Source: Callorhinchus milii (taxonomy: Eukaryota). From it: a stretch of DNA of 64,000 nt. Shown here in pieces: positions 1-64,000 of the stretch. The translations under genes and the position numbers were made by a program. The stretch is from the NCBI RefSeq assembly GCF_018977255.1, contig NW_024704742.1, positions 45,200,001-45,264,000 of the forward strand, in the 5' to 3' direction. Under the pieces are notes generated by a model. It saw only the letters and a list, made by a program, of their open reading frames with translations. It was not told where the DNA came from and did no database searches. Every line of letters begins with the position of its first letter. The first letter of the stretch is position 1.

Positions 1-224
1 GACATAGAATCTTTTCCATTGGTTCTTGGTTAAGAAACTTAATTTACATGACAGAGGATAACATCAGTCTGGAATTAGAATTAATCTTTTTTTTCCTTCA
101 ACCTTTGTGAATTACCCGGAGAGGTCTGTGACACACAATAGGAAATTGCAGTTGGCAGATTGATTGATTTGATGACCATGCACACCTAAGCATTTTGATG
201 CTTTATAGATTATTGTCTCACCCC

Positions 225-883
225 TCTCACCACCTGTCTCACCACTGCTTCATCCCTCAGGCTGCTGAAACCCTCACCCACGCATTCGTCACATCAAGGC
301 TCGATTACGGAAACTCCCTCCTCATCGGCCTTCCCAACTCTTCCCTTTACAAACTGCAGATCATCCAAAACTCTGCACCTCATGTACTCTCGCGCACCAG
401 GTTCCGTGACTCCATCACTCCCACCCTCGCCCGACTCCAATGGCTCCCCATCCCTCAGAGGATTGAGTTCAAGATCTTCATCCTCACTTTCAAGGCCATC
501 CATGGCTTTGTCCCCTCCTACCTCTCTGACCTGCTGACTCCCTACTAACCTGCCCTCTCTGTCCGTTCAGTGGGTTCCCGTCTGCTCCTTGTCTCCCGCC
601 CGACCCACCATCGGTGGCCAGGCTTTCAGCTTTTCTGCTCCCTCATTCTGGAACTCCATCCCACGATCCCTTCACTTCGCTTCCTCCCTTGCCTCCTTCA
701 AGACCAGTCTCAAAACTCTTCTCTTCGACTGCACCTTTGGTCGCCCTCCCACCTCTCTGCCTTCCCTCACCCCTACACCACCCCTCCCCCATGCTTGGGC
801 CCCAACACCTGACTGTTCAGCGCTTTGGGATGTTCTTCCAATGTGAAAGGCGCTCTATAAATGTAATTTTGTTATTGTTGTTG
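225..883 (+). mobile_element. L2-clade LINE, 5'-truncated 3' fragment
   Basis: ORF 195-548 contains AAETLTHAFVTSRLDYGNSLLIGLP...LQWLPIPQRIEFKI, typical of the L2 ORF2 C-terminus. It ends in GCGCTTTGGGATG...GTGAAAGGCGCTCTATAAATGTAA plus (TTG)n. Confidence 0.93.
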
Positions 884-1192
884 TCTATAAATTTAGTATA
901 TATATTCTGTCTATGCTGCTATATTAACAGAACAAAAAAATCTTCAAAGGCTTCTGAATTGTATTGAAATTGAACATGTAGATGGCACCAAAGACAGATT
1001 AAGGGATCTGGGAGGCCTTGCTAGATCACACAGACCACAGAGCGACTGGAAGAGAGGCACAGATGAGATGTTGAGGCATCAATCATATCTGGGTCCTCAA
1101 GACCTCCTCAGACCTCAATACGCTAAGCCATGTTTTATCTGGGTTATTAGTCAATCCATCCCTGGATGGTAATGTTGATGTGAGCATCAGTG

Positions 1193-1310
1193 TTTCGCCT
1201 ACAAATATACGGTCAATTCACTTTACAAAACATTGTGTGAAGCGCTTTGAGATGTCTAGAAGACGTGAAAAGCGCTATATCAAATGCAAGGTTTATGATT
1301 ATTATTATTA
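1193..1310 (+). mobile_element. SINE 3' fragment with L2-like tail
   Basis: GTCAATTCACTTTAC...TGTGAAGCGCTTTGAGA...GCGCTATATCAAATGCAAGG(ATT)n, shared with the full-length copies at 18930 and 61504. Confidence 0.88.
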
Positions 1311-1844
1311 GTGTTCTGTAATGAAAGTACAAAGTTGTAGGTGCCAGTTCAACCTCAATTATTGAGTCAGACGGTAGCAATTAGGGACTACGTCATTTCA
1401 AAACTAGAGGAGGCAAAATTGGGGAAGAGATTCATAGTTAAGAAAGGATGGTCCCTGGTGACTTTTTGCAAATGCAAGAGGCACTGTCAATGACGTAGAA
1501 ATAACACATGATCCAGCTTATTCAGATGCAGTAGCCCAAGTTGGATGGACAAAGAAGAAAATCACAAGATTTGTTTGGACGAAGAATGACCTTTGGCTCA
1601 TCTGCTCTCATCCTTCTAGAATGCCCTGCTGTACCCCATCACAGCAACAAACTGCTTTTTTTAAAAATGAGTCCAGTATCCTGGCCTCAACCACCTTCCT
1701 GACAACCTGCTTCAGTTCAACCCTCTACGTAAAGAAATGCTTCCTAGTACCTGTTCTGAAATTGCTCTTTCCCAGGGAAAATATTGTTAAAACCAATGGG
1801 GAAAGAACAGGGAATAACCGCAGAGTAGAGAATTTGGAAGAATT

Positions 1845-1910
1845 GGTACCAGCATAGACGCAATGGGCCAAATAGCCTTGTTCTTTCTCGTAAACTTTCG
1901 GTGATTCTAA
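1845..1910 (+). mobile_element. CR1 3' terminus, degenerate
   Basis: GCATAGACGCAATGGGCCAAATAGCC...GATTCTA resembles the CR1 3' UTR end seen at 35990-36050. Confidence 0.55.
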
Positions 1911-3169
1911 TCTCCATTCTCCTGCCTCACCTCAATGCTCTTTGTGCTGATGGAAACTTTTTTTNAAACAGGAAAACGTCTCAGAAATTGGATTTGGGCT
2001 TTAACCCTGACATTGGAAGAGCAGTAGATGAATGCATTTGCTTATTTGCACCTTATGCTGTCTGTTTAATCACCATGGATAAATGCTGAATTTGTCAAGT
2101 CATTCAGTGAAAAGCTCTAAAATTTTTTTACTAGGTTCAGCAACAGAGATTCAATGGACAATGAATAATTAATTCTTATTTTTAATAGCTTATTAAATAT
2201 TTATACAATGGTTTGAGAGAATTTTCTTTGCAGTAGAAAGATAGAAAACTACAGATGGAATCCTACGTAAAAATAATGTTTCCTGCAATGTACGTGCTTT
2301 GATTACTGAGCAGAATATTGATTACTTTAACCCAACAATATTTAATACACTGTAGAGGAGATAAGGCTACAATTTCTCTTGTTAGCAACGGAAAGAAAGG
2401 AATATATTCTGCAGGACATAATTGAGCTGATAGTACTAAAAGCTAATGCATCACCAAAGTAATTTTGATGAGATAACATAAAAAATACAGCCTGGTTTCT
2501 GTATCCAAGAATTTGTTACAGTGAAAGCCACATGAAGTCAGGTTAAGCAAATATCACAAGAATGATCATTTTGAGCATCACTGCTAATCCTCTCAGCTAT
2601 CAGTTGTTTCCAATGCAGCTGGCAGTACAAGTGCCAACTTCTGTAGGCTCACTTTATTCAGCTGGACCAATAATAGACTAGAAATAATGTTATTGGAACC
2701 ATTTCTTCTCCAGGCAGATTTCATGTTAACATTTATGTTTTATAGTGGTGATAAAACTGCATTCCAAGTGGCGCATGAAACCAGCACGGCATATTGTAAT
2801 ACATTGTCAAAGTGAAAAAAANGTTCTTATGAATTCCAGTTTGATTCGGACCAAATCCAGCCATTGTCAAGTTTCATATTTAACATGACCTGAGGATTGA
2901 TAGATTAAATTTGTGGTCAATGCCCTTCTCTGCACATATCTCACAGAATAGCAACTTGCATTTTGTAGCACATTCATCAAAAAGGAAAATTCAAAACACT
3001 TTACAAAATATATTTGACAGAAGGCCAGAGGAGAAATTAGTACGACATAACAGGTAGCTTTACAATGAGCATGGCACAAGGAGACTGAGAAAAACAGAGG
3101 TAAATAGGGTTGGTGAAAAGCCTCCACTAGCTAGAGTTGTACCTTGGACACAGGAATGATGGTTTTGAT

Positions 3170-3560
3170 TGTCAGAGGACAATCATCATAGCAGCTAATC
3201 CTCAGGGCAATGTCCTTGATGCAGCCATCTTCAGTTGCTTCAATCATAATCTTCACTCCATCCTAAGGTCAAGAGTGGCACTGTTCACTGGTGATTCAGA
3301 TTGCACTGGTGTAACTCAGCAACCTTTCTTCAACAGCACCTCCCAACCCTATAATTTCCAACATTCAGCAGAGCAACAGCGGTATCAATAGGAGCACCAC
3401 CTGCAAGGACCCCTCCAAGTCACTCACCATCCTGACCTGGACATACAACCTCATTCCTTCTTTCTGATGAAAATGTTGGTATTCCCTACCTAATAGTAGC
3501 ATGGGAACACTATCGCACAAGGAGTCCAGCAGTTCAAAGATAAAGGACATGTCAGCCTTC
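3170..3560 (+). mobile_element. Degenerate non-LTR retrotransposon fragment (RT remnant plus 3' region)
   Basis: PQGNVLDAAIFSCF resembles the RT motif PQGSVLGPxLF. The downstream CCAAGTCACTCACCATCCTGACCTGG...CAGCAGTTCAA segment resembles a LINE 3' region I recall from shark genomes (not verified). Confidence 0.6.
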
Positions 3561-3814
3561 ACCTTTGTCTAGTTTTAGAAAGAAAATAACATTTTGGGTT
3601 TTGTGCTACTATTTTAGATCAATTTGATGTTACTTTTGGATTGTCCAGAGTTCTGAAAGCATTCTTCTGGATTAATTTGGCAGCTTGGGTCAATTAGTAG
3701 CACCCACACATGTTGATCCAATGACAAAGAAGGAATGAGGGGAAATGCAGTTGGTGCTCCCATTGATACCGCTATTGTAAGAGATCATGTGTGGTTGTGG
3801 TTTTAAAATCCCAA

Positions 3815-4045
3815 GAACCTATCCACCTGTTCAGATGGATGTTAAAGGTCCCATGACATGATTCAAAAAGAGAAGGGATTTTCTTTTCTCTGGCAAACAA
3901 TTCTCCAGTTAAGTTGATCATTTGCAGTATGACTTTTTGCGGGACTTTGTTAAGCACAAATTGACTGCTGCAGTCATCTACAGATACACAGTCAATACGC
4001 TAACCAATAATTACTGTGAAGTATTTTGAAATATTTATTATTATT
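3815..4045 (+). mobile_element. Deu-domain SINE fragment
   Basis: CCTGTTCAGATGGATGTTAAAGGTCCCATGAC matches the Deu-domain core (CAGGTGGACGTAAAAGATCCCATGGCAC), followed by the shared SINE tail. Confidence 0.75.
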
Positions 4046-5849
4046 ATATGAACATTTTTAGATTAACTTTTTTATTGTGGGGCAAGTAGACTACAATCCA
4101 AGCAAACGTAAATGCAATTGCCAGTCTCTCAAACAGATATCAGAATTAATAACAAATACAGTACCCGTGGCATTTATTTCAATACCATTTCCCAAATGAA
4201 CAATTTGCAGTAGAATATGTTATAGCTAGTACTTTGGTGTGACTTTGCCTAAGGTATTGTAGGACACGTTTGATTAGTTGGATCAATAATGGTGTTAAAA
4301 GGAATCTTTTTCTGATTTAAAGGACATTTACACTTTTGAGGTTGTTACTGTTTTATATACGAGTATAATAAGCTCTGGAATATTAAAAATTTAATATAAT
4401 GTCACAGTTTGAAAACCTTTTACACCAGATAATACCGATTTGATGGTAGAGCTTCTATCATGGGAATAACCTTTCAAGTAAATGTTGTGCTGTAAATCTG
4501 AAATGTGAGCAACAGAAAGTACCTCAAAGGCTTTCACAAAGAAGACTAAGCACTGCTTTCTTAGCATCTCATGAGTTAACTGTTATAAGAGGATATGATT
4601 ATCTTTTGTACATTCTCAATAAGTAGTTTAAGTTGTTTTGCCTCCGTTTCTCTGATTCAGCTTAAAGTTTGAGCATTAAAAGGTTGATTAACCATTGCTT
4701 TCCTGAATGCATGCACTGCAAGTGCCTTTGGATTATTAATCAGTCTTCATGGTATACTTCCTGTTATTCTTCATTCTCATCAATACTTGAACATTAAATA
4801 AGAAATCATTTTTGCTGAATTCTGAGTCTGGTTAAATCTGTCTTCATGATGTCAAGTGATCTATTTAGAATTGGAAGGTCAAAGGCTGGTTAGATTTGGT
4901 TTAATTTCAGTCATCTTTCCCCTGCCAAATCTATTCGGCTCCCACCTCCCAGCTTGAGGTGTCCAGTCAGCAATGTGAAGCGCTTTCAGACGTTCTCCTG
5001 ACCTGAAAGGTGACATGTAAATGTAAATTTTATTGCATTGATTTCAATCAGATTTGTAGAATGGATAACAACTATTATGCATAATTTACACTTTTGATAA
5101 TTTGATAAAATGTATTGCACTCTATTGTGATTTGAACTGTGGAGCTAAAGCAATCTGTAATATCTTATTTCTGTTCCTGTTTTAGATGTAACGTATACTA
5201 CAAATTATTCATCCATCCTCATTAAATTAGAATGTATTGAACACAGAAAGTATTAGCATTTATGAACGAAGAAGCTTTTGTACAACAATCCAGCATTTGA
5301 TAATTATTCAAATATATTAATTAAAAGGCGCTGTACTATTGTAAATTGTACATGATAAATGTTGCTTACTCGTCGAATTGTCGAATACAAATAATACAAT
5401 GTGTTAGTCAATAAACAATACATGTTTTTTTAAAAGTTAGAATATAGGGGTTAGATTATTGTATGTGTGTACATTATTGTATATTATTGTAGTGACTCTT
5501 GTTGACTTGTCTATTTCTTTCTAATTCAGTTTAGATTTCTTCCCTTGAGTGGTTTGATTGAGCATGTGCACAGGGTTCATGAATCAAGGAGTGATTTAAG
5601 TAGTTTGATCATAGTGTGTATCAAGGAAATATCTGAGTGGATGGATTTTGCATGTGCAGTGAATCAATGAAAGGGAGATTTGATTGTACACGCAGAGAAT
5701 TCTGATATGGTGACATGAGCTCACATATGCAGAGTTCCCATATCATAGTTTGAGCTCATTGTCCAAGCTGACCCTCAAGTATTTTGCTGCATTTTTGGAG
5801 GTGCTATATTTTGTGTAATATATTACACAACAAATTATGCACATACAAA

Positions 5850-6027
5850 ATCCCATGACATTATTCTAAAAACAGAAGTGAGTTTTTTGTGCGACCTGCT
5901 GTGTGCAAATTGACTTCCATGTTTGCCTAGAACAAACATAGTCAGTACACAACAATTACCTGTGAAGCATTTTGAAAGATTTCAATGTTACAAACACTAT
6001 ATCAAATGGAAAAATTATTATTATTAA
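5850..6027 (+). mobile_element. Deu-type SINE 3' fragment
   Basis: ATCCCATGACATTATTC...GCTGTGTGCAAATTG...CTATATCAAATG...(ATT)n. Confidence 0.7.
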
Positions 6028-6414
6028 GAAAATGGATTCAATTGAATGAATCATATACATTTCGAAGGATCGATGTCAAGCAATTGGACTCCTATTTTGT
6101 TGTGACTAGATGTGGAGAGATTCTCTATCGAGGACAGAGGACAGCTACTCACAGGAATGAAGGGACTATTATCACTTAAAAACAATGATTGTTTATTAGT
6201 TACTCCCACACAATGGAGTCCCACAAATAAAGGAGTAAAACAGAATCAGAGAATACAAAACAGACAACCTTGGACTCAGGTAAAAAATACAGAAAAGCTC
6301 AAAAGTATACCAAGATGGAAAAATTAGTTGCATGAAGCACATTGAGAGCAACATATGTGATGCCAGAACTACCAGGAAGGGAGACAAAGGGTTAAATGGA
6401 AAAGAAATGCTTCA

Positions 6415-6780
6415 AGCTCTCCTGATGGCTGAGTGGTACAGATGTCACCTGGATGAAACATTAAGTCAAACAGATTGGCGTACTTCGATTTTAGCCCTGC
6501 TGTATAAGATGATCATAGCTGGGAGAGCAATTGGAGAGTTAGAAGTGGGAAATTTAGCCTATTTAGGTTTCTACTCTCGATTGCTATCCAGAGATCTCTG
6601 TTGTAAGATTTGCACATGTGGACAATGAGTAAGGACAGGATGGTGCTTCACTGTGAAGCCTCCCACCAATGAATAGCCTGCCAACACTCACTGTCATGGC
6701 TTATACATGAATATTAGCCACTTGGGCAGGTACCAGAATAGATGAAAAGAAAGTGTCTAACACCTTCAGGGAGAAGGAGA
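6415..6780 (+). mobile_element. Old SINE-like interspersed repeat (unnamed)
   Basis: A-box-like TGGCTGAGTGGT at the start. The body is loosely similar by eye to 1340-1560 (+) and 57490-57715 (-). Confidence 0.4.
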
Positions 6781-9700
6781 TGTTTAAAAAATATAGTGCT
6801 AATGACATTCTCAAGAGTCCACTTAATTTTCTAGAAGCAAACTACGACTGATGGGAAGAGGGAGCCTGGGAGCTTCTTTGTTTAAAACCAGCAAAAGAGT
6901 GCTATTATTTGATATTTGAATTCCACAGTTTTCATAATGGAATGGCAGGAACGAGGTGCCTATGGATTATTGTGGTGATAAGTTAATATTGTAGCTTTGA
7001 GACAATGGAGAGTGCAAGAACATGGGCATAAATATAAATACCTCATCATATGAAAAGGATTGTAGGGTGAATGAGAAGCTCTTCTGTGAATAAAATATTA
7101 TTCTCTAAGCAAACAATTTGAAAAAAATACACCATTGTTTGTCTTACTAAAATAATAAATCTTCAATCAGTGCATTCCATTCCATGTCCTTGTAAAATGA
7201 TCTTTACCTGCTGTAATTATGGGAAAGTGACACAAAAATAATTTCTGTCATGTATAAAGCAGTGTCTCCTGTTAAAATGCTTTATACAATGCAGTGCCTT
7301 AAAACAGATCAATGAATTATTCCGATTCAGCCTTTTTAATCTTTTATGTTAATAATAATTAATATTATTATTCTAATAGTCTTATTATTTTATGATGTTA
7401 AACATGCGTTAGCCCACTTCTTACATTTCTTTATTGTTTCACACTCAGGCTGTCTTATCAGTTTGGTATTGTTATTTAAATAAAATATCCTGATCTGTTT
7501 TTCTTTAATCGATTAATTATTTATATAATCAGATCAATTTGGATCTTTTCTTCAAATATCTATTTCATGAAATCTCAGTTTGTCGAGCAGCCATTTTTTC
7601 AATCACTGAATGTTAAAAAAGGTCTGTCAACAGATACACATAAACTGAATGTATACATACAATTATCTGATACTGCAACTCCCTTGTGTTTCACTGAAGT
7701 GCTATCTTCTGGCTTAGAAAATGTTTCATACCAGGGTGCTAGCAAAGTCAGAAAGTGGGGTATAAAGTACAGGTTGGGCTAAAAACCAATGGGCTGACCA
7801 TGTTATAGAGGTATCATTAATTGTGTAACTAACCAAAAATATTCCATTTTGGTGTTGGTCAATTACATAGCTTAACATACATGTATTTATTGGAAAATAG
7901 TTCATGTACTATTTACCATTTGAATATTTAGGTCCAATGTTATAATTTATATATTAATCCTTGCATTTGATAAAGAACATTATCAAGTTGTCAAGACAAA
8001 AGCCTTCACAAGATTTTTATTGTAAAGTGTATTTGTTGGTGGACACCATAGCTATTTTGCTCACAGTAATGTCTCATAAACAGCCAATGAATTCAATAAT
8101 AAATTGTATCTGTTATTGGCTTCCTGGGCCTGCTACAGATGAAACTCGATCTCTGGCCTGTGGCCACAGCATTTATTCTAGAAGAGGCACAGTGGTACAA
8201 AAAAAGAGAAAAAGCGGTAAACATAAAAAAAAGAGAAAGTAAGAAAAATTGTGCAGAAAGATAATTCAACTCTAATTCCTACCATAGCCAATCTCTCCCA
8301 GAAGGCAATCCTTGAAACAGAAGGTTCCAATTGAGATCTCTTATGACTCCTGTTAAGTTTGCCAACTCAGGGTCTCCAGGAAGTCCCTTCAGTGAACGAT
8401 CCATTGGCACAAATCGTATATTCCCAAAGTTCATCACCACAGCAATGGAAGGTGATAGTTATTTCCACAAGAAGCTTGAGGTCTGGCCCAGGATAAATAG
8501 AAGCAATTTAATTTCCCTGGAGAGCAAAGCAAGTTGTTGCTCCTCCTCCCTCCAGGGAGGAATTTTGTTCCTAATGATTCGGTGCTCAATAAAGCAATCT
8601 GTTTAATGCCTTATTATGTCAGAGTACACTGCTCATATTGGAGTTACATTTAACCCGTTACATCTTGCAGCCTATCGTTAGTATATTTCAGGGTTCTGAC
8701 TGCTCTATGAGTCACAGTCAAGTGAGAGCAATGGACATTTGAGAACAATGGACTCATAGTTCAGCGTCAGTTTTATATTTGCAAATTCCAATGTTTTTCA
8801 GGTTTTTATTTCACATTTGGGTCAACTATATACTCTGTCAGTGTGATACAGGTGCAATATATGGAATAAAATTGATAATAAATAAATGGCATTATCACAC
8901 ATGTGAATTTTTCTTGATCAACTTAAATAGCATCAATGGAGTCAAGCTGCCCGTAAATAGCAGAGCACTTTGCGTCTAAGGCAAAAACAATTCTGCCTCT
9001 GACTGCTTAACAACTGGAACCAGCTACAGCACATGATAATGGCAATATAGATGTCTGACAGTGAAATGAGTTCATCTGGAGGTGCCTCCTACAGTTAGGC
9101 TTTTTATAATATGGCCTGGTATAGCATGGCTGTACCTTGATCTCAAAGTATATTGGAAGTGGAACGCCCTTCCAGGCTTTCAACACTGATTGGGCAACTT
9201 CTTAGACAGACACAGAGGGTCTGCTTTGCTGCCACTGGAAATACTCATTGCCCAGCTTCCTGTGTGCAGCAAGTGTACATTTCACACAGGAACATACATT
9301 AACGGCAACTGGAAGTCTAAGACATGACTGGCTTCTCAGATATGCCCATTGAGAATGACACAGTGGGGCAAGGTTTGCCAATTGTTGGTTTATTAAATAT
9401 CATACGTTCCCTAAATTGATTTGTTATGTGTTATTAACTAATCCCCAAATTTAGTTTGGGGATCTCTTCCAGTTTTGCATTTACATTGTGTCAAATGTAA
9501 TCCATCTGAAGTTTACCCACAAATCACAGAGGTTCCTGTAATCCACCATTAACTGCCATAGTACATGATTATATTCCATGTATTCAATGGGATCCATTTG
9601 GAGATTAATGGAGGGCCAGTTACTTGGACTCAGTAATTAAATTTCTCAACTAATTTGGTATTTTATCTTATCGAAGCGAGGGGTGGAATATTTTAGATCA

Positions 9701-11599
9701 ATCTATTCATAAGACGCACAATATTTGAGCTAGTACAATTTATACCATTCAGGATACTATCAATCATCAGTAATATATGAATGACTAACTTTTGGCACAA
9801 TGATACTGAATTAGTTAGGTGAGCAACGTGCATCATAGAATCCAACCCAGCCACTCTGATTCACAAGGCTGTTTCTGTAATAGAGATCCTTCTAGCATCA
9901 AACTGTCTCCAACCCAGGAAAACCCTTATAACAGTAATAATCCTTATATTCGGTATAGTGGATTGACTGTGTATTTCATGGGTGAAAAGAGCAGCCAATT
10001 TTTGTGCACAGCAATATTCAACGAACAGCCATAAAGTGAACAACAAATTTTCTTTTGGGAGTTGTTGGCGAGGAAACTTGGAGAAATTCTCTTGTGGTTT
10101 TGAATTCTGCCATGTCTTTAATGCAACACTCCCCCACTGTATTGGATTGTCAACTTAAACTATATGAATAGTACAGAAGAACCTTATTATCACATGGTCC
10201 TCTGGAACAATAATTCAGATTTGGCTCTGTAGGTGAAGCAAAGACTGTCTTTAGGGTCACAGATCATCGCTGATGTCATGCTAGACATACGCACCAGGCA
10301 AGAAATGTTGCAGTATGAGGAAGTGACATCACCGATGCTGTGTGGGCAGACCATGCAGGCAATCGAATAGGAAATTACGGCAATTTGACTAACCAGAAAT
10401 GTTGTATTTTTAATGCTGTAGTCTTGCTATTTAGCACCACAATCAGTCATACAATGCTTTTGGTAGTACGGGTTCAAGGACACCAAAGCTATAATCGAGG
10501 TAGTGCAACACTGAAGGCCACTATAACAATTTCCGTGAATTCACAAACTGGAATTGTTTACATTCATTGAGATTTTCAGTTTGCAAATCTTCCACAAAAG
10601 ATCAGATTGAAAAAATACTCGAATTGTTTAGCCACTGTGTAGCCACTGGAAAACCCCCCACCTACATCATGATCTGTATTTTCTGCAGGGACTACCATGT
10701 ATGTCATTTCAGCTCATGAGACTTTGGCTCCAAGGACTTTTCTAGTCAGAGCTTCTGAGTCTAGAGTCACGTACAGTATATATAGTTCCCATCGCAGGTG
10801 TTGTTTTCAAATAGTTAAGAAAAAAGTCCCTACATTTTGGTGCTTTTTCAAGCAGATCTACCCTATTCAGCTTGCAGTGAACCTGCATTGCCTTGTGCAA
10901 TGGAGCCATGCTAGTTAGCATCTAATCTACGTAAATCTTTGTTCATCAGGGGGATTCTTGATTGTCAAAAACAGTGTCTTCATTATCTTAGATAGTCTCC
11001 TCATTAACCCTGGTCCATAAGGACCTGCATTTAAAGGAAAACTCCTAATTAAGCTAAGGGTCTGGGAAAACACAAGTTACCTGAATAGGTTTTTCAATAG
11101 AAGCTGATAATCATGACAATGTTGTGAAGTAACAATTTTAAAATTCAAAGCCTTTCATTTGGAAATTTGTTTAAGCACAACTCAATACATGGTTTGAATC
11201 AAGTAAATGGGTTTAAAGCTTGCTTTCGTGTTATGCTATGCATTAAGCTTACTATTGTTGCTGCTTTGTAATATTTAACATTTTACAATCATTGATGTTA
11301 ATTTATTCCTTGACACTCAGGTGTAAGCAACAAAATCAATATTTGCCTACATATTGTCAACCTCTGCACATCACTATGTAAATGATCAGCGATCTAAACC
11401 GTCAATTTACTGCTATTTCCATCAAATTTTCATGTCTATATTATCCATGCATCATGACATCTTTATCAAAAGATAGATTAAACTGTCAACACCTAATAAA
11501 TCTCACTGGATCTTCAGTTTTCATACTTGGAACTATGACTCAGCTATATGTAAATCTTGGAAGCTCTGCTGGTAAAAACTATTCTTTGAGTCTTTGGAT

Positions 11600-11742
11600 G
11601 AAACATTAAACCAAGGTACTACCTACCTGTTCAGATAGACGTTAAAGATCCCATGCCACTGTTCGAAAAAGAGAAGGGAATTTCTTCCGGTGGTCTGGCC
11701 AACAATTCCCCAAATAAAATGCAAGGATTATTATTATTATTT
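11600..11742 (+). mobile_element. Deu-domain SINE fragment
   Basis: TTAAACCAAGG...CCTGTTCAGATAGACGTTAAAGATCCCATGCCAC; internally deleted; ends AATGCAAGG(ATT)n. Confidence 0.8.
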
Positions 11743-11759
11743 ATGATGTTAATGTTTTT

Positions 11760-12175
11760 CAGCCTGGCTCAGTCACCTTTGTGCCAGAAGGCTGATAGTC
11801 CAAGCCCCACGTCAGAACTCTGACTTAACAGAATAAGCTGACATTGCAATGCAATGCTGGGGGAGTGCTGCATTATAAGAGGTGCCATCCTTCAATTGAA
11901 ACAGTAATCCGAGGTGTTGTCTACTCAGGTGGACATCAAAAATCCCATGACAGTGCTTAAAAAAAAGGGGCGGGATCTCCTCTCTCAGTGTCCTAGCCAA
12001 CAATCCTCCGTATAAATTGATAATTTCTTCAAGACTGTTTTGGGACATTGTGTTAAAATTGTCTGCTGTGCTCACTAACAAATACCCAGTTACTTCATTC
12101 TCCAGCAATTACCTCTGGAGCACCTTGTGCTATTTTGACATTATGGACACTATATCAAATGCAATGATTATCATT
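11760..12175 (+). mobile_element. Near full-length Deu-domain SINE
   Basis: tRNA-like head (TGGCTCAGT...GTCCAAGCCC), Deu core (CCGAGG...CAGGTGGACATCAAAAATCCCATGAC) and L2-like tail. Confidence 0.82.
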
Positions 12176-12556
12176 AATATTAAATGTGCATACATGCATA
12201 ACATGAGGGAGTCTTTCTCATCCAAAATTCAAAATGGCCATCTGTGTTTGACTGACCCAGTTTATTAAATCAGACCTATTAGTTATCAGCAGTTTAATCG
12301 GTCCCTCTGCTAAGATAATTATAAACATTTCTGATTTTATTCAATTTCTAGATCACTGACAGCTCACTTTGACACTATTAATGCTGTAGGTCACCTCTGA
12401 GTACATGAGAGCCATTACAGCTACTCATTCTGTTTTACAATGAATGGGAAAAGCTAGCCGCAAAACTTCAAGCTCTGCCAACTCAGATTTTAACCCTACC
12501 CAAACCATACTAATAAATGATTAGAATCTCTGCGTTTGGTAGTGGGATTATATTAT

Positions 12557-12789
12557 GGATTACTATTGCAACAACACATCATCAGTTGAGTGAAACTAAC
12601 TTGTCTCACGATGGTCTAAATCCAGCTTACGGTCCCTATTAGTGGGTGAACAATCCAACACTTGGTGAATTCTGCTTCATAATGATAGCACAAGCCAACA
12701 TCTAAGGATGAAGAAGCAAGATCGCTTAGCCATCACATGCCAGTTATCCCTGTGGTATATATTCTTAAAACCTAGAAAGCAGAAGGATC
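12557..12789 (-). pseudogene. 28S rRNA-derived fragment (domain V / peptidyl-transferase region), decayed
   Basis: The + strand reads GCAACAACACATCATCAGT..AAACTAAC.TGTCTCACGA.GGTCTAAA.CCAGCT...CCCTATTAGTGGGTGAACAATCCAAC.CTTGGTGAATTCTGCTTCA.AATGATAG...CCAGTTATCCCTGTGGTA...AGAAGGATC. This is the reverse complement of conserved eukaryotic 28S rRNA, with substitutions and small deletions. Confidence 0.93.
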
Positions 12790-13001
12790 ATCTTAGTGCA
12801 GTAACTATGATTGAAAGCAAATCTCTTGTTTCAGATACTGTTGTTGGCCCAGTAACATAATGTTAAATCATGGAAGTGAATAGTTATGAAATCACCTCCA
12901 ACTTTTTATCCACCATGAGGTATCCACCATCAGATACCCATGGTTCGATCAGATTGTATTTACTGTTTTGACAGGTATGAATTTTAAAATTTGTGTGAGT
13001 A

Positions 13002-14953
13002 GGTAGCACTATGTTTCAGTGCTCTCCTCACAGTGTAATGGTAATATTATGTTCCAGTGCTCTCCTCACAGTGCCCCTCTGACCCTCCTCTCACAATTAC
13101 CTACCTTCCTCAATCTCTATTCTCCACAACTCCCTCTCCTCCATCCTTGACTCCCTTGCACCCATCAACTCCCGAACTGCCTCATATTCCCATAAATCCC
13201 CCAGGACACCAATCATCCCCGATCCCTCAAGACACAGGTGCACGCCACCGAACGCACCTGGACCAAATCAAACCTAATGGTGCATTGGCAGATCTGGCTT
13301 GACCACACTAAGACTTACCACTCTGCCTTCACCTCTGCCAAATCATCCTTTTATTCCAAGATAATCTTGGAGGTCACAAACAATCCCAAGATACTCTTCT
13401 CTACCACTAACACCCTCCTCCATCCACTTTCCCACAACTCGCACATCCACTCCTCCAATTCCAACTGCAAGGAGATGTTGAACTTCCTCGAATCCCAAAT
13501 CGATGCGATTTGTTCGGCTACATCTCCCCCATCCACTGGTACCCACTTGCCTCCTCCCCCTCACGCACTGGCCCCACCCATCCCTCCCTAAACACCTTCA
13601 ACCCTGTCTCCTCTCTTCCCTCACCCCCATCATTTCAAAAATGAAGCCCACCACCTGTGCCCTCGACCCCATCCCCACCCCTCTCCTCACCTCCCAGTCC
13701 CACCTCCTGACCCTTCATTTAACTAACATTATCAACCTCTCCTTATCCAACAGCAATGTTCCCACCCTCCTTAAAACAGCTGTCATCACCCACATCCTCA
13801 AAAAACCTTTCCTGGATGCATCTCTACTCTCCAGCTATTGCCCCATCTACAACCACCCATTCCTCTCCAAAGTGCTGGAACAAGTTGTCACGTCTCAGCT
13901 TCGCTCTTTCCTCTTTTGCCATTCCCTCTCTGAACCCCACAAATTGGGTTTCCATGCTGCCCACAGCATGGCAACAGCACTGGTCAAAGTCACTAATGAC
14001 GTTCTGAACATCTGTGAACAGGGCTCGCTCTGCCTCCTTGTCCTCCTTGACCTCTCTGCTGCCTTCAACACTGTCGACCATTCTATCCTCCTACGCCACC
14101 TCTCAATACGGAACCTTGGCATCCTGTTCGACACTCAACTATCCTTCATTCCCCAAATCCGTGCCATGACCCGCTCCGCCTTTCCCCACTTTTGCATAAT
14201 CGTTTGGCTCCACCACTGACTCATACCGCAAGCTGCCGAGACCCTTATACATGCATTCATAACACCCAGACTCGACTACGCAAACTCCCTACTTGGCGGT
14301 CTCCTCTACTCCTCGCTCCATAGGCTGTAGATCATCCAGAACTCTGCAGATTGTGTCCCCTCCTGCACCAGGCTTTGCAACCCTATCACCCTGACCCTCG
14401 CCCAACTCCACTGGCTTCCTATCACACAGATAATACAGTTCAAGATCCTGGTCCTCACTTTCAAAGCCCTCCATGGCCTTGCTCCCCTCTACCTCTGAGA
14501 CCTCCTAACCCCCTACCAACCTGTCCGCTCCCTCTACTCAGCTGGCTCTGGCCTGCTTCACGTCCCCCGCCTCACCAGCCCCATCATTGATGGCCAGGCC
14601 TTCAGCCACCCTCTGAAACTTCATCCCTCCGCCTTGCCCCCTCCCTTGCCTCCTTCAAGACCCATGACAAGAACCCTCCTCCTTGACCGTGCCTTCAGTC
14701 ACCCTTCTTCCCTCATGTCCCCCACAATCCCCAATCTTTAACCCCAGCTCAGGTCCGAAACACTGATTGTCCAGTGCCTTGGGACCTCCTCCCGAGTGAA
14801 AGGCGCTATACAAATGTAATTTTGTTGTTGTTGGGTGATGGTAGCACTATGTTCCAGTGCTCTCCTCACAGTGGATGATGATAGCTCTGAGTTCCGGTGC
14901 TCTCCTAACAGTGCAAGTGGATAGTACTGAGTTGAGGTGCTTTGCTCACACAG
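13002..14953. repeat. ~38-40 bp minisatellite split by an L2 insertion (two units at 13002-13073, about three at 14834-14953)
   Basis: The unit GGTAGCACTATGTTCCAGTGCTCTCCTCACAGTG(G)GTGAT is visible on both sides of the L2. Confidence 0.85.
13074..14833 (+). mobile_element. L2 LINE, 5'-truncated and internally deleted ORF2 pseudogene
   Basis: ORF 13503-14219 has TTCALDPIPT, KKPFLD, PFLSKVLEQVV and LVLLDLSAAFNTVDHSILL, then jumps to RNLGILFD (the YADD core is missing). It ends with the L2 3' motif and (TTG)n. Confidence 0.95.
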
Positions 14954-15789
14954 AAAGAATTGGTAGCAGTAAGTTGCAATGCTTTTCGAAATTTGGCTTT
15001 CAACCAGTTGCAATTACTTTGCAACACCTCCGTGCAAAGTCAAAGTGTTACAAGGCTAGCATATCCAGATGGTCCCACATCCATCGTGTGCCAAACTGAT
15101 GCTAATGCAGTTGAAGTTATACTGTTTATCCTTTGTTACTGCAAGGGGGTAGCACTTCACAGAAATAAAGCCATGCAGCATAGCTACTCTGTGCAGTCTA
15201 AATTAACACGAGAGCCTTGGAGAAGCTCGGTTCCTGCAAAAATACCCTTATACTATTAAAGAAAGCTGTAAATAAACTGCTGTACTACTGTAAAAAGACA
15301 CTTCTCCAAGTTCTCCTAATTAGCCAGTGCCTGGGTATACTGCAGCACCCCCCCACCCCGGTAAAAGAACGCGACAACTAAAACCACTATAGAGGATTGA
15401 CTTGTTTCCAACATTCTGAGATACACCTAATCCCTGTTGCACTCCTCCACAGAAGTAAGGTTATTGAACAAGACTTAAGAAATACCCAGTTACTACATTT
15501 TAGGGAAAATCATGTGAAGCACTTTGAGATGTTATGTTGCCATGATATGTTCGTGATGAATAAAATCAGTTTTTTATTAATTTTTACTGAAGAAATAGCA
15601 AAGGATGAGCTTTTGGAGTAAATCTTCAAGATGGGCTTCACATGGAAGATGTGCCTGATTGATAGGTTAATTAACACTAGCGTAAATTATTCAATGAAGA
15701 ATCCAGCATTCGGTAACATGTTCTTGTGATAATTAAAACAAGGAATGAGTTGTGAAACTTTGCATATTTCACTCCAGATTTTCCTGATT

Positions 15790-16430
15790 TCATAGAATCA
15801 TAGTATCATAGAATCATACAGCACAAAAAGAGGCCATTCGGCCCATCGAGTCTGTGCCGGCTCTTTGAAAAGAGCAACGTAATGTCAATCGCACTCCCCA
15901 GCCCTTTCCCCATAACACTGCAAACCCATCCTCCTCAAATACCCATCCACTGTGTTTTTAAAAGTTGTTATCGAATCGGCCTCCACCACGCTTTCAGGCA
16001 ATGCGTTCCAGATTCGAACAATTCGCGGCGTCAAAAAATTTCTTCTCACCTCCCCTCTGCTTCTTTTAGAAACTATTTTAAATCTGTGACCTCCAGTCAC
16101 CGACACACCCACCAGTGGAAACAGTTTTTCCCTTTCTAACCTATCAAATCCCCTCATGATTTTGAAGATCTCTATTAGGTATCCTCGTAACCTTCTCTGT
16201 TCCAATGAGAATAATCCCAGCCTCTCTAGCCTGTCCTCATAATCAAGGTCCCTCATACCTGGTTCCATCCTCGTAAATCTCCTCTGCACCCTTTCCAATG
16301 CCTTAACATTCTTCCTATAGTGTGGTGCCCAGAACTGGGCGCAGTATTCTAACTGAGGCCTAACCAGTGTTTTATATATGTTAATCATAACCTCCTGACT
16401 CTTGTACTCTATGCCACTATTTATAAAGCC
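15790..16430 (-). mobile_element. CR1 LINE 3' fragment
   Basis: ORF 15885-16445 has YKTLVRPQLEYCAQFWAPHY...LERVQRRFTRM...WNALPE; (ATTCTATG)n tail at 15790-15817. Confidence 0.96.
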
Positions 16431-16944
16431 ATTTGGTGAATTCAATGGGGAAAAGCTTGTAAGATTCCATTCCTCATTTTATTTAGTACACTTTAAGGAA
16501 TTGTTACTCAGTTACTATTTCTCAATTAGCAGTACCTTAAAGACTCACCTACACTCACTGTGCTGCTCCAGTTTATCATTCAGCCATAGGCATTGATCCT
16601 GGTCAGTTGGTTGCTAGACAATTTAAAAATCACACAAAGGACATAAAGTCATTTTATAGGCAGTTTCCCAGTCTTAGCCAGTTATGTGTTGGGACATTAG
16701 AAGGTTTAACTCATGGGAACCTTTATGTTATAATAAAATAATAATCCTTGCATTTTATATAGTGCATCATCATCATCAACATCATCATCATAATGTCATC
16801 AAGGTGGCTCAAAGTACAACATTGTTGTTGTTGTTGTTGTTTGCCTGCTTACATATAAGGTTGCCTCTACCTCAAGAAAGATTTCCCACTCAGTTCCCTC
16901 CTCATACTGCTGGGCTCTCTGCTCTCTACTGTGCCTTCAAAAAA

Positions 16945-17300
16945 AATTTGTTACTTCAATCCACGACTGTTTATGGGACACTGTTGTGCGCAATTGGCTG
17001 CTGTGTATCACCCACCAAATATATAGTCAATTCACTTTACAGTTTATTCTGTGAAGCACTTTGAGGCGTCTCAAAAATGTGATACAGCTCTATGTCAAAT
17101 GTAAGGATTATTATTATTATTAAATAAATAATAATTTGGTCATTCAATCCACGACTGTTTGTGGGAGACTGCTGTGTGACTGCTGTGTTTCACCCAAAAA
17201 ATGTAGTTAATTCACTTGATAGTATATTCTGTGAAGACTTTGAAACCTCTCAAATATGTGATAAGACGCTATATCAAATGCAAGAATTATTATTATTATC
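16945..17300 (+). mobile_element. Two tandem SINE 3' halves
   Basis: Two consecutive copies of CAATCCACGACTGTTT...TCAAATG.AAG.(ATT)n at about 16945-17121 and 17125-17300. Confidence 0.85.
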
Positions 17301-17467
17301 ATTTGCAGAGTAGCATGAGGTGGCTGGGTGGCAGAGGGTCAGTTTATAACCAGTTTTCTCAAGATGTTAAGCTTTGACTGGACCGACAAAAGAAGGAGCT
17401 TTATAAATAAAATTATAAATCAGAAAATAAATGAAACGGTGTTTTGTCTCGGATTTATCTCAATTGT

Positions 17468-17632
17468 CAGCTTGGCTGAGTTGGAAGCACACTTATCTGA
17501 GGTGCAAAACCGTTGGGACTGTAAGGTAGCAGTTTAGGCTAACACCTCAGTGCAGGGGGAATGCTACATTATCAGAGGTGCCATCCATCAGATCAAATGT
17601 TAAACCAAGGTCCTGACTCCTTGTTCAGGTGA
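17468..17632 (+). mobile_element. Deu-domain SINE 5' part
   Basis: TGGCTGAGTTGG head; GAGGTGCCATCC...TTAAACCAAGGTCCTG...TTCAGGTG; truncated. Confidence 0.72.
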
Positions 17633-17677
17633 CTTCCATGTTGTGGGCTATCATGTGACCACCATTAACACTTTTTC

Positions 17678-17906
17678 CAGTATGTTTATAATAAAACTCC
17701 CATTCAGATTTTTCCAACTCACTCCTCATTGGATCTCCATCAGAGATCAGAGTAACCCAGCACATGTCCTCTTCAATTCATGGCTAACTGGATTTTTCGG
17801 TCCGTAGAACAAATTACAAATTGCTGGGTTACTCTGATCTCTGATGGAGATCCAATGAGGAGTGAGTTGGAAAAATCTGAATGAGAGTTTTATTACAAAC
17901 ATACTG
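17678..17906. repeat. Long inverted repeat: 85-bp arms, 59-bp spacer
   Basis: 17678-17762 is the reverse complement of 17822-17906 with two mismatches (read directly). Confidence 0.95.
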
Positions 17907-18278
17907 TGTTTCCACAATTGTGTCAGATCTTAAATTTAAAGTCTTATTGACTCAAACAAAACAGAATTTCAGGCCACAGATATAGAACCAGATGATTCTC
18001 AATGTGTCACCATTGGAAGAGTGTTAAAATCTCTCTGGGGCTGAACTAGCTGAACTGGATGACACACCAGAAAAGCAGACAGGTACACAGTAATGTAAGG
18101 CACTGTTCACAGATGACCAATCTGGCTGGGTTATCATTGACATTTGGTGATTTGTTCTCCAAATATTTGCACTTTGTCAGCTTTTAAATTACAATTTGCC
18201 ATTTTGCGAATATTTCATATTAAATAGCTTTTTATATATGGAAACAGAAGTCACAAATATCGCTTTGAATCATATTAT

Positions 18279-18345
18279 TCAGCGCCTTGGGACATCCTCC
18301 CGACATGAAAGGCGCTATACAAATGTAATCTTGTTGTGGTTGTTG
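18279..18345 (+). mobile_element. L2 extreme 3' tail only
   Basis: AGCGCCTTGGGACATCCTCCCGACATGAAAGGCGCTATACAAATGTAATCTTGTTG. Confidence 0.85.
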
Positions 18346-18589
18346 TATTAGCAAATATCAGAGATTAGATTCTAATGTTACAGCACACGGGTCTGTGAAA
18401 AGTATTGGCTATTGTTATTAACATTTACCGTGTTGTAGAGGAGCTATATTGTGCAGGATTTATTCTGAAGTGTTAAAAGAAAATGCAGCAACAAATTTGC
18501 ATACATGAATAACTATAACAATTTGCATTCATAAAGCATCCTTCATGTGGGGTAGCTTCTTGGAGAACAATGGTGTAATTTGATGGTAT

Positions 18590-18927
18590 TGTTGGGTTCT
18601 TTCTTACCGTGATTGGATCCTCGCCATTAACCAATAAAGGTCTGAACACAGAGCTGTACAATCAAGACAGTTTATTCAACAATGTAACAGAATATACTGC
18701 CATATAAGCAGTATTTCCTGATGCCCAACACTCGTCTCAGCAACTAGTAGTTCTTACTCTGTGCAGCTCAACCTTTTCTTTGTGTGTTTGTTGTATTTAT
18801 ACCCAGCTCGTCGGTGCACCCGTAATCTGCTCGTGATGGTACTTTTCCAATAGCCTATGTGCCCTGCTCAGTCCAGTTTTCCTCAATATCTAGCTCCTTG
18901 TCCGTACTACCTGTTCTACCTCAATCA
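18590..18927 (-). mobile_element. Candidate solo LTR
   Basis: TG...CA ends flanked by GTAT on both sides (18586-18589 and 18928-18931). The minus strand has a TATA-like GTATAAATA (~18795) upstream of AATAAA (~18673). Confidence 0.55.
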
Positions 18928-18929
18928 GT

Positions 18930-19258
18930 ATAATAATAATAATAATAATAATCCTTGCATTTGATATAGCGCTTTTCACGTCAGGAGGACGTCCCAAAGC
19001 GCTTCACAGAACACACTGTAAAGTGAATTGACTGTATATTTGTGGGTGAACGCGGCAGCCAATTGCGCACAGCAATGTCCCACAAACAGTCGTAGATTGA
19101 AAATGACCAATTTATTATTGTTTTGTTTTGGAGGGATTATTATTAGGCTCTGTGTGGAGTAAGGAAACTTGCCCAAGGTTTGGCCCTCTGCCTGGAATTG
19201 AACTCAGGTCTCTCACTTGCAAAGCGAGTGCTCTAACCACTGAGCTACAGGACTCCAC
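18930..19258 (-). mobile_element. Full-length tRNA-Ala(TGC)-derived SINE, short-middle subfamily
   Basis: Head GTCCTGTAGCTCAGTGGTTAGAGCACTCGCTTTGCAAGTGAGAGACCTGAGTTCAATTCC has A and B boxes and a TGC anticodon loop; L2-like tail with (ATT)n. Confidence 0.95.
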
Positions 19259-19444
19259 AATGAGAGCGAGTGGGTGAGAAAGAGAGGACGAGAGCGTGAG
19301 AGATGGTGTTCAAATAGAGTATGTTTCGTAACCTTGCATTCCAGTCTCTGGTCTCTAGTCAGGGTCCCTACTCAGAGGTCGCTGCATATGAGCCATCTAT
19401 TGTTAACCTTTTCTTATACTAACAGTTTAGATTGATTATGAGAA

Positions 19445-19930
19445 ACGGAGAAATGGGAGGTGGAGTGTGCATCCGTGGATGCTGATGCTGCCAGTGCCTG
19501 AAGTGCGGAGGTGCTGGTGTGAGCCAATCAGGAGAGCCTTGGTCTTGCTGACGTTCAACTGTAGAAAGTTGGCTATCATCCAGGACTTGATGTCTGACAT
19601 GCAGTGTGTTAGGACAGCAGTGATCCTGGAATCAAGGGTGGAGGCAGAGAGATAGAGTTGGGTGTCATCCACTTACGTATGGAAGTTGACCGCATGCCTG
19701 CGGATAATGTTACCAAGAGGGAGCATGTACAGGTTGAAGAGGACTGATTACAGAACCCTGAGAAACGCCGCATGAGATGGTGCAGGGGCCGAGGAGAAGC
19801 CATTTGTGAAGACAAAGTGGAGCAAGTGTCAGAGATAGGATCTGAAACATTCAAGGACAGAACCTTGAAGGTTGAATTGAGAGGAGACGCAGTGGAGGAG
19901 GATAGAGTGGTCTACAGTGTCGAAGATGGG
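19445..19930 (-). mobile_element. L2 RT fragment, frameshifted
   Basis: FDTVDHSILLH and DDTQLYLS...IKSWMIANFLQLNVSKTKALLIG occur in minus-strand ORFs. Confidence 0.9.
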
Positions 19931-19949
19931 TAAAGAGTGGACAATAATG

Positions 19950-20215
19950 TTCTTCAAACGGTCATAAATTGAATGAGCAATTTTATAACTGGGAGATTCC
20001 TGGACAAGAACTGAGAGAAACTCCATTCTCTCTTTGTGTATTGTCATGGGATCTTTAACATTCACCTGAATAGGTCCTCAATTGGTATCTCATCCAAAGC
20101 ACAGAACCTCCAACAATGCAAGAATTGGAGTGTTGAAACTTTAAACTGGTGTGTCAGCCTTGACCGTGAGTTCAAAGATCTGATGTGGAGCTTGAACCCT
20201 CAACTCCCTGGCAAG
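19950..20215 (-). mobile_element. Deu-domain SINE, degenerate
   Basis: CATGGGATCTTTAACATTCACCTGA is the reverse complement of the Deu core; a B-box-like CTTGAACCC is near 20190. Confidence 0.7.
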
Positions 20216-20577
20216 AGAGCTATGTAATGAGTTTTGAATCTTTCTCCCAATGTGAAGGGTATTATATAAGAGTAAATTATTGTTGGTTTTGTTGACCTCA
20301 TCTTTCCAGAATATCCGCTCTAATATCTTGTTACTGCATCAAGTTATTTCTTGGATGAGTCCAGTTTCTTGGCTTCAAACAACTTTCCTGGTAATCTATT
20401 CCAGTCATTAATTACTCTCTCTGGGTAAAGAAATACTTCCTGGTGTCGATCATGAAATTGCCCTTTGTAACCCTGGACCTGTGAAACAAGAAGCAAGAAC
20501 AGGACAGTCAAGGGACACACAGAAGAAAATCTTTCAGAAAAGATTCATTTTAGTAGCATACACTTAACTTTTACAGC

Positions 20578-20808
20578 TAAGTTTCCTTACTCCACATACC
20601 TCTGTTTACCAATCAGTAAGAACGAACCTGGTTGTTAGTCGGTGGTCAGATCACTTTCCGCGGGTAAAAATCCCTGTGCGCAGTTGACTGTCGCATTTCG
20701 CCCATATAATATATCATCAATTCATTTTACAGTATATTGTGTGAAGCTTTAGAAAGGTCTCAACGACATGATAAATCCCTATATCAAAACTAAGGATTAT
20801 TATTTATT
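20578..20808 (+). mobile_element. tRNA-SINE, long-middle subfamily, 5'-truncated
   Basis: AAGTTTCCTTACTCCACA...TGTTTACCAA.CAGTAAG...GTTAGTCG...GATCACTTTCC followed by the shared tail. Confidence 0.8.
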
Positions 20809-21309
20809 AACTTTATAGTAATATTGTCACTCCTGAGATACGAGTAGTTTTGTTACATTTAGACTTGTTTCAGTGTTGGTGAAAGAGCTGGAAATATTTA
20901 AGAGATGACTGGAAAAATGACATCTCCTGGTGTTGCCATCAGTCTAGTGTATGTTAAAAAAAAGTTAATCAACGTGCAAATGTATCCAGAACTGAAAAAT
21001 ATTGCAGAATGTAAATTAGCGACCTGAGAAAGGTTACAAGGACTAAACTACACAAGAACAGAAAATGCAAATCAACTATACAGGACAGCAGGGCACCTAG
21101 AAAATGTTGTTCGTGTACAGAGCAGGTGATGAGACATCTGTTTCAAGCTCCAAGGTAAAGACGGCAGAATCTGAATATTAGAGTTCATTACTGACTGTGG
21201 TAAGTCACATAATTAATAGCTGCTGTCTGTTGTCATTAGAAATAAATAATATCAGGATAATATTATCCATAATAATTTCTCTAACGTGCAAGCCAACCGT
21301 TTTCTTCGG

Positions 21310-22470
21310 TTGCCTAATTTTCTTCAGTTGAATGTCAACAAGACTGAAGCTCTCCTGATTGGCTCCATGCAGCACCTCCATAATAATAATAATCCTTGCA
21401 TTTGATATAGCGCTTTTCACGTCGGGAGGACGTCCTAAAGCGCTTCACAGAACACACTGTAAAGTGAATTGACTGTATATTTGTGGGTGAACGCGGCAGC
21501 CAGTTGCGCACAGCAATGTCCCACAAACAGTCGTAGATTGAAAATGACCAATTTATTATTGTTTTTGGTTTTGGAGGGATTATTATTAAGCGTGTGGAGT
21601 AAGGAAACTTGCCCAAGGTTTCGCCCTGCCTGGAATTGAACTCAGGTCTCTCACTTGCAAAGCGAGTGCTCTAACCACAGAGCTACAGGACGCCATGGAG
21701 TGTCCATGGTTGGACACTCCACCTTGCTAAGCCAGTCCGGAACATTGGCATCTTTTTTGAACCTAACTATCCGTTCTACCCCATATCTGCGCAACAACCC
21801 GCTATGCCTTCCCCCACCTCTGCAACATCATCAGTCTCTGCCATTGTCTCACACCACAGGCCACCAAAACCCTCATTCAAGCTTTCATGACATCGAAGCT
21901 TGACTATGTAAACTCATTGCTTGTCGGCCTCCCCAACTCCTCCCTCGATAGGCTACAGATCATCCAGGATTCTCCTCTCCCGCACCAGGCTCCATGACCA
22001 CATCACCCCCATCGCCCAACTCTCCTGGCTTCCCATCACACAGAGGATACAGTTCAAGATCCTGGTCCTCACCTTCAAAGCCCTCCATCGTCCTGCTTAC
22101 CCCTACCTCTGCGAATTTTTAATCCCCTATCATCCTGCTCGGTTCCTCCACTCAACAGGCTTGGCCTGCTATACATTCCCCACCTCGCTGGCTCCACTAT
22201 TGCTGGGCGGGCCTTCTGCCACTCCACCACCACTCTCTGGAACTCCATCCCACAGTCCCTCCGCCTCGCCCCCTCCCTTGCCTCCTTCAAGACCCATCTC
22301 AAGACCCTCCTCTTTGACCGTGCTTTCATCAACCCTGCTTCCCCTCCTGCACTCCAAACTCTCTGACCCTGACCCCCAGCTCGGATCCAAAACTCTGTCC
22401 GTCTAGCACCTTGGGACATCCTCCTGACGTGAAAGGCGCTTTACAAATGTAATTTTGTTGTTGTTGTTGT
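21310..22470 (+). mobile_element. L2 3' fragment interrupted by a SINE
   Basis: NFLQLNVNKTEALLIGS-coding sequence precedes 21380. L2 resumes at ~21700 through WLPITQRIQFKILVLTFKALH to the 3' motif and (TTG)n. Confidence 0.92.
21380..21695 (-). mobile_element. Full-length tRNA-Ala SINE, short-middle subfamily
   Basis: Nearly identical to 18930-19258. Confidence 0.95.
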
Positions 22471-22859
22471 TTTCAGTAAGTCTTCTAAATCCCTCAGGAA
22501 TGATTTATTTTGCACATTTTCATTTAGTGCTTTTGAACTAAATCAACTAATCTCTGGTGTCTGTTTTCTGCAATAGTATCGTAGAAAAATATGCACTTAT
22601 ATTTAAAAAAAACCCTTGCATTTGATATAGAACCTTTAATGTTGAAATATCTCGAAGTGCTTCTCAGAGAATTGTCTAGTGTAATTACTATATTTATAGG
22701 CAAACAGTTACTGTATTGATTTGCTCTTCTGTGTTGAGTATTCAGTGTTTTCTCAGAGGGAAGCTTTTTGCTTACCTAATTACAGACAGTTCAAGTACAG
22801 GTTCAAAGGAGCCAAGACTTGGACGCCCCAAGCCTCATTGCCTACCCTGTGGAAGCAAT

Positions 22860-23171
22860 AGGCTGGCAATAGGAGTGATAGGTTTGTCGTAATTGGCAAA
22901 CAGTGGAAAGCCTCAGAGTGTTCACAATGGAAAGATCCAGTTTCAGCAATACCCTAATACACACTCTGAGGTTCTGAATCCTTGGCTCTTGACAACTTGT
23001 ACCTAAACACTCAGTGATTAGCTAAGCAAGATGCACTCTCCCAGGGAGCATGCACACTCTATATGAGAGAAATAAACTATGCGTATTTGGGACTCTCTGT
23101 TGTTTGGTTTGGATACTTTTGAACATAGTAATGGTTTCTATGTGTGTCAGACATCCAGCTGGCCAAGAAAA
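22860..23171 (+). mobile_element. A-tailed retroposon family X, copy 1 (old)
   Basis: Ends ACATAGTAATGGTTTCTATGTGTGTCAGACATCCAGCTGGCCAAGAAAA and contains CACACTCTGAGG...CCTTGGCTCTTG; matches the reverse complement of 45582-46191. Confidence 0.75.
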
Positions 23172-23339
23172 TTAGAATGTCGGGTTGAAGGTGGAATAGG
23201 AAGGTTGCCCTCTGAGTGGAATTAATGGTCTCTGGCTGTTTTACTGTTTGCATGTGATACAATTAGGATTTGGCACTTCATGGGCTGCAAATTTTGCAAA
23301 CCCAAGGGTTGTAATTAATGCAACAAAATTGGTGAGCTT

Positions 23340-23711
23340 TGAAAATGTGTCTCTAATAGTAATAAATGTCAAATACATGTTTTTTTGTGGTAGAGGTTTC
23401 TGTTTAATTTTTGCACTGATACGTTATATAGATAACTGTTTTATTTACATGTAAAACTAATCTAGTGGCTTGGCTTCATTATATGTTTATTACATTTTGT
23501 GCAGCGTCTTCACTTATTCTGTGTCACTTCTGTTTTCTCATTTCATATACAAGCTGGAAACATGTACAGTACTTCTCCCTCCAGAGAGCAAGCCTCAGAA
23601 TTCCTGTAATATTTGTCCACATATATCACTCTTTGGTTCCTCTGAAAATGTGTCTCTAATAGTAATACATTTTAAATAAATGTTGTTTTGCGATAGAGGT
23701 TTCTATTTAAG
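23340..23711. repeat. ~69-bp imperfect direct repeat (23340-23408 and 23643-23711)
   Basis: TGAAAATGTGTCTCTAATAGTAATA...ATGTT.TTT.G.G.TAGAGGTTTCT.TTTAA occurs twice, 303 bp apart. Confidence 0.85.
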
Positions 23712-25003
23712 TTCTATTTCCTTTTCATTTGCTTATGTACAACATTCATTTTTATTTCTAATCAAATATAATTTACAACATTCTACGCAAAGTTTATTTT
23801 TACATGAAAGTTGCTACTTAAATGGAAGTTATAATTTTCTACATATGCAGAAGTGGTTTATATTTTACTGAAAACTGTACTAGCATATTGCAGCTAGGAA
23901 ATGGATAGTACATCATGTCCGTTCAGAATAATGAGGAAATCCAATGCAATGCCAATAGATTTGTTCCCTACAGTGCAAAGGCATTACTAAAAATCAACGT
24001 TGCTCTTCAGACATCGTAAGTGTAGAAAAAAGGGAAATATACTGATTTAAATCTCCTGATAGTAATAATAAAATCTGGTTCAACTGTGACTTATAGCACT
24101 GGCAGTGAAAATGCTTCAAATTATCAGAAAAGGCAGAATACTCAATTTAATGTGATCCACCCCTTGATAATTGGCCCAATTAGTGTTTTTAGTACATTGT
24201 TAAAACTATCAAAGAGAGATTTAATCCCGCGAGTGCTAGTTTTTGCTTGGCTCTAAACTAATATCAAAAGTATTGAACTTATGAAATAGGACCCTTAAAT
24301 ACTGCCGATTATAATACTTTCACATTTATACAACATTTGGATAAAATACGTCAAAAAAGGTTGATTTTGGTTGAATCGATTTGATTTCCAGAATGTCAGT
24401 CGTCAACCACACCTCTATGCAAATGATTCCTCCAGATCACGAACAGGATGTGCACTAAAATCCCCCAATGACACTATTACAATGCAACATTCATCTGTGA
24501 ATACGTAGATCGGGTTACATGTTAATCAAAAGTCATGTTCATTCAGAATCTGGTTCCCAAGTATAATTTCTGATGTTATACAAGGTTATGAAACCAAAAT
24601 CTGGGGATATTTAGTAACTAAGTTTGTGAGTTTTTGAAATCACAATTAGCTGGTTTGCGAATATCCCATGTTAAACAGCTTTTAATATTCGCAAAAAGAA
24701 ATCACAATTAACATTTTGAATCATGTTAGCAATATCCAAATTAGATCCTAATGTTACTGCTCACTATAATTGGAAGCCAGAAGTCTAATAGTCTGGCTTC
24801 ATGGACATCCCCATTGAGAATCCTAATGGTATTGGGAAGGGGGATGATGTGAGAGAAGGGAAGAAAGATTATTTGCCACATTCATTGTGATAACTGTCAA
24901 AGTAAATTTACCCCAATGTATTTAACACAGTGAAAAAAAATGTAGAGCAAGGGGATGCAGACTTGAGCTCAGAAGAAGGAACGAACATAAGAAGCTTGGT
25001 TCA

Positions 25004-25499
25004 TTTTTTTTTGGCCAGCCGAGTGTCTGACACATGCGTAAACCCATCACTATGCTTAAGAGTACCCAAATGAAGCTGAGAATTCCATGCATCCCATCTC
25101 CACATGGAAATCCCAGAGAAAGATTGTTGGAATGGAATGCAAGAGCCAAGGCTTGGGGACCCAAGTGTGTGTTGGGGTACTGCTGGAATCTAACCAAGCT
25201 AAAACTGCACAGCTTACCATTATATTGCTGTCCAGCAAGTTTTACCACCTCTTGTCCAGCTAGAACTACCCTACCAGTTAGGGCTTTGGCTCGCAGGATT
25301 AACAGGAACTGAGTGGGGTAATAACCTGCCCCAAGTAACTGATTTGCCCTTCCAAGTCCTGCCAATGAATTTAGCTGTCTGGGCTGTCATCAACCATGCA
25401 ATACTGCAGATCAGTCTGGCTAAGTGAATGGACTACCGAGACCGCTATAGAGGGCTGGCTCGATTCTGATTTTCCGTTGCCAAGCATGTCACCTTGGAG
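25004..25499 (-). mobile_element. A-tailed retroposon family X, copy 2
   Basis: T9 run, then GGCCAGCCGAGTGTCTGACACATGCG.AAACCCATCACTATG; collinear with 45582-46160 apart from one internal deletion. Confidence 0.85.
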
Positions 25500-27329
25500 G
25501 AAATTAATATGGAACAGTTCAAGGCAGTAATGAAAGCAAATTTTGTCAGCAAGTTCAAAAGGGAATTTAGCACTATGTTTTTCTGCTTCATAAATGCAAC
25601 TTCTAATGATGCAGTGATGCAATAGGTAGTTCTGCAGAAGGTCTGTGTGCTTTTATTATGTATTTTTTGTAGGTGAATAGGACAGCCAATTTATACTCAG
25701 CAATATCCCACAATCAGCCATGAAGTAAGTGACCAATTTTATCTGGGTGCCAGATAAAATTGTATTTCAATTTTATTTCCCAATTTCAAATTCTTTCAAA
25801 ATAAAACTGATTTAGGCATTGGTGTGGCATGCCCATACAAGGACAATTAAACACTACGGTTAATTTAAATACATAAATTATATCAAAATACATTGTATTC
25901 CATTGACTTTTATGCTGCTGAATAAACAGCAACTCTTTTGGTGTGATTAGCAATCCGAACATCATGTGTTTAGACAAAGTAACTTAAAATCTGTTAAAAG
26001 TACATGAGAAGTTAAAAAGAGCCGTCCACATAAAGTGAATAATTTCGCTCTGTAAAACATCATGTTCACTTCCAAAGAGATTAGAGCTTTGTACAACAAC
26101 TAAGAACGTTATCTGACTGAACCAGTTGAAATGTTTCAAACATTGAGAGGAACTACACATAGAAGTCAGTGCAATAAAAAAAATGAACATTTACAAACAG
26201 CTTAATACAGGCTGAATAGAAGGATTTCTTAAATGTTAATTAAGAACAAGTTTAACCTCTTTGTTGAGCATTCTGTGCTCCATTTTTATTTCATAGGCTG
26301 TTACTCGAACCCCTTTCAAATGCATTATAGTTTTGGATTATTCTATGAGGCAATTTTATTCAAAGTTTTATTATTATCTCCAAGCAACCTTTTAGACAAA
26401 CTATCTATTAATTTGACATAGTTTGGTAAATATGAAGTTTTCAATGTGATTTTTTTAGTGGATTTGGAAAGAACTATTTCTTCTGGTATGACAGTCAATT
26501 TTACCTTTTGTAAAGGAATTGTGAATACTCCACAACATATCAATAAATGTTTTATATAAATGGTGTAAAGTGGATATAAATTCAAATGCTCGCATTGATT
26601 TTTCAAATTCGATGTCATATCTTATTACCCACCTATAACCTTACTGGTTTACATTACACCAATGGGAAAGAAAAAAGTTAAATGAAAGGGCCCAGTAAAT
26701 CTTTATGCTGAATGATGTCAGCTAAAACAGTCTTGTCAATCTAAAAAGTGGCATAACGTTATGATTCTTCAATGGAATTATCTGAAAGGTCCTTATAAAA
26801 ATCTCTGAAACAACACAAAAAGGTGACCCCACTGTGCAACTCACCAGTGTACTGTAGGCTTCTAGGGAGTTGATTTAATACTTGCAGTTAATACACAGGA
26901 ATAGAGGAAAAGATGATTAGGGTCTTACTGCCTGGTCCCATTTTCTAAATTCGCACTGCTTGCTATCTGTCATGTCCCAAATTCCCATTGCTAGCATATA
27001 CCTATTCAATTCCTTCTTGAAACTTTTGACGCTATCCACCTGAAATGCCTCCAGGGTAATTCCTTGCCATATGATAAGTTCCCAATTTGGCCTAAACTGT
27101 CAAAATAAGATGTCAAGAAGAGAGCAAATCAACTCACAATCCAGCATCAACAGTGAATGTGAGCACAGGACACTTGTCCAGGTATTCATTTGCGGAATAA
27201 GGCATGATGCTCTTCAGAAAGAGGAGAGGTAATGTAAAATGTGTGGGGGGGAGGAACACGTTAAACTAAAATGGCAGTGCAAAACCTAGAAAAGTTGTAT
27301 AGAATGTATTGCAAGAATTCCAAGTTCAT

Positions 27330-27476
27330 ATGCTGTGCGCAATTGGCTGCTGCATTTCACCCACACAATATACAGTCAATTCACTTTACAGTACATTATG
27401 TGAAGCGCTTTGAGACGTCTTGAAGATGCAATAAAGCGTTATATCAAATGTAAGGATTATATTTATTATTATTATT
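27330..27476 (+). mobile_element. SINE 3' half
   Basis: TGCTGTGCGCAATTGGCTGC...TGTGAAGCGCTTTGAGACG...ATCAAATGTAAGGATT. Confidence 0.88.
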
Positions 27477-28466
27477 TGTTGATCAGATGAGGTTGAAAAC
27501 ATTTATGGCAATTATGTATGATGTGTGTGTGTGTATAGATACATATATATATATAACTATGCATATATCTATATATACAGATATATACAGTATGATGCAA
27601 TTTTCATTTAAAAAGTTCTTGTGCTCCAAATAGCATGACTGCAAAATAAATTCTTTGAAGTTTCTAAAAGGCATCTATGGAATTTCTTAGAGAAGAAATC
27701 TCAATAGTCTCTCTCTTATAATGTTGAATACTGAAAACTGAATCTGATGGGAGTTGATTCAGAACTTGTATGTGGCTTTATGAAATCATTTTTGTTATTG
27801 AAAATTTTCCTTAGGGCATGATCGTACTTTTGATAAACCTCCTACTTGCTGCAATATTTTCTGCTGGATTCAAATGGAAGCTCCTAATGCTCCAGCATCA
27901 AACCAACAATCTTTAAAGTTTGAATCGAACAGTCTCACATCTCAGCTAAGCAGGCTCTGCTTAGAGGACATGTCATTTCCCACTGAAACACTACAGTTCT
28001 TTTACTCTGATCATGACCAAATAAAAGATTAAGCATTCATATCACTGATTTTTTTACCAAGCTGCAATTATTAAGCCTAACTGGATGAATTTTAAAGCTT
28101 TGTACTTCAGCATTGAATCACAAGAAGGGAAATGTTCCACTCTATTTTAACTTTAGGATGAACAGATGAGCTTAGTGGTACAAATGGGTCATGTACGGTT
28201 TAACCACAAATATCCAAATATATTTAATGCACGTACATCCTTCATATGCAAATTCCATTTACATCTCCCCACAGAACTTTTTAATATCACATCAATGTTT
28301 AAAGGGTAAGTCTCTCACATTGGAGCTATTACATTTGTCACTTGGATATGTTTTCTTTCTTTGCGGGGGTGAGGTATGGTTGCCCTCTGTCCTCACTATG
28401 TAAAGAATTTTAGCGCTGGCACCCAAGTGTATGGCTTTGTGGAGCAATACGTTAATGATCCATTGT

Positions 28467-29596
28467 TCATAGAATCATAGAATTGTACAACATAAAAAGA
28501 GGCCATTCGGCCCATCGAGTCTGTGCCGGCACTTTGAACACAGCAATTAATGTCAATCCCACTTCCCAGCCCTTTCCCTATAACCCAGCAAATCCATCCT
28601 CCTCAATTACCCATCCACCGCGTTTTTAAAAGTTGTCATCGAATCGGCCTCGACCACCCTTTCAGGCAATGCGTTCCAGATTCGAACAACTCGCGGCGTG
28701 AAAAAATTTCTTCTCACCTCCCCTCTGCTTCTTTTAGAGACTATTTTGAATCTGTGACCTCGAGTCACCGACACACCCACCAGTGGAAACAGTTTTTCCC
28801 TTTCCAACCTATCAAAACCCCTCATGATTTTGAAGACCTCTATTAGGTCTCCTCGTAACCTTCTCAGTTCCAATGAGAATAATCCCAGCCTCTCTAGCCT
28901 GTCCTCATAATCAAGGTCCCTCATTCCTGATCCTCATAAATCTCCTCTGCACCCTTTCCAATGCCTTAACATCCTTCCTATAGTGTGGTGCCCAGAACTG
29001 GACACATTATTCTAACTGAGGCCTGACCAGTGTTTTATATAGTTTAATCATAACCTCCTGACTCTTGTACTCTGTGCCCCTACTTATAAAGCCTAGAATC
29101 CCATTTGCCCTTTTTACAGCTGTCTACGTGTCCTGCCGCCTTCAAGGATTCATTTACCTGTACCCACAGATCACTCTGTTCTTTTACCCCCCTTAAGATT
29201 GTATTACCTAGCTATATTGCCTCCCCTCATTCTTTCTACCAAAATGCATTATTTCGCATTTCTCCACATTGAAATTCATCTGCCATGTGTCTGCCCATTT
29301 TACCATTCTCTCTATGTCTTCCTGCAGTTGGCTGCTATCCTTCTCACTGTTTACTCCCCTACCTAACTTTGTGTCGTCTGTAAACTTGGAAATGGTGCTT
29401 GCTATACCCAAGTCCAGATCATTTATGTATATTAAGAAGAGCAGTGGTCCTAATACCGATCCCTGGGGGATACCACTGTACACTTCCCTCCAGTCAGAAA
29501 AGCAGCCGTTCACCACAACTCTCTGCTTTCTGTCTTCCAACCAGTTCTGGATCCATGCTGCCACTCTCCCTTTTATACCATGGGCTTCTATCTTTG
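28467..29596 (-). mobile_element. CR1 LINE, 5'-truncated ORF2 pseudogene
   Basis: WIQNWLEDRKQRVVVNG...GIPQGSVLGPLLFLIYINDLD...KFTDDTKLG...WQMNFNVEKC plus an ATTCTATG tail; same subfamily as 15790-16430. Confidence 0.97.
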
Positions 29597-29675
29597 CATT
29601 GTTGTGCATCAAGGATATAATAACCTGGTGGAGTGCATGCATTGTGCTAGTCTTCACAGTTAAGAAAGTAGACAT

Positions 29676-29750
29676 GATAATAATAATAATCCTCGCATTT
29701 GATATAGTGCCTTAGCACATCTTCGAAATGCCTCAAAGCGCTTTGATAGT
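29676..29750 (-). mobile_element. SINE tail fragment
   Basis: (AAT)n CCTCGCATTTGATATAGTGC...CTCAAAGCGCTT. Confidence 0.8.
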
Positions 29751-29781
29751 GAAGTAAGTAGACATCAGAGGGTGTGGCTTT

Positions 29782-30510
29782 AATAATAATAATACCTACA
29801 TCTGATATAGCGTATTTCTTGTCGGGAAAACATCTCAAAGTGCTTCATAGGATGTAGTGTAAAGTCCCTGTGCATTTTATGTTCACTAGGTTGGTTTCTG
29901 GGATGAGGGAGTTGATCTATGAGGATACGTTGTGTAAACTAGGCCTATATTCTCTAGAATATACAAAAATTAGAGCTGATCTTATGGAAACCTATAAGAG
30001 TCTCAAGGGTCTTGACAGGGTAGATGCCGTGATACTGTTTCTCCTGGTTGGAGAATCTAAAACTAGAGGTCATAGTATCAAGATTAAGGGTCTGCCTTTT
30101 TGAACTGAGTTGAGGAAACATTTGCTCACTCAGAGGGTATTGAATTTGTGGAATTCTCTACCCCAGAAGGCTGTGGATGCTCAGTCCTTGAACATATTCA
30201 AGACTGAGGTTGATAGATTTCTAAAGGATAGAGGGATTAAGGGATATGGGGATAGGGCAGGTAAATGGAATTAGGTTAGAAGATCAGCCATGATCTTATT
30301 AAATGGTGGGGCAGACTTGAGGGGCAGAATGGCCTACTCCTGCTCCTATGTCTTATGGTCTAAATGCGGCAGCCAATTTACACACAGCAATGTCACAAAT
30401 ACCCTTGAAGTGAATGACCAATTTTAGCTGGGTGATTGTTGGACAGGATACGACGATAAACTCCCTGCTCTTTTCGAATAGTGCCATGGAAATTCCATCT
30501 ATGTCTGGAT
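29782..30510 (-). mobile_element. Deu-type SINE split by a CR1 insertion (29782-29881 and 30358-30510)
   Basis: The tail part stops at TGTGCATTTTATG and the consensus resumes at GTCTAAATGCGGCAGCCAAT...GAATAGTGCCATGG. Confidence 0.75.
29882..30357 (+). mobile_element. CR1 3' fragment, second subfamily
   Basis: FTRLVSGMRELIYED...LGLYSLE...KTRGHSIKIKG; 3' UTR GATCAGCCATGATC...GAATGGCCTACTCCTGCTCCTATGTCTTATG. Confidence 0.93.
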
Positions 30511-31499
30511 TTACTCCATTAAAAGAAAACTTCAGAGCATCCTGTAGTTGTAAATTGTTGAATTCAGTCATAACTTTGAAGTCGGTTTTCTATAGTTCTT
30601 AAAATAACTTACAGAAAAACAGTTTCAAAATGAAAGCTGTGTTTAACAATTGTGAATCTATACCCAAATAGAATTTCCTCCCACAGTCTCCTTAATTTCT
30701 TTCTCTTTCTGGTAGCATAACTGATAATAAACAATCTTTAAATAAAATCAGGGAGCATTTTAAAACCTTTAAACCCTAATGAAAAAATCTTTCATGTTAA
30801 TACTGTAACTCATGTTTGACACATTCAAATGAAATGCTAAAAAAAGTGGCAGATGTGAGACTATGAACCACTGCCTGTATAAATGAGCTCTAAAGCCTCT
30901 CCTATGTTAAATGGATACACAATCAATCAATGTGCATGGCAAGGATCATAACCGTCTTTGGCTGACTTCCTAAGAAAACTATATAGATCTGTGGCTTGGT
31001 ATTAACATTAAAAATATTAAAATAAAAACAGTGAGTAAACCTTTTTACGAGATTGCTGACTTAGAAATAAATCATCTTTTTCTGTCTACAATTAGATTAT
31101 TTTTGCCCTCAAAATTGAATGATAACTTCTTGTGTTGACTTTTAATAAATATGTATTTGTATGATATTTAGTTGTTCTTAGCTATGACAGACTAAATGCA
31201 CCATCACATTGATCTAAAGTACCCTCACAGGAGCAGGGCAGCATTATTTTCTTGTATTGATATTTCATGAAATTCCAGGCCCAATGTTAGTTAATGGATT
31301 AGTCATATATGAAGCGCAATCTGCTGCTTATTTATTATTTTTCCTGAAAACACAGTCACTAGACTTTATAGTAGAATCCTGTGAAGTGTTTTGAGACCTC
31401 CTTCCAACATGAAAGCCTCTGTATAAGGATTTTCATAATTTTTATATTATTTTAATTCCGTTTATTCATGTTTGCTTCTTTCATCACCAACAATCAGCA

Positions 31500-31828
31500 T
31501 TCCGCTCGCAAGCGAGAGCACTTGGATTTGTTTCCCAGGCACGATAAAATGGTGTGCAAGTTTCCTTACTCCACATGCCGCTGTTTACCAAGCAATAAGT
31601 AGGAATGGTTGTTTGTCGATTGGCGGATCGATTTTCTGGTGGTAATAAATCCCTTGAAAAAAATAATAATTTGGTCATTTGTGGATACTGCGATGCACAA
31701 TTGGCTGCCACATTTTTCCCACAAAATATACAATCAATTCACCTTACAGTATATTTTGTGAAGAGCTTTGAGATATGTCGAAGATGTGATAAAACGCTAT
31801 ATCAAATGCAAGGATTATTATTATTATA
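31500..31828 (+). mobile_element. tRNA-SINE, long-middle subfamily
   Basis: GCAAGCGAGAG head remnant, CAAGTTTCCTTACTCCACATG, TCGATTGGCGGATCG middle, shared tail. Confidence 0.85.
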
Positions 31829-32697
31829 ATCATCTTTAAACCTAATGATTCCTTTTTTGCTGCAAGGTGTCATGACCTTGTTCTCTTGAAAACTACCATC
31901 CAGAGGTGTGCTCATAGCAGACAAGCAGACAATGATATTTCTATCATACGTGCATGGTGCAAAAGGTCAGTATTGTTACTAATGAGAGGAGAATAACCCT
32001 TGTGTGTTAGTTTTACCCAGGGATGAGCTGCTCTCGCTAATATTGCACAGTTGATGGACATACTGATGTCCATCACTGAACTAGAATGCTTTCTTTATGT
32101 AATGGGAGCTCTTAATCCGTATTAATACATTCCTTACCTTTCTGGGCCACCAACAGGTGAGGTAATGTATTGGAAAGAAGGTAATTAAGAACAAAAGGGA
32201 GTCACCGCAGGCAGTTTCTTCTCTTAAAGTGAAGACAATGAGCTTGAATGATTTTAGGTCCTGATTTGGCTCACATTAGTTTATTCTGCTGGTTATTAAA
32301 TGAATTCCCCCATCCACCATTGCCATGGTGATAGACTATCGATTAGCCATCTGGGAATACAATTCAAATTGTGTACCTTTATTCTGGCTTCTATCTTATT
32401 ACTAATAAGACGTGTGTAGACATGACAGGGAAATCAGAACAATGAAGCCAGGTATCCTTCCCCCAATATCCAAATACGCTTTGATGACCAATTTCAATTT
32501 AATACTGTACATTAGTTTACCTACTAAATTAAAACTGCTTTAAATAGAATCTGAGGCCACAAGTGGCTGTTTTAATCCTCAATATAAATGACCTAAATGT
32601 ATTCCACTCTTTTGCTCACTCCCCAAACTCTTAATATTGTTTACTTTGCAGGGGGCACAATCCGCGACAGCAACAAGGTAAAGGCTGCATGTGTTGA

Positions 32698-32921
32698 TTT
32701 TTTTGGGTCAGCCGAGTGTTTGACGCATGCAGAAAACCCATCAGCGTGCTTAAAGAGTATCATGTCACTCGGGGTAGGGACCCTTCACACTCAGAATCCT
32801 GCAAGCCCAAACCCTAATGGATTGGGTGGTCCTAGCTGAACAAGCAGTAGGAAAGCTTGCAGTGTTCTCAATAGCAAGCTACGTGATTTTAAACTCCAGC
32901 GGTAACCCCATTACACACTCA
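32698..32921 (-). mobile_element. A-tailed retroposon family X, copy 3, with inverted 5' segment
   Basis: 32698-32760 is the 3' end on the minus strand; 32761-32921 is an upstream family segment in the opposite orientation. Confidence 0.8.
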
Positions 32922-34409
32922 GTGTTTATTATTGATGAAGTAAGTCAAAAATAAATGAATGTCAATTTAAGCAAACAAAACTTGGGGTCTGTTTTTTGGA
33001 CAGAAAACTCAAACAACTGATTCTCTTGTCCTTAACTGCGGCACGACAATTTCAAAGTTGCCAAGTTCCGTGTGGTTAAAAATCCAACGCAGTCAAAATA
33101 AAAATTGCATGTTCTTTCTGAATAATCCTCTGCAGTTGAGTTTCTATTACCTATTCATTACACATTCCAATGCAAGATCCTACTGATAAACAAAGGGAAC
33201 ACAACCCAAGCAGTAATATGCATCCAGATAGGATGAGGGAGAAAATTTACTTGGGTCTAGATTTACTCTATTTACTTAGAAGTTCAGATCATCCAGAATT
33301 TGGCAAATTCATAAATGCAAGCCTAATTTTGAAGCTGTAAATTATTTTAAGATCTTTGGGTAAAACATTTTCAGTATTAAGACTAAATTCAACAATTTAC
33401 CAAATTCTGATCACTATGACGATGAAATAGAATAAATGTAGAGACAGATTGAATTCCTCGGTCAATGACTTCTACATTTTATCTTTTGTGCTCAGTGTGA
33501 GAAGAAAGCAAGGGGGATTGTAAATTGCAAATAACAAACCTGGAGGCTAATTTATAAATGCTCGGAATCAAGAAAGAAACATCACAACAGTCAACAACCC
33601 GAGGTACACAATACATAAGTCCAACAACAGAAGGTACCAGAAACACTAGTCATGTATTAAGAGCACCCAAAACTTCCAAACCTAATCCATTCACAGCACT
33701 TCACAACCTAACAAGATTTGCCTATATTTTTTGTTTCCTCATTCAGTGTGCTGAGCTCTTTGTTCTCTATTGATAGAAAATATGCAGGAATGCTTTTTTT
33801 TCAATCACCGTATAATCTCAAGTAAGCTCTGTAAAACAGAAGATAAATATTATATCAATAGGTAAAATCATACTTGTATCAATGTCACATAACACCTAAA
33901 TACAAAATAGCTGGAAAGCAGTGCGTAGTGTAGTTATTTGCAAAATTAGGTATATATTCTAAAACTATTACAGTAGACCATTTTGACATTTCACACATTA
34001 AACCAATGATCTGATTTCAGGCTCAAAGCATTGAATAGAATCTCATAATCCTGCTTTGGTCAAGATCATTCTCACATCTATACTCATATTCGATCATTTC
34101 CAATAGGACAGTGATGTACCAAGGACAAGGTTGTTTAAGGAATTTTTTTTTGTTACGGAACACATCTATTTTCAATTAAAGAATTACATTTCACCAAGAA
34201 ACAAAATTACTAAAATAATCTTCACAAAATTACTGAGCAATATTTGGGGATTAGGTTCTTTTTAGATTATAAAACTACAATATCTTCTGTTGTGATTATT
34301 GTTCAGTAAAATAATGTGGTAATACAGGATAATTCCTCTTTATCAAGTTTCAGCCAACTTGTTCCTTTGGAATAACATAAAGTTATTTTTTTTAATATGC
34401 CCTATCCTC

Positions 34410-34597
34410 CCAGTCTCCTGATCAACAATCCCCCAAATAAAATTGCTTATTCTTTTGTGGCTGTTTGTGAGACATTGCTGTGCACAAATGGGCTGCTGCA
34501 TTCACCTTAATTCACATGCACTCCATTTCAAAGTAAATTCTGTGAAACACTGTGAAACATTTTTCTGATGTGATAAGGCGATGATGCAAGAATTATT
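34410..34597 (+). mobile_element. Deu-type SINE 3' fragment
   Basis: AACAATCCCCCAAATAAAATTG...GACATTGCTGTGCACAAAT...ATGCAAGAATTATT. Confidence 0.7.
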
Positions 34598-35344
34598 AAG
34601 TACATTTAGGTCACCTAAAAAAAAAGTAAACATTCTTTCCTCACCATTGAAATTGCTACCCAAATTTCCCATGGTATTAGTCATAACAATTGTCTTAAAA
34701 TATAAGATTGTACAGAATTATGGAAAAAAAATAATTTGTAGTTTGATTTGTACAGCTATGAGGTGATGGTTGATGGTGATATTTTGGAGTTTCATTTGAT
34801 TATTTTGACTATGCAAGTATTTATCTTCAACCCTCATTCAATCTCATCCACTTAATTTCAAACTCGGCCACCCTCAATTCTCAGCCCCACTCAGTATGGG
34901 CCATAATCATTCTCAGAAATGCTGAATCTCAGCCTTACTCAGATGTTATTTATTTATTGCTCAGGTGCTATTTATGTTTGCTGGAATCTTTCAAAAAAAT
35001 ATTTGTGCGCCCCTGGATGGATTTTTAGTTACACTCTCATTTAGATTTCCCTGAATACCAAAAGTGGGTATGTACTACCCCAAATGCTAATGAAGAGACA
35101 TAACATCCAACAAGTTGCACAGCACTATTGGAGTATTAATTTTATTTCTATTCTTGCATTTGATATAGATTTTTGCACACCAGAAAGGCACCTCAAAGCA
35201 TTTCACAGGAGTTTTAATCTACTGTAACGTAAAGTGACTGTATTTTGTGGGCAAATGTGGCAACCAATTTGTGAGGAATCTAAACACATTTCTCTCCTCA
35301 TGTTTATGTCCTTATTTCTAGTGTCACTTGGATAGCTAGATTTT

Positions 35345-35728
35345 ATAATAATAGTAATATTTGAATCCTTGCCTTTGATATAGTACTTTAGCACAATGTT
35401 GAGATGTCTCAACACGCTTCACAGGATATACAGTAAAGTGATGTTACTGTGTGTATTTTGTGGGTGAAACACAGCAGCCAATTTGTTCACAGCAGAATCC
35501 ACACAAACAGTCATAGAATGTGTGAACACTTTTTTGGGGGCATTGTTGGCCAGGATACTAGGAGAAACTACCTTACCTTTTTGAATAGGGCCAAAGGATC
35601 TTTCACATCCACCTGGACAGACCTCAGTTTAACGTCTCATTTGAAAGGCAGCATGTCCACTCCCTCCCCCCTCCAGAACTGCATTGGATGTGGGGTCAGA
35701 CTATAGGGTACCAACTGAGCCAAGCTTA
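35345..35728 (-). mobile_element. Deu-domain SINE
   Basis: Tail, then GGATCTTTCACATCCACCTG...CTCAGTTTAACGTCTCAT, then head TACCAACTGAGCCAAGCT (all reverse complement). Confidence 0.8.
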
Positions 35729-35894
35729 CACCTGACATTTTGATGAAACACAATTACAAACAAATAATTCAAATCCACAATATATGTACAACCTAAGCTT
35801 TTACATGGAGTAGATTTTATACACCCAAAATTTCCCCTCGTCTTTAAGATCATTTGATCTTAAATGTTAAGCTTGGAAACATATTCTATAATAA

Positions 35895-36050
35895 CTTTCA
35901 AAAGGGAATTGGATAGGTACTTAAAAAGGAAAAATTTGTAGTTCTATGAGATAAAAGTGGGACTAGTCAGTAGCACTTTCAAAGAGCTGACACAGGCAGG
36001 ATGGGCCGAATGGCCTCCTTCTGTGCTGTATGATTCTATAATTCTATGAT
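35895..36050 (+). mobile_element. CR1 3' terminus
   Basis: TTCAAAAGGGAATTGGATAGGTAC...GATGGGCCGAATGGCCTCCTTCTGTGCTGTATGATTCTATAATTCTATGA. Confidence 0.9.
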
Positions 36051-38242
36051 TGTGCAGATTTGTTGAAAATTCATCAATCAAATCTTAATTCAAAAGTGGT
36101 TTTCCACCATCCAGAAACAAAATGGGCTTCCAAATAAAGGCAGAATTTAAGAATTTTTCATAAATATGCACAAGCTCAAATTGTGTAATAAATGGTTTTA
36201 CAGCATAAGATTATGAGAAATTTTGGATCTTACGTTGTTTAGAATATGCAAAAATGTACAAAAGCAGAATACTTTAATGACAGACTTCAAAGCTGAACAG
36301 ATCACATCTGATTTTGAAAATGGGATGAAAATGCTAACATTTCACGACAGATTTGACATCATAAATATTACCTTGATTCGTTATCATAATTATTATAATT
36401 GTTAATGATCTCTGCAGGCCTATCACCTTGTGACCATGCAAAAGAGAGGCTGAAGCACAGAATCATTCAACCCAAGCAGTAACTTGCAAATCATTTGGAC
36501 GTTGCCTTCAAAAGTCATGCTTGCCGGCTAATCTCCATTATCCCGCGGATTGTGTCACGACAACATGCCAGCTCGTCAAAAATTTACACACACTTCATAA
36601 AGTCAAAAATGCTTTATTGCACGTCAGATCACAATACGTGATAATCTATAAAAGACACACTTCGGAAATTGACATTAATGAAGAGTACAGAATTGTTACT
36701 TGTACAAATACAGAACCTATTCATAGATTATGTGGAATTTGGGTGCATAAATATCACATAAGGTATGTATCAGAATTTCTTCCTCTATTAGAAGGGCAGT
36801 GAACTTGAAAGATTGTTGCAAAGGTGATAATATATTGTTAGCTAAATAAAAGTAGAGTAATACCGTTACTGCCACTTAGATAAATCATTAACAAAATGTT
36901 GTCAATTATACATATGTTACACAAATACACAGATATATAGGATATACATGCACAAAAAAACAAACAATTAAAAAAGCCTTACGACAATCATTTTAGTGTC
37001 ACCATCAGTCACGGACTAGCACCAGGAATGTACTGATAATCTGCAGCGTGCCTTCAAAGGTGAAGTTTATTTGTCTTTGTGAACAATTGAGGGTGATATT
37101 TTAGGTGCTGCGATCTTTCCACCCGAGTCCAAGTATTTTTCAAGTCGTTGAACCATGAAGCATGTTGTAACTCAAATTGAAGAGATGGTAGAGATGAGCA
37201 GAGGGCCAATTGAGAGCATTTATTTTCTTGGCCAGCTTTGGCTTGTAACAGGCACTTAACAAAGGGGGGTAAAGATTGTTTCTGCAGACTTCTGCCAAGC
37301 AAGCTGTAATGTTTGCCATTGTTTTCTCCATGCTGTTTGGAGAACCTGCCTGCTTCTCAACAGCAACAACACAAACTTGCATTTATATAGTATCACTCAC
37401 GCAGTGTAATGTTGCAGAATGGGTCTCCCCTGCATCTACAACAGAACCTTGCTAGTTTAAGGTTTGAGGGGGATTGTTGAAAATGTCCGTGATTCCTTCT
37501 CTGTTGGGGAAAGAGCTGATGTTTTGAGCATTAGAAAATGGCACAGTAGTAGTTGGGGTTGGGAGAGGGAAGGACACAGTTCCAATCACCAGGGGTCTGG
37601 CAGGCAATTTGGGGAGTACTGACTCAGCAAAGGTGTTGTGAGGTCACTGAGATAAGTTGGCATCCACAGAAATGTCATGTTTTTTATCCATCAGGTGTTG
37701 GGGCACATTCAATATGGACAGCACATGGCAGAGTATGGTGTGGCGATTGGTATCATCGTGTAATTATTACCAGCCAAGTGACTGGTCACATCTTGAAGGA
37801 AATTCCCAACCTGTTCAAGAGAATCACATATCCTTTCTACTGATTCTAGTAGGAAGACCACTAGATCTCAAAAAAATGGGATTCAAGAGGTTTGCTCTTC
37901 TGGCATTCTGAAAGGCTGTTTTTTCCTCAAACATAGTATCTGCTTTTGGAAGCAGAAAGGTCGATGATATCTGAATACAGCCATTATTTAGAGTGACTTC
38001 TTTCGGAAGTTCGGAGAGTGACATCATTCCCATCCCTTCACCCTACAATATCTAACAGACAACCCACAGCCTGTGTATGTTTTATATTTTAAGAGAAGTT
38101 TTCAACAGGAAATGTACTGGTACTTCCAACTTCTCTCTCACTGCCCGCAATGAATGGGGTAGACAGTCTCTCAATGCTAACCGCAGATGATGATCAGATA
38201 GAGAGCTATATACTTCACTGCAATGAACTAACCGTTGATAAT

Positions 38243-38355
38243 AAATAATAATAATCCTTGCATTTGATATAGAGCTTATCATGTCTTCGAGATGTCTCAA
38301 AGCGCTTCACAGGATATACTGTAAATATAATTGACTGTATATTTTGTGGGAGAAA
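38243..38355 (-). mobile_element. SINE tail fragment
   Basis: (AAT)nCCTTGCATTTGATATAG...CAAAGCGCTTCACAG. Confidence 0.85.
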
Positions 38356-38486
38356 TATTCAAGAGACAGATAGTTAAAACCGTAGGCTGAAATAGCTGAA
38401 AATAAAGTTTCACTTAAAGGAACATGCACCCCACCCTCCCTGTTGTTGAATCCATTATCTTGATTTCTTCTATGGTAAATGGGTAT

Positions 38487-38945
38487 CAGCCTGCATCAGT
38501 GGAGCACTCTCACCTCTGAGTCAGAAGGATGTGAGTTAAGGCCCCTTGTAGGTACTTGGGATCATATAGTCTAAGCGGACACTCCATTGCAGTGCTGGGA
38601 TGTGTTGCATTATCGGAGGTGGTGTCCTTTGGATGCAACATAAAAAATGAGTTCCCATCTGCCTATTCAGGTGGACATTAAAGATCCCATAGCACTATTT
38701 GAGTTGGGAAACTATTTGAAAGGAGAAGGAAGTTTCCCCGATGTCCTGGCCAACAAATTCCCCCAAATAAAATTGGTTACTCACTCTATTGTTATTTTGT
38801 GGGACACTGCTGTGTGCAAACTGGCTGGCACATTTCATGCACAAAATACAGTCAATCCACTTTACAGTATATTCTGTGGAGCACTTTGAAACGTCTCAGC
38901 AATGGATGCGGAGCTTTATCAAATGCAAGGATTATTATTATTATT
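38487..38945 (+). mobile_element. Full-length Deu-domain SINE
   Basis: tRNA-like head (AGCACTCTCACCTCTGAGTCAGAAGG), CAGGTGGACATTAAAGATCCCATAGCAC core, L2-like tail with (ATT)n. Confidence 0.87.
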
Positions 38946-41299
38946 AAACCTCAGAAGAAGTTTCTCATTTTCCTTTTAAGTGTTCTTCTGCTCAATTACT
39001 TTTAAGCATTGACTACAACACATTGAGACAGCCTAGCTGACTCCTTTGCTGTTCCTTTCTACCTCCACTTAGTCAATTTTGTTCACTTTATCTTGGCTGG
39101 CAGAGGCACCATAAGAGTTGAAATTGGACTCAAAACAGTAAGAGATGGCAGTGAAAATGTTAACGACAGCAGAATCATACACGTTCAATATTTTGGCAAC
39201 AACAATTCAACAATGGAGAGGACATTTAAAGCATTTTAATAGGAAAAATTGATCTCAAGATCTCGTAAGATCCGGGTCAGACCGATATTACTGCAGCTGT
39301 CAATATCAGGTCAGGACTATAGTGAGTGAACGGGTCAATGGAAGTGCACTGTTTTTTTTAGCAGACAACACAGAGCTGCCATTGTAATGAGGTAATTAAG
39401 TAACATTTAGTTAGGAGAGCTTTAACAGCTGTGAATGTGACTTTTTGATGATATGAATATCAGTGCTTCATTAGAGGTGCTGAATGATGGATATCTGAGA
39501 GACTTGAAGCCCCGGACATTTGAAGGCTATAATAGGATCATTGGAGGCTTGTAAAATGTTCATTAGTTATACATGTAAAGTAAACATGCAGGCTACGATG
39601 GTACCTTTCTTTATGTACAAATAATATGTGTGTAATGCAAAAACAGACATTGCAAGACCTGAGATAACATTGTAAAGAATAATGATAAAATCCGTTGCGT
39701 GAAGGAGTTTTATCGCAAGTATCTTATTCCTGGAAAAAGGCTTATTAACAAATGTTAATCTCAAAGCATGTGAGAGAGAGCACTGTGCCAGACTTGTGAA
39801 TCGTGTCTGTCTTCTGCTTCCACCTGCCTCAAAGGGATAAAAAGATGCCTTTTTATCACAGAATGTCAATGCAGCCTTTATATCTTGCAACAGTGCTTTT
39901 CAGTTTATCACACTTTGGCCACCAAGTGTGCCTCCTTAATTTTCATTTGCACTGCATATAAGGGTGTTGCATATAAACCAACATGTACTATAAATCAGCT
40001 TTATCCTTGGAATACATTCTAACGGACACTCAATTAATAAAGCTTTTCTGCACAAAGATGTTTATGTAGCAGAGATGGGACTCTTCAAATACTGTTTAAT
40101 GATGTTTCAGTGTGCAATTTGAAACATGCCCATTACCATTAAAACAGTCCATTTTGAAACAAAAACTGCTTCTACAAAACCTTCTCAGAATATCTGCATC
40201 AGCCCTCTCTTATCTTTTGAAAACTTATTAAGGATGTGACAAAGTAAGGAGTCTTTGAGGGAAATGAAATTTACAGGGAGAACATGATGTCTGAGCCTTC
40301 AAATACTATACACCTAACCTCTGGAACTTCATGTCACAGTTCCTCCATGTTGCCCCGACCCTTTCTGTCCTTAAAGTGCACCTCATTATCTCCCATCCCC
40401 TTTCTCCCTTGCTCATCATCTGACCCTGCCACTGTGAAATACCCTGCCACCTGCGTGAAAGGCACTATACAAATGTAAGGTTTTAATGTTAGTCAAAACT
40501 GTTAGGAATAGAAAAATAATGGAGCCTAATATGCAATATTTGGAAAAGGATTTGTAAATGGTGTATTCAGAATGGATGCTGATCTTGTGCCAGCTGGTAG
40601 GAATCCCCTTGGCTGCAATCTGGAAGTTCGACTGAGATTGGCGCCTGAGTGGAGCTCCAGAGAGTCACATCTGGATCCAAGCTGTATTCTCTATTTATAA
40701 ATCCTTTTGAGAATATCACAAATTAGGCACCACAGTTATTGAACATTTTTTCTCAGTAGAAAGAAATCCTTTTGTTCCTCCTGTATTAGACTGCTCTAGT
40801 GACAAAAAGTACAAGGAGGAGATGGAGCATCTCTATTGGTGTAAAGGGAGTGGGCACCTTGTATCAGCTTGATAATAAATCTTTATTAGATTTGTAACCT
40901 GCTTATCAACAACTGATCTGTAGCTCAGGTAAGCTTGTATCTTACATGCTTTCACTGTCAAAGCATGTTATAGAGTGGACACTAGGGAGAGAAAGAGGCA
41001 GATCAAGGTGATACCTGTGTGAGAAAGAAGTTGGCAGCATTACACTTGACCCAATCATGCTTTTAGATCAGGAAAACTACAAGATTTAATGAACTTTTAT
41101 ATTCTAGTGGAATAATCAATCTCAATGTAATATTGCAAAAAAATCACAGAAATATGTTTTTTTGTAAAGTTTTATGTTGGTAATTTGTTGCGGGAATATT
41201 CCTGATTTGTTTTCTTTTTAACATTCTGCTACTTTTTACATTCTAGTTCCATCCTCAAGGTTGATTCAGAAGTGATGGATTAGCCTGTGTCAGGTGTAG

Positions 41300-41600
41300 T
41301 GGTGGAGATACCTGTTTAGTGGCACTGAGTGTCACACAATTCATCATCTTCATAACCAGTGACTGATTGCTTCCTTTCTGTAGGTGCTTGAATCTTCTTG
41401 GGAAAGGTTTTGCAAGTGACATTGAGGGTATTGTTAGAATTGACGTTGTGGTGAGCTGTGGCTGACCAAGCATAATGACGGAGCAATATGTTCGGATACA
41501 CGCACAACTCGTTGGTTCAAGACTGGACTGCAGTTGCTCAAGGCTGCTTCATACACAAGAGTTGAGATTACATGGATCTTGAGAACGCCACTAAATTATT
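41300..41600 (-). mobile_element. Possible very old LINE RT remnant
   Basis: Across frames: KIHVIST...LNQRVVRVSEH...HHNVNSNNTLNVTCKTFPKKIQA, which resembles the post-RT LGVxxDxxLxWxxHIxxxCKKxSKKxxxL region. Weak. Confidence 0.35.
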
Positions 41601-42003
41601 GAGAAACTTGTAAAACTTTTCTTTTGGAAGCTAAGTGCTGTTCTTAACTGAAGCAGGAATGTCAGAATAGACACTGAATCTTTCAGTCGTATAAATGGAG
41701 GCGAGGTGATCCTTTTGCAAAAGTCACAAGATAACTTGCCTACCTATTTTGGGAAGTGACAATAAAATCTGTGTTCTGCAGACAGACCTCATCTCAATCA
41801 GCAAAGGTAGACGTGGTGCCGGTGACTGTCAGTAATTTCAGAAAAAAAATTCCTTGAATTGCTTTTTATTTTTCCCTCCAATATGAAATATTAATTTTCA
41901 CTTAACCAATGATTTTTCTGGGGCATGGTACCTGGGAGAATAAAATGACACAGACAAAGGCAATACAAAAAAGAGCAGTTAGCTGGCAAATTAGGATTGC
42001 CTA

Positions 42004-42380
42004 TTATTATTAATAATAACAATCCTTGAATTTGCCTTTCATATCGGGAGATTGTCTCAAAGTGCTTCACAGTGGAGTGACTATGTATTTGCAATGTCCC
42101 ATAAACATCCATGAAATGGATGATCAATTTTATTTTGGGGGATGTTGTCTAGGACACCAGGAGAAACTCCCTTCACTTTTCAAACGTGGCATGGGATTTT
42201 AAATGCCCACCTGAAGAGGTCTCGTTTTTACATCTCATCTAAAGGAAGGCACCTCGAATAATACAACACCTCCCTGCATTGGGGTGTCAGCTTAGACGCT
42301 GTGATTCCAAGTCCCGATATGGGACTTGAAGCCTCAACCTTATGACTCAGAAGTAAGAGTGCTACCACTGGACCAGGCTG
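42004..42380 (-). mobile_element. Deu-domain SINE
   Basis: GGACACCAGGAGAAACTCCC...CATGGGATTTTAAATGCCCACCTGA...GACTCAGAAGTAAGAGTGCTACCACTG. Confidence 0.82.
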
Positions 42381-42522
42381 ATAGTAGCATAGGAAATTTG
42401 TTCTGGAGCTTTTGCATAACTTTTACAAGCGCCAACTATACCCTATTTATCCTCTCATATGAGGAGCAGAGTTCTGGACTAATTCCTCTTTGCAAAGGGT
42501 CCTCCAACTGAGATAGGATGTT

Positions 42523-42735
42523 AACAATAACAATTTAGGTTTATATATTCCCCGTCACATGGGCAGCTTCTTGGAATGCTTAACATTGGTGTTGTTTGAT
42601 GCTGAATCAAAAGGGAGAGAAGATGACCAAAGGCAAGGACAAAGACGAAGGTCTTCAATATGATTTGAAGAGAGGCAAAGAGGGGGCAAAACAGAGGGAT
42701 TGAGGCAAGGAGTTCCAGCAATTCGAAGCATAGTA
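42523..42735 (-). mobile_element. L2 3' fragment, degenerate
   Basis: (AAC)n tail, then GACCAAAGGCAAGGACAAAGACGAAGGTCTT...GAGTTCCAG. Confidence 0.65.
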
Positions 42736-42972
42736 AACTAAGCCATAGAAAAAATACAAAATATTGGGGTATTATTGTATTATATTATTAAAATGTTGCA
42801 GCAGTTGGTAAGATCTCAATAGAAATATAGAGATATAGAGACGAAAATGATGAATCTATAAATATTGAGATCTGACCTAAACATTAACAATTATTTTGGT
42901 CCCATTACACTCACAAACATTGTAAAGAATTGACAGACAACTATCTTTCTCCTTTGCTCTATAGGATGGACA

Positions 42973-43745
42973 ACAACCACAAAATTACATTTGTATAGCT
43001 CTTTTCATGTTGGGAGAACATACCAAGGCGTGGACTGTCAAGGTTTGGGAGTTGAGCTGGGTTTTGGGATCAGTGTGGAGGGCAGGGAAGGTAAGGGTAG
43101 AAGGGAGACCAAATGTATGCTCAAAGTAGAGAGTCTTGAAATGAGCCTTCAAGAAGGCAAGGGATAGGGTTAGGCGAAGGGACTGTGGGATTGAATTCCA
43201 AAGGGGCAGAAAGTTTGACGGCCTGACTGCCGATAGTGGACCAAGCCAGAAACCACCAAGCAGAGTGAGTAGACAGACCAGTATAGAGTCAGCAGATCAC
43301 AGAGGTAGGGACAAGCAAGGTTGTGGAGGGCTTTGAAAGCTAAGATGAGGACTTTGTACTCTATCCTCTGGAAATGGGGAGCTAGTGAGTGGAACCAGGC
43401 GAGGATGGGTGTGGTGGATTCACAGAGCTTGCTGTGGGAGAGGACACGACCTGCAGAGTTTTGAATAATGTGCAGTTTGTGGAGGGAAGAGTTTCGCCCA
43501 CAAACATATGGTCAATTCACTTTACAGCATATTCTGTGAAGCGCTTTGAGTCGTTGAGAAGATGTGAAAAGTGCTATATCAAATGCAAGGATTATTATTA
43601 TTATTATTGGGTTGACCAACAAACAGAGAGTAAGCATAATTGAGCCTGGATGTGGATCTCAGCAGCCTGAGGAGAAAGTCAATGGTGGAGCTGGGCAATG
43701 TTTTGAAGGTGGGGAAAGCCAGAATGGGTCATGGTATAGATGTGG
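42973..43745 (-). mobile_element. L2 3' fragment interrupted by a + strand SINE tail (43491-43608)
   Basis: CAAAATTACATTTGTATAGC tail and GGAGGGCTTTGAAAG...CTCTATCCTCTG; a SINE tail is inserted and L2 resumes after 43608. Confidence 0.82.
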
Positions 43746-43949
43746 GGTAGAAGTACAAACAGTTCAGAAACTGAAAAACAAACTTTTTTTCTTGTTCGGT
43801 CTTCTGGGATTTTCTGTCATCTTCTGAAAGAAGAAGAATCCTAGAAAGGATGCAATGCTCAACTGAAACTACTTCATGCCTTGGCTCCTCCATACCTCTC
43901 CAACCTGCTTGTGTCCCCTCCACCATCTGCTGCATCCACTCAGCTGCCT

Positions 43950-44770
43950 CCAGGAAGGTGACCAAAGGCACGGTTGAAAAGAAAGGTCTTCAGCCGAGAG
44001 CTGAAAATAAGAAGAGAGGGGGTGCGGCGAAAGGAGTGAGGAAGCGAGTTCCAGAGCCTCGGGACATAGTGGCTCCAGGATCCGTCACTGTGAAGCACTC
44101 TGAGACGCCATCCAAAATCCTTGGCTAGTTGCAAAGCTTCCCGCTTTAGAGTCTTGTAGCTCAGTGGTTAGAGCACACGCTTTGCAGGTGAGAAACCTGG
44201 GTGGAGCGGAGGATTCGGGGGACAAGGAGGAGGTCAGACCCGGTGGAGCGAAGGCAACGGGCACTGTTTTGAGGAGAGAGGAGGTCAGAGAGGTAAGGGG
44301 GTGCAGAGGAGTGGAGGGATTTGAAGACAAGGGTGAGGATCTTGAAGTCGATCCTCTCTGGGATAGGCAGCCAGTGCAGTTTGGCAAGGACAGGGATTAT
44401 TGAGGAGCGGAGTTTGGTGTGGTTAAGAATGTGGGCTGCAGAGTTTTGGATGACCTGGATTTTATGAATGGTAGTTGAGGGGAGAACGGTGAGGAGGGCG
44501 TTGGAGTAGTCCAGCCAAGAGGTGACCTAGGCATGGACCAGGGTTTCAGCGGCTTTTGGAGTGAGATATTGGTGAAGACGGGCAATGCATCGGAGGTGGA
44601 AGAAAGCTTTGCTGGTGCAGGTCCGGATTTGGGGGAGGAAGGATAATTGGGGGTCAAACCTGACGTCTAGGTTGTGTACGGGTTCAGAGAGTTTTATGGG
44701 GAGGTCGGGTAGGTGGAGGAGGTGAGAACCATGTGATTTTAGATGTTGACGAGAGCCAAAGAGTATTTCA
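43950..44770 (-). mobile_element. L2 3' region with an embedded SINE head
   Basis: ORFs PRLWNSLPHSFR...LKTFLF and EILFGSRQHL...VHNLDVRFDPQLSF...AAETLVHA. Confidence 0.88.
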
Positions 44771-44927
44771 TCCCCTGTTATGCCTTTCATGAAAGTACAT
44801 TGACAGTTTTTAGAAGCGAGTTTTGTGCAAAAGGGTACAAAGAAAGAGGAGATAATTGATAGAAAATATTTCCAGTGGAGGATGCAGTACCGGAATAAGT
44901 CTTGACTTGCCCACTTTCCTTCTATGC

Positions 44928-45019
44928 TACACTTTACAGTGTGTTCTGTGAAGCGCTTTGGGACGTCCTCCCGACGTGAAAAGCGCTATATCAAATGCAA
45001 GGATTATTATTATTATTAT
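44928..45019 (+). mobile_element. Young SINE tail
   Basis: CACTTTACAGTGTGTTCTGTGAAGCGCTTTGGGACGTCCTCCCGACGTGAAAAGCGCTATATCAAATGCAAGG(ATT)n with CpGs intact. Confidence 0.9.
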
Positions 45020-45581
45020 AATTTCTATGATTCTACAAGTCAGCTTTTGTCCTGCATCATTTTGTATTCACTGGAGAAGTTGTAAATAACATAAAAGGTG
45101 ACGAGATACAAAAGCAAGTTTCAGTATAATCCCTGAGTGCTAAATCCTAACAAATGGTTTGGTGACGTAAGGGACCAGTGCAGAATTTAGATTCTGACTT
45201 TGTGAGATTTGTTGAGAGAATCATTCAGGTACTGTGAAATTGATTGAATAACAGGCTGACTGATCTGCTCTGAAGCTATATTGGTTGTCCAATCAAAAAT
45301 GTTGCTGTTGAGATATTACAATAACATTCAATTCATTATATGCTTTAGTACAGCATGAATCAGTAGATAAAAATATATTGTTGGAAATCTGGTTTTCATT
45401 CCCTTTTGTAGATAAGCACAACTGGGCTGAAAATCCAGACAGTGTTTGGTGTAATACTTTGGCAATGTTGGCCATGAATACAATTTTCATTGTGCATCAT
45501 CAAAGATGCTATGACTTATTCTGACTAAAATTACCGCCCATACATTTGCTGAATTCCTTTTGGATGTACAAATTAGTTGAT

Positions 45582-46191
45582 TTTTTTTTATTTTTGGTCA
45601 GCTGGGTGTCTGACACATGCGGAAACCCATCACTATGTTTAAGAGTATTCAACCCAAACTGAGATTGCCATACATCCCACCTACACATTGAAAACCCAGA
45701 GATAGATTGTTGGAATGGAATGCGCACTCTCTCCCTGGAGGGACACATCCTGTTTACCTAATTCCGGAAAGTATTTAGCACAGGTTGGCAAGAACCAAGG
45801 CTTGAGGACCCCAGAGTGTGCATTGGGGTACTGCTGGAGGCTAACCAGCTAAAACCGCACAGCTTGCCATTGATATTCTGTCTTTCTATCTGGCAAGCTG
45901 TCCCACTGCTTGTCCAGCTAGGACCACACTACCCGTTAGGGCTTTGGCTTGTAAGGTTAACAGGAGCTGAGTGGGATGACTCCCTGTCCCCAGTAACAGG
46001 TCTGCCCTTCCAGCTCCTGCCAATGAGCCAGACTGACTGTGCTGTCATCAGCAGTGCCCTGGAATACTGCAGACCTGTCTGGCTCAGGAACCAGACTACC
46101 AACACCACCATGGAGACCTGGCTTAATTCCGACATTCCACAGCCAGGCATGTCACCTTGGAGCCAGTTCGGCACCCAAGAAGACCCCACTT
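45582..46191 (-). mobile_element. A-tailed retroposon family X, copy 4 (longest, ~610 bp)
   Basis: T-run, then GGTCAGCTGGGTGTCTGACACATGCGG; flanked by ATTAGTTGAT (45572-45581) and ATTACTTGAT (46192-46201). Confidence 0.87.
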
Positions 46192-49072
46192 ATTACTTGA
46201 TATAAACAATCAAAATAGATAAGAAAGGAAATTTCTTCAGATGGAGGTTTGAAAACCTGAGCTCCTATACTACCAGGGTTAGTAAGCTTTTGAAGAGGTA
46301 ATATTTTGCCTTTGTCTGATCTTGTCATTTAGTTTTAACAGTTTATGAATTTATGGACACTAAACAAAAGTGGTAATTGTCAGGCACAAAAGTCATCTCA
46401 AATCACCTTTCAAATATCTAATACTTTTATTATCTTGATTTTGCATTTGATCCCTGGTTTATCTACAGTAATTTAGCATTTAGCTCTTTTTTGCAGCAAT
46501 AGGAAGAACACAGTTAACTGAATAGACACTATCTGTTGGCAGTTGTTGAAACCAACTATCCAGCTTGAAGTGAGTGTTTTAACTTTTACTGATTGACAAG
46601 TTAACCAGATGACAGAGGTTGACCTTGTGACTATTTTAGATAGCCATGACATGGTAGATGCTGAGGCACAAATGATAAAATGTTTTCAACTATGCATTTA
46701 CATTTTTATCAAAATTGTAAAGAATATTCTGTTACTGAGTTATGGTAAGGATTAAATGAAACATTTGGATTTCTTTTATCATAGCAATTTTGGAAAAAGT
46801 GAAAATTCACAAAACAAATTTATTTGAAAAGGTTCAGAAAGCAGAAAAGTAATTATTTAACTGTATTCTTTGCTCTCTTCCTGCAAAAATAATGAGAGTA
46901 TAAACTTTATGCTTTTTTACTGCAGCTGTAGTTTTAGTCTAGTTTGCTCTATTTGCAAGTATTTTTTCTCTCATATCCACATGCTACTAATTCCTAATCA
47001 GTATATGCTGACTGTTTCAATCACTTCCCATGAGGACAATCACCGGTATTGTCTTTCCTTTCAGCAGCAAAAGAAAAATCGATTAAGATTAACTATTCCT
47101 CTTTTATCTCCATTCTTTTGCTGAAAACAAATGTGTTCATGAGTCCCTGATTATGACTGGTCACAAGGGATGTATTTGCTCTCTGTTGGATAGGATTTAG
47201 CAATGATGCCTGGGGAAGCTTCACACCACCTCAGAATGTTGGAGTTGTTTTAACACATTGTAAAGATGCATAGAATTGGTAAAGAACATCTGCTATGGTA
47301 TCTTGGGAAGAACAGGAAATTCTAATTTAACGTCTCTATGGCATTATCCTCTGAATTGCTTAATTCGTAATGATCTCATATTCACTGGTTTGTATTATAT
47401 CCTGAATTATGTACTTTTAACTCAAAGATTACTTCTTACTTGATGCTGTGTAGACCATGTGACTTCTTTCCAAATGAAATTTGCAAATCCTTGTTCAGAT
47501 TTGCTATGAAAGGTGAAAACATCGGTTGTAATTTTTATTTATCTTCTTCATATCAGAAACTACCAAGAACATATCATGAACAAGAGATACTACCACAATG
47601 TACAGTTCAGAAATGAATATAAGATCATGACACGGAAATCAAACTCAAGAGGCCATGTAATCCTACATGTACCCCAATCACATCTTTGTGATGAGAGTTT
47701 ATAATAGACACATCCTGATCTGTGTGTTGTGTTCTCACATAAAATTGAGATCTGTGAAATACAACCAGTCAGGGAGAGTAAAACATTACAATGTTGAATT
47801 GGTATCTTGATATCGTTGATATCATTGTAGCTGGACAAGAACACTGTAGAAATGTTGCTGAGATTTATCTTCTTGTAATTTTGCCTTTATTTATTCACCT
47901 TCCTCAGGAGATTTAAAGGACCTAATACATTTTATACAAAACTGATTTTATTCTGCTGACAGTGGAAAAACATTGTTGGGAAAGGATAAGGAAGTCAAAG
48001 AAATTGAAAGAAAGACAAGAGTAATTGATGGATAGTAAAGCCAAATAAACAAGTCAGCAGGCAAAGGAAAATTCAGGTCTGTAAACAAGACAGTGATGTT
48101 TTTATCAGGTAGAGGAGGGTAAAGGACACTCTCTGAAATAGACAAAAACACATTATTTTTTCACACCAAAGATAAAATCAAGTGATGAGCCAAAAATGTT
48201 CAAGAAGTTCTAAACAGATCTGAACAACAAGAAGGGCTAAGGATCCCCAAAAAGGTACAACATGAAACTTATGTGCTTGTGATAGCCTCCCGACATGAAA
48301 GACACGGTATAGATGTAAATTGCATTGTAAATTGCATTGTAACACAGAACTTAATGTAAGAATGGGGCAATTTGAAAATGAAGATTTCAATTAAGGTATA
48401 AAGAAGCTGTAAAATGGAAAGACATTAAGAAATGAAAAATAATGTGGACTGAGGATACCTGATAAGAAAAGAAGGATCACAGCAGTTTGAAGAGATTATT
48501 TGAAAGAGTTTGGACCAATAGCAAGCTGCTATTGAATTAATTTGGAATGCAAAATAATATATTTGCATTATTAAAGTATACTTTAAATAACAATGATTAA
48601 ATCAGTTGCATAATTAATGCAGATTTACTTTCCAAATTAAATTTGTTTTTTGACAAAACACTTCTCATTTCTAATAAATCTCTTGTTGATGTATTGTTAT
48701 AAAAATCATATTTTCTCCTTTGTTTCAGTTACTTGTCTTTTTCTCCTCCAGAATATGCATACATATCTGGCAGCATGGAGCCATGTCCCCAGTCTCTGCC
48801 AATGCTTCTCTATAGCTTGTTGCCAGGAGCGATGAGGTTGTCTGATACTTTGATTTACTTCCTCTCTGACTCATTGAAAACACATTGGCACAATTTGGTG
48901 GATTTTATATGCCATGGTCTTGCACATTATTGCATTAAATTCATTCATTCTGCCATTGCTAATTCTTCAGCTACAATTCCAGCATATTATTTATAACAAA
49001 AATGTGTAGCTAACAATAAAAATTGCCATTTGGCCATTGCACTAGTAATTATTAACCCTTGGACTGCTCATA

Positions 49073-49370
49073 TAATAATAATAATGCTTACATTTGATAC
49101 AGTGCCTTTCACATCAGGAGGACATCTCAAAGGCCTTCACGGAATATATTATAAAGTGTTGTCAATATGTATTTTGTAGGCAAATACAGCAACTTGTGCA
49201 CAGATCCACAAACAGCCAAGAAGTGCCTTACACATTTCATTTTGTGGATTGTTGGCCAAGACAGTGGGAGAAACTCCTTTCTCTTTTTGAATAGTGCCAT
49301 GGAATCTTTACACCTGAACAGGCAGAACTTATTTTCAATAGCTCATCTCAAGGACATTTCTTCTAACACC
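49073..49370 (-). mobile_element. Deu-domain SINE fragment
   Basis: Tail plus TTGTTGGCCAAGACAGTGGGAGAAACTCC...GAATAGTGCCATGGAATCTTTACACCTGAACAGGCAG. Confidence 0.78.
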
Positions 49371-50259
49371 TCTAAGCAGGGACAGAGTGAAAACAATGTG
49401 CTTTATGAGAGTTGTGAAGGCAGGAAGAGAAAGGGTGGTGTGAAGGAATTTTAGCAATAAGCTCCAGCAAGTGCAAACATAACAGCTGAAGATTGAACCC
49501 CATGAACGATCTCTGCAAATTTGGAATTGTTGAAGCAATTAACAGCTGAAGTCTATTTTTGTGCCATGTTCTTCACAGCAAGGTGCAGAGATTATTGTTA
49601 GTTCTGTTCAAGGTAAGAAGCTGAAGTGTTTGAATAGCATTGCCAAAGGCCTTACTGTTCTTAATAGTTATAAAATTATGATAATGAGTAAAGCTCCTAA
49701 TACCTTGCAGAGTGATTCAGGCTTAACATACTATACTACAGGTCTCAATGAGAATACTTCAACAGAATTAGATCACCAATAGACTTTAATCTTAAAATAT
49801 GGGAAAACACACTTTCTGGAGCAAAAATAGATGAGCACTTTAATTATACATTTACTGTAGTGTCCTATTGAATGAAAGTGAAGGGACAACATATTACAAT
49901 CATGCAATACAATACAAATTTACATTTATATAGCATCTTTCACATTGGGATATTATCGCAAAGTGATTAACAGTACTCTCCTATGGCATGATAGGAAAAC
50001 GGTAGAGTGAGTATCATAGAAGGAAGAGATCAGGAGGGCCGAAGGGCCTCCCTTATCAATATAAACTTGGGATTTTGTTATATTACATACTGTATAAACA
50101 TAAATATTCAGTTTTTTTTGTTGTGTAATCTTCTATCCCAATCTTACTGAAACTCCTGATGATGAGGAGAGAAATACAGGAAAAAATACTGTTCCTTATA
50201 GTCTTTGGCAGTGCTGAGCTGCTGGCATTTTACTCCAAATACTGGGTAAGAGAGAAAGG

Positions 50260-50390
50260 ATAAGCGTCACTTGATCACCAGGAGCTTTGAGAGCGGTGGA
50301 GGAGCAGAACAAGATGGCCAATCGTCATCCATGATGGTGCCCTCCACAGCCTGGAAGAAGCAGCTTCTTTCCCCTGTTGAGAGGGAGAAA
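50260..50390 (-). mobile_element. Degenerate L2 RT sliver
   Basis: SLSTG...PPPLSKLL resembles L2 SLSTG...LPFLSKxLE. Confidence 0.4.
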
Positions 50391-50395
50391 TCAAT

Positions 50396-50729
50396 TGTGG
50401 AGTCCCATAACATAGTGGTTAGCATACTCACCTTCGAAACGAGAGGACTCGGGTTCAATTCTCGGGTGTGGCGAAACCTTGGGCAAGTTTTCTTACTCCA
50501 CACACAGTAAGTAGGAACCCAGTCGTTAGTCGATTCAAGGATCACTTTCCTTAAAAGAGATGTGGTCATTCACCCCATGACTATTGTGAGACATTGCTGT
50601 GTGCAATTGGCTGCCACATTTCGCTCACAAAATTCAGTCAATCTACTGTACAATATATACTGTGAAGTGATTGGAGATGTCTCAATGATGTGATCAGGTG
50701 CTATATCAAATGCAAGGATTATTATTATC
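50396..50729 (+). mobile_element. Full-length tRNA-SINE, long-middle subfamily
   Basis: TGTGGAGTCCCATAACATAGTGGTTAGCA...GGGTTCAATTC...AACCTTGGGCAAGTTT, TTAGTCGATT middle, shared tail. Confidence 0.88.
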
Positions 50730-51239
50730 AATTGATGGACAAGGGAGAATGTGCTCAGTGGTTTTAAAAGTCTATCTAAAAGGTAGTTGGACAATTTTTC
50801 AGGGACAAATCCAGAGAGATTTGCACATAGTCAGATGTACGTGCCTGAGTATAGGTACATTATAATTTAATCGTCACACGTAAGTATGTCTGGACATCAG
50901 CTTTCCTTCTTCAGAACACCAAACCGAGTTACAATACTTTGATGCAGAGTGATCCTTGATCAACCACTCAGCTGAGTTTTGTTATTATACTGTAAATTTA
51001 AGGATCCTGGAAGAAGTTAAGGCCAGCAAAATTGCCTTTTTGCAGCCATTGTTATTTTAATTTCCAGAATTAGAATTAGACTTGTATATGGATAATTTGT
51101 ATAAGGTGTATAGGTGTTATGCAAACTCCAATATAAGCATGCTGTAGAAACATCTAAGGTAGCTTAATCAGTTTGCCAGAGGATTAGGAAGTAGAAAATC
51201 CTGACATTTAGATGTCCTCCCGACGTGCTATACAAACAA

Positions 51240-51697
51240 ACAAAAATACAAAGCAAAAATTACATTTGTATAGTGCCTTTCACGTTGAGGGGACATCCCA
51301 AGGTGCTGGACAATCAGTATTTTGGATTGGAGCTGGGGATTGGGGAGGGTGGAGAGCAGTGGAGGGAAGGAGGGTGACTGAAGACACGGTCGAAGAGGAG
51401 GGTCTTGAAACAGCTCTTGAAGGAGCCAAGGGAGGGGGAGGGATGCGAGATGGAGTTCCAGAGGGTGGGAGCAGAATGGCTGCAGGCCCGCCTGCCAAAG
51501 GTGAAGTTGGCGAGGTGGGGGATGTTAGGCAGCCCGGAACTCTCTGAGCGGAGTGAGCAGGTAGGTTGGTAGGGAGTTAGGAGGTCACAGAGGTAGAAGG
51601 AAGCTCATGGAGGGCTTTGAAAGTGAAAACCAGGATCTTGAACTGTATCCTCTGTGGGATGGGAAGCCAGTGGAGTCAGGCAAGGATTGGGGTGATA
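51240..51697 (-). mobile_element. L2 3' fragment
   Basis: AAAATTACATTTGTATAGTGCCTTTCACG...CCCAAGGTGCT; GGATCTTGAACTGTATCCTCTGTGGGATGGGAAGCCAGTGGAG. Confidence 0.9.
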
Positions 51698-51699
51698 GT

Positions 51700-52520
51700 G
51701 TCTTTCCAATCAGGAGAATGTCCCAAAGCACATCATATGATTTTACTGTGCATTTGTGGATGAACGCGGCAGCCAAATTGCGCACAGCAATGTCCCACAA
51801 ACAGTCATAATAATAATATTTGCATTTATAATAATAATAATAATAATCATGAAGTGAATGATCAAGTTTATTTGAGGGATTGTTGGCTAGAACAGCAGGA
51901 GAAACTCCCTTCTCTTTTCAAATAATAATTAATAATAATATTCCTTGCATTTGATATAGCATCTTATCATGTTTTCGAGAAGTCTCAAAGTGCTTCATTA
52001 TACCATAAAGTGAATTGCCTGTATATTTTTGGGTGAAAGGTGGCAGCCAACTGCACAGAACAGTGTCCCACGAACAGTCATGGATTGAAGTGACCAATTT
52101 ATTGTAAATATGTTTTTAGGAATTATTACTCCCGGGAAAGCGATCCACAAATCGACTAATAACCAGGTTCCTAATTACTGTTAGGTAAACAGAAGCATGT
52201 GGAGTAAGAAAACTTGCCCAACATTTCACCCTGCCAGGAATCAAACCCAGGTCCTCACTTGCGAGGCTAGTGCTCTAACCGCTGAGCTACAGGACTCCAC
52301 AAATAGTGCCATGGATCTTTAACAACCACCTAAAAGGGAGATGGGACCTTGGTTTAACGTCTGATCTGAACGATGGCACCTCCGACAATAAAATAACCCC
52401 CCCACCCACCAACAGTGCATTAGAATGTCAGCTTAGACTATGTGTGTTCACATCCTATCATTGGGCTTGAACCCACAACTTTCTGACTCAGAGATGACAG
52501 TGCTACCATTGAGCCAGGTT
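51700..52520 (-). mobile_element. Deu-domain SINE with nested insertions
   Basis: Pieces 51700-51808, 51848-51924 and 52301-52520 join into a continuous Deu-SINE. Confidence 0.8.
51925..52300 (-). mobile_element. Full-length tRNA-SINE, long-middle subfamily, nested
   Basis: Head reverse complement GTGCTCTAACCGCTGAGCTACAGGACTCCAC; middle GGGAAAGCGATCCACAAATCGACTAA. Confidence 0.92.
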
Positions 52521-53289
52521 AACATTCATTATTGATGGTTGACTAGACTTTGAGACTTTACTACCCTCAATTCGGGAAGCTGAAGCTCTTGTTGGTATTG
52601 TCCTCTGAACAAGGCAAGGCATTGTGAAACTAATAGGGCAAATTCCCCCCCGACCCCCAAATATGTTATACGTATTCATAATTTTTACATGTTTTTAATT
52701 ACAGATCTGTTAGTATTGTTTCGGATTGATGTTGAATCCAGTGCTTAATGAGTTATGATTGTATAATTGTATGTGTTTAGATTATTTTCTAACTTTCTGC
52801 TCGATCATATTGTATTCTACACAATAGAACAAAGTCTTGTCTTACCGGACTCCGGGTATCTGAATTTGAATCTAGTCGAACCCAAAAGCTAAAGATTAAA
52901 AAAAATCTGCGGACCAAAAATTTCCACAGGCCGACTTGTACATGTAGACACCAATTTTCCTAGCATCCACCAACGCCACATTGAGCAGCCTCACCACCCT
53001 TGCTGGTTTTCACAGTGGCCAGATATATAGACTTTGACTCAGATTGTTTGAATCCCATGAGTAGAAAATAGCTTAATCGCTATCTTCTGCTCACTGATTC
53101 AAACAATTATAATGCCGATCCTAGCATTGTAATTACATTTAGCTGGAAATTCCGGTTCACCGGACTAGCTCTCCCCCCATTAGTCTGGCTAGCCGAAGTT
53201 TAAATGTATATTGCTATATGCTGTATTGCTTTTTTTTAATAATTGTTCTGAATGTTCTTCAACAACAATTTTTTACAGTGTCTCGGAGC

Positions 53290-53960
53290 GCTTAGAAGTG
53301 ATGTTGATTGACACAGAGCAAGGATGACTCTAAGCACAGTTCGAAGAGAAGGGTCTTCAAGTGTGATCTAAAGATGGACAAGGTGGGGCAAATGTAGAGG
53401 GATTGAGGAAGAGCGTTCCAGGGGTTCAGGATATCGTAGCTAAAATCATGCCTGTTGATGGTGAAGCCGTGAGGAAGAGGGACATGCAGGAGGCTGGAGC
53501 CACATGAGCAAAGGGGGTGGGTAGAGGAGTGGGGTGTAAGCAGATCCAAGATGTCGACAGGTGCCATGGCACCCACAAAATAAACAGTCATTCATTTTAC
53601 AGTATATTCTGTGAAGCACTTTGAGATGCCTCAAAGACCTGATAAAGTGCTATATCAAATGCAAGGATCATTATTATTATGATGTGCTTTGTATGGGAGT
53701 GTAGATCATGAAATTGATCTGTTATGCTATAGGGAGCCAGTGGAGCCTGGCAAGGACTGATGTGATGGGCGTACAGAGTTTAGATCGGGTGAAAATACGG
53801 GTTGCAGTTTTGAACTGGATTTTATGAATGGTGGAGCTGGGGGGATCGGCAAACAGAGCATTAGAATACTTGCAGAAGGTGATGAATGCATGAATGCATG
53901 AATGCTTTCAGCTACATTAGGTATGAGGTATGGTCAGAGGTGTGCAATGTCCTTCAACAA
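53290..53960 (-). mobile_element. L2 3' fragment interrupted by a + strand SINE tail (53572-53680)
   Basis: ORF LLHVP...PWNALPQSL...LKTLLF; resumes GGAGCCAGTGGAGCCTGGCAAGGACTG after the SINE. Confidence 0.82.
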
Positions 53961-54109
53961 GGAGAGCAAAACACTCTAATAAGTGTGCTGCATTGTGGCT
54001 GGTGTCATTGTAATGCAACTAAGATCACATTATATTCCTCCCCACCCTCTCCTCTCTTGTCCACCTTACTGGGACTGCACTCACGTGGTTTGAGTCCAAC
54101 TTGACAAAC

Positions 54110-55165
54110 TGCCAGCAATACATCTCAGTAAATCGTTTTTCCAACTGTTCCCTGCGGGGTACCTCAAGGCTTCATCAATGGCCCCCTTCTTTTCCTTATC
54201 TACATGCTTCCTCTTGGCGATGTCTTCCCGCAGACATGCGGTAAACTTCCACATGTATGCAGGTGACACCCAAATCTATTTCTCCTCCCTCCAGTTGTGA
54301 TTTCCAGTCTGCTGATATTCTGTCGGCTTTTTTGATAGACATCAACACCTGGATGAGCGCAAATTTTCCCGCAACTGAATGTTGGCAAAACAGAAGCCAC
54401 ACTCATTAGTTCCAGTTAATGTCTTCTCTCCTGCAGATCTGAATTCCTCAACCTCCCTAGGCTCTCCCTCAGACTCACCGAATCTGTGCACAACTTAGGC
54501 GTCAATTTTGATCCCCACCTTTCCTTTCTACCTCACATCTACTCACATGCCCCAACTCTGTCAGTACCTCACAACCAATGCAGTAGAAACCCTCGTCCAT
54601 GTCTTCGTCACTTCCTGGCTGGACTATTTCCAATGCTGTTCTCACTGTTCTCCCCATCTCCACCTTACACAAAATTCAATTAATTCAAAACTCCACCGTC
54701 TGGATACTCACCCAGTCAAAGCTTTGTACCCCCATCACACCAGTCCTCGCCAGGCTCCACTGGCTCCCAGTTACCAAACTGAATGATTTCAAGATCCTCT
54801 CACTCCTTTTCAAATTCCTTCATCCCCTTGCACCTCCCTACATATCTGATCTGCTTATGCCCCTCTCCACCACCTGCTGCCTCAGTTTGGCTGGCTCCAG
54901 CCTCCTATTTGTCCCTTGTCTCCACTGCTCCACCTTCAGCCACTATGCCCCGAACCTCTGAGACTCTCTCCCTCAATCCATCTGCCTTGCCTCCTCCTTC
55001 CCCACTTTTAAATCCGGCCTAAGACCATCCTTTTTGATTCTGCTTACGGTCACCTCCCACTCCTTCTTCTAGCTTGGTGACAGACTCCGCCACTGTCAAG
55101 TGCTCCGGGATGCTACCCACCTCAGGGGCATTATGTAAAATGCAAGTTGTCATCGTTGTTGTTGT
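54110..55165 (+). mobile_element. L2 RT-to-3' fragment, frameshifted
   Basis: GGGGTACCTCAAGG (GVPQG), TATGCAGGTGACACCCAA (YAgDTQ), HNLGVNFDPHLSF and LARLHWLPV, then the 3' motif and (TTG)n. Confidence 0.92.
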
Positions 55166-55934
55166 AAATACTGAGTTTAGAATTTTAATTTTAACACTGG
55201 GATTGACCTCCAGACCAAGAAGAATGATGATTCCCACTCAGCTTCCTGACAGCAAGCCAGAGAAGAATTCATTAGATGGGCCAAGTAGAAATCCAGTGTG
55301 ATGTTTTAACATTGGTGAAACAGAGAGTATATTAATTGTGATTTTTTTTCCTCAGAAGCAAATGGATAGAGGCTGAATTTAAATTTTCAATGTAGCCACA
55401 GAGTATTCTTTAAAACTTTGAAACTGAAAAAAGGAGTACTTTGGCATTAATATTATTTGGTCGCAATTTCAACTATTTGCACTGCAGCCCTTGATATGAT
55501 TCTTTAATGCATTTGTACATGATCATTTCTGTATCAGAAAAATGGCAGAGAGAAGATTACAACAATATGATAATAGCTTAATCAGACTATGTTTAATACC
55601 AAAATAATCTTCCCTGTAAGTGCTTTCAGAGTTAAGAATTTCATGCACAATGTGAGCAAAAATAAGCCAGGAGGAATTTGTTATAGCTGTTGTACAATAA
55701 ATAAGTCATGCTTAATTAATTATTTTTTGAATCAAGAAAAATCCACAATATAATCAGTTTAGAAACAAAAGAACATAGCAATAGAAGTTGGCCATTCACC
55801 CTATCCAGCCTTTCTTGCCAATAAATCTATGTCAACTCTCTTTAATTCCATTTCTGTATATCCTTTCGTACCCTTATTTACCCAATGTCGTTTTTAATTC
55901 CTCAATTAATTCTCTATTCATGGTCTACTGATGT

Positions 55935-56290
55935 GGTCCATTCTATCTCCAATGCAGTGCTGGGGGTGTGCTGCCTTGTCGAGGTGCCATACTTTGGATT
56001 AGATGTTAAACCGAGATCCTGTCTGCCTGCTCAGATGGATGATAAAAATCCCATGGCAGTATTCAAAATGAGAAAGATTTTTTTCTGATGTCTGCCAAAA
56101 ATCTCCTAAATAAAATTGACCATTCACTCCATGGCTATTTGTGGAACTTTGCTATGTACAAAATAGCTGCCATATTTACCCACAAAATACAACCACCAGA
56201 CTTTATACCATATCTAGTGAAGCATTTTCAGATGTCTTGAGGACATGATAAGGTTGTGTTTTATCCAATGCAGGAATAATAATAATTATT
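55935..56290 (+). mobile_element. Deu-domain SINE, 5'-degraded
   Basis: GATGTTAAACCGAGATCCTGTCTGCCTGCTCAGATGGATGATAAAAATCCCATGGCAG. Confidence 0.82.
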
Positions 56291-56388
56291 ATATTCTCAC
56301 AAATCTTTGTTTAACAATGATTTTGTTATCTCCCCTTCTATCACCTTGGCTCTAATTTTAAGTTGATGTCCTTTTGTCTTGGATTCTC

Positions 56389-56725
56389 AACAACAACAAC
56401 AAATAGCATTGAAATAGAATCATTCATGTTGGGAGGAAGTCACAAAGTGCCGCATAGTCAAGGCTTTGAACCTGAGGTGGGGTTTGAGATGAAGAGGATG
56501 GAGAACAGGAGGGGTGGGGGTGGAAGGATGATTGAAGCTGTGGTCAAAGAGAAAGGTCTTGAGACAGGCCTTGAAGAGGGATTCCAGGGCAGGGTGGGGA
56601 CTGGCCTGTTTCATGTCTCCCATGCTGCCTGCCCACCAATGGTCAGGTGGGCAGAGCTGGGCACAGGAAGCAGGCCAGTGCCCAGCGAGCTGAGGTAACA
56701 GGCAGGTTGGTAAGGTTTTAGGAGG
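56389..56725 (-). mobile_element. L2 3' fragment
   Basis: (AAC)n tail; FKACLKTFLFD in the minus-strand ORF. Confidence 0.8.
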
Positions 56726-56744
56726 ACACAATACTATTTGTTAT

Positions 56745-57130
56745 TTGCTTCTTTACTCACCACCCGCGATCCCTCTCAGCTTACAAACTACCGGCCCATT
56801 TCTAACTTGCCTTTCCTTCCTAAAGTTCTGGAAAGCATTGTTATAAATCAACTCCGCCCATACTTCTCCCTCCACTCCCTACTCAAGCTCCTCCAGTCTG
56901 TTTTCCCACCCTGCCCACAGTGCAGAGACAGCACCCATCAAAATCACAAATGATGTCCTCTCTCTCTCTATCTATGGCTCCTTCTGCCTCCTCATCCTCC
57001 TGGACCTCTCCGCCACATTCAACACAGTCAACACATGCCATCATCCTCTACTGCCTCTCCTCCCTCATCCACCTAAGTGGGACCACACTCACTTGGTTCA
57101 AGTTCTACTCAACCAACCGCCATCACTCAC
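56745..57130 (+). mobile_element. L2 RT internal fragment
   Basis: DPSQLTNYRPISNLPFLPKVLE and CTCCTGGACCTCTCCGCCACATTCAACACAGTC (LLDLSAtFnTV). Confidence 0.88.
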
Positions 57131-57489
57131 CATTCATATTTCTTCTTCAAACCTATGCTTAACAATTAGGAGTTAACAAGCCCTGATTTTTTGAGAATTG
57201 TTTTGCCACAGACTTCACAGATTTAAAATCACACTTGTGTTTCATTTTAGCTCCTGAGGATCCCAAGTCCTTTACTGTAGGCTGCCAGCATGTTGTTTTA
57301 ATATTTAATTCTAATTTTGAATCCTAATTTTAAGTCAGTGTCTTGCAAAGAAACATTGAAACATTGCTCGCTGTTAAAAAAAATTGGAAGGATATTGCCC
57401 GTAGAGAGCTACCATCAAATAAGACCATAAATGGAAGTAAAACTGAAGCCTTCAGGGAGAGAGATAGAGAACATCAAAGGGAACAAAAC

Positions 57490-57715
57490 CTCGGGTTCCT
57501 CTGAAATACCTTCCAATTGTAATAGCTCACTCACTCATTCACACTTGAAGAGGGGATGGTTATCTGCCTGCGTGACTAATAAGTAGTAAGCTAATTCATC
57601 ACAACTGTGCCCAGTAACTCTCACTCGCTATTCACACTCTCCAACAGAAACCATTATAATATGTGACCATTCGGGATGGGAGGCCTGCCTGAAATTTTCC
57701 CTCCCCAACTTGGGA
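57490..57715 (-). mobile_element. Old SINE-like repeat related to 6415-6780
   Basis: The reverse complement has TTGGGGAGGGAAAATT...TCTGTTGGAGAGTGTG...TGTGATG in the same order as 6415-6780. By-eye similarity only. Confidence 0.35.
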
Positions 57716-59104
57716 ACTTGAAATTTCATCTCACATTAACCTACAAAACGATTTTGTTTTAAAATTAATATTGCACAGAATTGGAAACAAATGCCTACAT
57801 TCCATCCTAATTGTGGACTGTGGAAAACCGACTTCAAAATTAAGACTGAATTGAAGAATTTTCCACCATTCTCTGTGGTGTTAAATTTTAAAATAAAATA
57901 TCATACTTTGAATAGACAAAGACTAGATGGAAGGTTTGGTTCAAGCTTCAAGATTGTTTGGCTATGACCACCTGATTCTCTGTTGATTCCGGATTGAATC
58001 TGGGACTGATTTGTTCTTTATTCTTCAGGAACACACTACAGAGTTCATTCAATCACTGACTCACTGAATGAGTTTAGATTGAGATTAAAAGCAGATTTTG
58101 CGAAAGTACAAACAAAAAGTCAGTGGAGCTATTTATTTTAAATGTGAACTTTGAAATCCAGCTATGGTTAAGGTCACCTGGTGAATTATACAGCTAAGAA
58201 AGCTTTATCTAAAGTTAGAGAGTACAGATCCAGAACAAAGTACATGGGTTAGAAGTGTATCTAGCATTACGTCTTCGTAAACTCATTAAACTCAAATATT
58301 TTTATTCGCGCTGCCTTCTGATATTTACATCACTACTAAATATTAATAAAATCTCACTATCATTTCTTTTATTTTTTTAAATCTGAGATACTGTTGTCAA
58401 CAATAATGAGCTAAATTATACTCCCTTTGTTCTATCAGCATTTGTGTCAAACATGGGTTTGACATCCTGTTCCCAGAGTTGATGCAGTTTCCGTTAAGAC
58501 ATTTTTGGATTCACAATATGCATGTAGTGCTAACAAAACCTACAAATTATACTGTAATGAATGTAAATTAGACATGTAGACCTATAATCAGGCTGCTTCA
58601 AGATTAGAGCCTGCAGAAAAGGATGCATAAAAGAAGAAAAACAATGTAGAAAATTCACGCAATTGTTCTCCTGAGTCCATGGGGAGGAAGAAGACCCACT
58701 GTTATAAACAGGATCTGAAATTCCTGCAAGGGCTGACATCCCTAGTATAAGTACAGTGGAGTTGATGTGAATCTGACGCTCCAAACCTTCTTATTGATTA
58801 TTCAAATCGGACAGTATTTGCGTATTAACCAAAAGCTTCAATAAGTGATTGAACAATTAATCAATCTAATAATGTACTTTCCTATCGAAATAAATGGGAT
58901 CACTAGAGAGCCTCTCAGAAAAGAAAGATTTCATATGGTTACAGTGCCTATCATGTTGAAATGTTTCAAAGTTAATTACTGTCAAGTGTAGATACTCTTT
59001 TTGTAGGCAAAACATTCTCTATTTACACAAACAACCGTGAAGTAAATTATGAATTAATCTGGTGCTAGAGAATGCTATGGTTTGCTCACATTCTACATTA
59101 TAGG

Positions 59105-60040
59105 GACATAAGGAAACAGGAACAGCAGGAGACCATTCAGGCCATAGATGGTATTCTACCAGTTTAATAGATCTTTTAATGCTAACATCCTAACTTTTTG
59201 CCATAATCCTTAATAACCTCTACTACCCAAATACCTATCTACCTCTTTTTCAAACATCCCTATTGATTCCGTCTCTACAGCTTTCTGGTCAGTGCTTAGC
59301 AAAGATTGTACTTCTGGTATGCAGCAATCACATTAGGTTAATGTGTGAGGGAACTGTGACAGTTAGATTTCATTAACGTTCCCCCTCAAGGCTGGGATTG
59401 AGGTATTTACTTTTCATGGATTTGCTCTAATAAGTTATGTGGTGTATGGATATCAGGTCGGCTACAAAGATGTCATCGTTCTAGGTACAAAAGTGAGACA
59501 GGCCTTCTGAGACCAGAGTTCCACTATTTTACCTTAAAGATCCTAAGGTCAGTTTAGATGAAGATGGCCCTTCAGCCCATATGATTTATCCAGAATACTC
59601 ATCCAACCGACCTCTTGTAACAGCATCAAGCTACTTTTTAAATGAGTTCAATGTCACGGCCTCAACCACCTTTCCTGGTATCCTGTTCTAGTTGTTTATT
59701 ACCCTCTGAGAAAGAAAAACTTCCTGGTATCTGTCCTAAAATTGTCCCTTGCAACTCTAAATCTATGTGATGTTGTTCTATTGTCTTGGTGCATCCTAAA
59801 GTATTGTTCTGGGTTTACTTTGTCAATCCCATTTAAAATTTTATACACGTATATAAGGTGTCATCTGAATCATTTTCTTTCAAGACTGAAGAACCCTAGC
59901 TTGTCTACTCGTTGATCATTACTCATTTCTGTAACACTGGGGATCATTCTCATTGCTCTCCCCTACACTACCTCTCAGACTTGGGAAGCCCCTCGCGTCG
60001 CAGGGTCAGAACCGTATACAGTACTCTGATGGGCATAAGC
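59105..60040 (-). mobile_element. Two degenerate CR1 3' fragments (59105-59290 and 59560-60040)
   Basis: GGAACAGCAGGAGACCATTCAG and GATGGCCCTTCAGCCCAT are CR1 3' ends; GCCTCAACCACCTTTCCTGG...TTTTCAAGACTGAAGAACCCTAGC is the antisense of LGxFSLE. Confidence 0.7.
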
Positions 60041-61503
60041 TTGTGTGGGGACCGATTTAGCTTGACGAACAGACAGACCTGCCACTGTGTCTTCATTGAT
60101 GAAGATTTCAGTTTTCAGGGAACAGGTACATTACTCAGTCGGTCATAGCTGCCCCTCGTTAATTATGATTCAGGAAATTCTACGATCAATGCAAAGGGAC
60201 AGGAAGAATTGTGCTGTGTAAGCTTCGGTGCCTTTAGACCAGGATGTGACATTGTTTTCTGGGGGAGAGAGAAGGGGTGGGAGGCGTGGACAAAAGAGAA
60301 ATAACACTGACAGACTTGTACACGAGTGATCACAAATAGTGATGGTGACAAAGTGCCATTGGAATTGGAGGTTTAAGACTTGGTTTTAACTCCCCTTGAC
60401 ATTTTCAATGAAGAATCCTTGCTCATGTGGACAATCCAGACCATGTTAAACCCTAAGAGAAAATTATCGTTTTTTCACTCAAACGCCTTCACTCCAAAGT
60501 TTGTTTCCATAGAGAACGTTTAATGCACAAAACAAACCTGAGAATCGTGAATTGACCAGAGCACTTTACAGCCTGTGAAAGACGTCTACGCATCTAAGCT
60601 CAACTGATTTAAAATATAGCTCAGTATCCTGTGTGCCTTGTTTATTGTTGCCTCACTGTTTTGATGTATTGAGCGATGAGTCAACTAAAGCTTTTAGATC
60701 CCTTTCAGTTTTCCCTTTGGCAAGTTGTATCCCATCCATGGAGTAAAATGGACGATCATGGAAGTTTGTGGAAAATTCTTAAAACCAGCCTCAATTTGGA
60801 TTTATTTTAAGAATTACGGTAAAACAGACTGCATTTAAGAATGTGTCATAATTCTTCATAAATGTTCAGACAAAATAGTCTTAAGGTTAAGATTAAGTGA
60901 AATGTTATGCCTCCTGAGATGATACAGTTAAACAACCCCTTGTCAGATATTTGTTGAGCAATAAACTGAACATGCAATTGAGTGCACTCTAATATTATTA
61001 AATTTTTACTCTCAAACAGGAAAACATACAATATTCTCTTCAGAAAATCAATTTCACTTTTGAAGATAAATAGCTAATTTGTATGAGGTATGAGGAATTC
61101 TGCACTGATATTTAGTTACAGTTCTTGAATCAGATGAATAGCAATCCATTATTACAATAATTTGTTCCAATCATTTCATCACGTACTCACTCAGAGGACA
61201 GAAGTGTGGGAATAATATTTAAATTAGCTATTAACATTTCTAACCTGATTAACATGTGTATCTCAAACTTCAGTTTGATGCGTTTATTTTGCTGAACTTT
61301 ACCTTGATTTTGTTTCAGTAATAGATGCCAGTAGTTTAATTTTGTTGAATAGGATGACTCAGATGACAACACAAATGTTTTTGTAAATTGGTACAGTGAG
61401 TCAACAAACGGGCTTGGTTGAATTGATATTTATCATAGATTAGTTATATTTCTGCAAAGAGATTACAAATGAAATTCAGCTTCAGTGTACCCAGGTCTTG
61501 TCC

Positions 61504-61825
61504 TGTGGTCCTGTAGCTCAGTGGTTAGAGCACTCGCCTTGCAAGCGAGACACCTGGGTTCAATTCTAAGCAGGACGAAACCTTGGGCAAGTTTGCTTAC
61601 TCCACACAGAGCCCAATAATAATCCCTCCAAAACAAAACAATAATAAATTGGTCATTTTCAATTCACAACTGTTTGTAGGACACTGCTGTGTGCAATTGG
61701 CTGCCGCGTTTCGTCCACAAATATATGGTCAATTCACTTTACAATCTATTCTGTGAAGCGCTTTGAGAAGTCGAGAAGACGTGAAAAAGCACTATATCAA
61801 ATGCAAGGATTATTATTGTTATTAT
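61504..61825 (+). mobile_element. Full-length tRNA-Ala SINE, short-middle subfamily
   Basis: GTCCTGTAGCTCAGTGGTTAGAGCACTCGCCTTGCAAGCGAGACACCTGGGTTCAATTC; collinear with 18930-19258. Confidence 0.95.
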
Positions 61826-62018
61826 ATTTATTATATATTCAATTTGAAAATAACCAGGAACAAAATAGTTATCTGTCTGGAGCACAGGACCACTGACTAT
61901 TTGGGAATTAAAGCCACTAAATCAAACTCATTCACCATAGTCACAGTTCACCAATTTATTGCAGCTTTTTTCTCTCTTTTAAAAACTAATTCAGCAAATG
62001 AATTGTGCTAGCAAGTTC

Positions 62019-62255
62019 TTTTTGGGCAGTCAGGTGTCTGATACATGTGAAAGCCCATTTTCACACTTAAGCATATCCAAACCAAATTACTGTGAGTTCC
62101 ACATATATATGGAAATTGCTTTTGCTGGTATAGAGTGCACACTCTACCACTGGATGTATGCAACATGCTTACCTTGTCATAGAGAGTTTAATCACAGGTT
62201 GGCAAGAACCAAGGCTCATCGACCCCAATGTGCATTGGGATACTCACGGACCAGC
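62019..62255 (-). mobile_element. A-tailed retroposon family X, copy 5
   Basis: TTTTTGGGCAGTCAGGTGTCTGATACATG...CACAGGTTGGCAAGAACCAAGGCT...TGTGCATTGGGATACT. Confidence 0.8.
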
Positions 62256-63783
62256 AAAAACTTGAAACTTGAAACTTGGACGTAAAATCAAAGGAAGGAC
62301 TTTTTTACAGGAACTATTATATTTCTTATTATACAGGAAGCCAATATTGTCTTAGGATCATAAGCTGAAGTATACCCCTCCCTTTTAGCTTTCTTGAAAA
62401 AGGAGATCACCAGCTGGGATGAACACCATCTCCACTACCTGATGAGAAGTAAGGTATCAATTCCACACATCAAGAAGATCACAAAAAATGTACTCACCCT
62501 CAACATCCAGCCAATAACTGTGACTCTCACGTGAGATGGAAGATCTCACAGAACATAAACAAGCCACAGTCAAATTCTTCTTCCTAGAGAGTCTGTAGGA
62601 AGATACAGGCTAAATTATATGTATTCCCATGAATCTACAAAGTGTCTTCTATTTCGTGTTATGTTGTCTATTACCCTTAATGAATATGAAGCACATCCTA
62701 CAATTCAAGCCAATACCGTCCTTCTGCACATCCACTGACCCCTCCGCCCCAGAGTCCCAGTCTTAACCACCCTGACAGCTTGTTTCATTTGTTAATTACC
62801 TTCTGGGTATAAAAAACTTGAAATTGCTCTTTGCACACTGATAGCTCCTAATTATTATATTCTAATGTATAGGTGGCCATTCTTTCTAATCATGTTACAG
62901 TTACCTTACCTATAAGCTCATGCACAAACCAGAAAACCAGAGACCTCAGTTTTCTCCCTTTTATTAGAAATAAACAGAAAAATTCAAGGAGCCCAACTTC
63001 CACACAGATATTTCCTCATCAGTTCCATGCAAGACAGCTAAAGCTGTGCTACAAGGTTGTATAATTTGTTATGTCCCAACACTGCCAAAGGAGTAACAGA
63101 AATAAATGTTTGCCCTTGTGTGGAAGGTTGTATGGTTGAAACAGTTGCATGGAAGAAGCAAATTTGATATAATTCATCCCAACCTGTTTAAGGCTGTAAC
63201 GTGACTTGGCTTCCTAATTACTAAGACAGTCAGGTTGTGTAATTCCTAAAGATATTTTACTCTTGGAGATGGTAGCGTGCCTTCCGAGCATTGACTTTAG
63301 AAGTTTTGATCTTGTTGTTCAAAATCCTTTTTTTCAGTTAATACGAATATGAATTATGATTTCTGGAATGTTTACAGCATTTATTATATATTACTATTAT
63401 TTATTAGAATATTTTCTCCCTCTCTCTGAGAGGAATGATTTCACAGCATTTTACAATTAGCCTTGTTATGTTTCACTGGTCATGACCAGTGACGAAGTAA
63501 GGTAGCATCATTTAAGGAATGATACGTAAGGATATTCCATGTTGAATATGCAAAAATGGGATGGGTTCCCGGTTGTTAAAAGCCAAACTGTTTTTTGATG
63601 GTCATCTTATGCTGGCAGCAGAGTTCTTCAGTTGGGAAAATTAGAATGCTTCTATTTTTGCATTGCTGAGGAAAGAGAGATCCTTCATGCATATAAAATA
63701 TGGACTTGTAATACAAAATTCTAGCAAAGATGCTTGTCGTTTGCTTGAAAATAAACAAAATTAGACTTACCCTTAAGAATTTG

Positions 63784-64000
63784 GTCACTGGGGCAAGAAT
63801 TCTGTCCACTCAGCTCCTGTTAACTCTGCGAGATGGGTAGGGTGGTTTAGCTGGACAAGCAGTGAAACAGATAGTGTGCTTTCAATGGCAATGAAGCTTA
63901 GCTGGTTAAAGTCCAGCAGTACCCAAATGCACACTCTGTGGTCTCTAAGCCTTGGCTTTTGCCAAATTGCATTGAATACTCTCTGGAAATAGGTAAAACT
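63784..64000 (+). mobile_element. A-tailed retroposon family X, copy 6 (runs off the window)
   Basis: CCACTCAGCTCCTGTTAAC...TAGCTGGACAAGCAGTG...TCCAGCAGTACCCAAATGCACACTCTG...AAGCCTTGG matches the reverse complement of ~45750-46000. Confidence 0.82.

Follow-up and report, generated by a model that had tools for sequence, protein, structure and literature searches.

We identified in the 64-kb window (the whole stretch of DNA analysed here) a genuine, very abundant and long-dead transposable repeat of ~600 bases, which we call family X. Most likely it derives from a third LINE family of a chimaera-like fish, as the truncated untranslated tail of that LINE, and is probably ordinary. The first-pass annotation had offered a LINE 3' UTR or a non-autonomous element as alternatives, and we judge this to be the right pair; with a probability of about 0.6, the members of family X derive from the 3' UTR of an old, abundant A-tailed LINE distinct from both L2 and CR1, and were truncated at the 5' end.

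Comparison of positions 45401-46400 with the window by blastn recovered all six copies listed earlier (E values of 3e-74 to 2e-7), and all six aligned to 45582-46169 with 69-81% identity. Two fragments were found beyond these six, and the family covers 2,260 nt (3.5%) of the window:

45591..46169, minus strand: c45, the longest copy; 579 nt homologous to other members, non-coding, coinciding with a contig depth plateau
25003..25502, minus strand: c25, second near-full copy, 81% identical to c45; lacks 66 nt internally, ends in an A-run and shows no TSD
32692..32761, minus strand: direct 3' end of c32 (model 523-589), with an A-run
32763..32922, plus strand: inverted internal piece of c32 (model 176-368), abutting the c32 3' end
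22876..23171, plus strand: c22, older 5'-truncated copy, 69% identical to c45
22747..22830, minus strand: separate internal fragment, head-to-head with c22
62016..62262, minus strand: c62, older 5'-truncated copy, 70% identical to c45
63783..64000, plus strand: c63, 5'-truncated and cut by the window end, 76% identical to c45
15325..15418, minus strand: c15, covering model 31-124 in the 5' part (E 4e-7); a fragment additional to the earlier list

Several extents were revised. The copy placed at 32698-32921 is present but consists of two opposite pieces, 32761-32698(-) and 32763-32922(+), and the one placed at ~22860-23171(+) extends over 22876-23171, with a separate opposite-strand piece at 22830-22747. 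For the longest copy, given as 45582-46191, homology runs from 46169 to 45591 and continues into the A-run, but 46170-46191 has no other occurrence in the window.

The exact c45 stretch was covered by contigs from three species, with tens of thousands of pieces per species, and the c45 insertion is common to a second species. Summed contig depth (run X1) was 1.9-3.4e5 over 45588-45770, 1.2-1.9e5 over 45771-46075 and 1.4-2.0e4 over 46076-46197, with flanks at ~9; the last fall is partly due to lower identity in that segment (42/61 between c45 and c25). Run X5 aligned 10,345 pieces, but the RNA nature of these data is only guessed, and the run is therefore uninformative on expression. Exact-pattern scans of metagenome contigs, viral contigs and prokaryote genomes, collections in which the host is not expected, were empty. 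No description of family X was found in the literature searched (Repbase Reports and subscription papers lay outside its scope), motif searches of papers and supplements gave no match, and the UCON3 domain did not match by motif or by eye.

Family X behaves as a non-LTR retroposon, as had been proposed: its 5' ends are staggered, its 3' end is fixed and carries an A-run, two of five copies have near-TSDs, and one shows a 5' inversion. The fixed end and A-run are present in all five copies with a visible 3' end, and at 45587-45592 a sharp edge in contig depth gives way to unrelated flanks, the loose ends of contigs showing no consensus beyond it (agreement 0.33-0.39). The 3' motif described as common to these five copies is near exact in three of them and carries 3-4 changes in the other two. 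The 5' limits of the pieces vary (model 1, 5, 31, 176, 178, 242 and 320). Near-TSDs of 9-10 bp were detected on two of the five copies (c32, P 0.003; c45, P 0.007), and the flanks of c25, c22 and c62 held no credible TSD. Both near-TSDs (n = 2) have A as the first base and are preceded by T, and a T-stretch at -11 to -14 is seen in c45 and is indistinct in c32. Terminal inverted repeats and LTRs, named earlier as grounds for abandoning the retroposon reading, were found on none of the window copies.

A clear case of twin-priming-type 5' inversion geometry is provided by c32, the only such case among the 8 pieces. Its whole insert is bounded by a 9-bp near-TSD (chance 0.0029), and its direct and inverted pieces meet at a 4-nt microhomology. 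Another twin-priming event was considered for c22 and its neighbour but was rejected, since their model coordinates overlap and the sequences show only 60% likeness.

These features set family X apart from the L2 and CR1 elements of the window. PMC4245944 gives TSD peaks of 13-15 bp for L1, 10-12 bp for RTE and ~12 bp for Nimb, versus 3-5 bp for L2/CR1; the A-run and the 9-10-bp near-TSDs on two of five copies thus uphold the earlier view that the machinery differed from that of the window L2/CR1. Self-BLAST likewise gave no match to the L2, CR1 or SINE tails of the window, as had been noted for L2 and CR1. The 5'-truncated 3'-end copies made by A-tailed LINEs of APE type (L1/Tx1, Nimb, Vingi and RTEX clades) share with family X the fixed 3' end, the A-run and staggered 5' ends, and the near-TSDs of ~10 bp on two of its copies would fit them as well. 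Family X differs from them in having no ORF2 remnant in the window, no AATAAA before the tail and an unusually long, hairpin-rich non-coding part. In PMC4245944, 5' inversions are recorded for L1 and, once, for Nimb-2_DR, family X having one, and twin-primed 5' inversions in cell assays are almost confined to mammalian L1. The suggestion of an L1/Tx1 source was not established: neither AATAAA nor ATTAAA occurs in the last 60 nt of the six pieces examined (four with a true 3' end), and the terminal motif weakly resembles RTE tails. The 5' inversion of c32 would suit L1 but is not exclusive to it. A polyadenylation signal ahead of the poly(A) tail is typical of L1.

The copies showed no coding capacity. 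All six frames are interrupted by stops in the six pieces examined, no open frame is common to the copies, and two long stop-free frames had no match in Pfam; a coding origin was rejected on these grounds, in agreement with the earlier failure to recognise an ORF. A phmmer search of 1.84 billion proteins returned an unrelated tandem-repeat protein as the sole match. No ORF was found within or adjoining any copy in the window; upstream of c45, c25 and c15, the flanking sequences are unrelated to one another (P 0.3-0.75). ARAGORN, Rfam and PWM scans found no sense tRNA head or A and B boxes on the A-tailed strand, and Rfam scans of the copies gave chance matches only.

We then used c45 to delineate the parts of the element:

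45572..45581, minus strand: near-TSD, 3' copy (9/10 match)
45581..45595, minus strand: A-rich tail, 15 nt with one interruption
45596..45635, minus strand: conserved 3' terminus, containing a stem-loop of 5 bp (45614-45597), with a possible resemblance to the RTE/BovB terminal motif
45861..46075, minus strand: hairpin run, with stems 46075/45999, 46053/46040, 46019/45961 and 45899/45861, largely kept in c25
46066..46169, plus strand: putative antisense tRNA-head and CORE-start segment (a weak assignment) in the 5' part of the family, with A-box-, B-box- and CORE-like blocks
46170..46191, minus strand: 22 nt seen in c45 alone, lying between the 5' TSD copy and the boundary shared with the other copies, from comparison of copies and contigs
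46192..46201, minus strand: near-TSD, 5' copy (9/10 match)

Of 40 chosen hairpin pairs in c45, 37 are kept in c25, two via compensatory change, and from this comparison the hairpins look ancestral. Whole-copy folding gave z values of -2.5 for c45 and +0.35 for c25; terminal and head segments alone folded no better than shuffles (9/9 pieces, z -1.2 to +2.2), and RNAalifold on five mid-body pieces predicted 12 pairs with compensatory change in none.

The 10-bp near-duplication reported around c45 is real at 9/10 positions (chance 0.0066 from 30,000 random flanks) but sits 22 nt outside the shared 5' boundary. The 22 private nucleotides are either extra 5' nucleotides of c45 or a part missing from the other copies. 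An extension of c15 into them, proposed by eye, was rejected (P 0.32).

Several lines of evidence argue that family X represents LINE 3' UTRs. These are the differing 5' limits and the stepwise depth fall toward the 5' side, the near-TSDs on two of five copies, longer than the L2/CR1 peaks, the twin-priming geometry of c32, the lack of a sense Pol III promoter for self-transcription of a 600-nt element, and the apparently ancestral hairpins. The copies would be dead products of target-primed reverse transcription of a ~600-nt hairpin-rich LINE 3' UTR. The LINE endonuclease would nick AT-rich DNA, the two strands being cut ~10 bp apart, and reverse transcription would start at the A-run together with the conserved terminal stem-loop, in most cases halting within a few hundred bases. 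The inversion in c32 would result from a second priming from the top-strand end, and an old CORE-SINE, captured antisense, may be present at the 5' end of this UTR. The clade of the parent LINE leans two ways, with the terminal motif pointing toward the RTE group and the inversion and A-tail toward L1-like machinery.

Some observations count against the 3' UTR reading. None of the 8 window pieces runs into an ORF or exceeds ~600 nt, and c45 and c25 start at most 7 nt apart, as expected of a discrete element. Six of 32 long contig pieces among those listed end exactly at 46169, and four of the six listed contigs halting there terminate 0-8 letters away, which is again discrete-element-like. If the RTE-like terminus is real, it would be easier to account for by a discrete, internally deleted RTE derivative than by a long UTR (PMC5786205).

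The main competitor, possible but on balance doubtful, is a discrete ~600-nt non-autonomous composite, in which a structured body links an antisense tRNA/CORE-SINE segment to a tail of RTE type, mobilised in trans by an RTE-group LINE. Such an element could have originated from a head-inverted (twin-primed) tRNA-CORE-RTE SINE of MAR1/SINE2-2_ACar/WALLSI2 build, or from an internally deleted RTE, and could then have become a master copy driven by a Pol II promoter outside the element, by analogy with SVA. In its favour are the coincidence of 5' ends near 46162-46169 and the two near-TSDs of 9-10 bp, which, with T before and A first, would fit RTE. No promoter was identified, and Rfam scans of the copies revealed no HDV-like ribozyme.

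The last ~40 nt of family X weakly resemble the RTE/BovB terminal motif in sequence, which would favour this composite. The 24-nt BovB_VA tail motif, a post hoc choice, reached a score of 22 at the 3' extremity of both c45 and c25, as did 2 of 6,154 background windows, but scored 14-16, within background, in the three older copies. A degenerate tail pattern, also post hoc, matched c45 and c25 alone and 0 of 100 shuffles; the two copies are identical at 52/58 positions of the 3' terminus. The terminal ~40 nt could also be aligned by eye with the tails of BovB_VA, RTE-1_OAf and SINE2-1_EC (PMC5786205 supplement). A by-eye likeness to RTE 5' UTRs was rejected by a score test and weighs against the composite, as one 27-nt motif did no better than the background maximum (both 26) and landed off the by-eye placement. 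We compared family X with other RTE/BovB-derived elements (BovA, RTE-N1/N2_Lch, WALLSI1A, MAR1, SINE2-2_ACar, SINE2-1_EC and AFROSINE). The TSD length and first base A of RTE elements would fit the two near-TSDs, and WALLSI1A, whose 5' part is unexplained, has a similar length (~610 nt). In contrast, this group carries (CAA)n tails, whereas family X has mainly plain A-runs, and the tRNA/CORE-like part is sense in RTE-tailed SINEs and antisense, if real, in family X.

The first ~100 nt of family X look, weakly, like an antisense tRNA/CORE-SINE head, so that the earlier statement of no tRNA head stands for the sense strand and needs qualification for the other. A scan for A-box, B-box and CORE blocks, with spacings widened after inspection of c45, scored 46066..46169 (+) at 26.7 bits, the top non-training site, and ranked c45 and c25 (+ strand) sixth and seventh behind five training SINEs; 800 kb of null sequence yielded 0 sites at 20 bits and 5 at 16 bits. 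Past 46169, a contig from organism C has an 8-mer in common with the window SINE body at nearly equal spacing, as judged by eye. This ranking and the 8-mer favour the composite. Pairwise shuffle tests of the antisense head were marginal (P 0.005-0.018). Against the composite, these tests were not significant in c25 or c15, and nhmmer with a SINE profile of five rows missed the head even with X copies as the sole target.

More ambitious, and in our view unlikely, is a self-standing, SVA-like composite retroposon of cartilaginous fish, built from the same antisense tRNA/CORE-SINE segment, body and RTE-type tail. Lacking a sense Pol III promoter, it would have reached 10^4 copies or more through RTE-group machinery also making twin-primed 5' inversions. 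SVA carries an antisense Alu-like domain. As an analogy, SVA/LAVA elements are non-coding and A-tailed like family X, which possibly has an antisense SINE-derived domain of its own, weakly supported as that is. However, the VNTR, hexamer repeat and ERV part of SVA/LAVA are all missing from family X, and there is no sequence relation. The elephant-shark CmiSINEs (SINE2-1_CM, SINE2-1B_CM) and SacSINE1-CM/SINE2-2_CM come from the same type of genome as the window, which holds both Deu-type SINEs and tRNA-Ala SINEs whose tails are of L2 type. They have (ATT)n ends and a sense Pol III head, and differ from family X in body and tail.

Penelope-like elements show truncated and inverted insertions with ~10-bp TSDs, and carry a hammerhead ribozyme in the 3' pLTR. 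It is very improbable that family X consists of their 3' fragments (pseudo-LTR), a reading to which the hairpin-rich sequence, the inverted piece in c32 and the head-to-head fragment at c22 would conform, because the hammerhead core is absent from 9/9 pieces on both strands and from the Rfam scans, the inverted piece of c32 is internal and not a 3' end, and an A-run follows all five copies with a visible 3' end. The least credible reading takes family X, reversed in direction, for a non-autonomous Helentron (HINE/DINE-1 type) whose 5' T-string is the A-run. Stem-loops of 5 bp near both ends and a single tandem joint in organism C would suit it, but a 12-15-bp subterminal inverted repeat between the ends was not found, the far end of c45 and c25 has no T-string, and near-TSDs occur on two of five copies whereas HINEs produce no TSD (PMC4067079).

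Under the favoured 3' UTR reading, family X is ordinary genomic debris. If the composite reading were true, it would be a second independent SVA-type design, and 5' inversions would not be confined to L1 machinery. In a genome whose usual description names L2, CR1 and SINE elements, family X is a sizeable portion that has gone unlabelled. Identifying the parent would bring a third major LINE lineage into the annotation of holocephalan repeats and would provide old insertion markers shared between species.

Family X proved to be a genuine non-LTR retroposon family, old and present in high copy number. Its copies are most likely 3' UTRs, cut short, that belonged to a third LINE lineage, a reading to which we assign a probability of roughly 0.6. 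All six copies listed in the first-pass annotation were recovered by blastn of 45401-46400 against the window, and a profile built from the longest two added fragments at 15418-15325(-) and 22830-22747(-). The copies named below are:

45591-46169 (-), longest copy, c45, A-rich tail at 45581-45595
25003-25502 (-), c25
32692-32922, c32
22876-23171 (+), c22
62016-62262 (-), c62
63783-64000 (+), c63
15325-15418 (-), c15

c25 is 81% identical to c45 over 491 columns and the other seven pieces are 66-77% identical to it; the pieces together occupy 2,260 nt (3.5%) of the window. Substitutions between c45 and c25 (61 transitions, 34 transversions) show a transition excess that would be as in neutral decay. 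Just downstream of c22 lies a 74-bp direct repeat (23337-23410 and 23640-23713, 86% alike, 303 nt apart).

The proposed retroposon origin was borne out by the insertion signature. An A-run is present on all five copies with a visible 3' end, and at three listed positions beside that of c45 1,328 contigs of run X1 (organism A) run into flanks without consensus (agreement 0.33-0.39); the 3' end is therefore fixed. On the 5' side the pieces begin at different points, namely model positions 1, 5, 31, 176, 178, 242 and 320. Near-TSDs were seen on two of five copies, and no credible TSD was found for c25, c22 or c62. The 10-bp near-duplication noted around c45 is present (9/10, chance 0.0066) but lies 22 nt beyond the end of homology to other copies, and these 22 nt have no other occurrence in the window. 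The near-TSD of c32 (8/9, chance 0.0029) encloses the whole insert, in which an inverted internal piece (model 176-368) joins the 3' end (model 523-589) at a 4-nt microhomology, with the region between 368 and 523 lost. This is the geometry of twin priming. In the available part of PMC4245944, TSD lengths peak at 13-15 bp in L1, 10-12 in RTE, ~12 in Nimb and 3-5 in L2/CR1; inversions are reported there for human L1 and, in one instance, for Nimb-2_DR. Taken together, the signature and these peaks indicate that family X was retroposed, probably not by the L2 or CR1 of the window. Its claimed dissimilarity to their tails also held, as self-BLAST within the window gave no match to L2, CR1 or SINE copies.

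Contigs of four runs (of 24 listed) were aligned to 45100-46900 at 80% likeness, and the pieces placed numbered 50,745 in organism A (X1), 29,943 in B, 22,082 in C and 10,345 in another run of A. Summed X1 depth, which is no copy number, rose from ~9 in the flanks to 1.9-3.4e5 over 45588-45770, then fell to 1.2-1.9e5 over 45771-46075 and 1.4-2.0e4 over 46076-46197, returning to 9 from 46198. The data suggest close relatives on the order of 10^4. One organism B contig bridges flank and c45 (45177-45637, 58 differences), so this insertion is older than at least the A-B split; one organism C contig reaches 30 letters into c45, slightly short of the bridging threshold. Six of 32 listed long contig pieces end exactly at 46169, a pile-up that marks only where c45 ends. 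In all three DNA runs, the loose-end consensus before 45592, by a 4-A run, suggests that on the sense strand a C is followed by further As; at an agreement of only 0.39, this hints that some copies have a (CAAAA)n-type tail.

As had been stated, family X has no recognisable ORF: stops interrupt six of six frames in all six pieces tested, with no open frame in common. Pfam and a search of 1.84 billion proteins gave no relevant similarity, and neither AATAAA nor ATTAAA was found before the tail. The last ~40 nt align by eye with the ends of BovB_VA, RTE-1_OAf and SINE2-1_EC (in the accessible portion of the PMC5786205 supplement). A 24-nt motif taken from BovB_VA reaches a score of 22 at the c45 and c25 3' ends, a value equalled by 2 of 6,154 background windows, and only 14-16 in three older copies; since it was picked post hoc from perhaps 20-30 tail types, we estimate a corrected chance near 0.01. 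The near-TSDs of c45 and c32 (n=2) both begin with A following T, as reported for animal RTE LINEs in the excerpts of PMC13295347 and PMC6007223. Against RTE likeness, the tails are mostly plain A-runs. A 27-nt RTE 5'-UTR motif gave only the background maximum, away from its by-eye placement. That family X is instead a discrete non-autonomous element, a bipartite RTE, is the less likely reading. The 5' starts of c45 and c25 are just 7 nt apart, but those of c63 and the c32 inversion are 2 nt apart in mid-body, so coinciding starts occur there too. No sense promoter was found in family X.

The earlier statement that there is no tRNA head stands for the sense strand, where scans found no Pol III promoter; on the strand opposite the A-tail, however, 46066-46169 carries weak blocks resembling an A-box, a B-box and a CORE start, arranged in that order. 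A three-block matrix built from five tRNA-Ala SINEs of the window, its spacings widened after c45 was seen, was scanned on both strands and placed c45 (26.7 bits) and c25 (17.1) immediately below the training copies; an 800-kb Markov null held no site of at least 20 bits and five of at least 16. Pairwise tests of this 5' part reached P 0.005-0.018 with c45 and showed no signal in c25 and c15, and nhmmer found no tRNA/CORE head, even with three copies as sole target. Past 46169, one organism C contig carries an 8-mer that, by eye, also occurs in the window's SINE body. We rate the chance that the antisense signal is real at about one half or slightly more. An old SINE captured in a LINE 3' UTR would explain it as well as a composite retroposon, which we consider improbable. 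In organism C run X15, two copies stand head to tail (46169 joined to 45615, 36 letters between), the one place where sequence 5' of the 46169 boundary can be seen.

The c45 fold beats 99 of 100 shuffles (z -2.5); that of c25 is no better than shuffles (z +0.35). Six stems were chosen from c45, the one at the 5' end being filled in with c25; of their 40 pairs c25 keeps 37, two via changes on both sides. A 9-bp stem (45899/45861) is also visible by eye in the consensus that the loose ends give for other copies. The hairpins look ancestral; RNAalifold on five pieces found no covariation.

Helentron was rejected on the absence of subterminal inverted repeats and of a T-string at the far end and the presence of near-TSDs (cf. 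PMC4067079, in part), Penelope on a hammerhead core absent from 9/9 pieces, and sense tRNA, UCON3 and L2/CR1-tailed SINEs on lacking the features expected of each.

Other repeats of the window include SINEs with tRNA-Ala heads and (ATT)n tails, SINEs of Deu type, and L2 and CR1 relics, a set agreeing with the elephant-shark repeats in the available text of PMC5499810 and with a published SINE2-2_CM stretch; the host would accordingly be a holocephalan. Individual features are:

12590-12794 (-), piece of 28S rRNA, degraded and internally gapped (Rfam LSU_rRNA_eukarya, 136.5 bits), a short distance upstream of an L2 relic (~13000-14833)
16934-17321 (+), tandem pair of SINE tails (16934-17124, 17127-17303; self-BLAST)
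15798-16430 and 28467-29093, two CR1 3' ends that share 92% identity across 633 nt (self-BLAST), much younger than family X
1641-1770, 20326-20474 and 59613-59758, small dispersed repeat, three copies 71-75% alike (self-BLAST)
19507-19570/21316-21379 and 19639-19729/54201-54293, two-copy repeats beside tRNA-Ala SINEs, 78-83% alike (self-BLAST)
44149-44202 (+), lone 54-nt tRNA-Ala SINE head adjoining an opposite-strand L2 relic (matrix scan and profile search)

No published description of family X was found in the literature searched: it is not described in the accessible parts of PMC7245038, PMC5753468, PMC4824008, PMC4350176, PMC5381603, PMC3747384 and PMC9004415, and is absent from the searchable supplement of PMC3964593. 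As this comparison covers the literature, the family may already be catalogued in Repbase or Dfam; the PMC5499810 supplement may list the repeat library used. The composite reading, if true, would deserve more attention than that of a LINE 3' UTR.
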